Positions 1 to 64,000 are shown, counted from the stretch's first letter. The stretch is DNA of 64,000 nt from an uncultured Methylomirabilota bacterium (GCA_963705305.1 OY970067.1:2048001-2112000), one strand, 5' to 3'. Numbers and translations are program-made. Notes: generated from the letters alone by a model not told the origin.

Positions 1-1234
1 GCTCGCCTATTCGATGCTGTTTACCGGCTTCGTGTCGCTCCATTTCCTGCACCCGGAAGTTCCCATCAACATCGTTCCCCAGCGGGTGTTCGGGGGGGTG
101 GATAATTTCATTCTGCTGTGCATCCCGTTCTTCATCCTGGCGGGCGATCTGATGTCCCTGACCGCCTTGTTCGACCAGCTCATCGACGTGGCCAACGCCA
201 TCATTGGCCGGGTGAAGGGGGCCCTCTCGCACATCGTGATCGTGGTCGCCATGTTCTTCGCGGGGATCACGGGGGCGGCGGTCGCCGACACCTCGGCGGT
301 GGGGAGCCTGTTAATTCCAGCCATGGTGAAGCAGGGCTACCGCAAGCAGTACGCCACGGCGGTCGTGGTGGTGGCGTCCACCATCGGGGTGATCATTCCG
401 CCCAGCAACCTGATGATCGTGGCGGCGCTGGCCACCACGACCTCGGTGGCGGCCCTGCTCCTGGGCGGGATCATTCCGGGGGTCCTGGCGGCGATGGCCA
501 TGCTGGTCTGGAGCATCTACTACGGGATCACCCGCGGCTTCCCCGCCTCGCCCCCGATGACCTGGATGGATCGCGTCCGGGTCTTTGCGCGCAGCTTCCC
601 GGCCCTGGGGATCCCGGTGATCCTGATGGGCGGCATCCTGGCCGGGATCGTCACGCCGACGGAGGCCGCCGACGTGTCGATCTTCTATGCCCTGATCGTA
701 GGGCCAATCCTTCTCCGCCGCTTTCCCACCATGAAGCAATTCTATGAGAGCTCACTCACCGTGGTCAGCCGCGTCTCCGCCGTGATGGCCTGCGTGGGCG
801 CCTCCCTGGTCCTGGGATGGATCTTCGCCATCTCCGAGGTGCCGGATGCGGTGGGGCATTTTATCACCTCCATCACCACGAATTCCGTTCTGATCACTGC
901 CGGCATGCTGGTGACCTACCTGATCGTCGGCTGCTTCATGGATCCTATCCCGGCCATCCTGATCTTCTCGCCCATCTTTCAACCGCTGGCGGAATCCATC
1001 GGCATCTCCCCGGTGCACTTCGCCGTGGTCATGGTGTTCGGGCTGACGATCGGACTGGCCACGCCCCCAGTCGGATCGTGCCTGTATGTCGGTGCGGCCA
1101 TCTCGGGCCTGCGGATCGATGAGTTCACCATGGATATGATCCCGTACATCCTGGCGATGACCGTGATCCTCTTTGTCATCGCGTATGCGCCGGGCTTCGT
1201 GATGTGGATTCCCAATCTGGCGTTGGGGAAGTGA
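1..1234 (+). CDS. dctM: TRAP transporter large permease (DctM), 5'-truncated by window edge
   Basis: Highly hydrophobic, with DctM motifs PFFILAG, FFAGITGAAVAD, IIPPS, TPTEAA, TPPVG. Frame is open to the window start. Confidence 0.93.
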   Translation, partial: LAYSMLFTGFVSLHFLHPEVPINIVPQRVFGGVDNFILLCIPFFILAGDLMSLTALFDQLIDVANAIIGRVKGALSHIVIVVAMFFAGITGAAVADTSAVGSLLIPAMVKQGYRKQYATAVVVVASTIGVIIPPSNLMIVAALATTTSVAALLLGGIIPGVLAAMAMLVWSIYYGITRGFPASPPMTWMDRVRVFARSFPALGIPVILMGGILAGIVTPTEAADVSIFYALIVGPILLRRFPTMKQFYESSLTVVSRVSAVMACVGASLVLGWIFAISEVPDAVGHFITSITTNSVLITAGMLVTYLIVGCFMDPIPAILIFSPIFQPLAESIGISPVHFAVVMVFGLTIGLATPPVGSCLYVGAAISGLRIDEFTMDMIPYILAMTVILFVIAYAPGFVMWIPNLALGK

Positions 1235-1332
1235 GCGGGGGCCTCGCCCGGATGGAAGGCGGGGAACCGATGGGTGGCTGAGCAGGCCTGGACGGCTGCT
1301 CGTGGGCAACTGAACACTGGAAGGAGGAGGCG

Positions 1333-2331
1333 ATGGGTGCGAAGCGTGGAGCCTGGTGGGCGCTGGTGATCGCCATTGTCATGTCGTTCGTGCTGGCAGG
1401 GATTGCCCAGGCTGGCGAGGTGGTCCTGAAACTCGGGACCAGCCAGCCCCCTAAGGGCGGATACCTCGGCGACACTCCGAAAGTCTTCGCCGACGCCATC
1501 GAGCAGGCGACCAAGGGGGCAGTGAAGGTCAAAGTATTCTATTCCGGGTCGCTGAGCGCCAACGAGCGGGAGCTCTTGGAGATGGCCCAAAGCGGGGCCA
1601 CCGATTTCGGGATCGGGGCCACGACCTACGTGCTGGGCTGGGCGCCCGCCTTCAAGGTCTTCGACCTCCCGTACCTTTTCCAGGGGGTCGAGCACTTCAA
1701 GAGGGTCGTGCAGGGGCCGGTGGGCGAGACGCTGGCCAAGCAGGAGGAGGTGCACGGGGTGGTGCAGCTTGCCTACATCCTGCCGGGAGTCCGGAGCATC
1801 TTCAACAATGTCCGGCCCATCAACAAGCTGGAGGACGCCAAGGGCCTGAAGATCCGGAGCATGCAGAGCCCCGTGTACCTTGACATGTTCAAGGCCATGG
1901 GAATGCTGCCGACGGCGATGCCGGCCTCGGAGCTGTACACCTCCCTCCAGACGGGTGTGGTGGACGCCGGCGAGAACGACCCGGCCAGCGTGGTCAGCTG
2001 GGGGTGGATTGACGTGATCAAGTACTATTCTCTCGACGAGCACTCCATCTCGTGCAACGTGCTGATCATGAATAAGAAGCGGTTCGACAGCTTCTCGCCG
2101 GAGATTCAGAAGGCCATCCTCCAGGCGGGGAAGACAGCCGAAAACTATCAGTTGGACTACATCCAAAAAGCGACCGCGGAAAGCCTGGAGAAGATCAGGG
2201 CCAAGGGAGTCAAGGTCAACACCATCCCCGACAAGAAGCCCTTCCAGGATGCCGTCAAGCACATCATCGCCCAGTACGAGCCGGAGATCGGCCACAACCT
2301 GGTCCAGATGGTGCGGGACGCCGCGAAGTAG
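1333..2331 (+). CDS. dctP: TRAP transporter substrate-binding protein (DctP)
   Basis: Signal peptide; FDLPYLF, GLKIRSM, ELYTSLQTGVVDAGEN motifs; AGGAGG RBS. Confidence 0.93.
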   Translation: MGAKRGAWWALVIAIVMSFVLAGIAQAGEVVLKLGTSQPPKGGYLGDTPKVFADAIEQATKGAVKVKVFYSGSLSANERELLEMAQSGATDFGIGATTYVLGWAPAFKVFDLPYLFQGVEHFKRVVQGPVGETLAKQEEVHGVVQLAYILPGVRSIFNNVRPINKLEDAKGLKIRSMQSPVYLDMFKAMGMLPTAMPASELYTSLQTGVVDAGENDPASVVSWGWIDVIKYYSLDEHSISCNVLIMNKKRFDSFSPEIQKAILQAGKTAENYQLDYIQKATAESLEKIRAKGVKVNTIPDKKPFQDAVKHIIAQYEPEIGHNLVQMVRDAAK

Positions 2332-2430
2332 CGGCCGAGTGTCTTGGCGCCCGGGGGTGGGCCGGCCGCGCCGGCCCCACCCCCGGGCGCTCTGCGGAGG
2401 GGCGCCTGCGGCCCCTGGTGTTGCATCGCC

Positions 2431-4809
2431 ATGATCACATCAGCGGTTGCGCTCGACCGGACGACCCGCCTGCGGGGCCGGCTCTTGTCGCACGAGCCGT
2501 CGATCTGCCACGAGCGGGTGGCCATCGTCACCCAGTGCTACGACGAGCTGGGACAGTCCCTCCCGCCCGTCCGCCTGCGGGCCAGGGCCCTGGCCGCCGC
2601 CCTGGATGGGATGACCATCTTCATCGGGCCCGATGAGCTGATCGTCGGGAACCAGGCCTCCCGGCCGCGCGCGGCCCCGGTCTTCCCCGAATACTCCTGG
2701 GAATGGATCCTGGACGAGCTGGGCACCCTCCCCCGGCGGACAGCCGACCGGTTTGCCGTTTCCCCCGAGACGGCCGAGGCCTTGCGATCCCTGCTTCCGC
2801 GTTGGCGGGGCCGGGCCCTTCGCGATCGGGCGGCGGCGGCCATGCCGGAGGAGGTCCTGCGGGCGCAGGAGGGCCTGGTCTTTCTTCTGACCAGCATGGG
2901 CTGCGGCGTGGGGCACCTGGCCCCCGACTACTCCCGCGTGCTTGCCCGCGGACTGGCGGGACTGGCGGACGCGGCCCAATCCATGCTGAACACCCTGGAC
3001 CTTACCGAGCCGGCCTCCCTGAGGCGGCGGGATTTTTGCCTGGCCGCGGTGGAGGTCTGCCAGGCGGCGATCCGCTTTGCCCACCGCTACGCAGAGCTGG
3101 CCCTTCGCCTGGCGGGAAGCGAGGCGAATGCGGCCAGGCGGGCGGAGCTCCAGGAGATCGCGCGCGTCTGCCGGAAGGTGCCGGCCCAGCCGGCCGCGAC
3201 GTTTCACGAGGCCCTCCAATCCTTCTGGTTCGTCCACCTCATCATCCAGATCGAGGCCAACGGCCACTCCATCTCGCCGGGCCGGTTCGATCAGTACATG
3301 GCCCCCTCCTATGCGGCCGACCTCCAGACGGGGCGGCTGGACCGTGAACGGGCTCTGGAGCTGCTGGACTGCCTCTGGATCAAGTTCAACGAGATCATGA
3401 AGCTGCGGGACCGGACCGCCTCCATCGGGTTCGGGGGATACCCCCTGTTTCAGAACCTCATCGTCGGGGGCCAGACGGCGGACGGGCGGGACGCCACCAA
3501 CGACCTGTCCTTCCTTTGCCTGGAGGCCACCCGCCGGACCCGCCTGCCCCAGCCCTCGCTCTCGGTGCGGGTGCACGCCGGAAGCCCCCCGCCCTTCCTG
3601 AAGGCGGCCGCCGCGCTGGCCCGCGAGGGGCTGGGCATGCCCGCCTTCTTCAACGACGAGATCATCGTCCCGCTGCTCCAGCGGATGGGCGCCGGGTTGG
3701 AGGAGGCCCGCGGGTACGCCGAGGTGGGCTGCGTCGAGCCCCAGGTGCCCGGCCGCACGAACGGGTACTATCCGGCCGGCTTCCTCAATCTGGGGAAGGT
3801 GGTGAGCCTGGCCCTGCACAACGGCACCGATCCGGTCAGCGGCCGGCAGCTTGGCCCGCGCGACGCCGCGTTCGGGGGGTTTGCCCGCTACGAGGACGTG
3901 CGCGCGGCCCTGGACCGGCAGCTGGAGCATTTCATCCGGCTGCTGGTGGCCGCGGATAACGTCTTGGACGCCGCCCACGGGGCCCTGGCGCCCAATCCCT
4001 TCGTCTCGCTTGTGGTGGACGACTGCCTGACGCGCGGCCTGTGCTACGAAGAGGGCGGGGCCGTCCACAACTACACGGCGCCCAACAGCGTCGGTCTGGC
4101 CAACGCCGCCGACGCCCTGATGGCGGTCAAGCGGCTAGTATTCCAGGAGCGAAAAGTGGGGATGCCGGAGCTGCTGCAGGCACTGGCGGAGGATTTCGCC
4201 GGTCGGGAGGCCCTGCGCCAGATGCTGCTCCACAAGGCCCCCAAGTACGGCAACGACGAGGACGAAGTGGACGCCATCGCCCGGGAACTGGCCAGCCAGA
4301 TCCTTCGAGGATTCAAGCGATTCCGCAACGTCCGCGGGGGTCGGTTCGAGCCGGGCCTGCAGAGCATCTCGGCGCATGCCCTGTTCCGGGACGCCGTGGG
4401 CGCCACGCCGGACGGGCGCACGGCGCGGATGCTCTTGGCCGACGGGGGCATCTCCCCGGCGCAGGGGCGGGATCGCCGCGGCCCGACCGCCGTGGTCAAG
4501 TCCGCCGCCAAGCTGGACCATCTGGAGTCCTCCAACGGGACGCTGCTCAATATCAAATTGAGCCCGCAGTCGGTCGCCGGGGAGACCGGGCTGGAAAACC
4601 TGGCGGCCCTCATCCGGACCTACTTCCAGCTGGGGGGGCAACACGTCCAGTTCAACATCGTCAGCTCCGACGTCTTGCGCGAGGCGCAGGCGCATCCCGA
4701 AGAGCATCGGGATCTGGTCGTCCGGGTGGCCGGCTTCAGCGTGCTGTTCACCACCATCGACCGGGTGCTCCAAGAGGACATCATCGAGCGGACCGAGCAT
4801 GTTCTCTGA
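2431..4809 (+). CDS. Glycyl radical enzyme, glycerol/diol dehydratase-like (PFL2 family)
   Basis: Cys loop GCVEP, glycyl loop RVAGFS, ANGHSISPGRFDQY, FGGYP. Start placed at ATG 2431 rather than TTG 2344. Confidence 0.93.
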   Translation: MITSAVALDRTTRLRGRLLSHEPSICHERVAIVTQCYDELGQSLPPVRLRARALAAALDGMTIFIGPDELIVGNQASRPRAAPVFPEYSWEWILDELGTLPRRTADRFAVSPETAEALRSLLPRWRGRALRDRAAAAMPEEVLRAQEGLVFLLTSMGCGVGHLAPDYSRVLARGLAGLADAAQSMLNTLDLTEPASLRRRDFCLAAVEVCQAAIRFAHRYAELALRLAGSEANAARRAELQEIARVCRKVPAQPAATFHEALQSFWFVHLIIQIEANGHSISPGRFDQYMAPSYAADLQTGRLDRERALELLDCLWIKFNEIMKLRDRTASIGFGGYPLFQNLIVGGQTADGRDATNDLSFLCLEATRRTRLPQPSLSVRVHAGSPPPFLKAAAALAREGLGMPAFFNDEIIVPLLQRMGAGLEEARGYAEVGCVEPQVPGRTNGYYPAGFLNLGKVVSLALHNGTDPVSGRQLGPRDAAFGGFARYEDVRAALDRQLEHFIRLLVAADNVLDAAHGALAPNPFVSLVVDDCLTRGLCYEEGGAVHNYTAPNSVGLANAADALMAVKRLVFQERKVGMPELLQALAEDFAGREALRQMLLHKAPKYGNDEDEVDAIARELASQILRGFKRFRNVRGGRFEPGLQSISAHALFRDAVGATPDGRTARMLLADGGISPAQGRDRRGPTAVVKSAAKLDHLESSNGTLLNIKLSPQSVAGETGLENLAALIRTYFQLGGQHVQFNIVSSDVLREAQAHPEEHRDLVVRVAGFSVLFTTIDRVLQEDIIERTEHVL

Positions 4810-5749
4810 AGCCCGGCAATCCGATCCCGCACCCGCCCAGACGCCCGACGCCGGCATCGTCTTCGACATCCAGCGCTTCTCCGTCCACGACGGCCCGGGC
4901 ATCCGCACGCTCGTCTTCCTCAAGGGATGCCCCCTGTCGTGCGAGTGGTGTGCCAATCCGGAGGGCCGACAGCCCGGACCGGAGATCCTCTTCGATCCCG
5001 CCAGGTGCGTGGGCTGCCGGGTCTGCGAGGGGGTCTGCACCAACGGCGCGGCCCTGGTGGCGGAGGGGGGGACGCCAGTGTTCGAGCGGGGACGCTGCCT
5101 GGCCTGCGGCGCCTGCGTGGAGGTCTGTCCCTCGGGGGCCCGCGCCCTGGCGGGCCGGTCCATGTCCGTCCAGACCGTGCTGGCGGAGGTGCTGAAGGAC
5201 GAGCCCTTCTACCGAAACTCCGGCGGCGGCCTCACGTTGGGGGGCGGCGAGCCGCTGGCGCAGCCCGATTTCGCGGCGGGGATCCTCCGGGCGTCCCGCG
5301 ATCGCGCGATCCACACGGCCGTGGAGACCTCTGGGCATGTTCCCTGGCCCCGCCTCCGGCAGGCGCTCCCCTGGACGGACCTGTTCCTCTATGATCTCAA
5401 GCATCCGGATCCGGATGCGCATCGGGCGCACACCGGCGGCGATGTCGGCCTCGTGATGGGAAACCTGGATCGCCTGCTCGAGGCCGGGGCCCGGGTCTGG
5501 CCGCGGGTGGCCGTGATTCCGGGGTTCAACGACGATCCGGCGGTCTTCGGCGAACTGGTCCGGCAGGTCGCCGGGTTGGGACTGGGCGAGATCCACCTGC
5601 TGCCGTACCATCGGCTGGGACAGGCCAAGTACCGGCTCCTGGGCCGGGAGGAAGTGTTCCGCGGGCGGGAGGCGATCCGCGAGGGGCGGCTGGAGGAGCT
5701 GGCCGCGCTGGCTCGTGCGGCGGGACTGGCTGTGACGGTGGGGGGATAG
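4799..5749 (+). CDS. Glycyl-radical activating enzyme (radical SAM with ferredoxin insert)
   Basis: HDGPGIRT, GCPLSCEWC (CxxxCxxC), two CxxCxxCxxxC motifs, GGEP; overlaps the GRE stop. Confidence 0.95.
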   Translation: MFSEARQSDPAPAQTPDAGIVFDIQRFSVHDGPGIRTLVFLKGCPLSCEWCANPEGRQPGPEILFDPARCVGCRVCEGVCTNGAALVAEGGTPVFERGRCLACGACVEVCPSGARALAGRSMSVQTVLAEVLKDEPFYRNSGGGLTLGGGEPLAQPDFAAGILRASRDRAIHTAVETSGHVPWPRLRQALPWTDLFLYDLKHPDPDAHRAHTGGDVGLVMGNLDRLLEAGARVWPRVAVIPGFNDDPAVFGELVRQVAGLGLGEIHLLPYHRLGQAKYRLLGREEVFRGREAIREGRLEELAALARAAGLAVTVGG

Positions 5750-5870
5750 CGCCGCCCCTGCGGTCGCGGCGCCGGGACGGATCGTCGAGATCGTTGCCTT
5801 CGAACGCGAGGAAGCGTAGCCTAGCATCATCGCCCGCGCTAGCCGCGGGGGACGGAACTGCGGAGGGAGC

Positions 5871-6629
5871 ATGGGCTGGACAGGCAAGGTGGCACTGGTC
5901 ACGGGTGGGGGCTCCGGGATCGGACGCTCCACGTGCGAGCTGTTCGCGGCCGGCGGCGGGACCGTGGTGGCGGCGGATCTGAACGAGCGGGCGGCCGCCG
6001 CGATAGTCGAATCGATCCGGCAGCGGGGCGGCCGCGCCGAGGCCGTGGGGACCGATGTGACCCGCTGGGAGGACGTGCAGACGGTCGTGGAGAGGGCGCG
6101 GAGGATCTCGGGCCGGCTGGACGTCGTCATCAACTGTGCCGGGATCCTGCGGATTCACACGATCGAGGAGACCTCCGAAGCGGAATGGCAGCAGGTGCTC
6201 GAGATCAACCTCACCGGCGCGTTTCTGGTCACCAAGGCCGCGATGCGGGTGATGCGAGAGCAGGGGGGCGGCTCCATCGTCCACATCGCCTCGCGCATGG
6301 CCCTGCGGGTGAAAGAGGGCCATGCGGCGTATGCCGCTGCCAAGGCCGGCGTGATGCAGCTCACGGAGATGGCCGCCCTGGAGGGGGCCCGTGACGGCAT
6401 CCGGGTCAACTGCGTCTGCCCCGGGTTCGTGGACACTCCCATGGTGCGGAACTCCGGCCCCGCCGACGACGTGGAGGCCCAGTTCGCCGCCTGGGCCAAG
6501 ATCTGCCCGTTGGGCCGCGCCGCGGTGCCCGGGGACATCGCCCGGGCCATGCTGTTCCTGGCCTCGGACGATGCCGCGTTCATTACCGGCGTGGCCCTGC
6601 CCGTGGACGGTGGGCGGACGATTCTCTGA
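5871..6629 (+). CDS. Short-chain dehydrogenase/reductase (SDR)
   Basis: TGGGSGIG, NCAG, YAAAK, IRVNCVCPG, VDGG. Confidence 0.93.
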   Translation: MGWTGKVALVTGGGSGIGRSTCELFAAGGGTVVAADLNERAAAAIVESIRQRGGRAEAVGTDVTRWEDVQTVVERARRISGRLDVVINCAGILRIHTIEETSEAEWQQVLEINLTGAFLVTKAAMRVMREQGGGSIVHIASRMALRVKEGHAAYAAAKAGVMQLTEMAALEGARDGIRVNCVCPGFVDTPMVRNSGPADDVEAQFAAWAKICPLGRAAVPGDIARAMLFLASDDAAFITGVALPVDGGRTIL

Positions 6630-6680
6630 CCGACAGGTGCCGTACCAGGCGTTCTGCGCTTCCGCAAGGAGGGACCTTAC

Positions 6681-7583
6681 ATGCCGAACACACCGCTGGG
6701 CTTCCTCGGATTGGGCGTCATGGGCGGGCCCATGGCCCGGAATCTCCTCAAGGCCGGCTATCCGGTGACCGGCTATGATCCCGACGCCAACCGGATGCAG
6801 CTTTTCACGCGGGCGGGCGGGAAGGCCGTGGCCTCCGTCGAGGCGGTCGGGCGGGCAGGAGACGTCGTGTTCCTCTCCCTCCCCACCGGCGACGTGGTGC
6901 GGCGGACAGTCACCGGCGAGGGGGGGCTGCTCTCGGCCATGCCGTCGGGCGCGCTCATCGCGGACCTCAGCACCACGGAGCCGAAGGTGGCCCAGGACTG
7001 CGCAACAGCCTGCGCGGATCGCGGCATCACGTTCCTGGACGCGCCGGTCAGCGGCGGGGAACAGGGAGCCATCGACGCCAGCCTGTCCATCATGGTGGGC
7101 GGCGAGGCGGCGGGGTTTGCCCGCTGCCAGCCCCTGCTCGCCTGCGTGGGCAAGTCAGTCGTCCACATGGGGGGCAGCGGACTGGGCCAGGCGACCAAGC
7201 TCCTCAACAACATGATCGTGGCGGCCGGATTTGCCGCGGTCTGCGAGGCGTGGGGGTTGGCGGCCAAGGTTGGCCTGGACCCGGCCACGCTGCATCAGGC
7301 CATCAAGGGCGGCTGGGCCGGCTCGCGTGTCATGGAGGAGACGGTCCCCCGTCTCCTGGCCCGGAATTTCGTCCCCGGCGGGACCGTGGACATCATGACC
7401 AAGGACGTGGGATATGCCCTGAACATGGCGCGGTCCCTGGATGTGCCCGTGCCGGTAACGGCCCTGGCCCACGAGCTTTTCCGCATGGTGAAGGCGCAGG
7501 GGCAGGGACCCAAGGCCCAGCCCATCCTAATCAGCCTGTGGGAGCAGTGGACGGGGGTGCAGGTCGGAGGTCACCAGCCCTGA
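6681..7583 (+). CDS. NAD(P)-dependent beta-hydroxyacid dehydrogenase (GarR/GlxR/HIBADH family)
   Basis: GFLGLGVMG, DAPVSGG, catalytic KLLNN, KDVG. Confidence 0.9.
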   Translation: MPNTPLGFLGLGVMGGPMARNLLKAGYPVTGYDPDANRMQLFTRAGGKAVASVEAVGRAGDVVFLSLPTGDVVRRTVTGEGGLLSAMPSGALIADLSTTEPKVAQDCATACADRGITFLDAPVSGGEQGAIDASLSIMVGGEAAGFARCQPLLACVGKSVVHMGGSGLGQATKLLNNMIVAAGFAAVCEAWGLAAKVGLDPATLHQAIKGGWAGSRVMEETVPRLLARNFVPGGTVDIMTKDVGYALNMARSLDVPVPVTALAHELFRMVKAQGQGPKAQPILISLWEQWTGVQVGGHQP

Positions 7584-7611
7584 TCTCGGCTTTCGACCCG
7601 AAGGTGAGAGC

Positions 7612-7893
7612 ATGGAGCAGACGCGACGTCAAGAGATCAGAAGCCTGTTATGCCAGCGCCTCTGGACCCTGGACGAGCTGGCGGCGCGGTACGTCGTGGC
7701 CAAGCGGATCATCATAAACGATCTGGAGCATATCGCCCGCTCCGTGGCGCCGCGCCAGAGACTCGAGATCCTGCCGCCGGTGTGCCGCCAGTGCGGTTTC
7801 CGGTTCAAGGATCGGTCGCGCTTTTCGGATCCATCCCGCTGTCCGCAGTGCAAGAACGAACACCTCGGCTCGCAACAGTTCCGCATCGTGTGA
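7612..7893 (+). CDS. Small HTH + Zn-ribbon predicted transcriptional regulator
   Basis: N-terminal HTH (TRRQEI...DLEHIARS), then CxxC (CRQCGF) and CxxC (CPQC). Confidence 0.75.
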   Translation: MEQTRRQEIRSLLCQRLWTLDELAARYVVAKRIIINDLEHIARSVAPRQRLEILPPVCRQCGFRFKDRSRFSDPSRCPQCKNEHLGSQQFRIV

Positions 7894-7948
7894 GTTCGGG
7901 GAGCCGGGGGAGCGGGGTTACTCGATTGCCACCTGCTGGAGGAGCGTC

Positions 7949-8140
7949 ATGCGGATCTGGGTCAGCCTGGCCTATCTGAGCCTGGGCACGTCGCTGGTCA
8001 GTCTGGGGATCGCCAATGCGTCCTGGCTGCTGGGGGCTCCGGCGGCAGGCCTGAGCCCCCGGGCGTATGCCGGCGGAGCCGCCATCGCGCTTCTGTACGC
8101 CATCACGTTCCTGCTGTTCGATCTGGCCCAACACCGCTAA
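7949..8140 (+). CDS. Small membrane protein, hypothetical
   Basis: [10 protein letters not shown]; two hydrophobic segments. Confidence 0.5.
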   Translation: MRIWVSLAYLSLGTSLVSLGIANASWLLGAPAAGLSPRAYAGGAAIALLYAITFLLFDLAQHR

Positions 8141-8142
8141 CG

Positions 8143-8276
8143 GGCTGCTGAAAAAGTCCCATCTGCGGCATCTTGCCGTTCGACAGGCCCTTCGACGAGC
8201 TCAGGGCGGTGAGGACAGTCGAACCGCTCACGGTCCCGAGCGACGTCGAGGGACATCTGGGCCTTTTTGAGCAGCC
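8143..8276. repeat. MITE-like element with imperfect ~23-bp terminal inverted repeats
   Basis: GGCTGCTGAAAAAGTCCCATCTG ... CATCTGGGCCTTTTTGAGCAGCC; a related copy lies at 49924-50066 in the opposite orientation. Confidence 0.75.
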
Positions 8277-8476
8277 GGGCCGAGGATGAGCTGTTCCGCG
8301 TCCCGCTTAGCCCTTCGATTCATAGATTCGGCAACGAGTTTATACGCAAAGGGTTTAGCGTTCCGTCCCTAGAGATTGTGAAGGAAATTCACCGCCCCCG
8401 GGGGCGGCCCGAAGCCAACACTCAGAGCCTCCGAACCCCGTTGGCTGTTGCACCTTGGCGTCATGGCGGTTCAAGA

Positions 8477-8665
8477 TTAGTTTCGCATGGCCAAAACTTG
8501 CATCTCGAATTTGGGATCGTGCTCAACCCGAAAGTCCTCGCCGCACTTGCTGCACTTGCCGGCCCAGGACTCATCCTCCTGGCGGGTGAGGATGACGACC
8601 CCGCAGACATGCTTTCTGGGGATGCGGTGGAGGGTAATGGCAACCAGCTGACTTTCCGTGGGCAT
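8477..8665 (-). CDS. Small Cys/His-containing hypothetical protein (62 aa)
   Basis: MPTESQLVA...HVCG...CSKC; AAGGG RBS-like sequence upstream. Confidence 0.55.
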   Translation of the reverse strand: MPTESQLVAITLHRIPRKHVCGVVILTRQEDESWAGKCSKCGEDFRVEHDPKFEMQVLAMRN

Positions 8666-8913
8666 ACCGGGTCCCTTTCTGCACTTCTCCCGCAAGAAGA
8701 GACCAGACCAGGATGCCACCGAGTGGGCGGGAAGGTCAAGGGAAAGCCGCCTGACATCGGCCGGTTCCTTCAAAGGGGCGAAGAACCGGACCAAAAAAAC
8801 CAGCCCCGCCGGGTGGCAGGGCCGGATCGGCTCGCGGGAAAACCTCCCCCCCTTCTCCCGTCCACCGGCCGGGGGATACCGGGAGGGCCGTCGCAACGAA
8901 AGAAGAGACCGGA

Positions 8914-9072
8914 CTAGGATTTGGCCAGCCGGTACTTCTTGACGTACGCCCAGATCTTTTTCGTCATCTCGCTCGGGCTGATCGGCTTGTCGCCGAAGAC
9001 GGCCTCCACCGTGTCGGTGCGCCCCTTGAAGTTGATGGTGTAGCCGCCGAACGCCGCCTTCTTCGTGGCCAT
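8914..9072 (-). CDS. Small basic SWIB/MDM2-like protein (52 aa)
   Basis: GDKPISPSEMTKKIWAYVKK resembles the SWIB core; AAGGGG RBS; TTGACA at 9177-9172 upstream. Confidence 0.65.
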   Translation of the reverse strand: MATKKAAFGGYTINFKGRTDTVEAVFGDKPISPSEMTKKIWAYVKKYRLAKS

Positions 9073-9444
9073 TCCCCTTCTCCTCTGCGGGCATGCAGCC
9101 TTCGGCAGCCCGCCTGATCGCCTGCCCCCTATCGGGCGACGTTGGAGTAAAAATACCAATACTATATGGGATGTCAACTATTATTTGTCATCGGACCACA
9201 AGATATTGGGTCTGGAATCATTCGCTACGCCAGATTCTGGGTCCCCGCGTCTGTTGGAGTTGACGATCCTTGTGTTCGTATACGGGCGCTCGAGGGTGGA
9301 GATGCGATCGGAGATTGTCAAGCCGACTTGACGATATTTTCTCCTCAACGTATCCTCCTTCTTCCTGGATGAAGGGCACAGCGGCGCCACCGCAGGCGGG
9401 AGTGGAGAGGGAGCGGCCGCGGAAAAGTCCGGCAGAGGGATCCT

Positions 9445-10188
9445 ATGCGCACCTACACCACCGTGATCGTTGACATGTTTGATACGCTGGTCAATTTTGA
9501 GAATCGCCACCTGCCGCAAATCCAAATCGACGGCTCCGAGATTCGGTCCACCAGCCGGTACGTGTACGAGGTGTTGAGACCGCTGTGCGGCCATGTGGAG
9601 TTCCCCGAGTTCGCCCGGGCCTTCGTGGGGAGCTATCAGGATGCGGAGGCGATCCGCTGCCGCGAGCAGCGGGAGGTCACGGCAGTGGAACGGTTCCGCA
9701 TCCTCCTGACGCGTCTCCACATTCCGTGGCGGGATTGCGACGCGCCGCTGATCCGGGCCGGGATCGAAGAGCACATCCGCCTGGTCGGCCGGGCGATCGA
9801 GTTCCCCGAGTCTCACCGCACGACCCTGGAGGCCCTCCATGTCCGATACCGCCTGGGCCTCCTCTCCAACTGCGATCACACCCCCCTCGTGGAGACGGCG
9901 CTGGCCGCTCACGGCATCCGCGGCCGTTTCGACGCCGTGGTGGTCTCCGCGGACGTGGGGTGGGTGAAGCCGCGGCCGGAGATCTTCGCGGAGATCTTTC
10001 GCCGGATGGACATCGGGCCGGCTGAGGCGATCTTCATCGGGGACACGCCGGAGCTGGACATCCTGGGGGCGCACCGGGCCGGGATGGATGTCATCTGGAT
10101 CGATCACGGGACGAAGCCGCTGCCACCGGATGTGCCACCACCGACGCACCGGGTATCCAGCTTTCCGGAAATAGCCCGCCTGCTGTAA
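9445..10188 (+). CDS. HAD-superfamily hydrolase
   Basis: DMFDTL motif I, LSN motif II, KP motif III, GD...D motif IV. Confidence 0.9.
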   Translation: MRTYTTVIVDMFDTLVNFENRHLPQIQIDGSEIRSTSRYVYEVLRPLCGHVEFPEFARAFVGSYQDAEAIRCREQREVTAVERFRILLTRLHIPWRDCDAPLIRAGIEEHIRLVGRAIEFPESHRTTLEALHVRYRLGLLSNCDHTPLVETALAAHGIRGRFDAVVVSADVGWVKPRPEIFAEIFRRMDIGPAEAIFIGDTPELDILGAHRAGMDVIWIDHGTKPLPPDVPPPTHRVSSFPEIARLL

Positions 10189-10272
10189 GAAGGCTATGCG
10201 TAGATGGTCTGCCCACGGGCGGCAGGCCCTCATCCATGACCAGGCTCGGCGTCAATCGAAAGGTATAGCAGC

Positions 10273-10902
10273 GTGAGTCATCGCAGCGGCTCTGACATTC
10301 GTCTGATCATCTGTGACTTCGGGGGGGTTATTTGCAGCTTCGATTACGACCTCTTCTGTGCGCGAATGGCGCAGCGGACTGGGCGGACGCTGCCCGAGAT
10401 CCGCGATGCGGCTTTCGCCGTCGGCTTGCAGCGGGAATTCGAATCCGGCATGCTTTCCGGGCGCGAGTACCATCGCGCGGTGATGGCCGGTCTGGGCCAG
10501 GATATTCCGTACGAAGAGTTCTGCCGGATGTACGGCGACATCTTCACTCCGATCCCTGGGACCGGCGAGTTGCTTCGGAGGCTTCGCGAACGCTACACGC
10601 TGTACCTTCTCTCGGACACGAACGAAATCCACTTCGACTACGTCTGGAAAACCCAGCCGGCTCTCCAGCTCTTTGCAGAGTTCATCCTCTCGTATCGGAT
10701 AGGAGCGATGAAGCCAGATCCGGCCATCTATCGCGAGGCGCTGCGGCGCTCCGGCTTACCCGCCGAGGCCTGCGTGTTCGTGGATGACCGTCCGGCCAAT
10801 GTGGAAGGGGCGGAACGGGCCGGGATCCGCGCTGTGGTGTTCGAGTCGGCCCAGCAGATGGCGAGGAAGCTGTGCCGCGCGGGAGTGGAGCTTCCCGCAT
10901 GA
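10273..10902 (+). CDS. HAD-superfamily phosphatase (YihX-like)
   Basis: DFGGV, LLSDTN, MKPDP, FVDD motifs. Confidence 0.9.
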   Translation: MSHRSGSDIRLIICDFGGVICSFDYDLFCARMAQRTGRTLPEIRDAAFAVGLQREFESGMLSGREYHRAVMAGLGQDIPYEEFCRMYGDIFTPIPGTGELLRRLRERYTLYLLSDTNEIHFDYVWKTQPALQLFAEFILSYRIGAMKPDPAIYREALRRSGLPAEACVFVDDRPANVEGAERAGIRAVVFESAQQMARKLCRAGVELPA

Positions 10903-11093
10903 CACAGATTGCGCCGGCGAATACGGCCTGCGCATGAAGCCCCCGAAAGACAAGGCGGCTCGCACCAAAACTCACAAGAGCAGGGGCGCCACCGGGCGCG
11001 CCCGCGGGCAGTCGCATCGGGGGCAAACAAAGGGCACGGCCCGCATCCGGTGATGCGGGCCGTGCGGTGATGGGTCTTGCGAGCCCGGGACGG

Positions 11094-11300
11094 CTATGGC
11101 CGGTAGTAAGAGCCCAGGCACAGGGCCACGAATCCAACGAGCCCCACGCACACCTTGCCGAAGTAGAGTGAGGTTCCCGGCTCGACCTTGATCATCCACG
11201 GAATGAGGATCATGGCCGCGCCCAGCACCATTACCACAATGGACTGCATGCGGGTGAGGTGCTTCTTCGGACCAACCCGATTAGTCATCTGCTCAGCCAT
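11094..11300 (-). CDS. Small two-TM membrane protein, hypothetical
   Basis: GGAG RBS; two hydrophobic helices. Confidence 0.6.
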   Translation of the reverse strand: MAEQMTNRVGPKKHLTRMQSIVVMVLGAAMILIPWMIKVEPGTSLYFGKVCVGLVGFVALCLGSYYRP

Positions 11301-12087
11301 TGCGTTTCTCCCGCGGGAGGGCGTCCGCACCCACGCAGACGCCGCCACGCAGCTAAACGTTTCCTGCGGATCGGTTCTGGTGATCAGGAAATCAACAGCG
11401 GACTGGGCTCGTCAGAGGATCGCGAGGTGGTCTGGCGAAGTGAGAGCAGTCGGCGCGGCAGGTTGCGGGAGAGCTGCCGCGCGAGCGGCCGGGATTGGGA
11501 AGTTCTGGCCGGCCGGAGCTGGACCAACCGAGTGATCCGATCGCGCTTTTGCAGAGCGAGGCGGCTCGAAGGCGGCCGCTTCTCGGTGCGGACAGTTGGC
11601 GTGATGGCGAGAACAGCCAGAGGGGCATCCGGGGCTCGCAAGATCACGGACGCACTTGCCTCGTCTGACCAGTCGGGAGAGGTGGCGAGCAAGGGGGCGA
11701 CCAGCGCCAGGCAGAGCACCAGCGTGAGACTGAGATGCAGCGAAAAGGCCTTGCGAAACGTCTGGCACACCACAGCGGTCTTCCTACCAAAGATGGAATC
11801 CCTTATACGCCCCCATCGAGTGGAAGTCAACAGTATCGTCTGATGAACCCAAAGGTTTCGCGAATGGGAGGAAGCTGCCTATGGCGCCAACCAGAAGCCA
11901 ATTGTGGACGAGAAGAATCTTGCTGAGGCACTGGCAGCGGATTGTTCGATACTGTACAAGCACAGTCCGAGATGTCCGATCTCTGCCATTTACGACATCA
12001 CCGCGGACGCCTTGGCAAATCACGTTCCCGCCGCCTAGCACGCCTTGCACCCCTCCGGCTGTTAGCGCCCGGCGCGGGCGGGACCTC

Positions 12088-12116
12088 TTGACAGGTGGGG
12101 GAGTCGGGCATAGCTT
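12088..12116 (+). promoter_or_regulatory. Sigma70-type promoter upstream of usp
   Basis: TTGACA-17 bp-TAGCTT. Confidence 0.55.
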
Positions 12117-12215
12117 TCCGGGTGAACCCTCCAGTAACATCCGATGCGATGCCATCCGACACGATGAGGGTGTCGAGAGAGCGAGACACAACGGGGGCGA
12201 TAGGAGGGATGGGCC

Positions 12216-12734
12216 ATGCACGCTGCAGCAGAAGCGACCGGAAGCCGGATGTGCTGCCGACGGATTCTCTGGCCGACGGACTTTTCCGAATGCGCCGAAA
12301 AGGCCCTCCCGCATGCCCTCGGGCTGGCGGAGCGCTCTGGTGCGGAACTGCTGATTCTGCACGTCCTGACCCCGGAAGAGTCGGACGTGCATCATGGCAT
12401 CACCGGACGAATCTGGGACCGCCTCGAGCAAGAGAGCCGCGTGCGGGTCGGGGCCGAGCTTAACCGGCTGGCGGAAACAGTGCGGGGCCGCGGGCTGCGA
12501 ATCCGGGAGGTGCTGGCCCAGGGCACCGCCTATCGGGAAATCCTGCGCGCCGCCGGAGACCTGGAATGTGACCTGATTGTCATCGCCACGCACGGTCGTG
12601 CGGGCTTGGCCCGTACGTTCATGGGCAGCGTGACGGAAAAGGTTCTGCGCCTGGCCCCCTGCCCCGTCTTCGTCGTGCGCCCGGAAGGCATGGCGCAAGC
12701 CGCCGAGAACGAGCCGGTGGTGACGACGGGATAA
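12216..12734 (+). CDS. Universal stress protein (UspA family)
   Basis: ILWPTDFS, DLIVIATHGR, MGSVTEKVLRLAPCPV. Confidence 0.93.
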   Translation: MHAAAEATGSRMCCRRILWPTDFSECAEKALPHALGLAERSGAELLILHVLTPEESDVHHGITGRIWDRLEQESRVRVGAELNRLAETVRGRGLRIREVLAQGTAYREILRAAGDLECDLIVIATHGRAGLARTFMGSVTEKVLRLAPCPVFVVRPEGMAQAAENEPVVTTG

Positions 12735-12936
12735 GCGGGCCTCCTGCTCTCTTGCCGCGGACCGGAGGGCAGGCCCGCCCTGCCGTCCGGGAACGTCTCC
12801 CGCTTCCTCCTTGACATCCGCCCTGCCGGAGCTTAGCGTTTCTTTCCGGCACATCCAATCACGTTTTTCTGCTTGGGATGGTGCGTCTACCCGGCGCCCG
12901 TCTTGGGGTGGCCGGTCAAAAAAGGAGAGCGCGCAG

Positions 12937-13449
12937 ATGACCGCAGAGGCACCGGACATTCAGGCGATGGCGCAGCGGCTGACTCGCGTGGAGCGGCAGA
13001 ATCGCCGCCTGAAGCGGGCGGGGGCGGTGGTCCTGGCAGGCATTGCCGCCGTGGTGTTGATGGGGCAGGGCAAGGTTGTCAAGATGCCCCAGTGGGTGGA
13101 GGGAGAGCGGTTCGTTCTTCGAGACAGCAATGGGGTCGCTCGGGCCGTCCTCGGATTCGATATCGCCGACACGGTGGCATTGGCGCTTTTGGACAAGAAG
13201 GCGGTGGCCCGAGCGGAGCTGATGGTCCGCGGGGACGGCACCCCGGCGCTTCATCTGCGGGACGAGGAAGGCAAGATCGTGGTTGACGTCAGTGTGGCGG
13301 CTGACGGCGCCCCCCATCTCGCGATGTACGGACCCCGGACCGGGATCGCCGTTCCCGCCGGCCGTGCCGAGCTGGTCATCGAAAAGGACCAGCCGCCGGC
13401 CATCAAGTTCATCAACAAAGACGAGAAGGTCGTCTGGAAGGCGCCGTAG
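12937..13449 (+). CDS. Hypothetical membrane-anchored beta-strand-repeat protein
   Basis: AGGAG RBS; coiled segment RLTRVERQNRRLK, a TM helix, then repeated LxLxD beta units. Confidence 0.65.
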   Translation: MTAEAPDIQAMAQRLTRVERQNRRLKRAGAVVLAGIAAVVLMGQGKVVKMPQWVEGERFVLRDSNGVARAVLGFDIADTVALALLDKKAVARAELMVRGDGTPALHLRDEEGKIVVDVSVAADGAPHLAMYGPRTGIAVPAGRAELVIEKDQPPAIKFINKDEKVVWKAP

Positions 13450-13576
13450 GAGGCACGTGCCGCTGACTCTCGGGCCGCCCAAGGCGCCCTCGACGATCGC
13501 CTGGGGATAGCAGACCTCCAGCCGGTCCGGCGCCACCCGCCTGACGACACCCTGTGCGCCATGCAGAAGAGTTCGC

Positions 13577-13819
13577 TCACCCGGCGATCAGCAGGGCAAG
13601 AAAGGGAACAAGGTTGAAGATCAGGATGGCCAGCTTGAACAATCCCATGCCCGAGTAGTGGACCACAGTGAACGCCTCCCTGGGCATGGGGAACCACCGG
13701 CCGTGAAGCCGATAGATCCAGTCGCCGGCCTGCACGAACATCGCGAACCAGAGCAACAGGACACCGAAGTTGATGATCGTGCACCACATCAGGACGTCAC
13801 GCACTTCCCGCACGCTCAT
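13577..13819 (-). CDS. Small membrane protein (DUF6868-like)
   Basis: WCTIINFGVLLLWF...HGRWF...FKLAILIFNLVP pattern; GGAGG RBS. Confidence 0.7.
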   Translation of the reverse strand: MSVREVRDVLMWCTIINFGVLLLWFAMFVQAGDWIYRLHGRWFPMPREAFTVVHYSGMGLFKLAILIFNLVPFLALLIAG

Positions 13820-14030
13820 GACGGGCCTCCCGGCTGGCCGTGCCGTCTGGGACCGGGTGGATCCGACCGCAGCGCCACGCCACGCCGGTCATTCTATGCG
13901 GTCCCGGTTCGCGGGGGAAGGGCTTTATGGCAGGGCGGGGGAATGCCCTGGCTGGAATGGGCAAGATGTCAAAGGATCGGAACCGCGTCAGGCCCCTTGG
14001 GGGGTCCAGTGCCTTGAAGCACAGAAGACA

Positions 14031-15090
14031 GGACGTTGCATCCTGTGACTCCTTGTGATACGCTCCCCATACCATGCCCCGCCAAGCGCGCCTCGACGCC
14101 CCCGGGACCCTCCACCACGTAATGGTGCGGGGGATCGAGCGAACGACCCTCTTCCGCGACGACCGGGACCGCGCGGACTTCGTGGGCCGCCTCGCCGCGC
14201 TCGTGGGGGCGACGGGGCTCGCCGTCTACGCCTGGGCGCTCCTCCCCAATCACGCCCACCTGCTTGTCCGGACGGGGGGTCGGCCGCTCCCCCGGGTCAT
14301 GCGCGCGCTCCTCACGGGCTACGCAGGGGCGTTTAACCGCCGCCACCACCGGGTGGGCCACCTGTTCCAGAACCGGTACAAGTCGATTGTGGTGGAAGCG
14401 GAGCCCTACCTGCTGGAGCTCGTCCGCTACCTCCACCTCAACCCCCTCCGGGCGACCGGGGTGCAGACCCTCGCCGCGCTGGATCGCTACCCCTGGACCG
14501 GGCACAGCGCCCTCCTCGGGACCGTGCCGCGCTCCTGGCAGGACACGCGGACGATCCTGGCTCAGTTCGGCCCCACCCCACTCCGCGCGCGCCGGGCCTA
14601 TCGGGCCTTCGTGGCGGCCGGCATCCCCCAGGGGCGGCGGCCCGAGTTCCAGGGGGGCGGCCTCGTGCGCAGCCTGGGGGGCTGGGAGGCGGTCCAGGCA
14701 CTCCGACGGGGCCGCGAGGCCTACGCGGCCGATGAGCGCGTGTTGGGATCGAGCACCTTCGTCGAGACCCTCCGGTGCCAGGCGGCGGCCCCCGCGGGGC
14801 CGGCCTCGCGGGGGCCGATCCTCGGGGCCCTGCTCGCGCACGTTTGTGCGGTGCTCGAGCTCACCCCGGTCCAGCTCGCCGGTGGAGGGCGCGGCCCCAC
14901 CGCCGTCGCGGCGCGGGCAGGCGTCGCCTACCTCTGGGTGGAGGTCCTCGGCCGGCCGGGCCGCCCGCTGGCGCCCTATCTTGGCGTGCAGCCGGCGGCG
15001 ATCCCGAAAGCGGCCCGGCGCGGCGCAGCCACGGCGGGCCGGTGGCGCCGGCTCCTTGATGAGATCCAGGAGTCATAGGATGCAACGTCC
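14031..15090 (+). mobile_element. Y1/RAYT-like element bounded by 23-bp inverted repeats
   Basis: GGACGTTGCATCCTGTGACTCCT (14031-14053) versus AGGAGTCATAGGATGCAACGTCC (15068-15090), one mismatch. Confidence 0.75.
14074..15078 (+). CDS. REP-associated/Y1 HUH tyrosine transposase with C-terminal HTH
   Basis: HHVMVRG, NHAHLL (HUH), GHLFQNRYKS, YLHLNP. Confidence 0.9.
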   Translation: MPRQARLDAPGTLHHVMVRGIERTTLFRDDRDRADFVGRLAALVGATGLAVYAWALLPNHAHLLVRTGGRPLPRVMRALLTGYAGAFNRRHHRVGHLFQNRYKSIVVEAEPYLLELVRYLHLNPLRATGVQTLAALDRYPWTGHSALLGTVPRSWQDTRTILAQFGPTPLRARRAYRAFVAAGIPQGRRPEFQGGGLVRSLGGWEAVQALRRGREAYAADERVLGSSTFVETLRCQAAAPAGPASRGPILGALLAHVCAVLELTPVQLAGGGRGPTAVAARAGVAYLWVEVLGRPGRPLAPYLGVQPAAIPKAARRGAATAGRWRRLLDEIQES

Positions 15091-15137
15091 CCAATCGCGA
15101 ATCCATCCAATTACCCTTGCGAATTACAGTGCCTCGC

Positions 15138-16460
15138 TCATCCGCGGCCTGTATGGGAAAAGCGGGCGCGGCTCCGCGCCCACTCCAGGTCCGGCAGCCA
15201 GCCAGCCAAGAGCCCGATCGCAGGGAGAAACGCGCAGACGTGATACACGAACCTGATGCTCGTCGCGTCGGCCAGGTTGCCCAGGACGGCGGCAGCGAGG
15301 CCGCCGACGCCGAAAGCGAACCCAAAGAAGAGGCCGGCCATAAGGCCCACTTTGCTCGGGATCAGTTCCTGTGCATACACCAGAATCGCCGGGAAGGCGG
15401 ACGCCAAGATGAGGCCAATCAGGACCGTGAGCGGCCCCGTCCAAACCAGCGAGGCGTGGGGCAAGAGGAGCGTGAAGGGGAGCACGCCCAGGATCGAACC
15501 CCAGATCACATATTTGCGCCCGATGCGGTCCCCGAGCGGACCGCCGATGAGCGTGCCGACCGCCACGGCGCTCAGGAAGACGAATAAATGCAGTTGCGCG
15601 TTGCGCACCGACACGTGGAACGTGCTGATCAGGTAAAAGATGTAATAACTGGTCAAGCTGGCCAGATAGACGTATTTCGAGAAGATGAGCGCCAGCAACA
15701 CCGCGATGGTGCGGGCGACTCTCGGGGGCGAGATCATCGGGTGTTCCGGATCCTGGGGCAAGCGCCTAGAGGCCGGCCGAGCGGCATTCCGTTTGGACCA
15801 CGCCCCGATTTTCGCCAGCACAAGTATTGCGAGGAGGGCAGCCAGAGAAAACCAGGCCAGGCTGGCCTGCCCTCGTGGGAGGACGATGAAAGCAGCCAGT
15901 ACCGGCCCCAGGGCCTGCCCCACGTTCCCGCCGACCTGAAACAACGATTGCGCGAGGCCGAGCTGGCCCCCCGAAGCCTGCCGCGCCACCCGCGACGATT
16001 CCGGATGGAACACGGAGGAACCCATGCCGACCAAGGCGACAGCCAGGAGCAGCGCCCCATACGTGGGGGCCCGGGCAAGCAGGAGAAGGCCCGCCAGCGT
16101 ACACCCCATGCCGCAGGTCAGTGAAAACGGCATGGGCCGGCGGTCGGCCGCAAGCCCGACCAGGGGCTGCAGCAGGGAGGCGGTCAATTGCACCGTGAGC
16201 GTGATCAAGCCCACCTGCCCAAAGGTGAGGTGAAACGTACCCTTCAGGATCGGGTAGATGGCCGGGATCAGAGACTGGACAAGATCGTTCAGAAAATGGC
16301 ACACGCTGACGGCTGCCAGCACCGGAAGCACGGGAGCACGTAGAGCGATGGCCTTCGCGAACAGGGGGGGGCTTGCGGTAGCGCTTGGCGGCGGGGCGCC
16401 CTTTCGTCGGCTGCTGCCCGTGCCGGCATCGAATCCAAGCTCCAGATCGTCTCCGCTCAT
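15138..16460 (-). CDS. MFS transporter, Fsr (fosmidomycin resistance) family; start uncertain
   Basis: HFLNDLVQS, SSVFHPESSR, AQSLFQVGGN, GGPLGDRIGRK. Confidence 0.88.
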   Translation of the reverse strand: MSGDDLELGFDAGTGSSRRKGAPPPSATASPPLFAKAIALRAPVLPVLAAVSVCHFLNDLVQSLIPAIYPILKGTFHLTFGQVGLITLTVQLTASLLQPLVGLAADRRPMPFSLTCGMGCTLAGLLLLARAPTYGALLLAVALVGMGSSVFHPESSRVARQASGGQLGLAQSLFQVGGNVGQALGPVLAAFIVLPRGQASLAWFSLAALLAILVLAKIGAWSKRNAARPASRRLPQDPEHPMISPPRVARTIAVLLALIFSKYVYLASLTSYYIFYLISTFHVSVRNAQLHLFVFLSAVAVGTLIGGPLGDRIGRKYVIWGSILGVLPFTLLLPHASLVWTGPLTVLIGLILASAFPAILVYAQELIPSKVGLMAGLFFGFAFGVGGLAAAVLGNLADATSIRFVYHVCAFLPAIGLLAGWLPDLEWARSRARFSHTGRG

Positions 16461-16692
16461 CGGACCTTCCTTTAACGGAAGCCCTCACTGTCCCCTGCAG
16501 GGAACCTGTCAAAAATCCGGGGGTGGGTGCCGGTGAGGGGAACTCGTCATAAATTGGAGGGGGGTGTATGGGCTATCACTTCTAACCCAGCTCGATTGCG
16601 AAGGGGGAAAGAGAGAATGGAAAAACACGCACCCCATGAAGAATGACAGGTTGGGATTTTCTAGGGGCATGGCGAGGCATCGGCCGGGCTTC

Positions 16693-17217
16693 CTATTGCA
16701 TGGGATTCTGTTCGAGGTAGGCGTTGATGAACTCGTCCACGTAGGTGTCCACCTGCCCTTGCAGGATGCCCAATCTGTCGCTAGCAGCCACCGCGATGCT
16801 GTGCATTCTCCATGTGGTTGCAGCAGGATGAACAATCTTGGGGTCGCGAAAGAGAGTAACGGGCTGGTTGAATTCAACGGTGATAGCAGCAACGTAAAAG
16901 CCCGCGTCGGTCTTGAGAGCGTGCACATTGACGTACAGGAACGAGGAAGGAGGAACAAGAGGAACGACCGTGATCCCCGCCTGTCGGAGGCGCGATTCTA
17001 CATCTTTCTGGAGTTGGTCTGTCGTGAGTCCATCCTTTTCGGCGTCTGGGTCCATGCGCTCGACCACCACAGTCACAGCCTTGAGTCCCTTGAGGCTGGC
17101 GCGGCTTATGGGGCTATCATCTGCTGCCAACGCCGGGATACTGAGGAGCAGAAGGGCCGTTCCGAGGACAACAGAGCCGCGCAGGACGAAGGCAGTTCTC
17201 CGCATGGCACCTTTCAT
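16693..17217 (-). CDS. Hypothetical exported protein
   Basis: Signal peptide ending ALA-AD; alpha/beta body ending FINAYLEQNP. Confidence 0.65.
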   Translation of the reverse strand: MKGAMRRTAFVLRGSVVLGTALLLLSIPALAADDSPISRASLKGLKAVTVVVERMDPDAEKDGLTTDQLQKDVESRLRQAGITVVPLVPPSSFLYVNVHALKTDAGFYVAAITVEFNQPVTLFRDPKIVHPAATTWRMHSIAVAASDRLGILQGQVDTYVDEFINAYLEQNPMQ

Positions 17218-17314
17218 TGGGAGAGCGGGGTTTGCGCAGGGAACCTATCACCCTCTCTTGAGCGCGTCAACAGAAGCGGCCTCGTTGTGGCCTCGTTGGC
17301 CTGAAGCTCTTGGC

Positions 17315-17396
17315 GGGAATCCCGGCGACGGCGTAAGTGCCGAAGAACACATGGTGACCCGGCCGGGAGTCGAACCCGGAACACCCGGCTTAAAAG
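17315..17396. repeat. att site: duplicated 3' part of tRNA-Lys plus 37 bp downstream
   Basis: 82-bp direct repeat of 31299-31380 with one mismatch; tRNA-derived part is 17352-17396. Confidence 0.93.
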
Positions 17397-17678
17397 TGCC
17401 ATCCGGGGGAGAATCGCCAGAGAGTGACCGCGCGTGATAATGTGCGATGGAGCAGGCAATGTCAAGAGGTTAGAGCGGGAGTGCAGGCGGATTGAGTTTG
17501 ACTGACAACGCTGGAGTCTGACGGAAAACCGGCACTGGAACCGGCACCCAGACCGGCACCAGATTTTCGGGTGAGAGAGGGACACAAGACCCTCTCGGGA
17601 ATGAGCAGAGAGATTCATTGCGTGTGGCTGGTGATTACAGTTGACCAATCGAGAATGAACGGGTAGCATTAGTTTCTA

Positions 17679-18020
17679 ATGGTTACGGACGATAGCAAGC
17701 GAGCATTCACGGCTCACGTCGGGCGGTGGCGGAATCGGGAGAAGCGCCCCGAGGACGTGCAGATTTTCTGGACTAAGACGGCCTTGGAACATCCAGACCT
17801 TTTCGGCCCGACCATGTTTGTCTGGGAAGGACCGGCGGCGGAGCGTGCGAAGCTCCATGACCTGCCCCACGCGATGCAGCAACGTGCGCAGGAGATCCTG
17901 GCTCGGGCAACCCGCAAGCTGTTCGCCTGGTTCAAGAGTCGAGAGGAGAAGTCCGAAGAGTCTTGCGCACAAACCCAGGAGCGGCCGGAAGACTCGATCG
18001 TTGAGTTGACAATCGAATAA
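17679..18020 (+). CDS. Hypothetical protein
   Basis: 113-aa ORF just inside the left att; no recognised motif. Confidence 0.4.
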   Translation: MVTDDSKRAFTAHVGRWRNREKRPEDVQIFWTKTALEHPDLFGPTMFVWEGPAAERAKLHDLPHAMQQRAQEILARATRKLFAWFKSREEKSEESCAQTQERPEDSIVELTIE

Positions 18021-18083
18021 CCCGAAAAGCACGCAAGCCTGAGCCTGCGTGAGGCCGTCACCCGGACGGCGGGTAGCAGTCGG

Positions 18084-18127
18084 GAGGCTACCGCGACCCT
18101 TACAGGTTGCGGTAGCCTCTTTTGTTT
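18084..18127 (+). terminator. Intrinsic terminator-like hairpin upstream of xis
   Basis: GAGGCTACCGCGACC-6 nt-GGTTGCGGTAGCCTC followed by TTTTGTTT. Confidence 0.65.
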
Positions 18128-18151
18128 GGCGCCCGCACCGGGAGGCAGCCA

Positions 18152-18364
18152 ATGTCTGAACCACTTCTCACTCCACTTGAAGCTGCTCAATTCCTCGGGC
18201 TGAAAGTCAGCACGATCAGAAAGTGGACGTTTGAGCGCAAGCTACCCTATATCAAGCTTGGCGCGCGCGCCGTGCGCTTCCGCAGGTGTGACCTCGAAAA
18301 GCTGGTCCGCCGAGGCGAACGCCCGGCCCTCCGGCCCGTCAGTGAGAGCGGGGCTGAGCGATGA
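18152..18364 (+). CDS. Excisionase-family HTH DNA-binding protein
   Basis: LLTPLEAAQFLGLKVSTIRKW...LPYIKLGARAVRFRRCDL; GGAGG RBS. Confidence 0.88.
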   Translation: MSEPLLTPLEAAQFLGLKVSTIRKWTFERKLPYIKLGARAVRFRRCDLEKLVRRGERPALRPVSESGAER

Positions 18365-20484
18365 GCGCCACGGACACGGCGACCGCGAGCACGCGGGACG
18401 CCGCAATTGAACAAGTCCGGCGAGCCCGGTTCGTGGTACCAGTCCCCCGCGGTCGCAAGGGCCCCGTCATTGACGGGTGGCAGCATCTTCGGCTCGCCGA
18501 GGCCGATCTGTCTGGGTACTTCGGAAACGGGGAGAACATCGGCATCATCTTGGGCGAGGCCTCCAAGATGGTGGACGTGGACCTTGACTCTCCCGAGGCC
18601 CTCGCCGTAGCAGACTGTTTCCTGCCGAAGACCGGCATGATCCACGGCCGGGCATCCAAGCCGCGGTCACACAGATGGTATGTACCCACCCCCATTCCAG
18701 CGACCAGGCAGTATAGGGACGTGGACAACGCCATGCTAGTGGAGCTGCGGTCCACTGGAGGGCAGACACTCATTCCCCCCAGCGTCAACCCGTCGGGCGA
18801 GGCGGTCACTTGGGACGCCGACGGCGACCCGGAGACGGTGGACGCCGCCCCCCTGCAATCGTCAGTCGCCCGCGTCGCGGCCGTGGCGATCTTGGCGCGA
18901 CACTGGCCGGCACGCGGGAGCAGGCACGACGCCTACAACGCGCTGGCTGGCTTCCTGCTCCGAGCGGGATGGACTGCCGACCAGACCATGCTGGTGATTG
19001 AGGCCCTCACCGTCGCCACCCACGATGACGAGGGCCGAGACCGGCTGGCGTCTGTACGGTCCACGATGAAGACGCTGGAGGCGGATCGGAAGGCCACGGG
19101 TGGGCCGACGCTGGCCGACCTGCTCACCGACGGGCAGCGGGTGCTGGAGCGGGTGTCGGAGTGGCTGGGCATCCCCCGGAGTGCCCAGGATGCCCCGGGC
19201 CGAGGCTCCCCTATACCTACTTGGCCCACCCTGCCGGTCGAGGCCCTCTACGGCCTGGCCGGCGAGATCGTGACGGCAGTTAACCCATACACGGAGGCTG
19301 ATCCGGTCGGGGTGCTGGTCAACATCCTGGTGGCGTTCGGCAACATCGCCGGCCGGGGCCCGGGCTTCCTGGTGGAATCGACGCGACACCATCTGAATCT
19401 CTTCGCCGTCCTGGTCGGGCCGACGGCGCAAGGGCGGAAGGGGCAGAGCTGGTCCACCCCTCGGAGGCTGTGTCGCCTGGTGGATGAGGAGTGGGAGCGG
19501 TCAAGAGTGGTGGAGGGGCTGAGCACGGGCGAGGGGCTGATCCATGCCGTCCGGGATCCGGTCTATCGGACCGAGACCGATAAGAAGACGGGCACCACGC
19601 AGGACGTGCTGGTGGACGCGGGCGTGGAAGACAAGCGCCTACTGGCGATCGAAGGGGAATTCGCGCAAGTGCTAAAGGTCGGGACGCGGGAGGGTAACAT
19701 CCTGTCGCCGGTCTTGCGGCGGGCGTGGGACGGCGCCGATCCCCTCGCCCCCCTGACAAAGACCTCGCCGATCCGGGCGACGGGCGCCCATATCTCCATC
19801 GTCGGCCACATCACGCAGGAAGAGCTACTCCGCCACCTGACCGAGACCGAGGCGGCGAACGGCTGGTGCAACCGTTTCCTGTGGGTGCTGGTGCGCCGGT
19901 CGAAATTCCTGCCTGACGGCGAGCCGGTGCCCGCGTCCATCATCGACAGGCTGAGCAAGCGGCTGTCGGTCGCGGTGGACTACGCCCATATCATCAGCGA
20001 CCTCACCCGGGACACCGAGGCCACCGATCTGTGGCGGGCGATCTACCCGCGCCTATCGACCCCCAAGCCGGGGCTGGTCGGGGCGATCCTCGGTCGGGCC
20101 GAGGCCCAGGTTATGCGGCTGGCGTGCCTCTACGCGCTACTGGACGCATCGCCCACCGTGCGCGGCCCTCACCTACGGGCGGCACTGGCCTTGTGGGACT
20201 ACATGGACATGTCCGCAGTGTATATCTTCGGTGGAAAGCTCGGTGATTGGGTCGCTGACGAGGCCCTAGAGGCGATCCGGGCTGCGGGACAGGAGGGGCT
20301 GACCGAGACTGATCTACACCATGTCTTTGGGCGCCACCAGTCGAGCGGACGGCTAGGGGTAGCGCTGCAATCGCTGGCCGGTCTGGGGCTGATCGTGCCC
20401 AAGGTGGAGCAGACAGGCGGGCGACCCCGGACACGCTGGACAGTCCCGGGCTGCGAAAAAAGCGAAGTAAGCGCAGAAAGGTAG
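18361..20484 (+). CDS. Bifunctional primase/polymerase (Prim-Pol) fused to DUF3987-like P-loop helicase domain
   Basis: PVPRGRKGP, NIG, DVDLD, IPPSV (Prim-Pol); GPTAQGRKG Walker-A-like motif, STGEGL, NGWCNRF; ATGA overlap with xis. Confidence 0.85.
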   Translation: MSATDTATASTRDAAIEQVRRARFVVPVPRGRKGPVIDGWQHLRLAEADLSGYFGNGENIGIILGEASKMVDVDLDSPEALAVADCFLPKTGMIHGRASKPRSHRWYVPTPIPATRQYRDVDNAMLVELRSTGGQTLIPPSVNPSGEAVTWDADGDPETVDAAPLQSSVARVAAVAILARHWPARGSRHDAYNALAGFLLRAGWTADQTMLVIEALTVATHDDEGRDRLASVRSTMKTLEADRKATGGPTLADLLTDGQRVLERVSEWLGIPRSAQDAPGRGSPIPTWPTLPVEALYGLAGEIVTAVNPYTEADPVGVLVNILVAFGNIAGRGPGFLVESTRHHLNLFAVLVGPTAQGRKGQSWSTPRRLCRLVDEEWERSRVVEGLSTGEGLIHAVRDPVYRTETDKKTGTTQDVLVDAGVEDKRLLAIEGEFAQVLKVGTREGNILSPVLRRAWDGADPLAPLTKTSPIRATGAHISIVGHITQEELLRHLTETEAANGWCNRFLWVLVRRSKFLPDGEPVPASIIDRLSKRLSVAVDYAHIISDLTRDTEATDLWRAIYPRLSTPKPGLVGAILGRAEAQVMRLACLYALLDASPTVRGPHLRAALALWDYMDMSAVYIFGGKLGDWVADEALEAIRAAGQEGLTETDLHHVFGRHQSSGRLGVALQSLAGLGLIVPKVEQTGGRPRTRWTVPGCEKSEVSAER

Positions 20485-20524
20485 GAGAAGCAGGGGCTTA
20501 TTTCGCTTTCTTCGCTTAATTCGC
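20453..20524. repeat. Inverted 9-bp iteron-like array (candidate origin)
   Basis: GCGAAAAAA GCGAAGTAA GCGCAGAAA facing inverted TTATTTCGC TTTCTTCGC TTAATTCGC. Confidence 0.55.
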
Positions 20525-20549
20525 GGGTGCGGTAACTCACGGGGGGAAT

Positions 20550-20837
20550 ATGGGCAGGCTGTGGGAGCTGGTGCAGGAGATCGAGCGGGAGAGGCGGGAG
20601 GCGCCGGCTGTCGCCGTGGACGGGCAGCTAGACCTCTTGGGTCGCCACCTGACCCCACGGGAGCGGCTGAGCCGCTACCTGGACACCTGGGCCACGATGG
20701 ATGAGACCACCTGGACGGAGGCAAACGTCAAGGCACTGTACGACGACATCATGGACATCTTCCGTGACCATCCCCGCGAGGCTGACACGTGGTTCCGGGC
20801 CTGGCGATTGGCCCACCCGGAGGCGCGGCTACGCTGA
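20550..20837 (+). CDS. Hypothetical protein
   Basis: GGGGG RBS; 95-aa helical ORF after the primase. Confidence 0.55.
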   Translation: MGRLWELVQEIERERREAPAVAVDGQLDLLGRHLTPRERLSRYLDTWATMDETTWTEANVKALYDDIMDIFRDHPREADTWFRAWRLAHPEARLR

Positions 20838-21101
20838 AGGCCGCGCGATTGCCCGTGCTTGTCCGGACGGTCCGACCGGTCCGACAGGTGTCGGACAGGA
20901 AAAAAGGGCCTGCCGGGCGCGGGTGGAGAGGTTCGTCCGAACGTTCGGACCGATCCGACCATAAAAAACAGGGGAAGCCCTTCCTGCAGCGGCAGCAATT
21001 CCATCGCAACGATTGCAACCAAAAAAAGCAGGAAGGGTGGGTGAGCCGGAACGATTGCGGAACAGGGAACGGCCGGAGGGCCCGGAGAGGGAGGAGCGAA
21101 A

Positions 21102-21578
21102 ATGCCCATGACTTGCAAGCCTTGCCGGCACCCCCGGCGGGCGGAGATTGACGCGGCGCTGGTACAGCGGGAAGAGCCGTTGCGGAACATCGCGGCACGT
21201 TTTGGAACATCGGCCGCGGCCCTTGTGCGGCACCGGGCGCATGTGAGCGAGGCCCTGACCGCAGCGCAGGACCGCCGGGAGGATGAGGAGGCGGACGGCT
21301 TGCTTGACCAAGTTCAATTCATCGCGACCGAGGCCCGGCGGCTGGCGAAGCTGGCCGAGCAGAAAGGCGACCTGCGGACGGCCCTGGTCGGCCTGCGGGA
21401 GTTGGCCCGGGCGGTGGAACTGCTCCACGGCCGGCGGCTGGCGCTGACCGGCAAGGACGGGGGGCCGATTCAAGCGGAGTCCACCACCGTCAAGTTTTAT
21501 CTGCCCGCGAACGGCCGGGACGACGCGACGGCGGCGACAGGGATTAACACATCAGGACCCTCCGGCAGGCGCGCCTGA
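21102..21578 (+). CDS. HTH protein, possible terminase small subunit
   Basis: N-terminal CKPC..H, HTH (LRNIAARFGTS), C-terminal LTGKDGGPIQ typical of TerS tails; [10 protein letters not shown]. Confidence 0.55.
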   Translation: MPMTCKPCRHPRRAEIDAALVQREEPLRNIAARFGTSAAALVRHRAHVSEALTAAQDRREDEEADGLLDQVQFIATEARRLAKLAEQKGDLRTALVGLRELARAVELLHGRRLALTGKDGGPIQAESTTVKFYLPANGRDDATAATGINTSGPSGRRA

Positions 21579-21876
21579 CGCTTGGCCAGGGGCAAGCGCC
21601 CAGGGGCGGCACATGAGATACGCGGCCGGGCGGCCAGGCCGTCTGACGCTAGGGTCTGCCGACCCCGAAGCCCGGTCGCCCTCGCGTGAGCGGATGTGTC
21701 CACAGTCCCACCCGGACCCCTCGCCACGGCTGCCCGCGAAGACTGCCCCCCTGAGAGGAGAACCTGGCAACCTGGTAGTATCCTAGTTTGAATCTAACTA
21801 TCCCCTGTGGTAGGATTCGAATGAAGAAGCAAAGAAAATAGCTTGTCCCGGAACAGGAAGGCTCTCGCGCGTCGCA

Positions 21877-23118
21877 ATGGCACGTAGGTGGGTGATGGCC
21901 ACTCTCATTCCCGAGAATGTCGTTCGTCGTCTACTCGTAAGCAAGCACTTGTTGGAAAGCAATCACGGACAACTACGACCTGAGTCCGATGCAGTAGCTG
22001 TCGCGCAAATGATCCTTACTGCCCATGATGCCGTAGAACTCGCCGCTGCCACCATAGCGGAGCATCTTGGAGCTAGGGATATTACGGCCAAGGCCTACCT
22101 CATGGAGTATCCGGCCAAGATTCGAGATGTGTGTCCCGATGTCGATCCCTTTCCCGGCATCTCCTTCGTTCGCCAGTTGAATGACGCGAGGGTGTCCTTT
22201 AAACACTATGGCAATCTGCCTGATTCGCGTACATGGTATAGGGTAGTCGAGAATGCATGGGATTGGGTGAACGAATGGTGCCGAGTTTATCTCGGGTTGT
22301 GCCTTGAGGAAATTAACCTGGAGGGGCTGATTGAGGATGTGTCGGTTAGAGACCATTTCGTTAAGGCTAGGGAGAAGCGTGAGCGGGGGCACCATCGAGA
22401 GGCACTTGAAGAACTCGGCTGTGCCGTATACTTGGCCCTGGAGTGGTTTCCTGGCATCCGGTTCCCCGTCTTGGGTTCGACGAGCTCGGAGCATGCGCTT
22501 ATGCTAGCTCCCTATGGTGTTCGGCCAAGTGATTTCCTGAATCTTCAACAGTTTCTTCCCAGGGTATCAAAGGACTTGGGAACAGGAGAGCTGAGTCTGA
22601 AGTGGGACCTGCGCACGACAGGTCACAGGGCCAATTGGACCGATGGAAACGTTGATTTCTGCCTCGCCACCAGCCTTGATTTGATTTTGAAGACGCAACA
22701 CGCCCCGCGACCCCCACGTGCGGTAGAGTATTTCTGGATCTTCGATGATGTGGTTGAACCCAAACGTGAGTCAGTGGATATTTGGCAGTATGAGTACGAA
22801 GGAGAAGACCGCGATCCCTCTGGGCTTCTCTGGAAAAGACCATCAGGGAGAAGGGTAATCCGTACTCTGGCGCGTGGCGAGAAATTGCGATGCCGAGCAA
22901 CCCCGCACCGGCGCGAGGACGCAGACCCTACAGACGCATTCGCGCTATTCGCTGAGCCAACCCTCGAGAATGCGGAAGTGTTAATGCTGATGAGTGAGGA
23001 ACTTCCAAATCGAATGGGGTTCGTAGAGAGAGAGAAGATTATTCTGTCGTACCTTCCCAAGGAGAATGATTTCGTCCGCAAGTACTTCCCGCACTTGCTG
23101 GACACGCCTAGAGATTGA
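21877..23118 (+). CDS. Putative HEPN-domain protein
   Basis: HDAVEL helix and LNDARVSFKHYG (RX4H); lower GC than host genes. Confidence 0.6.
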   Translation: MARRWVMATLIPENVVRRLLVSKHLLESNHGQLRPESDAVAVAQMILTAHDAVELAAATIAEHLGARDITAKAYLMEYPAKIRDVCPDVDPFPGISFVRQLNDARVSFKHYGNLPDSRTWYRVVENAWDWVNEWCRVYLGLCLEEINLEGLIEDVSVRDHFVKAREKRERGHHREALEELGCAVYLALEWFPGIRFPVLGSTSSEHALMLAPYGVRPSDFLNLQQFLPRVSKDLGTGELSLKWDLRTTGHRANWTDGNVDFCLATSLDLILKTQHAPRPPRAVEYFWIFDDVVEPKRESVDIWQYEYEGEDRDPSGLLWKRPSGRRVIRTLARGEKLRCRATPHRREDADPTDAFALFAEPTLENAEVLMLMSEELPNRMGFVEREKIILSYLPKENDFVRKYFPHLLDTPRD

Positions 23119-23786
23119 CAGACTCCCGGACGGCGAAACGGCAAAGCTAAGGAACGCCGAGCCTGGAGGCTGAAATAACCTCGGTCAGCAACTCCTCCAA
23201 GCCCTACACCCGATTTTAATTTCTGCGCCTATCGGCAGGAATTGAAATGGGGACACTACTACGCCACCGGGAGGCTTGACAGCACCGTACCGACAGGCGT
23301 AGAAGGATTCCATTGGAAGCGCGGCGGGCAGAGAATTGAATAAGTTCCGGGGGGTCCGGCCTTCCGGTCTCCGAGGCCCTGGGTTCGGCTGCCCGCCGTG
23401 CGCCCAGGGCCTTCCTTTTTTCTAGGGGTCCGTTCTTGGTGCGGATTGAGTGGGGGCATGGGGCGGAGGTGCGGCGCTCCCCTGGGCCGACACATGGCTA
23501 GGTGTACTGGGTGCAGCAAAAGTAGTGAGTGGAGATAGGGAGGTGAAAAGAGATGGAGATCCAAATTCAGTTTAAGCAAATCGCGGTAACCATGCAGGGG
23601 GGAAAGGTCCAACTGTACGGTCTGGCGGAGGGCGGGGCTTATGCGATAGATGGGGTCGTATACAAATACGATGAGCCGAACAGAAAGTGGCGTATGCTGT
23701 CAACTGAGGTCGCAGAACAAGAGTAGAGCCTCTTGACGGGAGAGGTGCCAGAACGAAGGACGGCAATCGAGTGAGGGGCATCTACA

Positions 23787-24437
23787 ATGGGCGCGTTGAA
23801 GGCCGGCATGACATACGACGAAGCGGCGGAGCATCTTCGCCAGGAAATAGTCGGCACGCTACGACACGAGACCGAGCCGCTCGTTCGCGAAGCGAAATTC
23901 TTCGGAGCGACGCGCGCGATCATGTGCGACATCGACTACGTTGCGGCCCTATTCGAAGGCTGGGACGGCAAAGACCCCCGGCGCATCGCCACGCCGGAGA
24001 AGTTCCGGACCTTTGTGGAGACGGTATTCACAACTGCGACCGGCAATCAATGTTACAAGGTGTTCGCTGGCCATCTGTACGCGATGTATCGCGTCGGCAC
24101 GGTTCACTTGCGCCACCCGAAGCAGCTTGAGAGCAAGACTGCATCAACCCCCGTGCTCTCATGGGGCATAATGGTTGAGCGTACCGAGGACTTTGACTAC
24201 CCAGTGGGCGGCAAGGCATTCACCGGGACTCACATGCAACTGGTGAAAGTGGACGCCGCTAAGACCATCCTTCCGGTGTCCCTCAACGGGTTGTTTGAGG
24301 ACTTCATCTTGGCGTGCGAGCATTTCGCCAAACTGCTTGAAGCAGAGAAGGCGGGCGGCTGCCATACGATGCTCGGCAAGTGGCGTAGTGTCGCAGACGC
24401 GTTAATCGCCCCGGACCGCACGAAGCTGCGATGGTAA
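23787..24437 (+). CDS. Putative HEPN-like protein
   Basis: LYAMYRVGTVH (RX4H) in a helical context; GAGGGG RBS. Confidence 0.5.
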   Translation: MGALKAGMTYDEAAEHLRQEIVGTLRHETEPLVREAKFFGATRAIMCDIDYVAALFEGWDGKDPRRIATPEKFRTFVETVFTTATGNQCYKVFAGHLYAMYRVGTVHLRHPKQLESKTASTPVLSWGIMVERTEDFDYPVGGKAFTGTHMQLVKVDAAKTILPVSLNGLFEDFILACEHFAKLLEAEKAGGCHTMLGKWRSVADALIAPDRTKLRW

Positions 24438-25423
24438 CGCGATGCCCGACATGGCGACCCGGAGGTGCCGCCCCCCACGCGCGGGAAAAACGGGGCATCC
24501 CGAGCCGACACGGAGGCGACCGGGGGGCTTGACAGCACGGATTCGTGAATAATGCAGGTTAGGGATTAAGTGGGGGTATTAACCGAGTTAAGTCGAGAGA
24601 AAGGAAAGGCTCTCGGGCAAGTAAGGGGGGAATGTTCGCTAGCTGAGGGATGTCAAACGTTGCGGAAAACGCCGCGTCTATTGCTTGCCTCGTATGATCG
24701 TGTTCAATGTGCGGGAAGGGCCTCAGAGTCGTGTTGCTCAATTGATCGAAGAGACTGGTAAATACGTCCAGCTGCTCAGCGTGTAAGGTGCGCACATCCA
24801 AGACCGGCATGTTGGTAAGCACAGGTTTTTTGTATTGAACGAAAGCGCCTTCGGTCTCTTCTCGGTGACCGAATAGCATCAACAATCCAAGGGTCGAGTT
24901 CAGCCACAGTACGAGTGTCTTCTCGTATGCCTCGAGATTCGAGCCGGAGTAATCGAATAGGAAGGGCCACCAAACATCGCCAAGTGCTTTCTGTGAAACC
25001 CGGACTGCTGCCAAGCTCTTGGTATTGAGGCGAGGTCGCTGAGAAATCATCACGTGGGCCGCCTTGGGCCAGAGATCGGTGGTTCTTCTAAGTACGGTGC
25101 GGCCTCGACGCGGTGCCGTGAGAGGAACCAAGTATTGATTCGGGGGCTGGCTCATGGAGCGGATAGCCTGTGCATCGTGCCCCCATAGTGCGGGAAACGG
25201 TGTAGGGTCGCTGGATGGATAGAAACCGTCGTAGACGTTCTCGAGGGTCGGGGCCGAGAGTGCCGAGGTGACCTAGAGGGCAAAGGGGAAGCCTGGCCAC
25301 CACTCCGTGACCAGGTATGCGCACACTTCCGGCGAGAAGTTGGTAAAAAGTCTTAGTGAGCGGTGGCCCCAAAGAGCTGGACAGGAATCGGGGCGCGATA
25401 AGTGAAACTCTGCCGGGGTCACG

Positions 25424-26251
25424 TTACGCCGCCTCGAGCTGAGGCCGCGAGGCAAAGTAGACCATATCGGGGGTCTGGCCGTCCAGCGCTGTGTGAGGCC
25501 GGCCTTGGTTGTAAAAAGTAAAATAGGCGACCAGGTGCCGCTGGGCGTCAGGCACCGAGTCATAGGCATGCAGGTACACTTCCTCGTACTTGACGGTCTT
25601 CCAGAGGCGCTCAACGAAGCAGTTGTCGCGCCAGGCCCCCTTGCCGTCCATGCTGAGGGCGATGCCGTGCTGCTGGACCAGGGCGACGAAGGCCATGCTG
25701 GTGAACTGGCTCCCCTGGTCGGTGTTCAGGATCTCCGGGCAGCCGTGGGCCCGGATCGCGGCCTCCAGGGCCTCCAGGCAACCGTCCCCGGTCAGGGTGT
25801 TCGAGAGGCGCCAGGCCAGGACCCGGCGGGTCGCCCAGTCCAGCACGGCCACCAGGTAGAGGAAGCCCCGGCGCATGGGGAGGTACGTGATGTCCATGGC
25901 CCAGACCTGGTTCGGGGCCGTGATCGCCAGGGTGCGCAGCAAGTACGGGAACCCCCGGGGCCCCGGGTGCGGCTGGGTGGTGCGGGGGTGCCGGTACAGC
26001 GCTGCGATCCCCATCCGCCGCATCAACGTGGCCACGTGCTTCCGGCCGACGGCCATGCCCCGGAGGCGCAGCAGGTCCCGGAGCATCCGGCTCCCAGCGA
26101 AGGGATGCAGCAGGTGCAGCTCGTCGAGCTGCCGCATCAGGGCCAGGTCCCCTGCGCGGACGGGGCGCGGGGTGTAGTAGACCGAGGACCGAGTCACGGC
26201 CACCAGGCGGCACTGGTGCGTGACGGGCAGGGGGTGCTGGCGGTCGATCAT
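25424..26251 (-). CDS. IS3 transposase OrfB (DDE integrase core)
   Basis: WAMDITY, NTDQGSQF, DNCFVERLWKTVKYE. Confidence 0.93.
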   Translation of the reverse strand: MIDRQHPLPVTHQCRLVAVTRSSVYYTPRPVRAGDLALMRQLDELHLLHPFAGSRMLRDLLRLRGMAVGRKHVATLMRRMGIAALYRHPRTTQPHPGPRGFPYLLRTLAITAPNQVWAMDITYLPMRRGFLYLVAVLDWATRRVLAWRLSNTLTGDGCLEALEAAIRAHGCPEILNTDQGSQFTSMAFVALVQQHGIALSMDGKGAWRDNCFVERLWKTVKYEEVYLHAYDSVPDAQRHLVAYFTFYNQGRPHTALDGQTPDMVYFASRPQLEAA

Positions 26252-26550
26252 CGCTTCGCGCTCGCATCGGGGATGCGACCGAGCGCGCCGGCCAAAAAAT
26301 CGTTCTCCAGGACCAGCTGGCCGATCTTCGCGTGCAACGCCTTGACATCCGGCACGCTGGCCTGGCGCTCGGCGGACGTGGCGAAGAGCTCCAGCGCCCG
26401 CTCCAGGAGCTGGGCCTTCCACTGCGTGATCTGGTTGGGGTGGACGTCGAACTGCTGCGCGAGCTCGGCGAGGGTTCGATCGCCCTTCAGGGCAGCCAGG
26501 GCGACCTTGGCCTTGAAGGCGGGGGCGTGGTTCCGTCGGGACCGTTTCAT
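26248..26550 (-). CDS. IS3 transposase OrfA (HTH)
   Basis: FKAKVALAA...ELAQQFDVHPNQITQWK; AGGAG RBS. Confidence 0.92.
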   Translation of the reverse strand: MKRSRRNHAPAFKAKVALAALKGDRTLAELAQQFDVHPNQITQWKAQLLERALELFATSAERQASVPDVKALHAKIGQLVLENDFLAGALGRIPDASAKR

Positions 26551-29071
26551 GGGCTGCTCTCCTTGTGGGACGGCGATGCGTCCCGTCCAGTAGAGCAGAG
26601 TTTTCACTTAAACGCCTGTCCTATTTTCCGGAACCGGCTCTGTGAGTTCCGTCTGAGCAAATGCGACGGGGAACAGCCACAAATTGGTGCTTAGAATTGA
26701 CCACGGTACAGACAACAATTCCCCGCATTTCGTACCCGAGGAGAATATCTCGGCTACCCCTGCGCCGCCGAATACGTCCGGGGCTTGTGCGTCTAGGATT
26801 GCCTGGCCGACGTGCAGGGCTTCAATGGCGTTATTGGGCTGCCGCCAAAGGTTGACCGCGAGCGTGCTCTCTGTTGGATCTGCGGCAGCGTTTCTTCGGC
26901 GTGCGAGAATGAGTGTTTCCCCTAGATTCGTGTTCTCGGAGAAGTTCCAGCGTTGCGGGTCATGGCTGACGATGATGTACTCGAGGTGGTATTCGTCGGC
27001 AAACAATTCTCTTGTCTTCTGCCAGGCGACACCGGAAAGGAGGGAGCGCGGGAGGACAAGGGCTAGTCTGCCATTGGGCTTCAGGTACTTATCGCCCAAC
27101 GCGACGAATACTGAGCCAAGGCCAGCGGTGATGCTAGCCTTGAGATGAGTTCGCCTTACGACGGCACCGAGTTTGGCCTGCATTCGAGCGCGTTCCGTGG
27201 TGGGCAGGGTGCCAAAAAGACGGTTGGGTTGTCTGCTGCTCGTAAACGGCGGATTCATTATGCATAGGTCTAGGTCCGGAAGTTGAATTGCATGCTGGTT
27301 GGTGGTGGCCGCCGGACTCGTGCCGGAAACCATTTGCCCTCGGGATAACAGGGAAGGGTCTAGAGTTCTGGACTCTAAGAACTCCAGGCTACCCATTTTG
27401 CCTTCCGGACCGCCAAAGGCAAGTTGGCTTAGGTTGGTGACGTTGATCGGGATGCTTGGGACTCGGAGGGTTAGGGTGGAGGCTGTAAGGTGAATGGCCG
27501 ATTGGAGAACGTCAAAACCGTAGAGCACATCGCTAACGATGGCTCGTTGCAATTCGTCAAAGTTGGGCCTAACCCTTTGGCGAACGCAGGCGTGAACGTA
27601 ATTGTCGGTGATTGAGTCCGCTGCTGCCATTAAGAGAGTACCGGTACCGCAGGCGAGATCAGCGACCCGCAGAGAGGCGATGCTTTGAGGGCTCGACCAG
27701 TCAGCGGGGTATACGGGGCCGCTGAGGGCAAGCTTGGCCAATAGAGTCGCAGAGGGGATTGAGGTGTAAAACGCGCCTAGGTACTTCGCTTCCTCGAGGA
27801 GCCTATGGTAGATCCGGCCAGCTAAATCATGGCGTAGTGGGGCACGCCAAGCGACAATCTGGAGGGCTGCGTCAATGAGTCTCGTGATAGCCTGGTGCAC
27901 GGGTTGGTCGGCGGAAAGAGAGGCAATTATTTTGCGTGCGATGGCAAAGATGGGGTAGTAGTTAACTTCCTCCAATATGAATCGCCAATGATCGGCGATC
28001 CCGTTTACGACTTCCTGGGGGCCGCGAAAGCGTTGGAGAGGGTGTACGTCTCGCCTACTTCGAGAGAGAACTTCCTGAAAAATCAGAGCGTTCAAGACCA
28101 CAAGTCCGGATATTCTGCAAACGGCAGTGTGTTGTCTTTGGCGTAGCCTTGTGCTTCTCGTCGGGGGGAGGGGCGGAAGGTCGAGGGCCGCTGCGAATCT
28201 TTCTACCGTAGCAGGTTGGCTGATAAGTGTGCCGACAAGCAGGTTGACGTTTTGTTCAACGATGTCAACAGCTCGTGCCAATACCTCATCCCGAACCAAT
28301 TGCTCGTAGCAACGACGCAGTGAGTCAGCGATATCGTCTATTGTTCCGCGTTGGAATGGGAGGGTGCGCCGGGGAGCGGGAAATAGCTCAAGCTGCTCGA
28401 GCGTAGCAAAGGACTCCGTTACAATGGCAAATCGTAGAGGGTTAGTTGGTATCGAATGCTGAGGGAAGTGATTCGAAGTCCAGCGTCCGAAAATCTACCG
28501 GATAAATGACCGCCATGCCGATGTGTGCGATTCCGTTTTCTACTCTCTCCTGGGCGGCATCGTAAGCCGCTCGCTCGGCATTGCGCGTGCTTGAGAACTC
28601 GGCTTCTATTGCAAGCCTGAGCCCGTTGAAATCCACAATCACATCGGGGAGCGCGGTTCTGCCGGTCAGCGGGGTGGGAAGAATCAGTTCAGGTGCGGCG
28701 ATTAGTCCACGCTGTTGTAGGACCTGGGCCAGGACTGTGTTAACGACTTCCTGACGTTTTGCGCGGACCATGCAGCGGGCCCTCTTTACATGCTGAAGCG
28801 TGCCGCAAGTGGGCAGAGAATGTGAGACCGCAATGTGCCCCGGATAATACTTGAGAGGCTGGGTGGCGACAAGCGGTTTTTGGAGGGCAACTCCGCCCCT
28901 GGAAGGCCCACTCGCCAAGGCCCCCAAGACGGAAGCAACGGGACAAATTGAGTTGCCCCGTTGACGGGCCTTTGCCCTCTCTTTTTGCAAGCAATCTCCG
29001 TCCGCGCCGTGAGCGAGGGAACCCTCGCTAACACCCGCCGGAAGAAAATGGACCTGTCATTACTATTTGTA

Positions 29072-29100
29072 TTGACATCCCTCCTGTCCTGCCCTATATT
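29072..29100 (+). promoter_or_regulatory. Sigma70-type promoter of the resolvase-RHH-integrase operon
   Basis: TTGACA-17 bp-TATATT. Confidence 0.65.
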
Positions 29101-29129
29101 CTCGGTAGACAATACAAGCGGGGGGCATC

Positions 29130-29825
29130 ATGAAGGCCATCGGGTACATTCGGGTAAGCACGGAAGGGCAGGCGGACACCGGGGTGAGCCTGGAGGCGCA
29201 GCGGGAGCGCATCGAGGCGTGGGCGACGGCGAACGGAGCGGAGCTGCTGACTATCCACCAGGACGCGGGGCTTTCCGCGAAGCGGGCGGATAACCGGCCC
29301 GCGTTGCAGGCGGCCCTCGCGCAAGCCTGCCGGGAGCGGGCGGCCTTGGTGGTGTACTCCCTGTCCAGGCTGTCCCGGAGCATCAAGGATACCCTTCAGA
29401 TCGGGGAACGGCTGGCCAAGGCGGGCGCCGACCTGGTGAGCCTGTCGGAGCGGATTGACACCACGAACGCGGCGGGGCGGATGGTGTTCAACATGCTGGC
29501 CGTCCTGAGCCAATTCGAGCGGGAGCAGATCGGGGAGCGCACCCGGACGGCCATGTCCCACCTACGGACCCAGGGCCGGCGGATCTCCGGGGCGATCCCC
29601 TTCGGGTACGACTTGGCCCAGGACGGCGCTACCCTCACCGAGAACCCCGGGGAGCAGGCGAACGTCCGGCTGATTTGCGACCTCCGGGGCGAGGGATGGA
29701 GCCTCCGCGCCATTGCGGGCGAGCTGGGGCGGCGGGGCATCCCGACCAAGAGCGGACGGCCCTGGTCGGCCACGGTGATTCGAGGCATCATCGCGCGCGC
29801 CCGCCACCTGGAGCGGGCGGCGTAG
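29130..29825 (+). CDS. Serine recombinase (resolvase family with short recombinase domain)
   Basis: YIRVST (catalytic Ser), SRLSRS, FEREQIGERT, PFGY, C-terminal HTH. Confidence 0.93.
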   Translation: MKAIGYIRVSTEGQADTGVSLEAQRERIEAWATANGAELLTIHQDAGLSAKRADNRPALQAALAQACRERAALVVYSLSRLSRSIKDTLQIGERLAKAGADLVSLSERIDTTNAAGRMVFNMLAVLSQFEREQIGERTRTAMSHLRTQGRRISGAIPFGYDLAQDGATLTENPGEQANVRLICDLRGEGWSLRAIAGELGRRGIPTKSGRPWSATVIRGIIARARHLERAA

Positions 29826-29838
29826 GGAGGCACACCCC

Positions 29839-30072
29839 ATGACCGCGAAGAAGCCCACACCCGAGCAGACGAGGAAGCTGGACAAGCTGGCGAAGGCCCT
29901 CAAGGACGTTCCCCCGGAGCGTCTGCGGACGATCCTGCGCAAGAATGCCGTCCTGCAAATTCGCCTGTCCGCAACGGAGAAGGCCAGTATCGAGCAGGCG
30001 GCGAAGCGGCGCGGCCTGAGCGTGACAAGCTACATTCTGCGATTGCATGAGCAGGCAGACCGCCTGCAGTAA
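29839..30072 (+). CDS. Ribbon-helix-helix DNA-binding protein (DUF1778/MobC-like)
   Basis: LQIRLSATEKASIEQAAKRRGLSVTSYI; GGAGG RBS. Confidence 0.75.
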   Translation: MTAKKPTPEQTRKLDKLAKALKDVPPERLRTILRKNAVLQIRLSATEKASIEQAAKRRGLSVTSYILRLHEQADRLQ

Positions 30073-30091
30073 AGACAGGAGGGGAGGTAGC

Positions 30092-31400
30092 ATGGGCGAG
30101 AAGCGCACCCAGGAAAGCGGAATAGCGGAAATGGTGAAGGGGAAGCGACCAGCCGCACCCAAGGTCAAAGGCGTGTTTGAGCGCGGCGGGGAGTGGTGGA
30201 TTCGCTGGCACTGTACCCTTGGCCACGAACACCGGGAGAAGGTCGGCCCCCGTGGGCTGGCGAAGGAACGGCACGGGGCCAGGCGGCGAGAGGTGCGAGA
30301 GGCCCGGCGGGATGGGCGGGAGTATTGTCCGAACCTTGACCCCCGACCGCATCCGATCATGTTCAAGGACCTCTGCCGAGAGTACAAGGCCTATGCCGAG
30401 GCGAACAAGCGCTCGCACCGGGACGACCGCCCGCGGCTGGCCAGGCTGCTGAAAGCCTTCCGCCGGAAGCTTGCTCGCGATATCACGCCCCAGGACGTAG
30501 AGGCCCTCAAGGTCTCGTTGGCCACTACGGCCCGCGGCGGCCGGCGGGGCGGCGATCCCGAGGAAAGGGGTAACCCCCTGAAGGTCGCGACCGTGAATCA
30601 CCACTTGAAGCTGCTCAAGGCGATCTTCAATCGCGGGATCAAGACAGGGAAGCTGACCTATAACCCCGTGCGAGCGGTCAAGCTGTTCAAGGAGAACAAT
30701 GCCCGGAATCGGTGCCTGAGTGCCGAGGAAGAGGCCCGGCTGTTCGCGCACCTTCCCGAGAGCATCAAGCCCCTGGTGACCGTGGCCCTTCACACGGGGA
30801 TGAGGCAGGGAGAGCTATTGGCCCTCCGGTGGGATGACGTGGATTTCTACACGGGGACGCTTAGGGTCCGCGAGGCTAAGTCGGGCGAGGGGCGATCCGT
30901 GGTGATGAACAGCGTTGTCCGGGCTGCGCTCCAAACCGTGCGGCGGGAGCAGATCCAGAAGGCCCGGGCGGAGGCGAAAGGCGGGCGGGAGATCCTGAGC
31001 CCCTACGTGTTCTGCTCAAACAAGGGCCGTTTCCTGCACAACCTCGCCAAGGCCTGGTATCCGGCCCTGGAGGCGGCAGGAATCGAAGATTTTCGTTTCC
31101 ATGACCTCCGGACACACCTTCGCATCTCGCCTTGCAATGGCGGGCGTGGACCTGTACACCGTGCAACGGGCCGGGGGGTGGAAAACGGCGGTCATGGTCC
31201 AGCGGTACGCGCACCTGTCGCCGGACCATGTACGCGCGGCGGTGGAGCGGCTGACTCAGCGTGGAAGCGGCACCCAGACCGGCACCAGGGCTTTTCGTGG
31301 GAATCCCGGCGACGGCGTAAGTGCTGAAGAACACATGGTGACCCGGCCGGGAGTCGAACCCGGAACACCCGGCTTAAAAGGCCGGTACTCTGCCAGTTGA
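30092..31400 (+). pseudogene. Tyrosine integrase with +1 frameshift at the HxLRH motif (possibly a sequencing error)
   Basis: TGMRQGE, FHDLR | HTFASRL, QRYAH; extra A at 31112; the corrected frame reads through att to a stop at 31400. Confidence 0.88.
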
Positions 31401-31411
31401 GCTACCGGGTC
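31336..31411 (-). tRNA. tRNA-Lys (anticodon TTT)
   Basis: 76-nt cloverleaf GACCCGG...CCGGGTC-A-CCA; anticodon loop CTTTTAA; T-loop GTTCGAC. Confidence 0.97.
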
Positions 31412-31503
31412 AGGCGGAACGATCGAAGACGGATCAAATTATAGCCCCGCGCGGCGGGACAGTCAAAAGAGACTGACCTCACCCGAGCCACGGCCCCTCG
31501 CGC

Positions 31504-32832
<1,329 letters not shown>

Positions 32833-32900
32833 CTACCGGTTGATTGGATCGCCTCCCAGACGGTCCGGTCGGCATCGCTCCCGGGCCGAAAGGTCCCTGC

Positions 32901-34199
32901 TCAGGCCGGCCACGGGGAGTCCCCCCGGGCCACGGCGGCCTCGAAGATCTCCAAGGCCATCGTACGCTGCGCCCCGGTTCGCAGTTCGTGGAGGAGCAGC
33001 GCGCCCGCCGGCTGATCGCCGGCGCCGAGGATCACGGCCCAGCGGATGGCGGCGGCCCGGGCATACGCCAAAGAGCCCTCCAGGTCGCGCTTGATGATGT
33101 CCCGAGCCACGCGGATGCCATGGCTCCGCAGCAGGCGGGCCAGCCGGTGGGCGACCCGCTTGTCCGGATTGAACTCGATCAGAAGGACATCCGGCCCGGG
33201 AGCCTCCGGCAGGGCCTGGGCCGCCTCCAGGGCGGCCATGACCCGCTCCAGGTCAAAACTGAACCCCGTGGCCGGACAGGGATATCCGAACTGCCCGATG
33301 AGATGATCGTAGCGACCGCCCCCGGACAGCTGGTACCCCAGCCCGCGGGCGAAGGCTCCGAAGACGATCCCCGTGCAGTATTCGAATGCGTGCGCCTCCG
33401 CCAAATCCAGGATCACGTGCTCGGCCAGCCCGTAATTTTCCAGGATGGTCACGACGTCGGCCAGGTTCGACACCGCCGCCCGCGACGCCGGCGGGAGCCG
33501 CAGCCGGGACGCCTCCGCCAGGATCCCGCGGTCGCCATACAGCCGGGGCAGGGTCAGCAGGGCCTCCCTCCAGGCGGGATCTCCAGGGACCTCCTTCAGG
33601 AGGAGCTCCAGCTCCGCAGGGTCCTTGCGACGCACGGCCGAGACGATGCGCGAGCGCAGGGGGGTCGGCGGCTGCAAGGCATCGAGCAGGCCGCGGACCA
33701 CCTCTACCTGCCCCACGTCGATCTGAAAGGCCGTCAGTCCGGCGGCCTGGCAGCCCTCGACCGTCATGGCGATCATCTCGGCGTCCGCTTCGGCATCCTC
33801 CAGCCCGATCAGCTCGACCCCGACCTGGCGGAACTCCCGCTGCCGGCCGGCGCGGGGCTCGTGGTAGCGGAACACGTTCCCGGCGTAGGCGAGACGCAGG
33901 GGCAGGGACGCGCGGCGCAGGGTGGTCGCGACCAGCCGAGCCACCTGCGGGGTCAGATCCACGCGCAGGGCCAGCAGGCGGCCGGTCTGGCGGTCGACGA
34001 ACTTGAAGATCTGATCGTCGGCCTCCTCTCCCGTGGGACGCTCGAACACCTCCAAGTACTCGAACGTGGGGGTCGTGATCTCCCGGAACCCCCAGCGCTC
34101 GAAGACGGAGAGGAGGCGCTGCTCCACCGTGCGCCTCTGCGCGGTCTCAGTGGGGGTGAAGACGCGCACCCCTTTCGGAATGGCTGTGCGAGGGATCAT
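32901..34199 (-). CDS. hisZ: ATP phosphoribosyltransferase regulatory subunit
   Basis: HisRS-like fold (LRVDLTPQVAR, REFRQVGVELIG, GGGRYD) adjacent to purA. Confidence 0.9.
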   Translation of the reverse strand: MIPRTAIPKGVRVFTPTETAQRRTVEQRLLSVFERWGFREITTPTFEYLEVFERPTGEEADDQIFKFVDRQTGRLLALRVDLTPQVARLVATTLRRASLPLRLAYAGNVFRYHEPRAGRQREFRQVGVELIGLEDAEADAEMIAMTVEGCQAAGLTAFQIDVGQVEVVRGLLDALQPPTPLRSRIVSAVRRKDPAELELLLKEVPGDPAWREALLTLPRLYGDRGILAEASRLRLPPASRAAVSNLADVVTILENYGLAEHVILDLAEAHAFEYCTGIVFGAFARGLGYQLSGGGRYDHLIGQFGYPCPATGFSFDLERVMAALEAAQALPEAPGPDVLLIEFNPDKRVAHRLARLLRSHGIRVARDIIKRDLEGSLAYARAAAIRWAVILGAGDQPAGALLLHELRTGAQRTMALEIFEAAVARGDSPWPA

Positions 34200-34299
34200 C
34201 GGTCACGACTCGCAGTTTCCGGTTCGAACGTCTTCTGTTCGAGGTTCGCAATCCGGAACATCGAACCTGCAACCTCGAACAGGTCAACCGCTTTTTGCC

Positions 34300-35907
34300 T
34301 TACACCCGGACCAGCTTGGCGTAGACGACGTTGGGCATCCGCCGGATCTCGTTCAAGACCGGCCCGGGGATGGGCTCGTCCACGTTCACCACCGAGACGG
34401 CGCGGCCGCCGCGCTGCTCGCGCCCCAACGCCATCCCGGCGATGTTGACGTTGCTCTGTCCCAAGAGCGTCCCCAGCCGGCCGACCATGCCGGGCACGTC
34501 CAGGTTGGAAAAGATCAGGAGGTAGCCGTCCGGGACCGCCTCCAGGCGGAACCCGTCGATGTCCACGACCCGCGGCGCTTGCCCGTAGAGGGTGCCGGCC
34601 ACCCGGGTTTCCCCCTGGTCCGTGCGCAGGGCGACCGAGATCAGGCTGGCGAAATCCGTCAGCTCGGCGGACTTCGTCTCGACCACCCGGACGCCGCGCG
34701 CTCGGCACACCGCCATAGCATTGACCATGTTCACGTCGTCGTGGATGGGGTCCATGATCCCCTTGACCGTCCCCGCCGTCAACGGGGCGCAGTCCAGCCT
34801 GGCGATGTCCCCGCGAAAGGCCAGCTGCACCTCGGCCAGGCGCCCTTCGGCCAACTGGGACGCCAGGCGCCCCAGCTTTTCGCCCAGGGTGAGGTACGGT
34901 TGAAGCGCGCGCAGCAGCTCCAGCGGGACCGACGGGGCGTTGACCGCGTTCCGGATGATGCCCCGCTGCAGGTAATCCACGATCTGCTGGGCCACCTCCA
35001 CCGCCACCGCCTCCTGGGCCTCTTCGCTGGCCGCGCCGAGGTGCGGGGTCGAGATGAAGTTGGGAAGGGCGAACAGGGGACTGTCCGTGACGGGTTCTTC
35101 GGCAAACACGTCCAGAGCGGCCCCGGCCACCTTGCCCCTCGTAAGGGCGTCGTGCAGGTCCGCCTCGTTGACGATGCCGCCCCGGGCGCAGTTCACGATT
35201 CGGACGCCGTCCTTCATCCGGGCGATGCTCGCGGCGCAGATGAGGTTTGCGGTCTCCGGCGTCCGGGGAATGTGGAGGGTGATGAAATCCGCCTGGCGAT
35301 ACAGGTCGGGCAGCTCGGCCAGCTCCACGCCGAGGGCCTGGGCCCGCTCGGCGCTGATGAAGGGATCGAAGACCAGCAGCCGCACATTGAATCCCTTGGC
35401 CCGTTTGGCCACCTCGCTGCCGATCCGCCCCAACCCGATGATGCCCAGGGTCTTGCCCGACAGCTCGGTGCTGACGAACTTCTCCTTCTCCCACTTCCCG
35501 GCCTTCATGGAGGCGGCGGCCTGGGGGATGCGCTTGGCCAGGCTGAGGAGCATGGCCAGCGTGTGCTCGGCGGCGCTGATGGCGTTGCCACCCGGCGTGT
35601 TCATCACCACCACGCCCCGGGTCGTGGCGGCCTCGAGGTCGACGTTGTCCACGCCGACGCCGGCTCGGCCCACCGCCTTGAGCCGCGGCGCGCCCGCCAG
35701 GACGTCCGCGGTGACCCGCGTGGCGCTGCGCACGATGAGGGCGTCCGCGGCCTGGAGGCGCTCCTTGAGGGCCTCGGGCGACATGGAGTTCCGGACATCC
35801 ACCTCGATGCCCGGACTTCCCAGGAGCAGGTCCACCCCCTTCGGCGACAGGTTGTCGGTCACCAGGACCCGTGCGCGCGAGATAGGCAACTCGAACTGAC
35901 CGGTCAT
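34300..35907 (-). CDS. serA: D-3-phosphoglycerate dehydrogenase
   Basis: GRAGVGVDNVD, GLGRIG, NCARGG, TPHLGAS, C-terminal ACT domain. Confidence 0.96.
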   Translation of the reverse strand: MTGQFELPISRARVLVTDNLSPKGVDLLLGSPGIEVDVRNSMSPEALKERLQAADALIVRSATRVTADVLAGAPRLKAVGRAGVGVDNVDLEAATTRGVVVMNTPGGNAISAAEHTLAMLLSLAKRIPQAAASMKAGKWEKEKFVSTELSGKTLGIIGLGRIGSEVAKRAKGFNVRLLVFDPFISAERAQALGVELAELPDLYRQADFITLHIPRTPETANLICAASIARMKDGVRIVNCARGGIVNEADLHDALTRGKVAGAALDVFAEEPVTDSPLFALPNFISTPHLGAASEEAQEAVAVEVAQQIVDYLQRGIIRNAVNAPSVPLELLRALQPYLTLGEKLGRLASQLAEGRLAEVQLAFRGDIARLDCAPLTAGTVKGIMDPIHDDVNMVNAMAVCRARGVRVVETKSAELTDFASLISVALRTDQGETRVAGTLYGQAPRVVDIDGFRLEAVPDGYLLIFSNLDVPGMVGRLGTLLGQSNVNIAGMALGREQRGGRAVSVVNVDEPIPGPVLNEIRRMPNVVYAKLVRV

Positions 35908-35938
35908 GCGTCCCCCCGTGCGACGGACCATCGCGGCC

Positions 35939-37066
35939 CTACGCCCGCAAGACCTCTTCGGCGGCCGCCACACCCCGGCCCAAGGTCAGGGGATGCCCCA
36001 GGCCGGCCAGGACCATCTCCAGCGCCCCCAGGACGGTCAGGATGTCGAAGCCGTCCACATAGCCCATGTGCGCGATCCGAAAGATCTTTCCCTTCATGCT
36101 CCCCTGCCCGCCGGCGATGGTGATTCCCCGGGCGCGCAGGCCTTTGACTATGGTCCCCCCGTCGACCGTGGCCGGGGCCTTGGCGGCGGTGCAGGCGTTC
36201 CCCGGATGCTCGGCGAACAGCTCCAGCCCCAGCGCCTGGATGCCCGCCCGGGTGGCGCGGGCCAGCCGCTCGTGCCGGGCAAAGACATTGGACAGTCCCT
36301 CCGCCAGGATGAGCCGCAGGGACTCCCGCAGCCCCACGACCAGGGACACCGCGGGCGTATAGGCGCTCTGGTTAGCCTGGATGGCCTTCCGCTCGGCCGC
36401 GAAATCGAAATAGTACCTGGGAAGCCGGGCTCGGGGAGCCAGCGCCCAGGCCTTGTCGGAGACGGCGGCGAAGGCCAGACCGGGGGGCAGCATCAGCGCT
36501 TTCTGGGATCCGGCCACGACGGTGTCCACCCCCCAGGCGTCCATGGGCAGGTCCATGACCCCCAGGCTGGTGATGGCATCCACCACCAGGATGGCCTTGG
36601 TCTGGCGGACGACGGCGGCGATGGCCTGGATGTCGTGCATCGCCCCGGTGGAGGTCTCGCTATGGGTGGCGAGGACGGCCTTGGCGTCCGGCTCGCGATG
36701 CAGGGCGGCGGCAATCGCGGCGGGGTCCACGCTCTGCCCGTAGGGCACGTCCACCGGGTGGACGCGCACCCCGTAGGCCTCGCAGATCTCGGCCCAGCGC
36801 TCCCCGAACTTCCCCCCGCGCACGACCACCACGAGGTCGCCCGGGGACAGCGTGTTCACCACCGCGCCTTCCATGGCCCCGGTCCCCGAGGCGGCGAACA
36901 TCAGGACCTCGTTCTGGCACTGGAAGAGTAGGCGCAGGTCCCGGCGCACGTCGGCGAACAGGGCCTCGTACTCCGGCGTCCGATGATGGATGATGGGCTG
37001 GGCCATGGCCTGGAGAATCTGAGGGGGGATCGGGGTGGGACCCGGCGCGAGCAGGTAGTGCTTCAT
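35939..37066 (-). CDS. Class V PLP aminotransferase (alanine-glyoxylate/phosphoserine type)
   Basis: PGPT, HHRT, SGTGAME, VDAITS, GSQKAL, FRIAHMG; upstream of serA. Confidence 0.92.
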   Translation of the reverse strand: MKHYLLAPGPTPIPPQILQAMAQPIIHHRTPEYEALFADVRRDLRLLFQCQNEVLMFAASGTGAMEGAVVNTLSPGDLVVVVRGGKFGERWAEICEAYGVRVHPVDVPYGQSVDPAAIAAALHREPDAKAVLATHSETSTGAMHDIQAIAAVVRQTKAILVVDAITSLGVMDLPMDAWGVDTVVAGSQKALMLPPGLAFAAVSDKAWALAPRARLPRYYFDFAAERKAIQANQSAYTPAVSLVVGLRESLRLILAEGLSNVFARHERLARATRAGIQALGLELFAEHPGNACTAAKAPATVDGGTIVKGLRARGITIAGGQGSMKGKIFRIAHMGYVDGFDILTVLGALEMVLAGLGHPLTLGRGVAAAEEVLRA

Positions 37067-37363
37067 CAGGCGAATCCTCTTACGGGAATGGCGACGGAAA
37101 GACCCCGGATCGTGCGGCGTGGCCGGCGGCCTGGACACGGGGCGCACCGGGATGGCGCTGCTGCAAGGCAGGCGACATTCCTTGGGGACTATACTCAAGC
37201 GCCGCAAGATGTGTCAAGGCGATTCCCGGCCGGGCGCGCCCGGCCGAAGGGTGCTCGAGCCCTTGAGGAAGGCGGGTGCCTATGCTAGGGTGCACCAGCC
37301 GGCAGGGGCAGCCGGGAGATCCGGCGGGCAGCCATCCGGGGCGGTTGGCCGGAAGGGACGAGC

Positions 37364-38242
37364 GTGACCGAAAAGAAGTGGCGCGGGTATGCGATGGTTG
37401 TCGGGGCCACCATCTGCTGGGGGACCATGGCCACGGTGGCGAAACTTCTATTCCGCGACCGCGGCGTGGATCCGCTGGTCCTGGTGGTGGTCCGATCATA
37501 CCTGGCTGCCCTCATCCTGCTCTTGGGCTTGGCTGCCGTGAACATCGGACAGCTGCGGGTCGGCCGGCGGCAGCTCTGGGCGGCGGGGATCGTGGGCGTG
37601 GGCGGCCTCATGACCAACAACTTTCTCTACTTCGAGGCCATCCATCTGACCAATGTGGCGACGGCCCTGCTGCTCCAGTACCAGGCCCCCGTCCTGGTTG
37701 CGCTCTACTCGCTGCTGGTCGACCGGCAGCGGCTTTCCGGCCGGCTGGTCATGAGCCTGGGGCTGGCGGTGGGAGGATCCGTGCTGGTAGTGCGGGCCTA
37801 CGACCCGGCGGTGCTTCGCACCGACTTCCTGGGCGTCGCCGCGGGCCTGGGCACGGCGTTCGCCTTCGCCTTTTACATCCTGACCAGCCGGGCCGCCCTT
37901 CGAACGCTCCCCCCCTGGACGCTCCTCGCCTATGCCTACCTGTGGGCCAGCGCCGTCTGGATGCCGATCCTGCCTCCCTGGCGGCTCGCCAGCCTCCTCT
38001 ACGGGGCCGGGACCTGGGCGGCGTTCCTGGCCATCGCCAGCATCGGGACCGTGATTCCCTTCGGCCTCTTCATCAGCAGTCTGCGCATCCTCGCCGCCAC
38101 GCAGGCGAGCATCGTCAGCGTCCTGGAGCCCGTGGTGGCGGCCTCCGCCGCCTTCCTGCTGCTGGGAGAGACCCTGCTCCCGCTCCAGATCCTGGGCGGG
38201 GGGATGGTCCTCGCTGGCGTGATCATGGTGCAAACCACGTAG
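37364..38242 (+). CDS. EamA/DMT family transporter
   Basis: About ten TM segments; LLQYQAP, LEPVVA. Confidence 0.88.
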   Translation: MTEKKWRGYAMVVGATICWGTMATVAKLLFRDRGVDPLVLVVVRSYLAALILLLGLAAVNIGQLRVGRRQLWAAGIVGVGGLMTNNFLYFEAIHLTNVATALLLQYQAPVLVALYSLLVDRQRLSGRLVMSLGLAVGGSVLVVRAYDPAVLRTDFLGVAAGLGTAFAFAFYILTSRAALRTLPPWTLLAYAYLWASAVWMPILPPWRLASLLYGAGTWAAFLAIASIGTVIPFGLFISSLRILAATQASIVSVLEPVVAASAAFLLLGETLLPLQILGGGMVLAGVIMVQTT

Positions 38243-39123
38243 GATACCCCCCCGGGCAGCTCGGCGCCGACGAGAATCAACTGACTGGGAGGCGCGGCGA
38301 TTACCGCTTGACGCTCGAGCGCTGAGTGTGCTTAATTGAAGAGCAGGCGGGATATCACGCACGAGAGACCCGCAGCCGCTGCATGCCCGCAACGCACGGG
38401 TCGAGGCGATGGACGCCCTGATTCTTTCTCTGGATGGATGGGCGGTGTTTTTGTTCGTGATGTCCGTCTTCCGGATTCCTCCTCCACGGTTCGCGATTGC
38501 CGGTAACCAGATTGACCACGCCCCTGCGAGTCGGGCGAGGCGATCGAGAGAAAGCACGACCTGCCTGCGGTGCCGGCCGGCTCATGGGGCACCGCACTGA
38601 CCGCATTCATACGTCTCCGCTCGGATCGTATCGGAAACGGGATGGGAGTTTACCGCCCAATGGCGGGACGCAGCGTCATTGGATAGACCGCGGCATTCAC
38701 TGCCTGATGTTGCGGCATGACCGCGGCGGGCGACTTCGGTCAAGCCATCTCGCCGCCGGGGTGATCCTCCATTCCCGGGTGGGCGCTGCACCGTGATCGA
38801 CGCGCCCTCTGCCTCCGGCAGAGGGTAACCGCACCCCGCCTCGGGCGGGACAGCCGCCGGATACCGGCGGATCGGGAAGGGGGGTGATAGATCGCAAGAG
38901 CCTGCCGGACCCGTGAGGCCGCGGAGCCTCCCGGTCTTTTCGGGGGCCCCTCCGGTGCAGGCGGCCCGGCATTCCCTCCACGAGGACTCCTCGGCGGCTG
39001 CCGTCTCGGGATCGATCGCGGCGGGCTCCGCAGGCCTTCCGGGGAATCCATCTGCGAGTGATGCGTGTTGTAACTGGGCGGCCGGGCTTCCTGGCCGCCA
39101 GGAGCGTACAAGGAGGCGCGGAA

Positions 39124-40422
39124 ATGAAGGACCACGGACCCACAAGCTCGCCGCGTCCGCGGCACGGCTCCCTGCGGTGGCTCGGCCTGGCCGGCGGTGC
39201 CATCGTCCTCGGGGTAGCCCTCGTCTTGCTCAGCGGCCTCGGCGGATGGGCGGCTGCCCGCGCGGCCGAGCCCATCAAGATCGGGATCCTGCTGCCCAAG
39301 TCCGGGACCTATTCCGTGCAGGGCATGTACGGGTACAACGGCGCCACGATCGCCGTGGACGACTTCGGCGGGAAGGTGCTGGGCCGGCCGATCCAGCTGC
39401 TCTGGGAGGACGAGTCGAATCCCCAGCAGTCGGTGCAGCGGATGCGCAAGTTCATTGAAGAGGACAAGGTCGTAGCGGTGCAGGGCGGGGTGAGCAGCGG
39501 CAACGTGCTGGCCATGATGCCCATCGCCCAGCAGGAGAAGGTCCTGCTGATGGCCTCGGATCCGAACGCGACGGAGATCACCGGGAAGAACTGCAACCGG
39601 TACACGTTCCGGGTGGATCTGCCGAACCATGTCACGGTGCAAACGGTGCTGCCGTCGCTCTGGCAAAACGGGAAGAACAAGCGCTGGTACTTCCTCTCGG
39701 CGTCGTACGCCTGGGGCATCGACGCGTACCAGCAGATGAAGGCCCTCCTCCAGAAGGAGCATCCCGACGCGGTGATCGTCGGGGAGGACCAGGCGCCCCT
39801 GGGCACGACGGACTTCAGCTCCTATCTGCTGAAGATGCGGGCGGAGAAGCCGCAGGTGGCGTTCCTGGGCGAGGGGGGCACGGACCTCACGGCCTTCCTG
39901 AAGCAGATGCACAACATGGGCATGACCCAGAGCGTTGTCGTGTCCTCGCCCATCGTGAACGACTCCGACTTCTGGGCGGCAGGACCGGAAGCCTCTACCG
40001 GGATCTACCCGAAGCTCTGGAACTACGACAGCCCGTATAACACCACCAGCAGCAAGGAGTTCGTCAAGCGGTACGAGGCCAAGTTCAAGGGGGCTCCCGA
40101 AGTCAACAGCTGGGGGGATTGGTTTGCCATGACGTCCATCCTGATGGCCATCCGGGAGACCCGCTCCACCGACTCGGCGAAGCTGGTCGAGTTCCTCGAG
40201 AATCACAAGTTCACCGGCTACAAGGACATGCCCATCTACTACCGCTCCTGGGACCACCAGCTCATCCAACCCACGTACGTGGCAGACGTGAGGAATCCCA
40301 TCACCACCAAGTACGACTACTTCAAGATCACTGCGCAAGAGCCCAAGGGTGGCGAGGCAGCGCTGAACGAATTCTACGGAACGCAGCAAGAGAGCGAGTG
40401 CCATATGGGGCCGCTCAACTAG
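39124..40422 (+). CDS. Liv-type ABC transporter substrate-binding protein
   Basis: Signal peptide, PIKIGILL, NRYTFR, YAWG, PLGTTDFSSYL. Confidence 0.9.
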   Translation: MKDHGPTSSPRPRHGSLRWLGLAGGAIVLGVALVLLSGLGGWAAARAAEPIKIGILLPKSGTYSVQGMYGYNGATIAVDDFGGKVLGRPIQLLWEDESNPQQSVQRMRKFIEEDKVVAVQGGVSSGNVLAMMPIAQQEKVLLMASDPNATEITGKNCNRYTFRVDLPNHVTVQTVLPSLWQNGKNKRWYFLSASYAWGIDAYQQMKALLQKEHPDAVIVGEDQAPLGTTDFSSYLLKMRAEKPQVAFLGEGGTDLTAFLKQMHNMGMTQSVVVSSPIVNDSDFWAAGPEASTGIYPKLWNYDSPYNTTSSKEFVKRYEAKFKGAPEVNSWGDWFAMTSILMAIRETRSTDSAKLVEFLENHKFTGYKDMPIYYRSWDHQLIQPTYVADVRNPITTKYDYFKITAQEPKGGEAALNEFYGTQQESECHMGPLN

Positions 40423-40522
40423 CCTCTCTTGTGTATTGAAGCTTGCGCGGCAGGCGGATGGGCGGCGCCGGGGGATGGACTTGTCCCCCGGCGCCGCTTT
40501 GGCACACAGACGGAAGGGGGGC

Positions 40523-41401
40523 ATGGGCATGCTCGACCTCGTCATCGCCCAGGTGATCAACGGCTTGGTGCTCGGGTTCCTGTACGTCCTGATCGCCGTG
40601 GGATTGTCCGTCATCTTCGGCATGATCGGCATCGTGAACTTCGCCCACGGGGTGTTTTTCGCGCTGGGTGCCTACTTCGCGCTGACGGTGCGGCCGTTTG
40701 TGGGGAATGCGGGGGTCCTTATCGTCGCGCCCCTCCTCGTAGGGGTGGTGGGCATGCTCGTCGAGGCGACCCTGTTGCGGCCCCTCTACGGCGAGGACCC
40801 GCTACTGGGACTCCTCCTCACCTTCGGCTTGGCCTTATTTGTGGAGGAGTTGATCCGGACGGTGTGGGGCACGCTGGGGTTTCCGTTCAACCCCCCTGCT
40901 TTTCTGGAGGGGTTCCTCGCCTATGGCCCGATCTTCATCACCAAATATCGACTGGCGGTCCTGATTATCACCGTGCTCATCCTTGCGGGTCTTTGGCTCT
41001 TCCTGGAGAAGACGCCATGGGGTCGCATCATCCGGGCGGGGAGCCGGGACGCCGAGATGGTCAGCATGCTCGGCATCAACCTCCGGACGGTCTTCACGGC
41101 TGCCTTCGGGTTCGGGACGGCCCTGGCCGGCGTCGCCGGGGTCCTGGCGGCCCCGCTGTGGACCGTCCAGCCATCCATGGCGGAGCTGGCCATCATGCCG
41201 GCGTTCGTGGTGGTGACGATCGGCGGCCTGGGCAGCTTCCTGGGGTCCGTCATCGCCGGACTGCTGGTCGGGGTGAGTGTCGCCCTATCCATCCAGTTCT
41301 GGCCGCAGGCATCCAGCGCCGTCATGTACGTGTTGATGGCCTTGGTCCTCCTGGTGCGGCCGCGGGGTCTACTCGGCGAGCGGTGGGAGCGATTCGAATG
41401 A
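40523..41401 (+). CDS. Liv-type ABC permease (LivH-like)
   Basis: GLSVIFG..VNFAHG, IGGLGS, RPRGLLG. Confidence 0.92.
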   Translation: MGMLDLVIAQVINGLVLGFLYVLIAVGLSVIFGMIGIVNFAHGVFFALGAYFALTVRPFVGNAGVLIVAPLLVGVVGMLVEATLLRPLYGEDPLLGLLLTFGLALFVEELIRTVWGTLGFPFNPPAFLEGFLAYGPIFITKYRLAVLIITVLILAGLWLFLEKTPWGRIIRAGSRDAEMVSMLGINLRTVFTAAFGFGTALAGVAGVLAAPLWTVQPSMAELAIMPAFVVVTIGGLGSFLGSVIAGLLVGVSVALSIQFWPQASSAVMYVLMALVLLVRPRGLLGERWERFE

Positions 41402-43897
41402 GCCAGCTCAGGCGCACCCTCAACCATCCGATTGTGGTCCTCGCCGTCGTCTTTGCGCTCCTCCCGTTCGTGCTCCCGAGGATCGGCTCCACGGTCAGCC
41501 TGGGCACGGGAGATCGTGCTCTACACGCTGTACGGCATCGGCTACAACCTGCTGCTGGGATATACCGGCCTGGTGTCGTTCGGCCCCTCGGCCTATTTCG
41601 GCGTGGCCGCATACGGGGCCGGGCTGGCCCAGATCCACCTCTCCTCCAACGTGTATCTCGCGGTCATCCTGGGGACGGCCGTCGCAGCCGTCACCGGGGT
41701 CCTCCTGGGCCTGCTGATCCTGCGGCGCCGGGGCCTCTACTTCTCCCTCTTGACCCTGGCGTTCACCCAGCTGTTCTACGAGATTGCGTTTCAGTGGACC
41801 AGTGTGACCGGGGGCGAGAACGGGCTGCAAGGGATCACGCGGCCCAGCCTGGACAACCGCCTGCTGTTCCACGCGTTCTGCTCGATCATCGTCCTCGGCG
41901 CGGTCTACCTGCTGTGGCGAATCGTTCACTCGCCCTTCGGCCGCGTCCTGGAGGCCATCCGGGACAACGAGCAGCGCACCCGCTGCCTGGGGTACAACAC
42001 CGGCCGATACAAGCTGGTGGCCTTCGTCCTCTCGTCCACCTTCATGGGCCTGGCCGGCAGCCTCCTCACCTTTCTGATCCAGGGGGTCTATGCCGATATC
42101 ATGAGCTGGCAGCATGCCGGCGACCCGGTGATGATGACGATTCTCGGCGGGATGCACCATTTCCTGGGGCCGATGTGGGGCAGCGCCGTCTTCGTGATCC
42201 TGCGGGACCAGTTGAGCTCGTACACCGAGCACTGGTGGCTGTTCTTCGGGGCCATTCTCATCGGCTTCATCCTGCTGTCGCCCGAAGGGTTGTCGGGCAT
42301 CTACGCGCGGCTCCGCCGGGGCTCCCGGTGGGGGCTCACCCGCACGGTCATCCCGCCGCGCCCGGCGGCGGTGGGCGTGCCCGGCAACGGCCGCACGGTG
42401 GCCGGCGGCGACGGCCCCATCCTGTCCGTCCATTCGCTGTCCAAGCGGTTCGGCAATCTGGTGGTGGCCGACGCCGTCAATCTGGAGCTTCGCCAGGGCG
42501 AGCTGCACAGCCTGATCGGACCGAACGGCGCGGGCAAGACGACGCTCTTCAACATGCTGACAGGACTCGTGCCCAGCGACGGGGGCGAGGTGCGCTTCAA
42601 GGGGCGCAGTCTCAACTCCATGACGCCGGACAAGCGAATCAACGCCGGGCTGGGCCGCTCCTTCCAGATCCTCAGCATGTTCAAGAATCTGACCGTCTTC
42701 GAAAACGTGCGGGTGGCCGTGCAGGCGCGCTCGCCGCACCGCTTCTCGCTGTGGCGGGACGCCTACGCCATCCCCGACATCATCGAGCGCACGTGGGCGA
42801 TCCTCGATTCCGTCGGTTTGGGGGACCGGGTCAAGGAGACCGCCAACGACCTCCCGCACGGGGAGCAGCGCCTGCTGGAGATCGCGATCACCCTGGCCAC
42901 CGAGCCGGAGGTCCTGCTCTTGGACGAGCCCCTGGCCGGCCTGGCCAGCGACGATCGGGAGCGGATCGCCGCCCTGATTCGGCGGCTGGCCGGCCAGCAC
43001 AGCATCCTCCTGATCGAGCACGACATCGACCGGGTCATCGCGCTCTCCGATCAGATCACGGTCCTGCACCAGGGGCAGATCATCGCGGAGGGGGAGCCCC
43101 AGGCGGTCGTCAATCACCCGCAGGTGGTCACAGCCTATCTTGGGCGGCGTGAGGAGGCCCACCCCGCGGTGACCGTCGGCGTCCGCACCGCCCGGCCGGG
43201 GGCTGCGGAGGCGATTCTCACCCTGCAAAACGTCACCTCCGGCTACGGGGGAAGCCGCGTCCTGCACAATGTGAACCTGGAAGTGGGCAAGGGCGAGCTT
43301 GTGGCCCTGCTCGGACGAAACGGCGTCGGCAAGACCACCACCCTGCGGACCATCATCGGCGCGGTCAAGCCCATGGCCGGGACCATCAAGCTCCACGGCC
43401 AGCGGATCGGGGGGCGGCCGCCCCATCGGATCAACCACGCGGGGATTTCCATCGTTCCCGAAGGGCGCCGCATCTTTCCCAATCTCACGGTCCTGGACAA
43501 CCTGCAGCTGGCCCAGCGTCCGGGGGGATGGAGCGTGGAGGAGGCCTTCGCCCTTTTCCCCGCGCTCCGCGGGATCCAAGCGTCCAAGGGGGAAAGCCTG
43601 AGCGGGGGCGAGCTGCAGATGCTGGCCATCGCCCGGGCCCTGATGGCGCCGACCGACCTCCTGCTCTTGGACGAGCCGCTGGAAGGTCTGGCGCCCGCGA
43701 TCGTGAACGAGGTCCTGACGGCCATCGGGAAGCTGCAGGGGCACGCCAGCATCCTCATCGTGGAGCAGAAGGTCGACCTCATTCTCCAGATGGCCGACCG
43801 CGCCTATGTGATGGTCAACGGCGAAATCGCCTACGCAGGCGATGCGGAGACATTGCGACACGACGAAAGCCTGAAAGTACGCCTCCTGGGCGTGTGA
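41398..43897 (+). CDS. Fused LivM permease + two ABC ATPase domains; +1 frameshift near 41509
   Basis: TGGENG, GPNGAGKT, GRNGVGKT, LSGGE. Start ATG 41398 overlaps the livH stop; extra G at 41508-41510. Confidence 0.88.
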
Positions 43898-44068
43898 GAG
43901 GAAGGGGGCGTGGCACGGCCCCCTTCATCCGCTCCAGGGCTTCGGACCCGGGCCAACCCTCGGAGACCAATTCGGCTGGCGCCGCGACGGGTGTCGGCCC
44001 CCGGGGGGTCGTGGCGGCAACGGCCGGAATTCCCGGCGATTACCGGCGCCTCGACGCCGCCGCGTCGG

Positions 44069-44097
44069 TTGACACCGGCGGGATTCCCTGCTAGGTT
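44069..44097 (+). promoter_or_regulatory. Sigma70 promoter with extended -10 upstream of ileS
   Basis: TTGACA-17 bp-TAGGTT, with TG one base upstream of the -10. Confidence 0.6.
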
Positions 44098-44133
44098 TGA
44101 CTGCCTCACGCCGCCTCTGCGATACCATGGACG

Positions 44134-44160
44134 ACGCCCCGGGGTGGGGCGTTTTTTCTT
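44134..44160 (+). terminator. Intrinsic terminator-like hairpin
   Basis: ACGCCCC-GGGGT-GGGGCGT then TTTTTCTT. Confidence 0.6.
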
Positions 44161-44262
44161 GGCGGGATCCCTCTCCCGGGAGGCTCGGCGCGCCGGCGAG
44201 TCTTGCCGGGGTGGAGAGGGAACTGCGGGCGTGCCCGCCGCTCCCGAAGGACCGAAGCCGAC

Positions 44263-47031
44263 ATGGACTACAAGGCCACGCTGAACCTGCCCAAGACCGA
44301 TTTCCCCATGCGCGCCAACCTGCCGGAGCGCGAGCCCGAGAGGCTGCGCCGCTGGGAGACGCAGCGCCTGTACCAGCTGCTGCGAGCGGCGCGGGCCGGC
44401 CGGGAGATGTGGGTGCTGCATGACGGGCCTCCCTACGCCAACGGCCGCATCCACATGGGCCACGCCCTCAACAAGATCCTGAAGGACTTCATCATCAAGT
44501 CCCGCTCCATGCGGGGCGACGATGCCGTGTATGTGCCGGGCTGGGACTGCCACGGGCTGCCCATCGAGCACCAGGTGGACAAAGAGCTGGGAGGCAGGGC
44601 TCAAGAGATTCCCATCCCCGAGAAGCGGCGGATGTGCCGCGCCTATGCGGAAAAATACATCAACATCCAGCGGGAGGAGTTCCGGCGGCTGGGGGTGCTC
44701 GGCAACTGGGACGCCCCCTACCTCACCATGGATTTCCGGTACGAGGCCAACATCTTCCGCGAACTGGCCAAGTTCGTCCTGGCCGGCAGCGTCTACCGGG
44801 GCTTGAAGCCGGTGCACTGGTGCACCTCCTGCCTGACGGCGCTGGCCGAGGCGGAGGTGGAATACCAGGATCATACGTCCCCCTCGATCTACGTGGTGTT
44901 CCCGCTGGCCTCGGATCCGGCCGCGCTCGATCCCGGCCTGGCCGGGGCCTCCGTCGGCGTCGCCATCTGGACCACCACGCCGTGGACCCTGCCCGCCAAC
45001 CTGGCCATCGTCGTCCATCCCACGGAGGACTACGTGGTCATCCGGAGCGGCGGACGGCATCTCATCCTGGCGGAAAAGCGGCTGGAAGAGACGGCCCGGA
45101 CGTGCCGGCTGGCCAGCCCCGCCGTCGTCTGCCGCTTTCCCGGCTCCCGGCTGGAAGGCCTGGCCGCCCGCCACCCCTGGCTCGACCGTCCCTCGCCCAT
45201 CTTCACCGCCGAGTACGTGACCATGGACCAGGGAACGGGCTGCGTCCACACGGCGCCGGGCCACGGGGCCGACGACTACGAGACCGGGATGAAGCACGCG
45301 CTCCCCGTGTACAACCCGGTGGACGACCAGGGACGCTTCGTGCCGGACGTGGCCCACTTCGCCGGAATGAACGTCTGGGAGGCGAACCGGGCCATCATCG
45401 AAAAGCTGCGGGCCGACGGGACACTCCTCCACGCCGAGCCGTTCCAGCACACCTACCCCCATTGCTGGCGCTGCAAGAACCCCATCCTCTTCCGGGCCAC
45501 CACCCAGTGGTTCATCTCCATGGAGGCCAACCAGCTGCGCCAGAAGGCGCTGGACGGCATCCGGCAGGTGCGCTGGATCCCGTCCTGGGGGGAGGAGCGG
45601 ATCGCGGGGATGATCGCCAACCGGCCGGACTGGTGCATCTCCCGCCAGCGGGCCTGGGGCGTGCCCATCGCCCTGCTGGTGTGCACGGCCTGCAACGGCC
45701 TGCTGGCCGATCCGGCCGTCCTGGAGCATGTGGCGTCCCTCATGGACCGGGAGGGGGCCGATGCCTGGTTTGCGCGGGAGGCGGCGGATCTCGTCCCGCC
45801 GGGCACGACCTGTCCAACCTGCGGGGGCACCGCGTTCCGGAAGGAGAAGGACATCCTGGACGTCTGGTTCGACTCGGGGGTCAGCCAGGCGGCCGTGCTG
45901 CGGGTCCGGCCCGACCAGCACTGGCCGGCGGAGATGTACCTGGAGGGGAGCGATCAGCATCGGGGCTGGTTCCACTCGTCCCTGCTGGCCGCCGTCGGTG
46001 TCCAGGGAGGGCCGCCGTACAGGTCGGTCCTCACCCACGGCTTCGTCGTGGACGGCGAGGGCCGCAAGATGTCCAAGTCCCTGGGGAACGTCATCTCTCC
46101 CCAGGAGGTGATCGAGAAGTACGGGGCGGAGATCCTGCGCCTGTGGGTGGCGGCCGAGGACTACCGGGACGACATCCGCCTGTCCGACGAGATCCTCACC
46201 CGCCTGGCCGAGGGGTACCGGCGCATCCGAAACACCTGCCGGTACCTGCTGGGAAACCTGTACGACTTCGATCCGGGCCGGGACGCGCTGCCGGCCGCCT
46301 CGCTCTTGCCCATCGATCGCTTCATCCTGCACCGGCTGCAGCGACTGACGGAGCGGGTGCGCGCCGCCTACGAGAGCTACGAGTTCCACGTCCTGTACCA
46401 CAGCCTGCACAATTTCTGCGCCGTGGATCTCAGCGCATTCTACCTGGACGTCCTGAAGGACCGGCTCTACACCTCGCCCCCCGCGTCGCCCCTGCGGCGC
46501 TCGGCGCAGACGGCCCTGTTCGAGGTGCTGGCGGCGCTGGTGAGGCTGATGGCGCCGGTGCTCTCCTTCACCGCGGATGAGGTGTGGGGGTATCTCCCCA
46601 TGCGGGACAAGCCGGCCAGCGTCCACCTGGCCGAGTTTCCGTCGGTGCGGGCGGAGTTGATCGACGAGCCGCTGGCCCAGGAGTGGGAGCGCTTGCTGGG
46701 GGTCCGGGACGAGGTGCTGCGGGGTCTGGAGCTGGCGCGGAAGGAGAAGCGAATCGGCAGCTCCCAGGAGGCCGCCGTCGAGCTGGAGGCGCCCGAGCCG
46801 GACGAGGCGTTCCTGGCGGCCCACCGCGAGGAGCTGGAGACGATCTGCATCGTGTCGCGCCTGGCGGTGCGGCGGGGCGGCCAGCCGGCCGGATCCGGTC
46901 TCGTGGTGAAGGTGACGCGCGCGCCGGGGACGAAGTGCCAGCGCTGCTGGAATTACCGGGAGGACATCGGAAATTCTGCGTCGCACCCGGAGCTCTGCCG
47001 GCGCTGTGCGGAGGCGCTGCAGGGGTCATGA
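44263..47031 (+). CDS. ileS: Isoleucine--tRNA ligase
   Basis: [28 protein letters not shown]-terminal Zn finger. Confidence 0.98.
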
Positions 47032-47513
47032 GCTTTTTTCTCACGGCCCTGGCCGTCATCCTTCTGGACCAAGCGACCAAGGAAGTCATCGTCCGGTCCC
47101 TGCAGCTGGGCCAGACCATTTCGGTGGTGCCGGGTTTCTTCGATATCAGCTTCGTCCTGAATCCGGGGGCCGCCTTCGGATTTCTGGCCGGTCTGCCCGA
47201 GGAGGTGCGCAACCCGTTCTTCATAGCCATCTCCGTGGCGGCCATCGTCCTCATCCTGGTCTACCGGCTCCGGGTCATGCCGCGGGCCGGCCTGGTCTCC
47301 ACGGCCTTGGCCCTGATCCTGGGCGGGGCGTCCGGCAACCTGATCGATCGACTGCGCTACGGGATGGTCGTAGACTTCCTGGACGTTCACCTGCACCAGT
47401 ATCACTGGCCGTCCTTCAACGCCGCCGACTCGGCCATCTCGATCGGGGTGGGCCTGATGCTGCTGGACCTGCTCCTGGAATGGTTCCGGGAGCCGCCCGC
47501 GACCCGTCCGTGA
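47028..47513 (+). CDS. lspA: Lipoprotein signal peptidase
   Basis: DQATK, NPGAAFG, GNLIDR, VVDF, FNAAD. Confidence 0.96.
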
Positions 47514-47546
47514 GGCCGGCCTGGTCGGCCGGCCGCCTTCCCTACC

Positions 47547-48566
47547 ATGGACCTGCATGAGTTTGTCGTGGGGGCGAACGAGGCGGGCCAGCGCCTGGAC
47601 ATGTTCCTGGCGCGGGTGAGCGGGCTGTCGCGCGCCCACATCCAGCGACTGATCGCCGAGGGGCGGGTGCTGGTGGACGGGCATCCGCAGAAGCCGGGCC
47701 GCGCGGTGAATCCGGGAGGGCGCATCCGGCTGGAGATTCCGCCGGCCGTCCCGCTGGCCTTGGTCCCGGAGATCATGCCCCTGGATATCCTGCACGAGGA
47801 TTCCCACCTGCTGGTGCTGAACAAGCCCGCGGGGCTGGTGGTCCATCCGGGGGCCGGCCGGCGCACGGGCACGCTGGTGCACGGCCTGCTGGCGCACTGC
47901 CGGGAGCTGCCGGGAATCGGCGGCGTGGAGCGTCCGGGCATCGTGCATCGCCTGGATCGGGACACCTCCGGGGTCATGGTGGTGGCCAAGACGGAAGCCG
48001 CGCACCACGCGCTCAGCCTGCAGTTCAAGACCCGCGTGGTACAGAAATGGTATCTAGCCCTGGTGCACGGCGAGATGCGGGAGGGGGCGGGGCGGATCGA
48101 GGCGGCCATCGGGCGGCGCGAGACCGACCGGCAGCGCATGGGCGTCCGGGAGCGCGGCGGCCGGGAGGCCCGCACCGCCTACCGGGTGCTCCGACGGCTG
48201 CCCGGGATGACCCTGGTTGAGCTCCGTCTGGAGACGGGCCGCACCCACCAGATCCGGGTGCACCTGGCGCATATCGGCCATCCCGTGGTCGGTGATCGGG
48301 TGTACGGGGGACGGCGGGAGCGCCGCCGGACCGGCCAGGAGGGCCCGGCCGCCGAGCGGCAGATGCTGCATGCCTGGCGGCTCGGATTCCAGCATCCGCA
48401 GGACGGAGCCTGGAGAGAGTTCACCGCCCCGCTGCCTGCGGACTTCCTCCGGTTGGCCGGCGAGATCCCGCCGGGTCCCGTCGGTCACTCCCCGGAAGCG
48501 GGAGACGACGGGACCCGGCGGGAACCGGCGCAACGGAGAGGTAGCAGTCTTCCGCCGACAGGGTGA
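47547..48566 (+). CDS. rluD: RluA-family pseudouridine synthase with S4 domain
   Basis: NKPAGLVVHP, VHRLDRDTSG, TGRTHQIRVH; follows lspA. Confidence 0.9.
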   Translation: MDLHEFVVGANEAGQRLDMFLARVSGLSRAHIQRLIAEGRVLVDGHPQKPGRAVNPGGRIRLEIPPAVPLALVPEIMPLDILHEDSHLLVLNKPAGLVVHPGAGRRTGTLVHGLLAHCRELPGIGGVERPGIVHRLDRDTSGVMVVAKTEAAHHALSLQFKTRVVQKWYLALVHGEMREGAGRIEAAIGRRETDRQRMGVRERGGREARTAYRVLRRLPGMTLVELRLETGRTHQIRVHLAHIGHPVVGDRVYGGRRERRRTGQEGPAAERQMLHAWRLGFQHPQDGAWREFTAPLPADFLRLAGEIPPGPVGHSPEAGDDGTRREPAQRRGSSLPPTG

Positions 48567-48605
48567 GACCGCCGCCGTCGATTAGCCCCAATCCAAAAAA
48601 CTCTC

Positions 48606-48691
48606 ACCGCCAAGGCGCCAAGGAAAAATTCGAATTTCGAAGTTCGAATTTCGAAATTGAAAGGTGCGACCTTGGCGTCATGGCGGTTCAA
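48606..48691. repeat. Intergenic inverted repeat enclosing palindromic heptamer repeats
   Basis: ACCGCCAAGGCGCCAAGG ... CCTTGGCGTCATGGCGGT enclosing TTCGAAT-type units; the right arm is identical over 23 bp to 8452-8474. Confidence 0.6.
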
Positions 48692-48710
48692 CAGTTCTTT
48701 CGGATGAGGG

Positions 48711-48914
48711 TCAGGAGGTGACGACCTTCACCTGGATGGCCTTGGGCCGCCCTCGATCGTCCTGACCGAGCTCGAACTCGACGGTCTCCCCCTCACGAAG
48801 TGTCTGCCCCCCCTCAACGTCGCTGGCGTGGACGAAGGCGTCGGGCCCTTTATCCTCGCGCACGATAAATCCGAAGCGCTTCGTGACGTTGAACCACTTC
48901 ACTGTCCCCTTCAT
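48711..48914 (-). CDS. Cold-shock protein
   Basis: KGTVKWFN..FGFI...AFVH; GAGGAGG RBS. Confidence 0.95.
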   Translation of the reverse strand: MKGTVKWFNVTKRFGFIVREDKGPDAFVHASDVEGGQTLREGETVEFELGQDDRGRPKAIQVKVVTS

Positions 48915-49042
48915 GGTGTCCTCCTCCCCGTGGGTTGGTCCAGCCAGGGTGACTCCGGCCGGCCGGCGGAGCCGGTCTCGCCTGTTGGGGCGCCCTCAGC
49001 CGAAATCGTGCCGGGCTGGTGGTGGTAGTGGAAACCCTCCGT

Positions 49043-50070
49043 TCAGTTGCTGACGGCAGCCAGACCGTTGTCGGCCGCGGGCTCGTTCGCCTGCCGGAGC
49101 TCCGAGAGCGAGCGCGTCTGGCGATCGAACAGAAAGACTTTCGGCTTCCCGTTGCCGCGGTCGGATTCAAAGACGATGAACCGGCCGTCGGCGCTCAGCG
49201 AGGGGAATCCGTTAAACGCGTTCGGATCGTTCAGCTCCGGCAACGGGTCGAGCTGTCGCGTCTCCCGATCGAAGAGGAAGACGTCGAACTGGCCGTGCCG
49301 GCGGTTCGACTGGAAGACGATGAACCGGCCGTCGGCGCTGATGGAGGGGTACTCGTCGCTGGCCTGATAGCTGTTGGCCTCCTCCAGCGGGTCCAGCCGC
49401 CCGAATTTGCGATCCAGAAGATAGATATGGTTCCGCCCCCCCCGGCGATCGGAGGTGAAGACCACGAACCGTCCGGGGACCGGAGGCGAGGCCGGGATCT
49501 CCAGGATGCCGACGTTGGAGGGGCCGCCGGCCCCATCCGGCGGTACCACGATGACGGGGAGGTCGCCGGGGCTGTCGAAGAGCCGGAAGGTGATCGCCGC
49601 GTCCAGCTCCTCTGCGGACCGGAAGCGGGTGGCGGCCGGTTGCCCGTTGATATGGACGACCGAGTCCGGCTGGAATCCGCGGCCCCGCACGACGAGCGTT
49701 TGCGGCGCGTCCCCCATCTTCTCTGCCCGGATCGTGAGCTCGGTGATCACGGGGGCGGGGGCGCCGGCCGCCCCGGCCGCCGCGGCGAGGACCGGCAGAC
49801 AGAGCACGGAAAGGCAGGCCAGCCACCAGGCCCGGCCGCGAGCCCTTCGAGAGCGTCCGGGAGTGCGCAGGAGAGCCCATGGCCGCCGGCCCAGCCGTGG
49901 GTTCGCTGCCGGCGTCTGCCGCCCAGGCTGCTCAAAAGGGCCCAGATGCAAGGCGGCGCGCGATGGGCGGGGCACCCGCCACAGGCGGGTCAGGGCGTAC
50001 TTCCGGTACGCCGCAACGAGCGCCCAAGCGCACCAACGCCGCAGATGGGCCTTTTTGAGCAGCCTGCTCA

Positions 50071-50074
<4 letters not shown>
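49043..50074 (-). CDS. Exported IPT/TIG-like + TolB-type (PD40) repeat protein; N-terminus contains a MITE
   Basis: Repeats [14 protein letters not shown] / [14 protein letters not shown]; hydrophobic signal; ATGA overlap with uvrB. Confidence 0.75.
49924..50066. repeat. MITE-like element, same family as 8143-8276
   Basis: CAGGCTGCTCAAAAGGGCCCAGATGC ... GCAGATGGGCCTTTTTGAGCAGCCTG. Confidence 0.8.
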
Positions 50075-52170
<2,096 letters not shown>

Positions 52171-52180
52171 CCGTAGTCTT

Positions 52181-52729
52181 TCAGCGCGGCAGAGCCGGCG
52201 GCGCTCCCCCATCGATGTCCAGCGGAAGATACTTGCGCCAGCCCTCGTACTGGGGGGATGCCCGGGCCAGGATGCCCAGGTAAGAAAATGAGTGCGGCCT
52301 GGTGGGCTTGCGGAGGAGGTGCATTCCGGCTTCGCCGGGTCGTCGGTTTCCCTTCTTCAAGTTGCAGGCCCGGCAGGCGCTGACCACGTTCTCCCAGACG
52401 GTGCGTCCCCCCAGGGACTTGGGGATGATATGGTCGATGGTCATGCGCTCGCCGCCATTGCGACCACAGTATTGGCAGGTGTAGGCATCCCGCTTCAGGA
52501 TGTTCTTCTTGTTAAAGGAGATCGCCGGCGTGATCGGTTTCCGCACGAAGTGCTGGAGCCGGATCACCAAGGGAACCGCGAAGGCAAGGGAGGGCGAGCG
52601 CATGACCAGCGCGGTGTCTTCGACCCGTTCGGCTTTTCCGGTGAAGAGGAGAATCACCGCCCTCCGAGTTCCGCAGACCTGCAACGGCTCGAAGGTTTGG
52701 TTCAGGATGAGTACTTTGCGAGAGTCCAT
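52181..52729 (-). CDS. HNH endonuclease (McrA-like)
   Basis: [10 protein letters not shown]...TIDHIIP..GG...[12 protein letters not shown]. Confidence 0.92.
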
Positions 52730-52812
52730 GGAGCGATGGTGGAGTTGAAGGCTCCGGCGCCCTCCATCTTACTTAATCGTTCCTACTTGTGTAGCAAATC
52801 ACCCCGGCGTTG

Positions 52813-53772
52813 TCAAGTTTCCCGATTCGCCGGACCGTTTGAGGAGAGTTGCCGAAAGAAATGGAGGAGGATGCCTTCTCTCAATCCTCCGTCGCTGACA
52901 GTGAGATCGGCGAAATTCCACGTTTCCATGACGATCTGGCAGATCAGCGCCCCCGCCACGATAACGTCCGCCCGGCCCGGCTCCAGGCCGGGCACCTGCC
53001 GCCGGGCCGACAACGGCAAGCCCGCCAGTTCCCGGGTCAGGCTGGCGACCCGACGGAGGGGGAGCCGGTGTCCATTGACCCGGGCCGGATCGTAAGGATC
53101 GAGGCGCAAATCGATCGCCGACAGGGTGGTGACGGTGCCGGCGGTGCCAACGAAGCGCGTCCCCGGATCCAGCGCGGCCGGGCCGACCCTCTCCAGCCGG
53201 GCCAGCCGCCGGGAGACGGCGTCCCGGATGGCGGCCAGTTCGGGCGGCGCGGGCGGGTCGCTCCTACAATAGGCCTCGGTGAGCTTCACAACCCCCAGGC
53301 CGGTGCTCTCGGCCTCCAGAATCGTCGCTCCGCGCGCCAGGAGGAACTCCGTGCTCCCGCCCCCGATGTCCATGAGGAGCATGTGATCCGGAGGCTCGGG
53401 GAGAGCCGCTCGGACGCCGAGGAGTGTGAGGCGGGCCTCTTCCTCGCCGGAGATGACGCGGATGTCGAGACCGGCCTCCCGTCGGGCGCCGTCCAGGAAG
53501 ACCTCCCTGTTCCGCGCCTCGCGCAGGGCGCTGGTCCCCAGCGCCGTTACGACGGTGGCCCCGTGGTCGGCGGCGAAGCGCTGGAACCGCCGCAGGACGA
53601 CCAGGCTGCGCTGCATGGCGTCGGGCCGGAGCAGCCGGGTCGGCAACAGCCCTTGTCCCAGGCGCGTGATCTCCTGGGCGGCGAAGACAGGCCGGTAGCC
53701 GCCCGCGCCGTCCGAATCGGCGATCAACAGACGCAGGGTGTTCGTCCCGACATCCACGACGGCGGCGCGCAC
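52813..53772 (-). CDS. ppx: Ppx/GppA exopolyphosphatase
   Basis: DVGTNT, TSALR, GEEEA, DIGGGSTE, GLREG. Confidence 0.92.
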   Translation of the reverse strand: MRAAVVDVGTNTLRLLIADSDGAGGYRPVFAAQEITRLGQGLLPTRLLRPDAMQRSLVVLRRFQRFAADHGATVVTALGTSALREARNREVFLDGARREAGLDIRVISGEEEARLTLLGVRAALPEPPDHMLLMDIGGGSTEFLLARGATILEAESTGLGVVKLTEAYCRSDPPAPPELAAIRDAVSRRLARLERVGPAALDPGTRFVGTAGTVTTLSAIDLRLDPYDPARVNGHRLPLRRVASLTRELAGLPLSARRQVPGLEPGRADVIVAGALICQIVMETWNFADLTVSDGGLREGILLHFFRQLSSNGPANRET

Positions 53773-53815
53773 AACACCTCCAATGCAAAACTAACAACCG
53801 ACAATGCAAAACCGG

Positions 53816-55663
53816 TCAATGAGTTGTCGACCGGTTGTCGGTTACCTCTTCCCCGCCTTCGGCCAGCTTGTTTATCAGCTCCTTGTCAGGCTTGACGATG
53901 ACCGTCTTCTCCTGGGTGATGGTCACCAGGCCGGGGGGAGACTTGCGGGGCTTACGCACGTATTTCTTCAGCGTGTAGCTCACCGCGACCTTCCCGTGAG
54001 AGCGGGCCTGGCTGTAGTAGGCCGCCAGCTGGGCCGCCTCGATCAGAGTCCGGCGAGGCACGCCGCCCGCCCGTCCCTGCATGCGGACCACCACGTGGGA
54101 GCCCGGAAACCCCTCGACGTGCAGCCACAGGTCCTCGGATCTCGCCAGGTGGACGGTCAGATGGTCGTTCCCCGCGTTGTCGCGGCCGACCAGGATGGGA
54201 AGCCCCTCCGACGAGACGAACCGCCGCGGCTCCGGCCCCTGTGTCCGGCCGCGAGGCGGCCTGACCCCGGCGGGCCGCGGGGGGGCGGCCGGAGACCGGG
54301 AGGGAGCGGCAGTCGGCCGGCCGGCCGATGACCCCAGCGCGGCCCGATCCCGCGGCGTCAGGAGGCGCGACACGGATTCCAGTTCCGACCGAATCGTCTC
54401 GAGGGCCCGCCGGTCCGGCGCCTCTTCGACTCGCCGCGCCCAGCCCTGGACCCGCCCCAGATCGGTCTCGGTTTCGGCCAGGCGGCCGGCAACGCGGGAG
54501 GCCCCGCGCCGCCCGCGGCGGGCCGCATTGAAGAGCCGCTCGGCATTGGCGGCCGGCGACAGGGCGGGGTCCAGAGGAATGGTCAGGGTCGCGTCGGGGC
54601 CGCCGGCGTAATCCGGCAACGTCACAGCCGACGCCCCCCGGGGAACCTCGGACTGCCGGGCCACCAGCGCCTCTCCCATCCGCCGGTACGTGTCGGCCCG
54701 GGCGAACTCCAGGGACTCGGCGCTCAGCTTGTCCCGCCGCGTTCGGAGGCGTTCGTCCAGGCGCCGCAGGAGCTGGTGGAGGAATCCCTGTAGGGCGGCA
54801 TGGCTCCGCAGATCCTGTTGGACGGCTGCCAGCCGCTCGACGGCGACCCCGAGGGACGGGCAGGGATCCTGTCGCTCATCCGGCAGGTGGCGCAGCCGAA
54901 GCGGGCAGGCGGCAACGGGCTGGCCGGCGGCGCCCAGGATGAGACGGGGTTCCCAGGGGCCGGATTCGACCTCCCCAAGCAGGTCGGCCAATGCCCGGGC
55001 CAGGGCGCTTGCGGTGCCGTCCGTCGCCCTGGCGACGACCTCTTCGGCCCAGAGATCGGTGAGACCGGCGAGCGCCTGACGCAGGGCCAGCGGGGGAGCG
55101 ACGCCGGCGGCGATCTGCGGCGCCAGGATCTCGGCGAGGGCGGCAGGGTCGCCGACCAGCCGGGGGTCCGGCCGAAGCGGAGCCGGCGGCGGGATGTACG
55201 GCTCGCCGGGAGCGAGGCGGCGACCCTTGGCGGCCGAGACCCGCCGTGCCGATTCCAGGATGCGGCCGGTCGAGGCATCCACGAGGAAGAGATTGGGAGC
55301 CCGCCCGAAGAGCTCGACCACGAGGCGGCAGCCGCCCCCTGCGGGAGGCACGGGCGCGAACTCCAGGCTGACGATCCGGTCCAGGCCGCGCTGGGTAAGG
55401 CCCTGGAAGCGGGCCTCGACCAGATGCTGGCGCGCCAGGGCGGCCAGGGGCGATGGCTGCGGCAGGCGGGGCGGGCGCGGGGCCCCTCGGGCCAGGCGGG
55501 GGAGGACCTCGTCCGCGTCGACCAGCAGCGCCTCGGCTCCGCGGGGGGTGAGGAGCTCGATCCAGAGGCCCGTCGGCCCGGCCGGATGGACGGCCCTCAC
55601 CGTTGTCTCGAGAAGGGCGCGTCGGGCGTCTTCGACCGTCGCCACGAGCATCAGCGCATCCAT
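53816..55663 (-). CDS. NFACT/RqcH (fibronectin-binding protein A family)
   Basis: LDRIV, VELFG..N; C-terminal NFACT-R VGRDNAGND, LWLHV..PGSHV. Confidence 0.88.
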   Translation of the reverse strand: MDALMLVATVEDARRALLETTVRAVHPAGPTGLWIELLTPRGAEALLVDADEVLPRLARGAPRPPRLPQPSPLAALARQHLVEARFQGLTQRGLDRIVSLEFAPVPPAGGGCRLVVELFGRAPNLFLVDASTGRILESARRVSAAKGRRLAPGEPYIPPPAPLRPDPRLVGDPAALAEILAPQIAAGVAPPLALRQALAGLTDLWAEEVVARATDGTASALARALADLLGEVESGPWEPRLILGAAGQPVAACPLRLRHLPDERQDPCPSLGVAVERLAAVQQDLRSHAALQGFLHQLLRRLDERLRTRRDKLSAESLEFARADTYRRMGEALVARQSEVPRGASAVTLPDYAGGPDATLTIPLDPALSPAANAERLFNAARRGRRGASRVAGRLAETETDLGRVQGWARRVEEAPDRRALETIRSELESVSRLLTPRDRAALGSSAGRPTAAPSRSPAAPPRPAGVRPPRGRTQGPEPRRFVSSEGLPILVGRDNAGNDHLTVHLARSEDLWLHVEGFPGSHVVVRMQGRAGGVPRRTLIEAAQLAAYYSQARSHGKVAVSYTLKKYVRKPRKSPPGLVTITQEKTVIVKPDKELINKLAEGGEEVTDNRSTTH

Positions 55664-55946
55664 GCCCGCACTATACCCCACGTGGGGAATGGCCAGACAG
55701 CATAAAATGCTTCATTCCAGGGAATGGGGCGGCGAAGAAGGGAGCCTAAGTAAGCGAATCGACGAAGCCCAGCAGGGGTGGCGGGAATCGTTGCGCTGCC
55801 TCTCCTGGGCTTTTCGTTGGGGATGCGACTGCCCCCCAAATTTTTCCCAACCTCAGCAGAACTACCGCTCCCCAAATCCAAGCCGGAATCCGCTCTGCCT
55901 TGAATCCGCAGCCCCCCGTGCTTACTGATACGGGGGGCGTTTGCGG

Positions 55947-55975
55947 TTGACAGCCCGTCCGCGCGGCGATACTTT
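55947..55975 (+). promoter_or_regulatory. Sigma70-type promoter
   Basis: TTGACA-17 bp-TACTTT. Confidence 0.45.
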
Positions 55976-56022
55976 TTTGACCGACTGTTCGCCAGAGTTC
56001 TCTCCTGCGGTCCAGGGGGTGT

Positions 56023-57252
56023 TATGCGGAAGCCTTATAGCATCCCGACCACCTCGGTTCTAATCTTCACCCATCATTGCCAGGGCCTGAATAGCGTCAG
56101 TAGGCGGGGGCTTATACGGACCCGATGCAAGATTGGGCTAACGACCAGATCTTGAGCGAAAACCCGTGAGGAAAATGGGTAACACTCCGGCACCGAGGGT
56201 CCCCGAAGGACCCGAAAGGAGTGTGACCCATGGAGAGGATCGGCAAGGCGGGAGGAAAGAGGAAGAGGAACCCCGCCCCGCGGAAGGGAACACGGCGGGT
56301 GGGGCGGCCGCACGCGTACGCCTACCCGTTTGAGACCCGGCGCAAGGCGGTGCGGCTCTGCCTGGAGGAAGGGTCCCCCCCCAAGCAGGTCGCCCGCGAG
56401 CTGGGCGTCGGGGCGGTGTACCGGCAGTTCCACCCGCAGGTCTCCCGCCGCACGCTGCAGGCGCTGACCGCGACGCTGCGGCGGGAGCGGGCCCAGCAGC
56501 GCCAGGCCGCCTGCCGCCACATCACCTGGCACGTACCCGGCTTGGTCTGGTCCCTGGACGACGCGGAACTGGCGCGACGGCCCCACCAGGTCCTGCGCTT
56601 GCATCAAGTACAGGATCTCGCCTCCCGCTATAAGTTCCCCCCGTGGGTGGACGAACGGATCTTGGGAGCAACCGTGGCCGTGCGCCTGGAACACCTGTTC
56701 GTGCAGTATGGCCCGCCGCTGGTGCTCAAGCGGGACAACGGGTCCAATCTCAATCAGCAGGCGGTCGAGGAGGTGCTGGCCCGGTACGGGGTCCTGCCGC
56801 TGAACTCGCCTCCCCATTACCCGCCCTACAACGGCGGGATGGAGCGCGCGGTCGGGGAACTGAAGGTGCCGCTGGCGGCGAAGCTCCGCGCCAGTGGTCC
56901 GATCCCGGCGTCCCAGGTGCAAGGCTGTGCGGAGATGTTGGCGCACGACCTGAACCATCGCCCCCGCCGCTGTCTCAAGGGGCGCATGGCCTGCCAGGTG
57001 TTCCAGGATGCGCGGCGAGCGCTGCAGGCGTATACTCGCCGCAAGCGGAGGGAGATCTTCGAGGAGATCGACGCCCTGACCCGGGCGCTCGTCCAGACCC
57101 AGGCGGTTCCCACCCCACGCCAAACCGAAACCGCCCGGCGGCTGGCGGTCGAGACCTGGTTACAGAGCAAGGGGGTGATCACCATCACCCAAAACAAGGA
57201 AGTGTTACCCGTTCTCCTCAAACAAATCGCTCATAATTAGGTTGGCCGCACA
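56023..57252 (+). mobile_element. Degenerate DDE (rve) insertion sequence; transposase ORF 56230-57240
   Basis: WSLD, KRDNGS, PPYNGGMER; HTH abruptly joined to the core; weak IRs TATGCGG.. / ..CCGCACA. Confidence 0.7.
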
Positions 57253-57400
57253 CTTCCCGGAAGAGCAATTCTTCGCGCGGAACCCGCTACCGGCAGATTG
57301 GAAAGTATTGAGAAGGGCACCAAGGTCGACGGATCGCTCATCCTAAGGAGCGCAAGAATGCATCAGCGAGATGCCACCACCGATTGGAGTCGGTGACCTG

Positions 57401-58609
57401 ATGCTGACACCGCTCCTGATCTTCCTCGGCACCTACTTCGTCCTCGCGGTGGGGCGTCTGCCCGCCTCGCGTGTGGATCGCACGGGGGCTGCCATCATTG
57501 GGGCCAGCCTGATGGTGGGGTTCGGCGTGCTCTCGCTGGAGGAAGCGTTCCATGCGATCAACTACGAGACGCTCATCCTGCTCTTCGGGATGATGCTCGT
57601 GGTCGCCCATCTCCGGCTCTCGGGCTTTTTCGCGTTGGTCGCCAGTTGGGTCGTCCGGCGCATCCACCGGCCCTTCTATCTGTTGTGCGCCATTGTTGGC
57701 GTGGCGGGCACGTTCTCGGCCTTCTTCGTCAACGACACGATGTGCCTGGTGTTGACGCCGCTGGTCTGCGACATCGCCACCCGCCTGAAGCGCGATCCTG
57801 TCCCCTACCTCCTGGCGGTGGCCACGGCCGCCAACATCGGCAGCGTGGCCACCATCACGGGCAACCCCCAGAACATGTTGATTGGCACCTTCTCGCAGAT
57901 TCCCTACCGCACCTTTGCCGCGCACCTGGCCCCCATTGCCGCCGTGGGATTGGGGCTCACGATCCTGCTGATCTCCCTGGTGTATCGCACGGAGTTCGCC
58001 GGGCATGCCAGGGTGGACATCGACGAGCGGCGTATCCGCGTGCACCGCGGGCTCCTCTGGAGATCGATCCTCGGGGCCGCGTGCATGCTCGTCCTGTTCT
58101 TTGCCGACTGGTCCGTCCCCAAGGTGGCCATCGTCGTGGGGGCCCTGCTGCTGGTCACCCGCCGGGTGAAACCCGAGAAGATCTACCGCGAGATCGACTG
58201 GTCCCTGCTGGTCCTGTTCGCCGGTCTCTTCATCGTGATTGCCGGGGTCGAGAAGACCGCGCTCCTGGACGATTTGGCCGCCTTGGCTGCCCACCTGCAG
58301 CTGAACCGCATCGCCGTCTTGAGCGGCCTGGCGGCGGTGCTCTCCAACGCGGTGAGCAACGTCCCCGCGGTCCTGCTGTTCAAGCCCTTGATGGCGCACC
58401 TCACCAACCCGCCACGCAGCTGGCTGGCGCTGGCCATGTCCTCCACGTTGGCCGGGAATCTCACGCTCCTCGGCTCCATTGCCAACTTGATTGTCGTGGA
58501 ACGCGCCCGCCACACCGTTCGGATCTCCTTCACCGAGCACCTGAAGATCGGTGTGCCCCTGACGATCCTCAGCATTCTCGCGGGTGTATTGCTGTTGACG
58601 CCGTGGTAG
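57401..58609 (+). CDS. ArsB/NhaD/CitMHS-type anion transporter
   Basis: FVNDT, AANIGSVATITGNPQN, VSNVP, AGNLTLLGSIANLIV. Confidence 0.9.
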   Translation: MLTPLLIFLGTYFVLAVGRLPASRVDRTGAAIIGASLMVGFGVLSLEEAFHAINYETLILLFGMMLVVAHLRLSGFFALVASWVVRRIHRPFYLLCAIVGVAGTFSAFFVNDTMCLVLTPLVCDIATRLKRDPVPYLLAVATAANIGSVATITGNPQNMLIGTFSQIPYRTFAAHLAPIAAVGLGLTILLISLVYRTEFAGHARVDIDERRIRVHRGLLWRSILGAACMLVLFFADWSVPKVAIVVGALLLVTRRVKPEKIYREIDWSLLVLFAGLFIVIAGVEKTALLDDLAALAAHLQLNRIAVLSGLAAVLSNAVSNVPAVLLFKPLMAHLTNPPRSWLALAMSSTLAGNLTLLGSIANLIVVERARHTVRISFTEHLKIGVPLTILSILAGVLLLTPW

Positions 58610-58958
58610 GCGGATTCCTGCCCGCGGGGCCCTCATGCTCCAGACTTCGGGCGAACGCCACTGGCTCCTGCCAGTGCCCATATCTGAAAGCGCTACTCCG
58701 GGCAAGGCCAATAACATTCGCTGCGCAAGAGCCCCGCGGCAGGATTGGGGATAGACCACGCCTGGCCCGGCCCAGCGCGCCCGAAGGTGGGGCGCAGGGC
58801 CGGCGGACGATCCCGCGCGCGGTTGTGGGTGGTTCGGTCTCCCTCCCTACGGGTTGCGGGCCTCGGGTGCCGGTGTCATCGGAACCATATCTTCGCCGTC
58901 ATCGCGGCATGATGGTGTCCCGGAGGGACGTCGCAATCAGATTCCGAGCGTCTCCCGC

Positions 58959-60034
58959 TCATGGGCACTTCGCGCTGGTCCCTCCGTGGACGACGCCGGG
59001 CGGGCCGCCGGGTCGCGGGTCCGGTTCCCGCTTGGTCAGGATCCAATAGGTGGCTTCCGCCAAGTGGCGCGCGACCGCGCCGATTGCCGTCGCGTGCCCC
59101 TTCCGCTGCTGGATGCGCGTATAGAGGCAACGGACGTGGCGGTGCGGCCGGGCGGGGCGCGTGCGGTCGGTGGGACTCGCCGCCTCGACGAAGGCCCACT
59201 TGAGGTAGCGAGTGATGTCCACCCGGAGCTGGCCGTAGTGGACGCGGCCCCCGCTGGCGTGCACGCGCGGCGTGGTGCCGGCATAGGCGGCGAGCTGCGC
59301 CGCGCGCGGGAAGCGGCGGATGTCGCCGATCTCCAGGCGGAGGACCACGGCCAGCACCCACCCGACCCCGGGGAGCGTCCGGAGGAGCTGGAGCTCCGGG
59401 GTGGGCGCAAAGACCGCGCGCCGGCGCGGCTCGAAGCCCTCGATCTGGGCCGACACAACGTCCAGCTGCTCCAGGAGGCGCTCCGTGGCGGTCCCGACTG
59501 TGCGGCGCCAGCAGGGGGAGGGCGGTGGTGAGGAGCCACTGGCGCCCGCGGCGCCCGAAGAGATCGCTCGTCCCCTCCAGGCGCAGGCCGGTCCTTGGCC
59601 AGGGTGGCGTGGATCCGATTCTTGAGCCGGGTGCGCTCCCGGGTGAGGACCATGCGGGTGCGGGGGAGATCCCGCTGATCCCGGAGGGGGCCGGGCGGGA
59701 TCCACACCGTGGGGAGCGTCCCGGCCCGCTGCAGCCGGGTCCGCCCCCGCGCGTCGAGCGTGTCGGTCTTGGTCCCCAGGCCGCGCAGGAGCTTCGCCTT
59801 GCGCGCGTGGACCAGCTGCGGGACCTGGCCGGCCGCTTCGATCTCGTCCACGATCCAGTCCCAGGTGCCGACGGTCTCGACCGCCACCGGCGAACCCCGC
59901 TCGCGGGTCGCGAGGAATTGCTGCAGGGCGCCCCGGACGTGGTCGATCCGGCCCTCGTACCGGCGCTGGCCGTCCTCCGTCTCCACCGAGACCTGGGTGT
60001 ACCGCTTGTGGGCATCGAACGCGATGTACTCCAT
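58959..60034 (-). pseudogene. IS110-family transposase, frameshifted
   Basis: FDAHK, VETVG, KTDTLDA (DEDD); [19 protein letters not shown]; +1 shifts near 59590 and 59494. Confidence 0.88.
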
Positions 60035-60235
60035 GGCAGCGCGCCTCCTCTCAGCGGGGACCCCGCCCGCACCCCCTCCCGGGTCGACCGCAGCATACGC
60101 TGCAGTGCTCAGGAGGCGCAGCGCTTTCATAGCATCAGATTCGCCCTGCCCGTTGCACAAAGGTGTTGAATAGCGTCGGGGATTGGAGCACAAACTCCTT
60201 GTGCTTACTGCGCAGAGGGGGTGCACAAATCGGAG

Positions 60236-60286
60236 ACGTTGCAAGTTTCGTCAGCCTACGCGAATATGCCTCAATCGTGCCCCACC
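60236..60286. repeat. ~50-bp imperfect direct repeat, copy A
   Basis: Matches 63148-63197 with 5 substitutions and 1 gap. Confidence 0.8.
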
Positions 60287-60308
60287 ACGCATCGACTCCT
60301 GTCGACCG

Positions 60309-60974
60309 CTACGCCTCGGACCGGAGAAACGCCACGAACTCATCGAGCGCCCGCTGCTCTTCGGCGGTCAGCTTCGAGAAGGACTCCGACTGGGCGGCAA
60401 AGGCGAAGGCGCGTTCGCGCACGTCAGGTGGCACCTCCCGGACGGCGCCGGCGAGGACCGCAAGCTTGCGATCGGGGATCCCGAAGAAGGTCGCGAGCCG
60501 GTGGAGCGTCAGCGGGGACGGCCGGTATCCGGGATTCCGCTCGAGCGCGGCCAACTCCTGCCGATCCACCCCCGTCTTGTCGGCTAGGCCCGCGACCGTG
60601 AGCCCGCGCGACCGGCGGAGCATCTGGATCACCCGATGAAAGGCCTCCCGCACCTCCTGGATTTCGGGATCCTTCGCGGTCATGACCACGGTCAGCCTCT
60701 GGTTCAGCGCGCGGGCGATGCGATCCAGCATCGTCAGCGACCGCCCCTCGTAGTCGGCATCCTCGAGCCGGCTAATCACGGACTGGGTCGTGCCGATGAG
60801 CTCGGCGAGCTGCTGCTGGGACAGCTCCGCGGCGGTCCGCATGTCGTGGATGAGGCGGGCTGCCTCGGCATTGACGCGTTCCTCCTGGAGGGCGGCCTTC
60901 CGTTCGGGATCGTCCTTCACGTATCGACCGTGAAGGATCTGGACAGCGTTCCGGGTCCGCTCCTTCTTGGCCAT
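60309..60974 (-). CDS. HigA-like antitoxin with two XRE HTH domains
   Basis: SQQQLAELIGTTQSVISRLEDADY, then a second HTH LTVAGLADKTGV...LE; GAGGAG RBS. Confidence 0.85.
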   Translation of the reverse strand: MAKKERTRNAVQILHGRYVKDDPERKAALQEERVNAEAARLIHDMRTAAELSQQQLAELIGTTQSVISRLEDADYEGRSLTMLDRIARALNQRLTVVMTAKDPEIQEVREAFHRVIQMLRRSRGLTVAGLADKTGVDRQELAALERNPGYRPSPLTLHRLATFFGIPDRKLAVLAGAVREVPPDVRERAFAFAAQSESFSKLTAEEQRALDEFVAFLRSEA

Positions 60975-60978
60975 GGCG

Positions 60979-61341
60979 TCACTCCTCGTAGGTGTGTTTC
61001 TGCGGGTTCTGTTCAAACCGTGCCCGATTCCGGAGAGCCCGGTCGATCTCCGCCGGCGGGACAGCGCCCTCCTTGGTGCACCCATGGCTGAGGACAGCAC
61101 GGCCACCGTGGAAGAAATAGAGCATCCGGTACTGGACGTTTCCTTGCCGGGCACGCAGCTCATAGATACCGTCGCGCAGTAGATCCGCCTCGGGTCGTCG
61201 CAGCTCATGACCGAGCTCCGCGAGGCGCTCGATCCGTACGATGCACTTGTCCTGCACTTTCGACGAAAGGTCATCCAGCCAGGCCAGCAGGGGCGCAGAC
61301 CCATCGTCCTCAGCGAAGAACACCACATCGGTTTGTGGCAT
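60979..61341 (-). CDS. RelE/HigB-like toxin (Gp49/DUF891 type)
   Basis: LRRPEADLLRDGIYELR..YRMLYFF...HGCTKE; lies upstream of the HTH antitoxin. Confidence 0.88.
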   Translation of the reverse strand: MPQTDVVFFAEDDGSAPLLAWLDDLSSKVQDKCIVRIERLAELGHELRRPEADLLRDGIYELRARQGNVQYRMLYFFHGGRAVLSHGCTKEGAVPPAEIDRALRNRARFEQNPQKHTYEE

Positions 61342-61785
61342 CGGGCGTGCCCTCGGGCGTGCTTCGTACCGGACGAAGTATCGCATAATTGCTATAAACG
61401 TGTCAACGCTTTTTTGCGATATTTGTGATAGCTCACCAAACGTGTTCGGCTCGAGCAGATCAGGAATTCTGAAAAAATAGGGGACCCGGCCGTTTCTGCG
61501 CTGTCAAGGCACATTCCTCCTCGCGATGCCGAGTCCTGAACGCATCTCACACCTGCTGCCTGCCGTCGTTCCCCCGGGACCGCTCCCGGATGGTCTCTCA
61601 CGCCCCACCGTAGTGGTCGCATCCGGCCTGCTCGCTGCCACCCGAGCGGCCTACCCGGCCTCGTCCGGGCTGCTGAGAGCGGGAGCGGCGCGCCAGGGTC
61701 CCCCGGCGGTCCCACCGGGCCGCCACGTTGCATGAATCGCGCTGCCAGCTCCCCGGGGAAGACAGACGCTGTCCCGCCGGCCGGC

Positions 61786-62991
61786 TCAGCGGACCTGCCG
61801 CTGGAGCCCGCCCGTCCGGCGTGGGTCGTACGGGGTCCCGCTCCGCCACACGCCCCAGACGACCCGGAGCACTTTCGCCGCCAGTTCGACGATCGCCTTG
61901 AAGCCAGCGAAGCGGTCCCCCTGGCGCTTCGCTTTCAAGGCGGCGAGCCGGGCCCGCCCCGCGGCGGTCCGCGCCAGTCCCAGCGCCGCGTGGTACAGCG
62001 CCCAACGCAGAAGGCTGCGCCCGCACTTGGAGATTCGCGCCTGCCCCGCGAACTGCCCGGATTGCACCCGCACGATGTCCAGCCCCGCGAGCTTCCGGAG
62101 CTGGGAGAACTTCGTGAACCAGGCGATGTCCCCGATCTCGGCCAGGAGGATCGCGGCCACGGTCGGCCCGACCCCCGGGATCGTCCGGAGGAGCGCGTAG
62201 GCCGGGAGCCGCTCGGCGAGGGGCGTCAGGGCCTGCTCGACCGCGGCGGTGCGGGCCTGAACAGCATCGACCTGGGCCCCGAGGTCCGCACAGGCCGTGG
62301 CGAGCCCGACCGGCAGCCGTCCCTTCGCCACCGCTGGGCGCCCGGGGGCCGCCGGCTCCCAGGCCTGGAGCACCGCCGGCAGCTCCGCCCGCAGGCGGTT
62401 GGGCAGGGGCTCCCCCATCGGCCCGAGGGCCGGGCGGAGGGTCGTGCGCCAGCGCGCCTTGCAGGCCGCCAGCTCGCTCCGGGCCCGGCGGAGGCACTTG
62501 ACCAAGTGCCGCAACTCGACGCGGGGGCCATCGGGCCGGCTGTAGAACAGCACCTTCCCCTGTTCGAGGAGGTCGGCGCAGTTGGCGGCGTCCTTCCGGT
62601 CGCCCTTGTCCCAGGTCCCGTCCTGGGTCCGGCGGTTCCAGTAGGCCACGCTGCTGGAGAACAGGACGACGTCGGCGCCCTGCGTCTCCAGGAACACCGC
62701 GAGGGCCTGGTGGTAGGTCCCCGTGGGCTCGAGGCCACAGACCACCTCGCGGCACCCGGTGCTCCGCTGGGCCTGCTGGATCCGCGCCCAGAGCTGGGCG
62801 AAGCCCCGGGTGGTGTTCGGGATCGTGAGGGTGGGCACGACCACCCGGGTGTGGGCCTGCCGGAGGTGCACCACGTGTTCGACTTGGGCGACGTCGATCC
62901 CGACCAGGAGGCGCTGGCGGTTGATGCGTAAGGTGGCCTTCAGCTCCCGGAACCGCTTGACACGCGTGGCATTGTCTCGCATCGTAGCCAT
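61786..62991 (-). CDS. IS110-family transposase (intact)
   Basis: GIDVA, GLEPTG, KGDRKDA (DEDD); TIPGVGP, EIGD, VQSG, ISKCG. Confidence 0.92.
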   Translation of the reverse strand: MATMRDNATRVKRFRELKATLRINRQRLLVGIDVAQVEHVVHLRQAHTRVVVPTLTIPNTTRGFAQLWARIQQAQRSTGCREVVCGLEPTGTYHQALAVFLETQGADVVLFSSSVAYWNRRTQDGTWDKGDRKDAANCADLLEQGKVLFYSRPDGPRVELRHLVKCLRRARSELAACKARWRTTLRPALGPMGEPLPNRLRAELPAVLQAWEPAAPGRPAVAKGRLPVGLATACADLGAQVDAVQARTAAVEQALTPLAERLPAYALLRTIPGVGPTVAAILLAEIGDIAWFTKFSQLRKLAGLDIVRVQSGQFAGQARISKCGRSLLRWALYHAALGLARTAAGRARLAALKAKRQGDRFAGFKAIVELAAKVLRVVWGVWRSGTPYDPRRTGGLQRQVR

Positions 62992-63147
62992 GGGGTTCTT
63001 CCTCCTCTGTACGGGGTGAGTGGATGGCTCTCTGCACACCCCTACCAATAGCGAGGAAGAACCCCTTTTGGAACCTGCCATTTTCACCAGAAGGGGCCCA
63101 GACTGTGGGAGTCTAGTCGCTGGTACCTGGTTCATGCGGGTAATACT

Positions 63148-63197
63148 ACGCTGCAAGTTTTGTAAGCTTACGGAATATGTCTCAATCGTGCCCCACC
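63148..63197. repeat. ~50-bp imperfect direct repeat, copy B
   Basis: Matches 60236-60286. Confidence 0.8.
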
Positions 63198-63540
63198 CCG
63201 CAGGAATAGTCAATGTAGTCATCCGCATTCCGGGTTGCACGACCAGCATGGGAAATCCGCGCTTTCCCACCAGGTCTGGAGACCGCGCACGCACACCTAG
63301 ACCCGTGCCGGGGATCTTTCTACGAGGACTGGATTCTGCCCGGGCCCTCAAATCAAAGATAACGAAAACTGCAGGCCCCTATTGCTGGGTCACCGTCCAC
63401 GCGGAGGCGCCGCTTGCTGATCGCACACATCTGCTGCTCCACACGGCCGTCCAGAACGCGTTGGTCATGCGGGAGAAATCGGCTGGCGCCGGACCGATTT
63501 CGGTTGCGCAGGTTAGGGTGCGCCCCTATCCTCTCCTTTA

Positions 63541-63652
63541 AAGAGGGGAGTAGATCAACCTCCACCCAGGTGACACCGTCAGGACGATCGCCCGCTCGAA
63601 GGCGGCGATCCGGTTCACCGGCGGGACCCGATTCCCGTGATCGAGACCTCCT
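63541..63652 (+). ncRNA. yybP-ykoY (Mn2+) riboswitch
   Basis: GGGGAGTAG, CGTCAGGACG, CCGG and CGAGACCT in canonical order upstream of a TerC/Alx gene. Confidence 0.85.
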
Positions 63653-63684
63653 GTGTCGAAGCGGACGCGGGAGGTTTTTGTTTT
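63646..63684 (+). terminator. Riboswitch expression-platform terminator
   Basis: ACCTCCTGTGTC-6 nt-GACGCGGGAGGT + TTTTGTTTT; overlaps the 3' strand of the aptamer. Confidence 0.8.
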
Positions 63685-63697
63685 CAGGAGAGGACCT

Positions 63698-64000
63698 GTG
63701 GCAGGGCATTGGTTGGAGATCGGGTTTGCGGCGATCGTGCTGGGGATGCTGCTCGGCGAGATGCTCCGGTTTCATCGGAACCCGCGCGCGCTATCCCTGC
63801 GGGAAGCCGCCCTCTGGAGTCTGGGATGGTTGACCCTGGCGGCGCTCTTCGGTCTGGGCATCCATCTCCGGCACGGGGCGGAGAAGGCGCTGGAGTTCGG
63901 GGTCGGCTACCTCATCGAGTGGTCCCTGAGCCTGGACAATCTCTTCGTCTTTGTGGTGATCTTCCGCGCCTTTGCGGTGCCCGAGGGCGCCCGGCACCGG
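63698..64000 (+). CDS. TerC/Alx family membrane protein, 3'-truncated by window edge (absent from the ORF track)
   Basis: Manual translation from GTG 63698 gives ...GYLIEWSLSLDNLFVFVVIF; AGGAGAGG RBS. Confidence 0.9.
   Translation, partial: MAGHWLEIGFAAIVLGMLLGEMLRFHRNPRALSLREAALWSLGWLTLAALFGLGIHLRHGAEKALEFGVGYLIEWSLSLDNLFVFVVIFRAFAVPEGARHR

Follow-up and report, generated by a model that had tools for sequence, protein, structure and literature searches.

What does a glycyl radical enzyme (GRE) do when it keeps the catalytic residues of B12-independent glycerol dehydratase (GD) and propanediol dehydratases (PD), but not their substrate pocket? This question is raised by a gene in a 64,000-nucleotide stretch of DNA (the window) from an uncultured Methylomirabilota bacterium (GCA_963705305.1, OY970067.1:2048001-2112000). 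A first-pass annotation had described its product as a candidate for new GRE chemistry, a radical eliminase with some other substrate. A 2026 review counts about a dozen GRE eliminases as functionally known and lists whole clades as unassigned (PMC13450708).

Gene, fold and catalytic motifs

Translation of the window showed that positions 2431-4809 of the plus strand form a stop-free open reading frame of 792 amino acids encoding an intact GRE. In a PDB search, residues 8 to 792 aligned with residues 10 to 787 of chain 1R8W, the GD of C. butyricum (736 bits), and a full-length alignment at an E value of 4e-220 excludes a chance match. Solved PD chains also exhibited full-length homology (731 and 721 bits), and the identity to the solved GD and PDs was 44-45%. 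The Pfam model Gly_radical scored 116 bits against a cut-off of 22, with the radical motif present, and the PFL-like model, which describes a ten-stranded barrel with a central Cys loop, matched at 711 bits. The AF2 model of the protein (pLDDT 93.5) superposed on PD and GD with a TM of 0.96. The subfamily model TIGR01774 was the sole NCBIfam model passed; the equivalog models all scored below their cut-offs. The gene and the residues on which the argument turns are as follows.

2431..4809, plus strand: GRE of the PFL2/glycerol-dehydratase subfamily, 'QSxSAH' clade (motifs, HMMs, tree, model)
2914..2916, plus strand: His162, equivalent of GD His164 (HMMER alignment to GD)
3265..3270, plus strand: His279-Ser280 of NGHS, common to GD and PD, numbered His281-Ser282 in GD (alignment)
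3730..3738, plus strand: Cys loop Cys434-Val-Glu436, putative thiyl radical site and catalytic base (alignment to GD)
3766..3774, plus strand: Tyr446-Tyr447-Pro448 in place of the Trp-His-Asp of GD and PD (alignment)
4360..4377, plus strand: beta-8 strand Gln644-Ser-Ile-Ser-Ala-His649 for the Tyr-Pro-x-Ser-x-Asn of GD and PD (alignment)
4723..4740, plus strand: glycyl radical motif RVAGFS with Gly768 (Pfam Gly_radical, 116 bits)

The motifs CGVGH (158-162), NGHSISP (277-283), FGGYP (334-338), GCVEP (433-437), GYYP (445-448), PGLQSISAH (641-649) and RVAGFS (765-770) were located in the translation, which thus contains every motif that the first-pass annotation had listed (GVGH, NGHS, GGYP, GCVEP, RVAGFS, GYYP and PGLQSISAH). 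The correspondences to GD (DhaB1) that it had proposed, including GWHD with GYYP and PGLY with PGLQSISAH, agreed residue by residue with the HMMER alignments. In these alignments, NGVGH, NGHSISP, FGGYP, GCVEP and RVAGYS of GD each pair with the matching query motif; compared with the solved GD and PDs, the protein retains NGHS and the counterpart of GD His164, and both the Cys-x-Glu loop and the radical glycine are in place. Across 79 clade sequences His279 is invariant and Ser280 is conserved in at least 90%, and the query reads RVAGFS where GD/PD-like sequences read RVAGYS. The 2026 review describes the CXE (Cys-x-Glu) motif of GRE 1,2-eliminases on the Cys loop, confirms the roles of Cys433, Glu435 and His164 of GD and gives His164 as the proposed acid that protonates the leaving hydroxyl (PMC13450708). 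The His and NGHS-like motifs are also found in many other uncharacterised GRE families and are therefore no proof of diol chemistry. Overall, the gene is predicted to encode an intact, oxygen-sensitive enzyme related to glycerol and propanediol dehydratases, with a rebuilt substrate pocket.

The substrate pocket and its clade

The pocket segments align with those of GD: 'GWHD' of GD pairs with 'GYYP' of the query, and 'PGLYPSSIN' with 'PGLQSISAH'. Both solved PDs (5I2A and 9RCO) read GWHD and G[LI]YPVSAN, as in GD. We take Asp447, Tyr640 and Ser642 of GD to be substrate-pocket residues and WHD and YP to define substrate binding in GD and PD. Among the 79 GD/PD-like sequences these signatures reach 99-100% conservation; in the 101 sequences of the query's clade, the values for Y447, Q644 and S645 are 96-100%. 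Column 447 holds Y in 99% of the clade versus H in 100% of the GD/PD-like sequences, and columns 644 (Q/Y), 645 (S/P), 649 (H/N) and 650 (A/V) split the clade from the GD/PD-like group with at least 90% on each side. Only 13 of the 792 columns separate the two groups at that level; six of them fall in the GYYP and QSISAH segments, and three more in the Cys-loop and Gly-loop motifs. The triad at 446-448 itself depends on the subclade (YYP, YYT, FYN, YYC, MYS or LYS). Alignment, read together with the structural literature on GD and PD, would place the clade-specific residues in contact with the substrate.

To define the clade, a FastTree phylogeny of 187 sequences with SH-like supports, built without PflD or YbiW sequences, was used. 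Among the 120 nearest database clusters, 88 carry Q[ST]xSxH and the remaining 32 carry WHD with YPxSxN. The 101 motif-bearing sequences and one truncated sequence form a single clade (SH-like support 92), whose sister group is the 79 GD/PD-like sequences. The comparison with GD/PD-like enzymes that had been proposed as a check on the first reading thus places the query outside the GD/PD clade, in a separate sister group with its pocket residues replaced. The replacements vary little or not at all among the 101 sequences, down to 50% identity, and the loci come from metagenome-assembled genomes (MAGs) labelled Methylomirabilia, Spirochaetota, Bacillota and Oscillibacter. In a profile search of a library of 50%-identity representatives, which is too coarse for estimating clade size, a regular expression found the clade motif in 1 of the 150 best matches; the 41 top-ranked matches, when aligned, were 33-47% identical and belonged mostly to other GRE families. 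Searching the ESM Atlas with the protein returned generic GRE clusters only. On this evidence, the QSxSAH clade appears as a well-defined, uncharacterised and monophyletic sister of the B12-independent GD and PD. The putative distal pocket residues are replaced and the catalytic residues kept, the replacements being fixed across the clade and not attributable to drift.

Importer and neighbouring genes

The GRE gene lies within a row of genes on the same strand.

1..1234, plus strand: TRAP large permease DctM (Pfam DctM 313 bits, TIGR00786 337 bits)
1333..2331, plus strand: TRAP solute-binding protein DctP (Pfam DctP 241 bits)
2350..2387, plus strand: GC-rich inverted repeat without a U tract in the DctP-GRE spacer (sequence reading)
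4799..5749, plus strand: GRE-activating radical SAM enzyme (TIGR02494 329 bits, cut-off 174)
5871..6629, plus strand: short-chain dehydrogenase/reductase, SDR (Pfam, NCBIfam)
6681..7583, plus strand: beta-hydroxyacid dehydrogenase, HIBADH/tartronate-semialdehyde-reductase-like (PDB 3CKY 210 bits, 1VPD 208 bits)
7612..7893, plus strand: PF0610-like small protein with winged helix and Zn ribbon (Pfam)

DctM starts 59 nt before the window (L009:11942), where a LacI-family regulator and DctQ lie immediately upstream, with gaps of 3 nt between LacI and DctQ and 18 nt between DctQ and DctM. For the spacer between DctP and the GRE (2332-2430) the folding energy was -70.5 kcal/mol, with a z of -3.0 relative to shuffled sequences, and its inverted repeat is possibly an intra-operon mRNA stem-loop. 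A scan for promoters and terminators gave counts at or below shuffle expectation. The start of the activase overlaps the GRE stop by 11 nt, and its product carries CPLSCEWC (CX3CX2C) and two ferredoxin-like Cys clusters.

DctP is the likely receptor for the substrate of the GRE. Its closest solved chain is 4X8R (175 bits), and the isethionate binder 8T9T scores 107 bits; R154, R175 and N215 of DctP pair with the anion-binding Arg152, Arg173 and Asn213 of 4P47. According to PMC11668362, carboxylates are the typical TRAP substrates, 4X8R holds glucuronate, and pyranose uronates are the ligands of the solved binding proteins closest to DctP. Within 9 kb of the GRE, TRAP genes occur at 27 of 43 clade loci versus 0 of 54 GD/PD-like loci, and orthologues of DctP (53-79% identity) adjoin clade GREs in other phyla. 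The 16 clade loci without a TRAP gene are mostly cut contigs; an ABC transporter is present in L109 and in L012, which spans 7 kb upstream and 10 kb downstream of the GRE and has no TRAP gene.

The neighbours of the clade GREs appear to be genes of hydroxy-acid or sugar-acid type, but their sets differ from subclade to subclade. Orthologues of the HIBADH-like protein (76-79% identity), a candidate reductase of an aldehyde product that scored 280.6 bits against NF008592 (cut-off 397), occur in 8 of 43 clade loci. Those of the SDR, whose PDB matches are uninformative as to specificity, occur in 4 of 43 at more than 50% identity and in variable positions. Both are confined to close relatives (at least 70% identity), so their linkage could reflect shared ancestry instead of function. 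The PF0610-like gene, possibly encoding a regulator, follows the dehydrogenase in the window and in six further loci (L010, L011, L092, L104, L107 and L157). The lineage of the window also has a CoA-transferase, a MaoC hydratase and an AcrC-like acyl-CoA dehydrogenase adjacent. Elsewhere, the neighbours are an aldo-keto reductase and a LarA-type 2-hydroxyacid racemase (L018), KduI/IolB, GFO/IDH/MocA and RpiB (Oscillibacter-type loci), or NPN-isomerase group 22, IolO-like epimerases and 2-oxoacid dehydrogenase E1/E2 (low-GC-type loci). Given this variation, the clade may comprise more than one specificity, or the compound on which the GRE acts may be an intermediate and not the one imported.

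Proposed reaction, alternatives and known systems

From the fold, motifs, clade and gene linkage we infer a reaction, a substrate class and roles for the neighbours. Since Cys-x-Glu, His162 and His279-Ser280 are retained, a familiar 1,2-elimination of water is indicated, and the expectation of new GRE chemistry is not supported in that wording; what is probably new is the class of substrate, in a reaction of a probably familiar type. The other half of the first reading, a radical eliminase with a different substrate, fits the pocket, the sister clade, the equivalog failures and the TRAP linkage. The rebuilt pocket and the adjoining organic-acid importer suggest that the enzyme probably dehydrates a sugar acid or a similar hydroxy acid. 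On balance, we favor radical 1,2-dehydration of a polyol that bears a carboxylate; the oxo-acid formed would pass to the SDR and the beta-hydroxyacid dehydrogenase encoded nearby.

The substrate would be an anionic polyol, most likely a carboxylate, and neither glycerol nor propanediol; candidates would be sugar acids and small dihydroxy acids, for example glycerate or a C4 acid. It would be imported by the presumably co-transcribed TRAP system DctQMP under the control of the LacI-type regulator. The overlapping activase would install the radical on Gly768, from which it would pass to Cys434, and Cys434 would take a hydrogen atom from the carbinol carbon of the substrate while Glu436 deprotonates the carbinol hydroxyl. 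As in GD and PD, His162 and His279-Ser280 would hold the adjacent hydroxyl, which would be lost as water, with Tyr446, Tyr447, Gln644 and Ser645 holding the distal acidic part of the substrate. The product radical would then regain hydrogen to give an aldehyde or ketone, and the resulting oxo-acid could be reduced or oxidised by the SDR and the beta-hydroxyacid dehydrogenase; in the lineage of the window, the product may pass on to the CoA-transferase, the MaoC hydratase and the acyl-CoA dehydrogenase.

More specific substrates were considered from gene context. A cyclitol acid of the quinate/shikimate type might suit the AP_endonuc_2, GFO/IDH/MocA and CoA-transferase/ACAD/MaoC/SDR surroundings, and 2-keto-3-deoxygluconate was weighed as well; however, the neighbour sets differ by subclade and therefore support no single compound. 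In the boldest specific version, the GRE would convert glycerate to malonate semialdehyde, the beta-hydroxyacid dehydrogenase would reduce this to 3-hydroxypropionate, and the CoA-transferase, MaoC hydratase and AcrC-like acyl-CoA dehydrogenase would carry it to propionyl-CoA. We put forward, tentatively, that the clade could represent the first GRE dehydratase for carboxylated polyols and a B12-independent, anaerobic deoxygenation of sugar acids or small dihydroxy acids. A full-text literature search returned no paper on a GRE that acts on sugar acids or cyclitol acids, or on a comparable carboxylate imported by a TRAP system. The same search surfaced a paper on the isethionate C-S lyase, the known sulfonate case.

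The beta-8 strand also admits a different reading, in which the protein is an isomerase of the YbiW/PflD type and ring or chain C-O cleavage beside the carbinol radical would turn a cyclic or anhydro sugar acid into an isomeric keto-acid with no net water loss. Both E. coli PflD (8YJO) and the clade have 'S.SAH' on this strand, together with an 'ADGG.SP' insertion of one residue that is absent from GD and both PDs. PflD and YbiW retain CXE, and their substrates are anionic derivatives of six-carbon sugars; KduI/IolB, IolO-like and RpiB isomerase or epimerase genes lie beside several subclades, and the uronate ligands reported for the solved relatives of DctP would suit such a substrate. Nevertheless, the protein is nearer to GD and PD (44-45% identity, 721-736 bits) than to PflD and YbiW (39-40%, 567-585 bits), it keeps NGHS, where PflD reads NASS, as well as the GD His164 equivalent, and its sister group, in a tree without PflD and YbiW sequences, is the GD/PD-like clade, all of which makes an isomerase unlikely. 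The layout of TRAP importer, GRE and activase is also that of the isethionate and dihydroxypropanesulfonate (DHPS) systems, and the enzyme could accordingly be imagined as a dehydratase or sulfite-lyase for DHPS or a related hydroxy-sulfonate, like HpfG, HpsG and IslA with their TRAP importers. PMC11668362 describes an isethionate TRAP binding protein and an Arg/Arg/Asn set that binds sulfonate as well as carboxylate. Moreover, the HIBADH-like protein resembles sulfolactaldehyde reductase (NF012005 172 bits, cut-off 348; 6SM7 133 bits), and the HpsH activase is the second-best model for the activase (306 bits, cut-off 430). A sulfonate is quite improbable, however: the GRE scores 580 bits for HpfG and 544 for HpsG against cut-offs of 1000 and is 31-32% identical to the IslA, IseG and HpsG structures, DctP resembles uronate binders more closely than it does the isethionate binder, and sugar-acid genes are the neighbours in other clade loci. 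In C-S lyases the sulfonate is anchored by two Arg and a Gln (PMC13450708), and Cys158 and Gln644 of the query would stand at both Arg positions, allowing for a numbering offset.

Least of all do we expect neutral drift in the pocket of a conventional dehydratase of glycerol or 1,2-propanediol that lies beside unrelated TRAP genes; this reading is very improbable. GD and PD are its best PDB matches, all catalytic residues are common to them, and no curated GD or PD equivalog model is among the matches listed. Drift is hard to reconcile with residues near-invariant in 101 sequences at the columns where the 79 GD/PD-like sequences are invariant too, and the two groups are reciprocally separate in the tree. 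An accidental TRAP neighbourhood does not agree with linkage at 27 of 43 loci against 0 of 54. Both glycerol and propanediol are neutral molecules, and neither would be expected as the substrate of a TRAP system. The Pfam scan of ORFs near the GRE gave no match to a microcompartment shell family.

The clade is widespread in anoxic soil and sediment and in termite-gut-type and gut MAGs, and stands closest to the glycerol and propanediol dehydratases used in industry. Its cognate binding protein DctP offers a built-in handle toward the substrate. Dehydration of a sugar acid or glycerate would be a new radical route in carbohydrate-acid fermentation and might provide a biocatalyst that removes oxygen from bio-based acids. 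For the lineage of the window, which has MAGs labelled Methylomirabilia as its closest relatives, it would in addition point to a metabolism that is strictly anaerobic, and the route from glycerate to propionyl-CoA would be an unrecognised fermentative electron sink.

Of the known systems, DhaB1 of C. butyricum (1R8W/1R9D) is closest in outline: fold and length are the same (44% identity, TM 0.96), and the radical motif, Cys-x-Glu, the His164 equivalent, NGHSISP, FGGYP and an adjacent activase are held in common. The present enzyme differs from it by GWHD to GYYP, GLYPSSIN to GLQSISAH, RVAGYS to RVAGFS, one residue more in the 'ADGG' loop, and the coupled TRAP importer and LacI regulator. The PDs of Roseburia inulinivorans (5I2A/5I2G) and 9RCO-9RCR share the catalytic residues (44-45% identity, rmsd 1.3-1.4 Å), and the pocket substitutions that set the query apart from them are the same as those relative to GD.

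The HpfG/HpsG and IslA/IseG systems likewise combine an anion importer, a GRE and an activase with CXE eliminase chemistry, and the Hpf system has, in addition, a dehydrogenase for the aldehyde. In contrast, the models NF048009 (HpfG) and NF048011 (HpsG) are those missed above, the Arg/Gln/Arg sulfonate anchor of IslA, IseG and HpsG may be absent, going by offset numbering, and the genomic context points to sugar acids and not to sulfonates. The YbiW and PflD isomerases of anhydro-hexitol-6-phosphates (8ID7, 8YJO, 8ID0) are 39-40% identical (NF007437, PRK09983, 640.5 bits, cut-off 1109); PflD shares the beta-8 SAH and the 'ADGG.SP' insertion but reads NASS and GLHD for NGHS and GYYP. Their substrate is a phosphate ester that comes from the PTS, whereas the importer here is TRAP. 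The CutC model TIGR04394 scored 557 bits against a cut-off of 1050.

HypD (6VXC/6VXE), also a GRE dehydratase, is more distant (35% identity; NF043068 636 bits, cut-off 1100), and its substrate is an amino acid, trans-4-hydroxy-L-proline, and not a diol. At or next to its Asp278 and Ser334, our protein has Asn277 and Phe334, by numbering match, and so gives no hint of either residue. As a precedent for carboxylate recognition, HypD binds the carboxylate of its substrate with the uncharged Ser334, Tyr450 and Thr645, and the regions that do so, the segment after the Cys loop and the beta-8 strand with Thr645, are those remodelled in the enzyme described here.

The glycyl radical enzyme and its operon

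The glycyl radical enzyme (GRE) lies in a one-strand operon in the order LacI, DctQ, DctM, DctP, GRE, activase, short-chain dehydrogenase/reductase (SDR), beta-hydroxyacid dehydrogenase (HIBADH-like) and a PF0610-like small protein, in which DctP and DctQ/DctM are the binding protein and permease of a TRAP transporter. Successive gaps are 3, 18, 98, 99, -11, 121, 51 and 28 nt.

Features of the operon and its surroundings
L009:6415-9879 (own-genome region reaching upstream of the window), 5.6 to 2.1 kb upstream of the window start: CoA module of YdiF/FadX-like CoA-transferase, MaoC hydratase (L009:8211-8648) and acyl-CoA dehydrogenase
Window 2332-2430: DctP-GRE spacer with a long GC-rich hairpin (-70.5 kcal/mol, z -3.0 against shuffles) without a U tract
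Window 2431-4809 (+): GRE, 792 open codons
Window 7612-7893: PF0610-like winged-helix and Zn-ribbon protein, 93 aa, 3' of the HIBADH-like gene
Window 10273-10902: HAD-family hydrolase
Window 18361-20484: 707-aa Prim-Pol plus DUF3987 protein, ~11 kb downstream of the operon and of a kind characteristic of integrated mobile elements

The longest ORF begins at a TTG at 2344, a start that would cross the very stable spacer hairpin, and GRE homologues start near the ATG (99% coverage). The hairpin may be an intra-operon stabiliser or an attenuator setting the ratio of binding protein to enzyme. The activase carries CPLSCEWC and two ferredoxin-type cysteine clusters. The nearest solved structures to the HIBADH-like protein are 2-hydroxymethylglutarate dehydrogenase 3CKY (210 bits) and tartronate semialdehyde reductase 1VPD (208 bits); enzymes of this type interconvert 3-hydroxy acids and their semialdehydes. 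As for DctP, its R154, R175 and N215 align with the anion-binding Arg152, Arg173 and Asn213 of 4P47, and its closest match among solved structures is 4X8R (175 bits), reported to hold glucuronate (PMC11668362), against 107 bits for the isethionate binder 8T9T. The PF0610-like protein is possibly regulatory, and its gene also follows the HIBADH-like gene in comparison loci L010, L011, L092, L104, L107 and L157. L010 and L011 also have the hydrolase (60-61% identity) downstream of their operons, probably as shared synteny rather than as part of the pathway. The best model for the acyl-CoA dehydrogenase is the acryloyl-CoA reductase AcrC (471 bits, below the cut-off of 640), and in L011, L092 and L093 the CoA module leads directly into the TRAP-GRE genes without a change of strand. 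Further upstream of the module in L009 are a TfrA-like flavoprotein and a second LacI.

Pocket residues and the clade they define

The GRE matched PFL-like (711 bits) and Gly_radical (116 bits) in Pfam and aligned end to end with the glycerol dehydratase DhaB1 of Clostridium butyricum (GD; 1R8W, 736 bits) and 1,2-propanediol dehydratase (PD; 9RCO, 731 bits; 5I2A, 721 bits), the identity of 9RCO-9RCR being taken from Foldseek titles. A model computed with AlphaFold2 from 79 clade sequences (mean pLDDT 93.5) superposed on PD and GD structures in Foldseek with TM 0.96, rmsd 1.3-1.4 Å and 44-45% identity. All motifs listed in the first-pass annotation were found in place, and the GD/query correspondences it had given hold in HMMER alignments: NGVGH/CGVGH, NGHSISP/NGHSISP, FGGYP/FGGYP, GCVEP/GCVEP and RVAGYS/RVAGFS. 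The replacements it had claimed hold as well, GD GWHD aligning with GYYP and PGLYPSSIN with PGLQSISAH.

A beta-8 Q[ST]xSxH motif occurs in 88 of the 120 nearest 90%-identity clusters, down to 50% identity, including proteins named from Marispirochaeta aestuarii, Oscillibacter and Limnochordia; the remaining 32 have WHD plus YPxSxN (GD/PD-like). A FastTree phylogeny was built from 187 sequences (database hits of at least 700 aa and GREs translated from fetched loci, identical sequences removed) and rooted on six more distant GREs. The 101 motif-bearing sequences and one C-terminally truncated sequence formed a single group (SH-like support 92), sister to 79 WHD/YP sequences. Of the 792 columns, just 13 distinguish the two groups at ≥90% on both sides.

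Separating columns (query numbering; clade/GD-PD-like)
153 L/V, 331 S/T, 407 F/Y, 432 V/I, 447 Y/H
450 G/A, 552 N/Q, 644 Q/Y, 645 S/P
649 H/N, 650 A/V, 769 F/Y, 771 V/A

Nine of these fall in the Cys-loop hairpin, beta-8 strand or Gly loop; GRE active sites are described as formed by strands of the barrel together with the Gly and Cys loops (PMC13450708). The residue at GD Asp447 differs among subclades (P, T, N, C, S), the Trp-His-Asp triad reading YYP, YYT, FYN, YYC, MYS or LYS, which fits a specificity position. Judged from these alignments, the pocket changes are clade-defining, not drift.

Gene neighborhoods across the clade

TRAP genes lie within 9 kb in 27 of 43 clade loci (20 genome, 23 metagenome), against 0/54 GD/PD-like loci and 5/60 loci of other GRE types; 28 of the clade loci have an activase no more than 5 kb away. 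Among the 16 TRAP-less clade loci, the available sequence of 13 ends less than 2 kb from the gene on one or both sides. Of the other three, L012 lacks TRAP genes despite full flanks and has an ABC transporter, a LarA-type racemase and a GntR regulator. The L022 contig stops at the gene, with no TRAP gene in 7.5 kb upstream; in L102 a 2-oxoacid dehydrogenase occupies the 4.1 kb upstream, without TRAP. L109 is cut at the gene start, with AcnX and an ABC transporter in 6.3 kb downstream. We also observed a more distant GRE type (42-46% identity, neither motif set) adjoining TRAP genes in L055, L065, L076, L111 and L112.

DctP orthologues 53-79% identical stand beside YYP, FYN and YYC subclades in MAGs labelled Methylomirabilia, Spirochaetota and Bacillota; DctP of the MYS/LYS subclade (Oscillibacter, Lachnospiraceae) has 25-30% identity. 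Close relatives (≥70% identity; L011, L092, L093, L094, L107, L157) repeat CoA-transferase, MaoC, ACAD, SDR, DctQMP, GRE, activase, HIBADH and PF0610, with the SDR position varying. Spirochaete locus L018 adds LacI, an aldo-keto reductase and a LarA-type 2-hydroxyacid racemase, and Oscillibacter-type loci add AraC, GFO/IDH/MocA, KduI/IolB and RpiB. The low-GC metagenome loci L099-L103 and L121 hold, in a larger conserved operon, KduI/IolB, two xylose-isomerase-fold epimerase-like proteins (one IolO-like, 270 bits against 300), an NPN-dependent isomerase of "group 22" (524 bits, cut-off 400) and PDH-like 2-oxoacid dehydrogenase E1alpha/E1beta/E2, suggesting a multi-step keto-sugar-acid pathway. 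Since importer, GRE and activase are shared and the neighbors differ by subclade, we distinguish a common core from a variable hydroxy-acid or sugar-acid periphery.

Reaction, substrate class and known families

TIGR01774, a broad subfamily, is the only model that the query passed (788 bits, cut-off 678); it failed every equivalog model.

Query scores against other GRE models (bits; cut-off)
PRK09983: 640.5; 1109
HypD: 636; 1100
HpfG: 580; 1000
CutC: 557; 1050
HpsG: 544; 1000
Indoleacetate decarboxylase: 412; 1100
HPAD: 322; 1150
PFL: 140; 994

A June 2026 review (PMC13450708) lists as characterised the C-O eliminases GD, PD, HpfG, HypD, HpyG and HpzG, the C-N eliminase CutC, the C-S eliminases IslA/IseG and HpsG, and the isomerases HplG, YbiW and PflD, and describes whole GRE clades without validation. 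By model scores, the query is outside the characterised families scored above. A full-text literature search found no paper on a GRE acting on sugar or cyclitol acids. Surprise at the clade is tempered by the many further uncharacterised families seen in a representative search. A second GRE of the source genome, at G000:C1:2960401-2965050 (L170:10401-15050) outside the window, likewise belongs to an uncharacterised type; it has 804 aa and 44% identity, and its Cys loop reads GCVEH. It is accompanied by a separate activase and an Ldh_2-family dehydrogenase, follows immediately on a DDE transposase and has a sigma-54 activator nearby.

The radical relay Gly768/Cys434, base Glu436, NGHS and His162, equivalent to the proposed proton donor GD His164 (PMC13450708), are all conserved, so the GD/PD reaction is the most economical reading: hydrogen would be abstracted from the carbinol carbon and the vicinal hydroxyl lost as water. 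By analogy, the changed part of the pocket is the one that holds the rest of the substrate in relatives. The pocket features, together with the TRAP link, point to an anionic, probably carboxylated polyol as the putative substrate class, a reading we hold with somewhat better than even confidence, choosing no single compound. A small acid, e.g., glycerate converted to malonate semialdehyde, would suit substitutions of this modest size, the operon's beta-hydroxyacid dehydrogenase, and the LarA-type racemases (certain members of this family prefer glycerate; PMC11770544) combined with the AcrC-like CoA module. A C6 acid would suit the likeness of DctP to uronate binders, neighbors of the KduI/IolB and IolO-like kinds, and the distal features that recall PflD. 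The cognate binding protein offers a clear experimental route to the substrate.

An isomerase of the PflD/YbiW type with a cyclic sugar acid as substrate would account for the PflD-like features and the isomerase genes among the neighbors, but is unlikely, since the enzyme is nearer to GD/PD and keeps NGHS. The operon logic would be identical for a sulfonate enzyme; the failed HpfG and HpsG models, an apparently missing Arg anchor and a DctP closer to uronate binders make this quite improbable. That the protein is an ordinary glycerol or propanediol dehydratase is highly improbable, given the differences fixed between groups, the separate clade and the TRAP contrast. The first-pass proposal of an eliminase acting on a different substrate is well supported in silico.

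Compared with known systems, the pocket resembles GD/PD around the reacting carbons and, at greater distance, PflD. Of the GD/PD motif GWHD, the acidic Asp has been lost. HypD offers a precedent: its substrate carboxylate is described as bound by uncharged residues, namely Ser334, Tyr450 in the stretch following the Cys loop, and Thr645 of beta-8, and the clade's new Tyr446, Tyr447 and Gln644, Ser645 lie in the same two segments as HypD Tyr450 and Thr645. Escherichia coli PflD, whose substrate is reported to be an anionic hexitol phosphate (PMC13450708), shares with the clade the beta-8 "SAH" and a one-residue "ADGG" loop insertion. Overall, the "new chemistry" first proposed is better read, with the catalytic residues kept, as probably the familiar 1,2-dehydration on a new substrate class.
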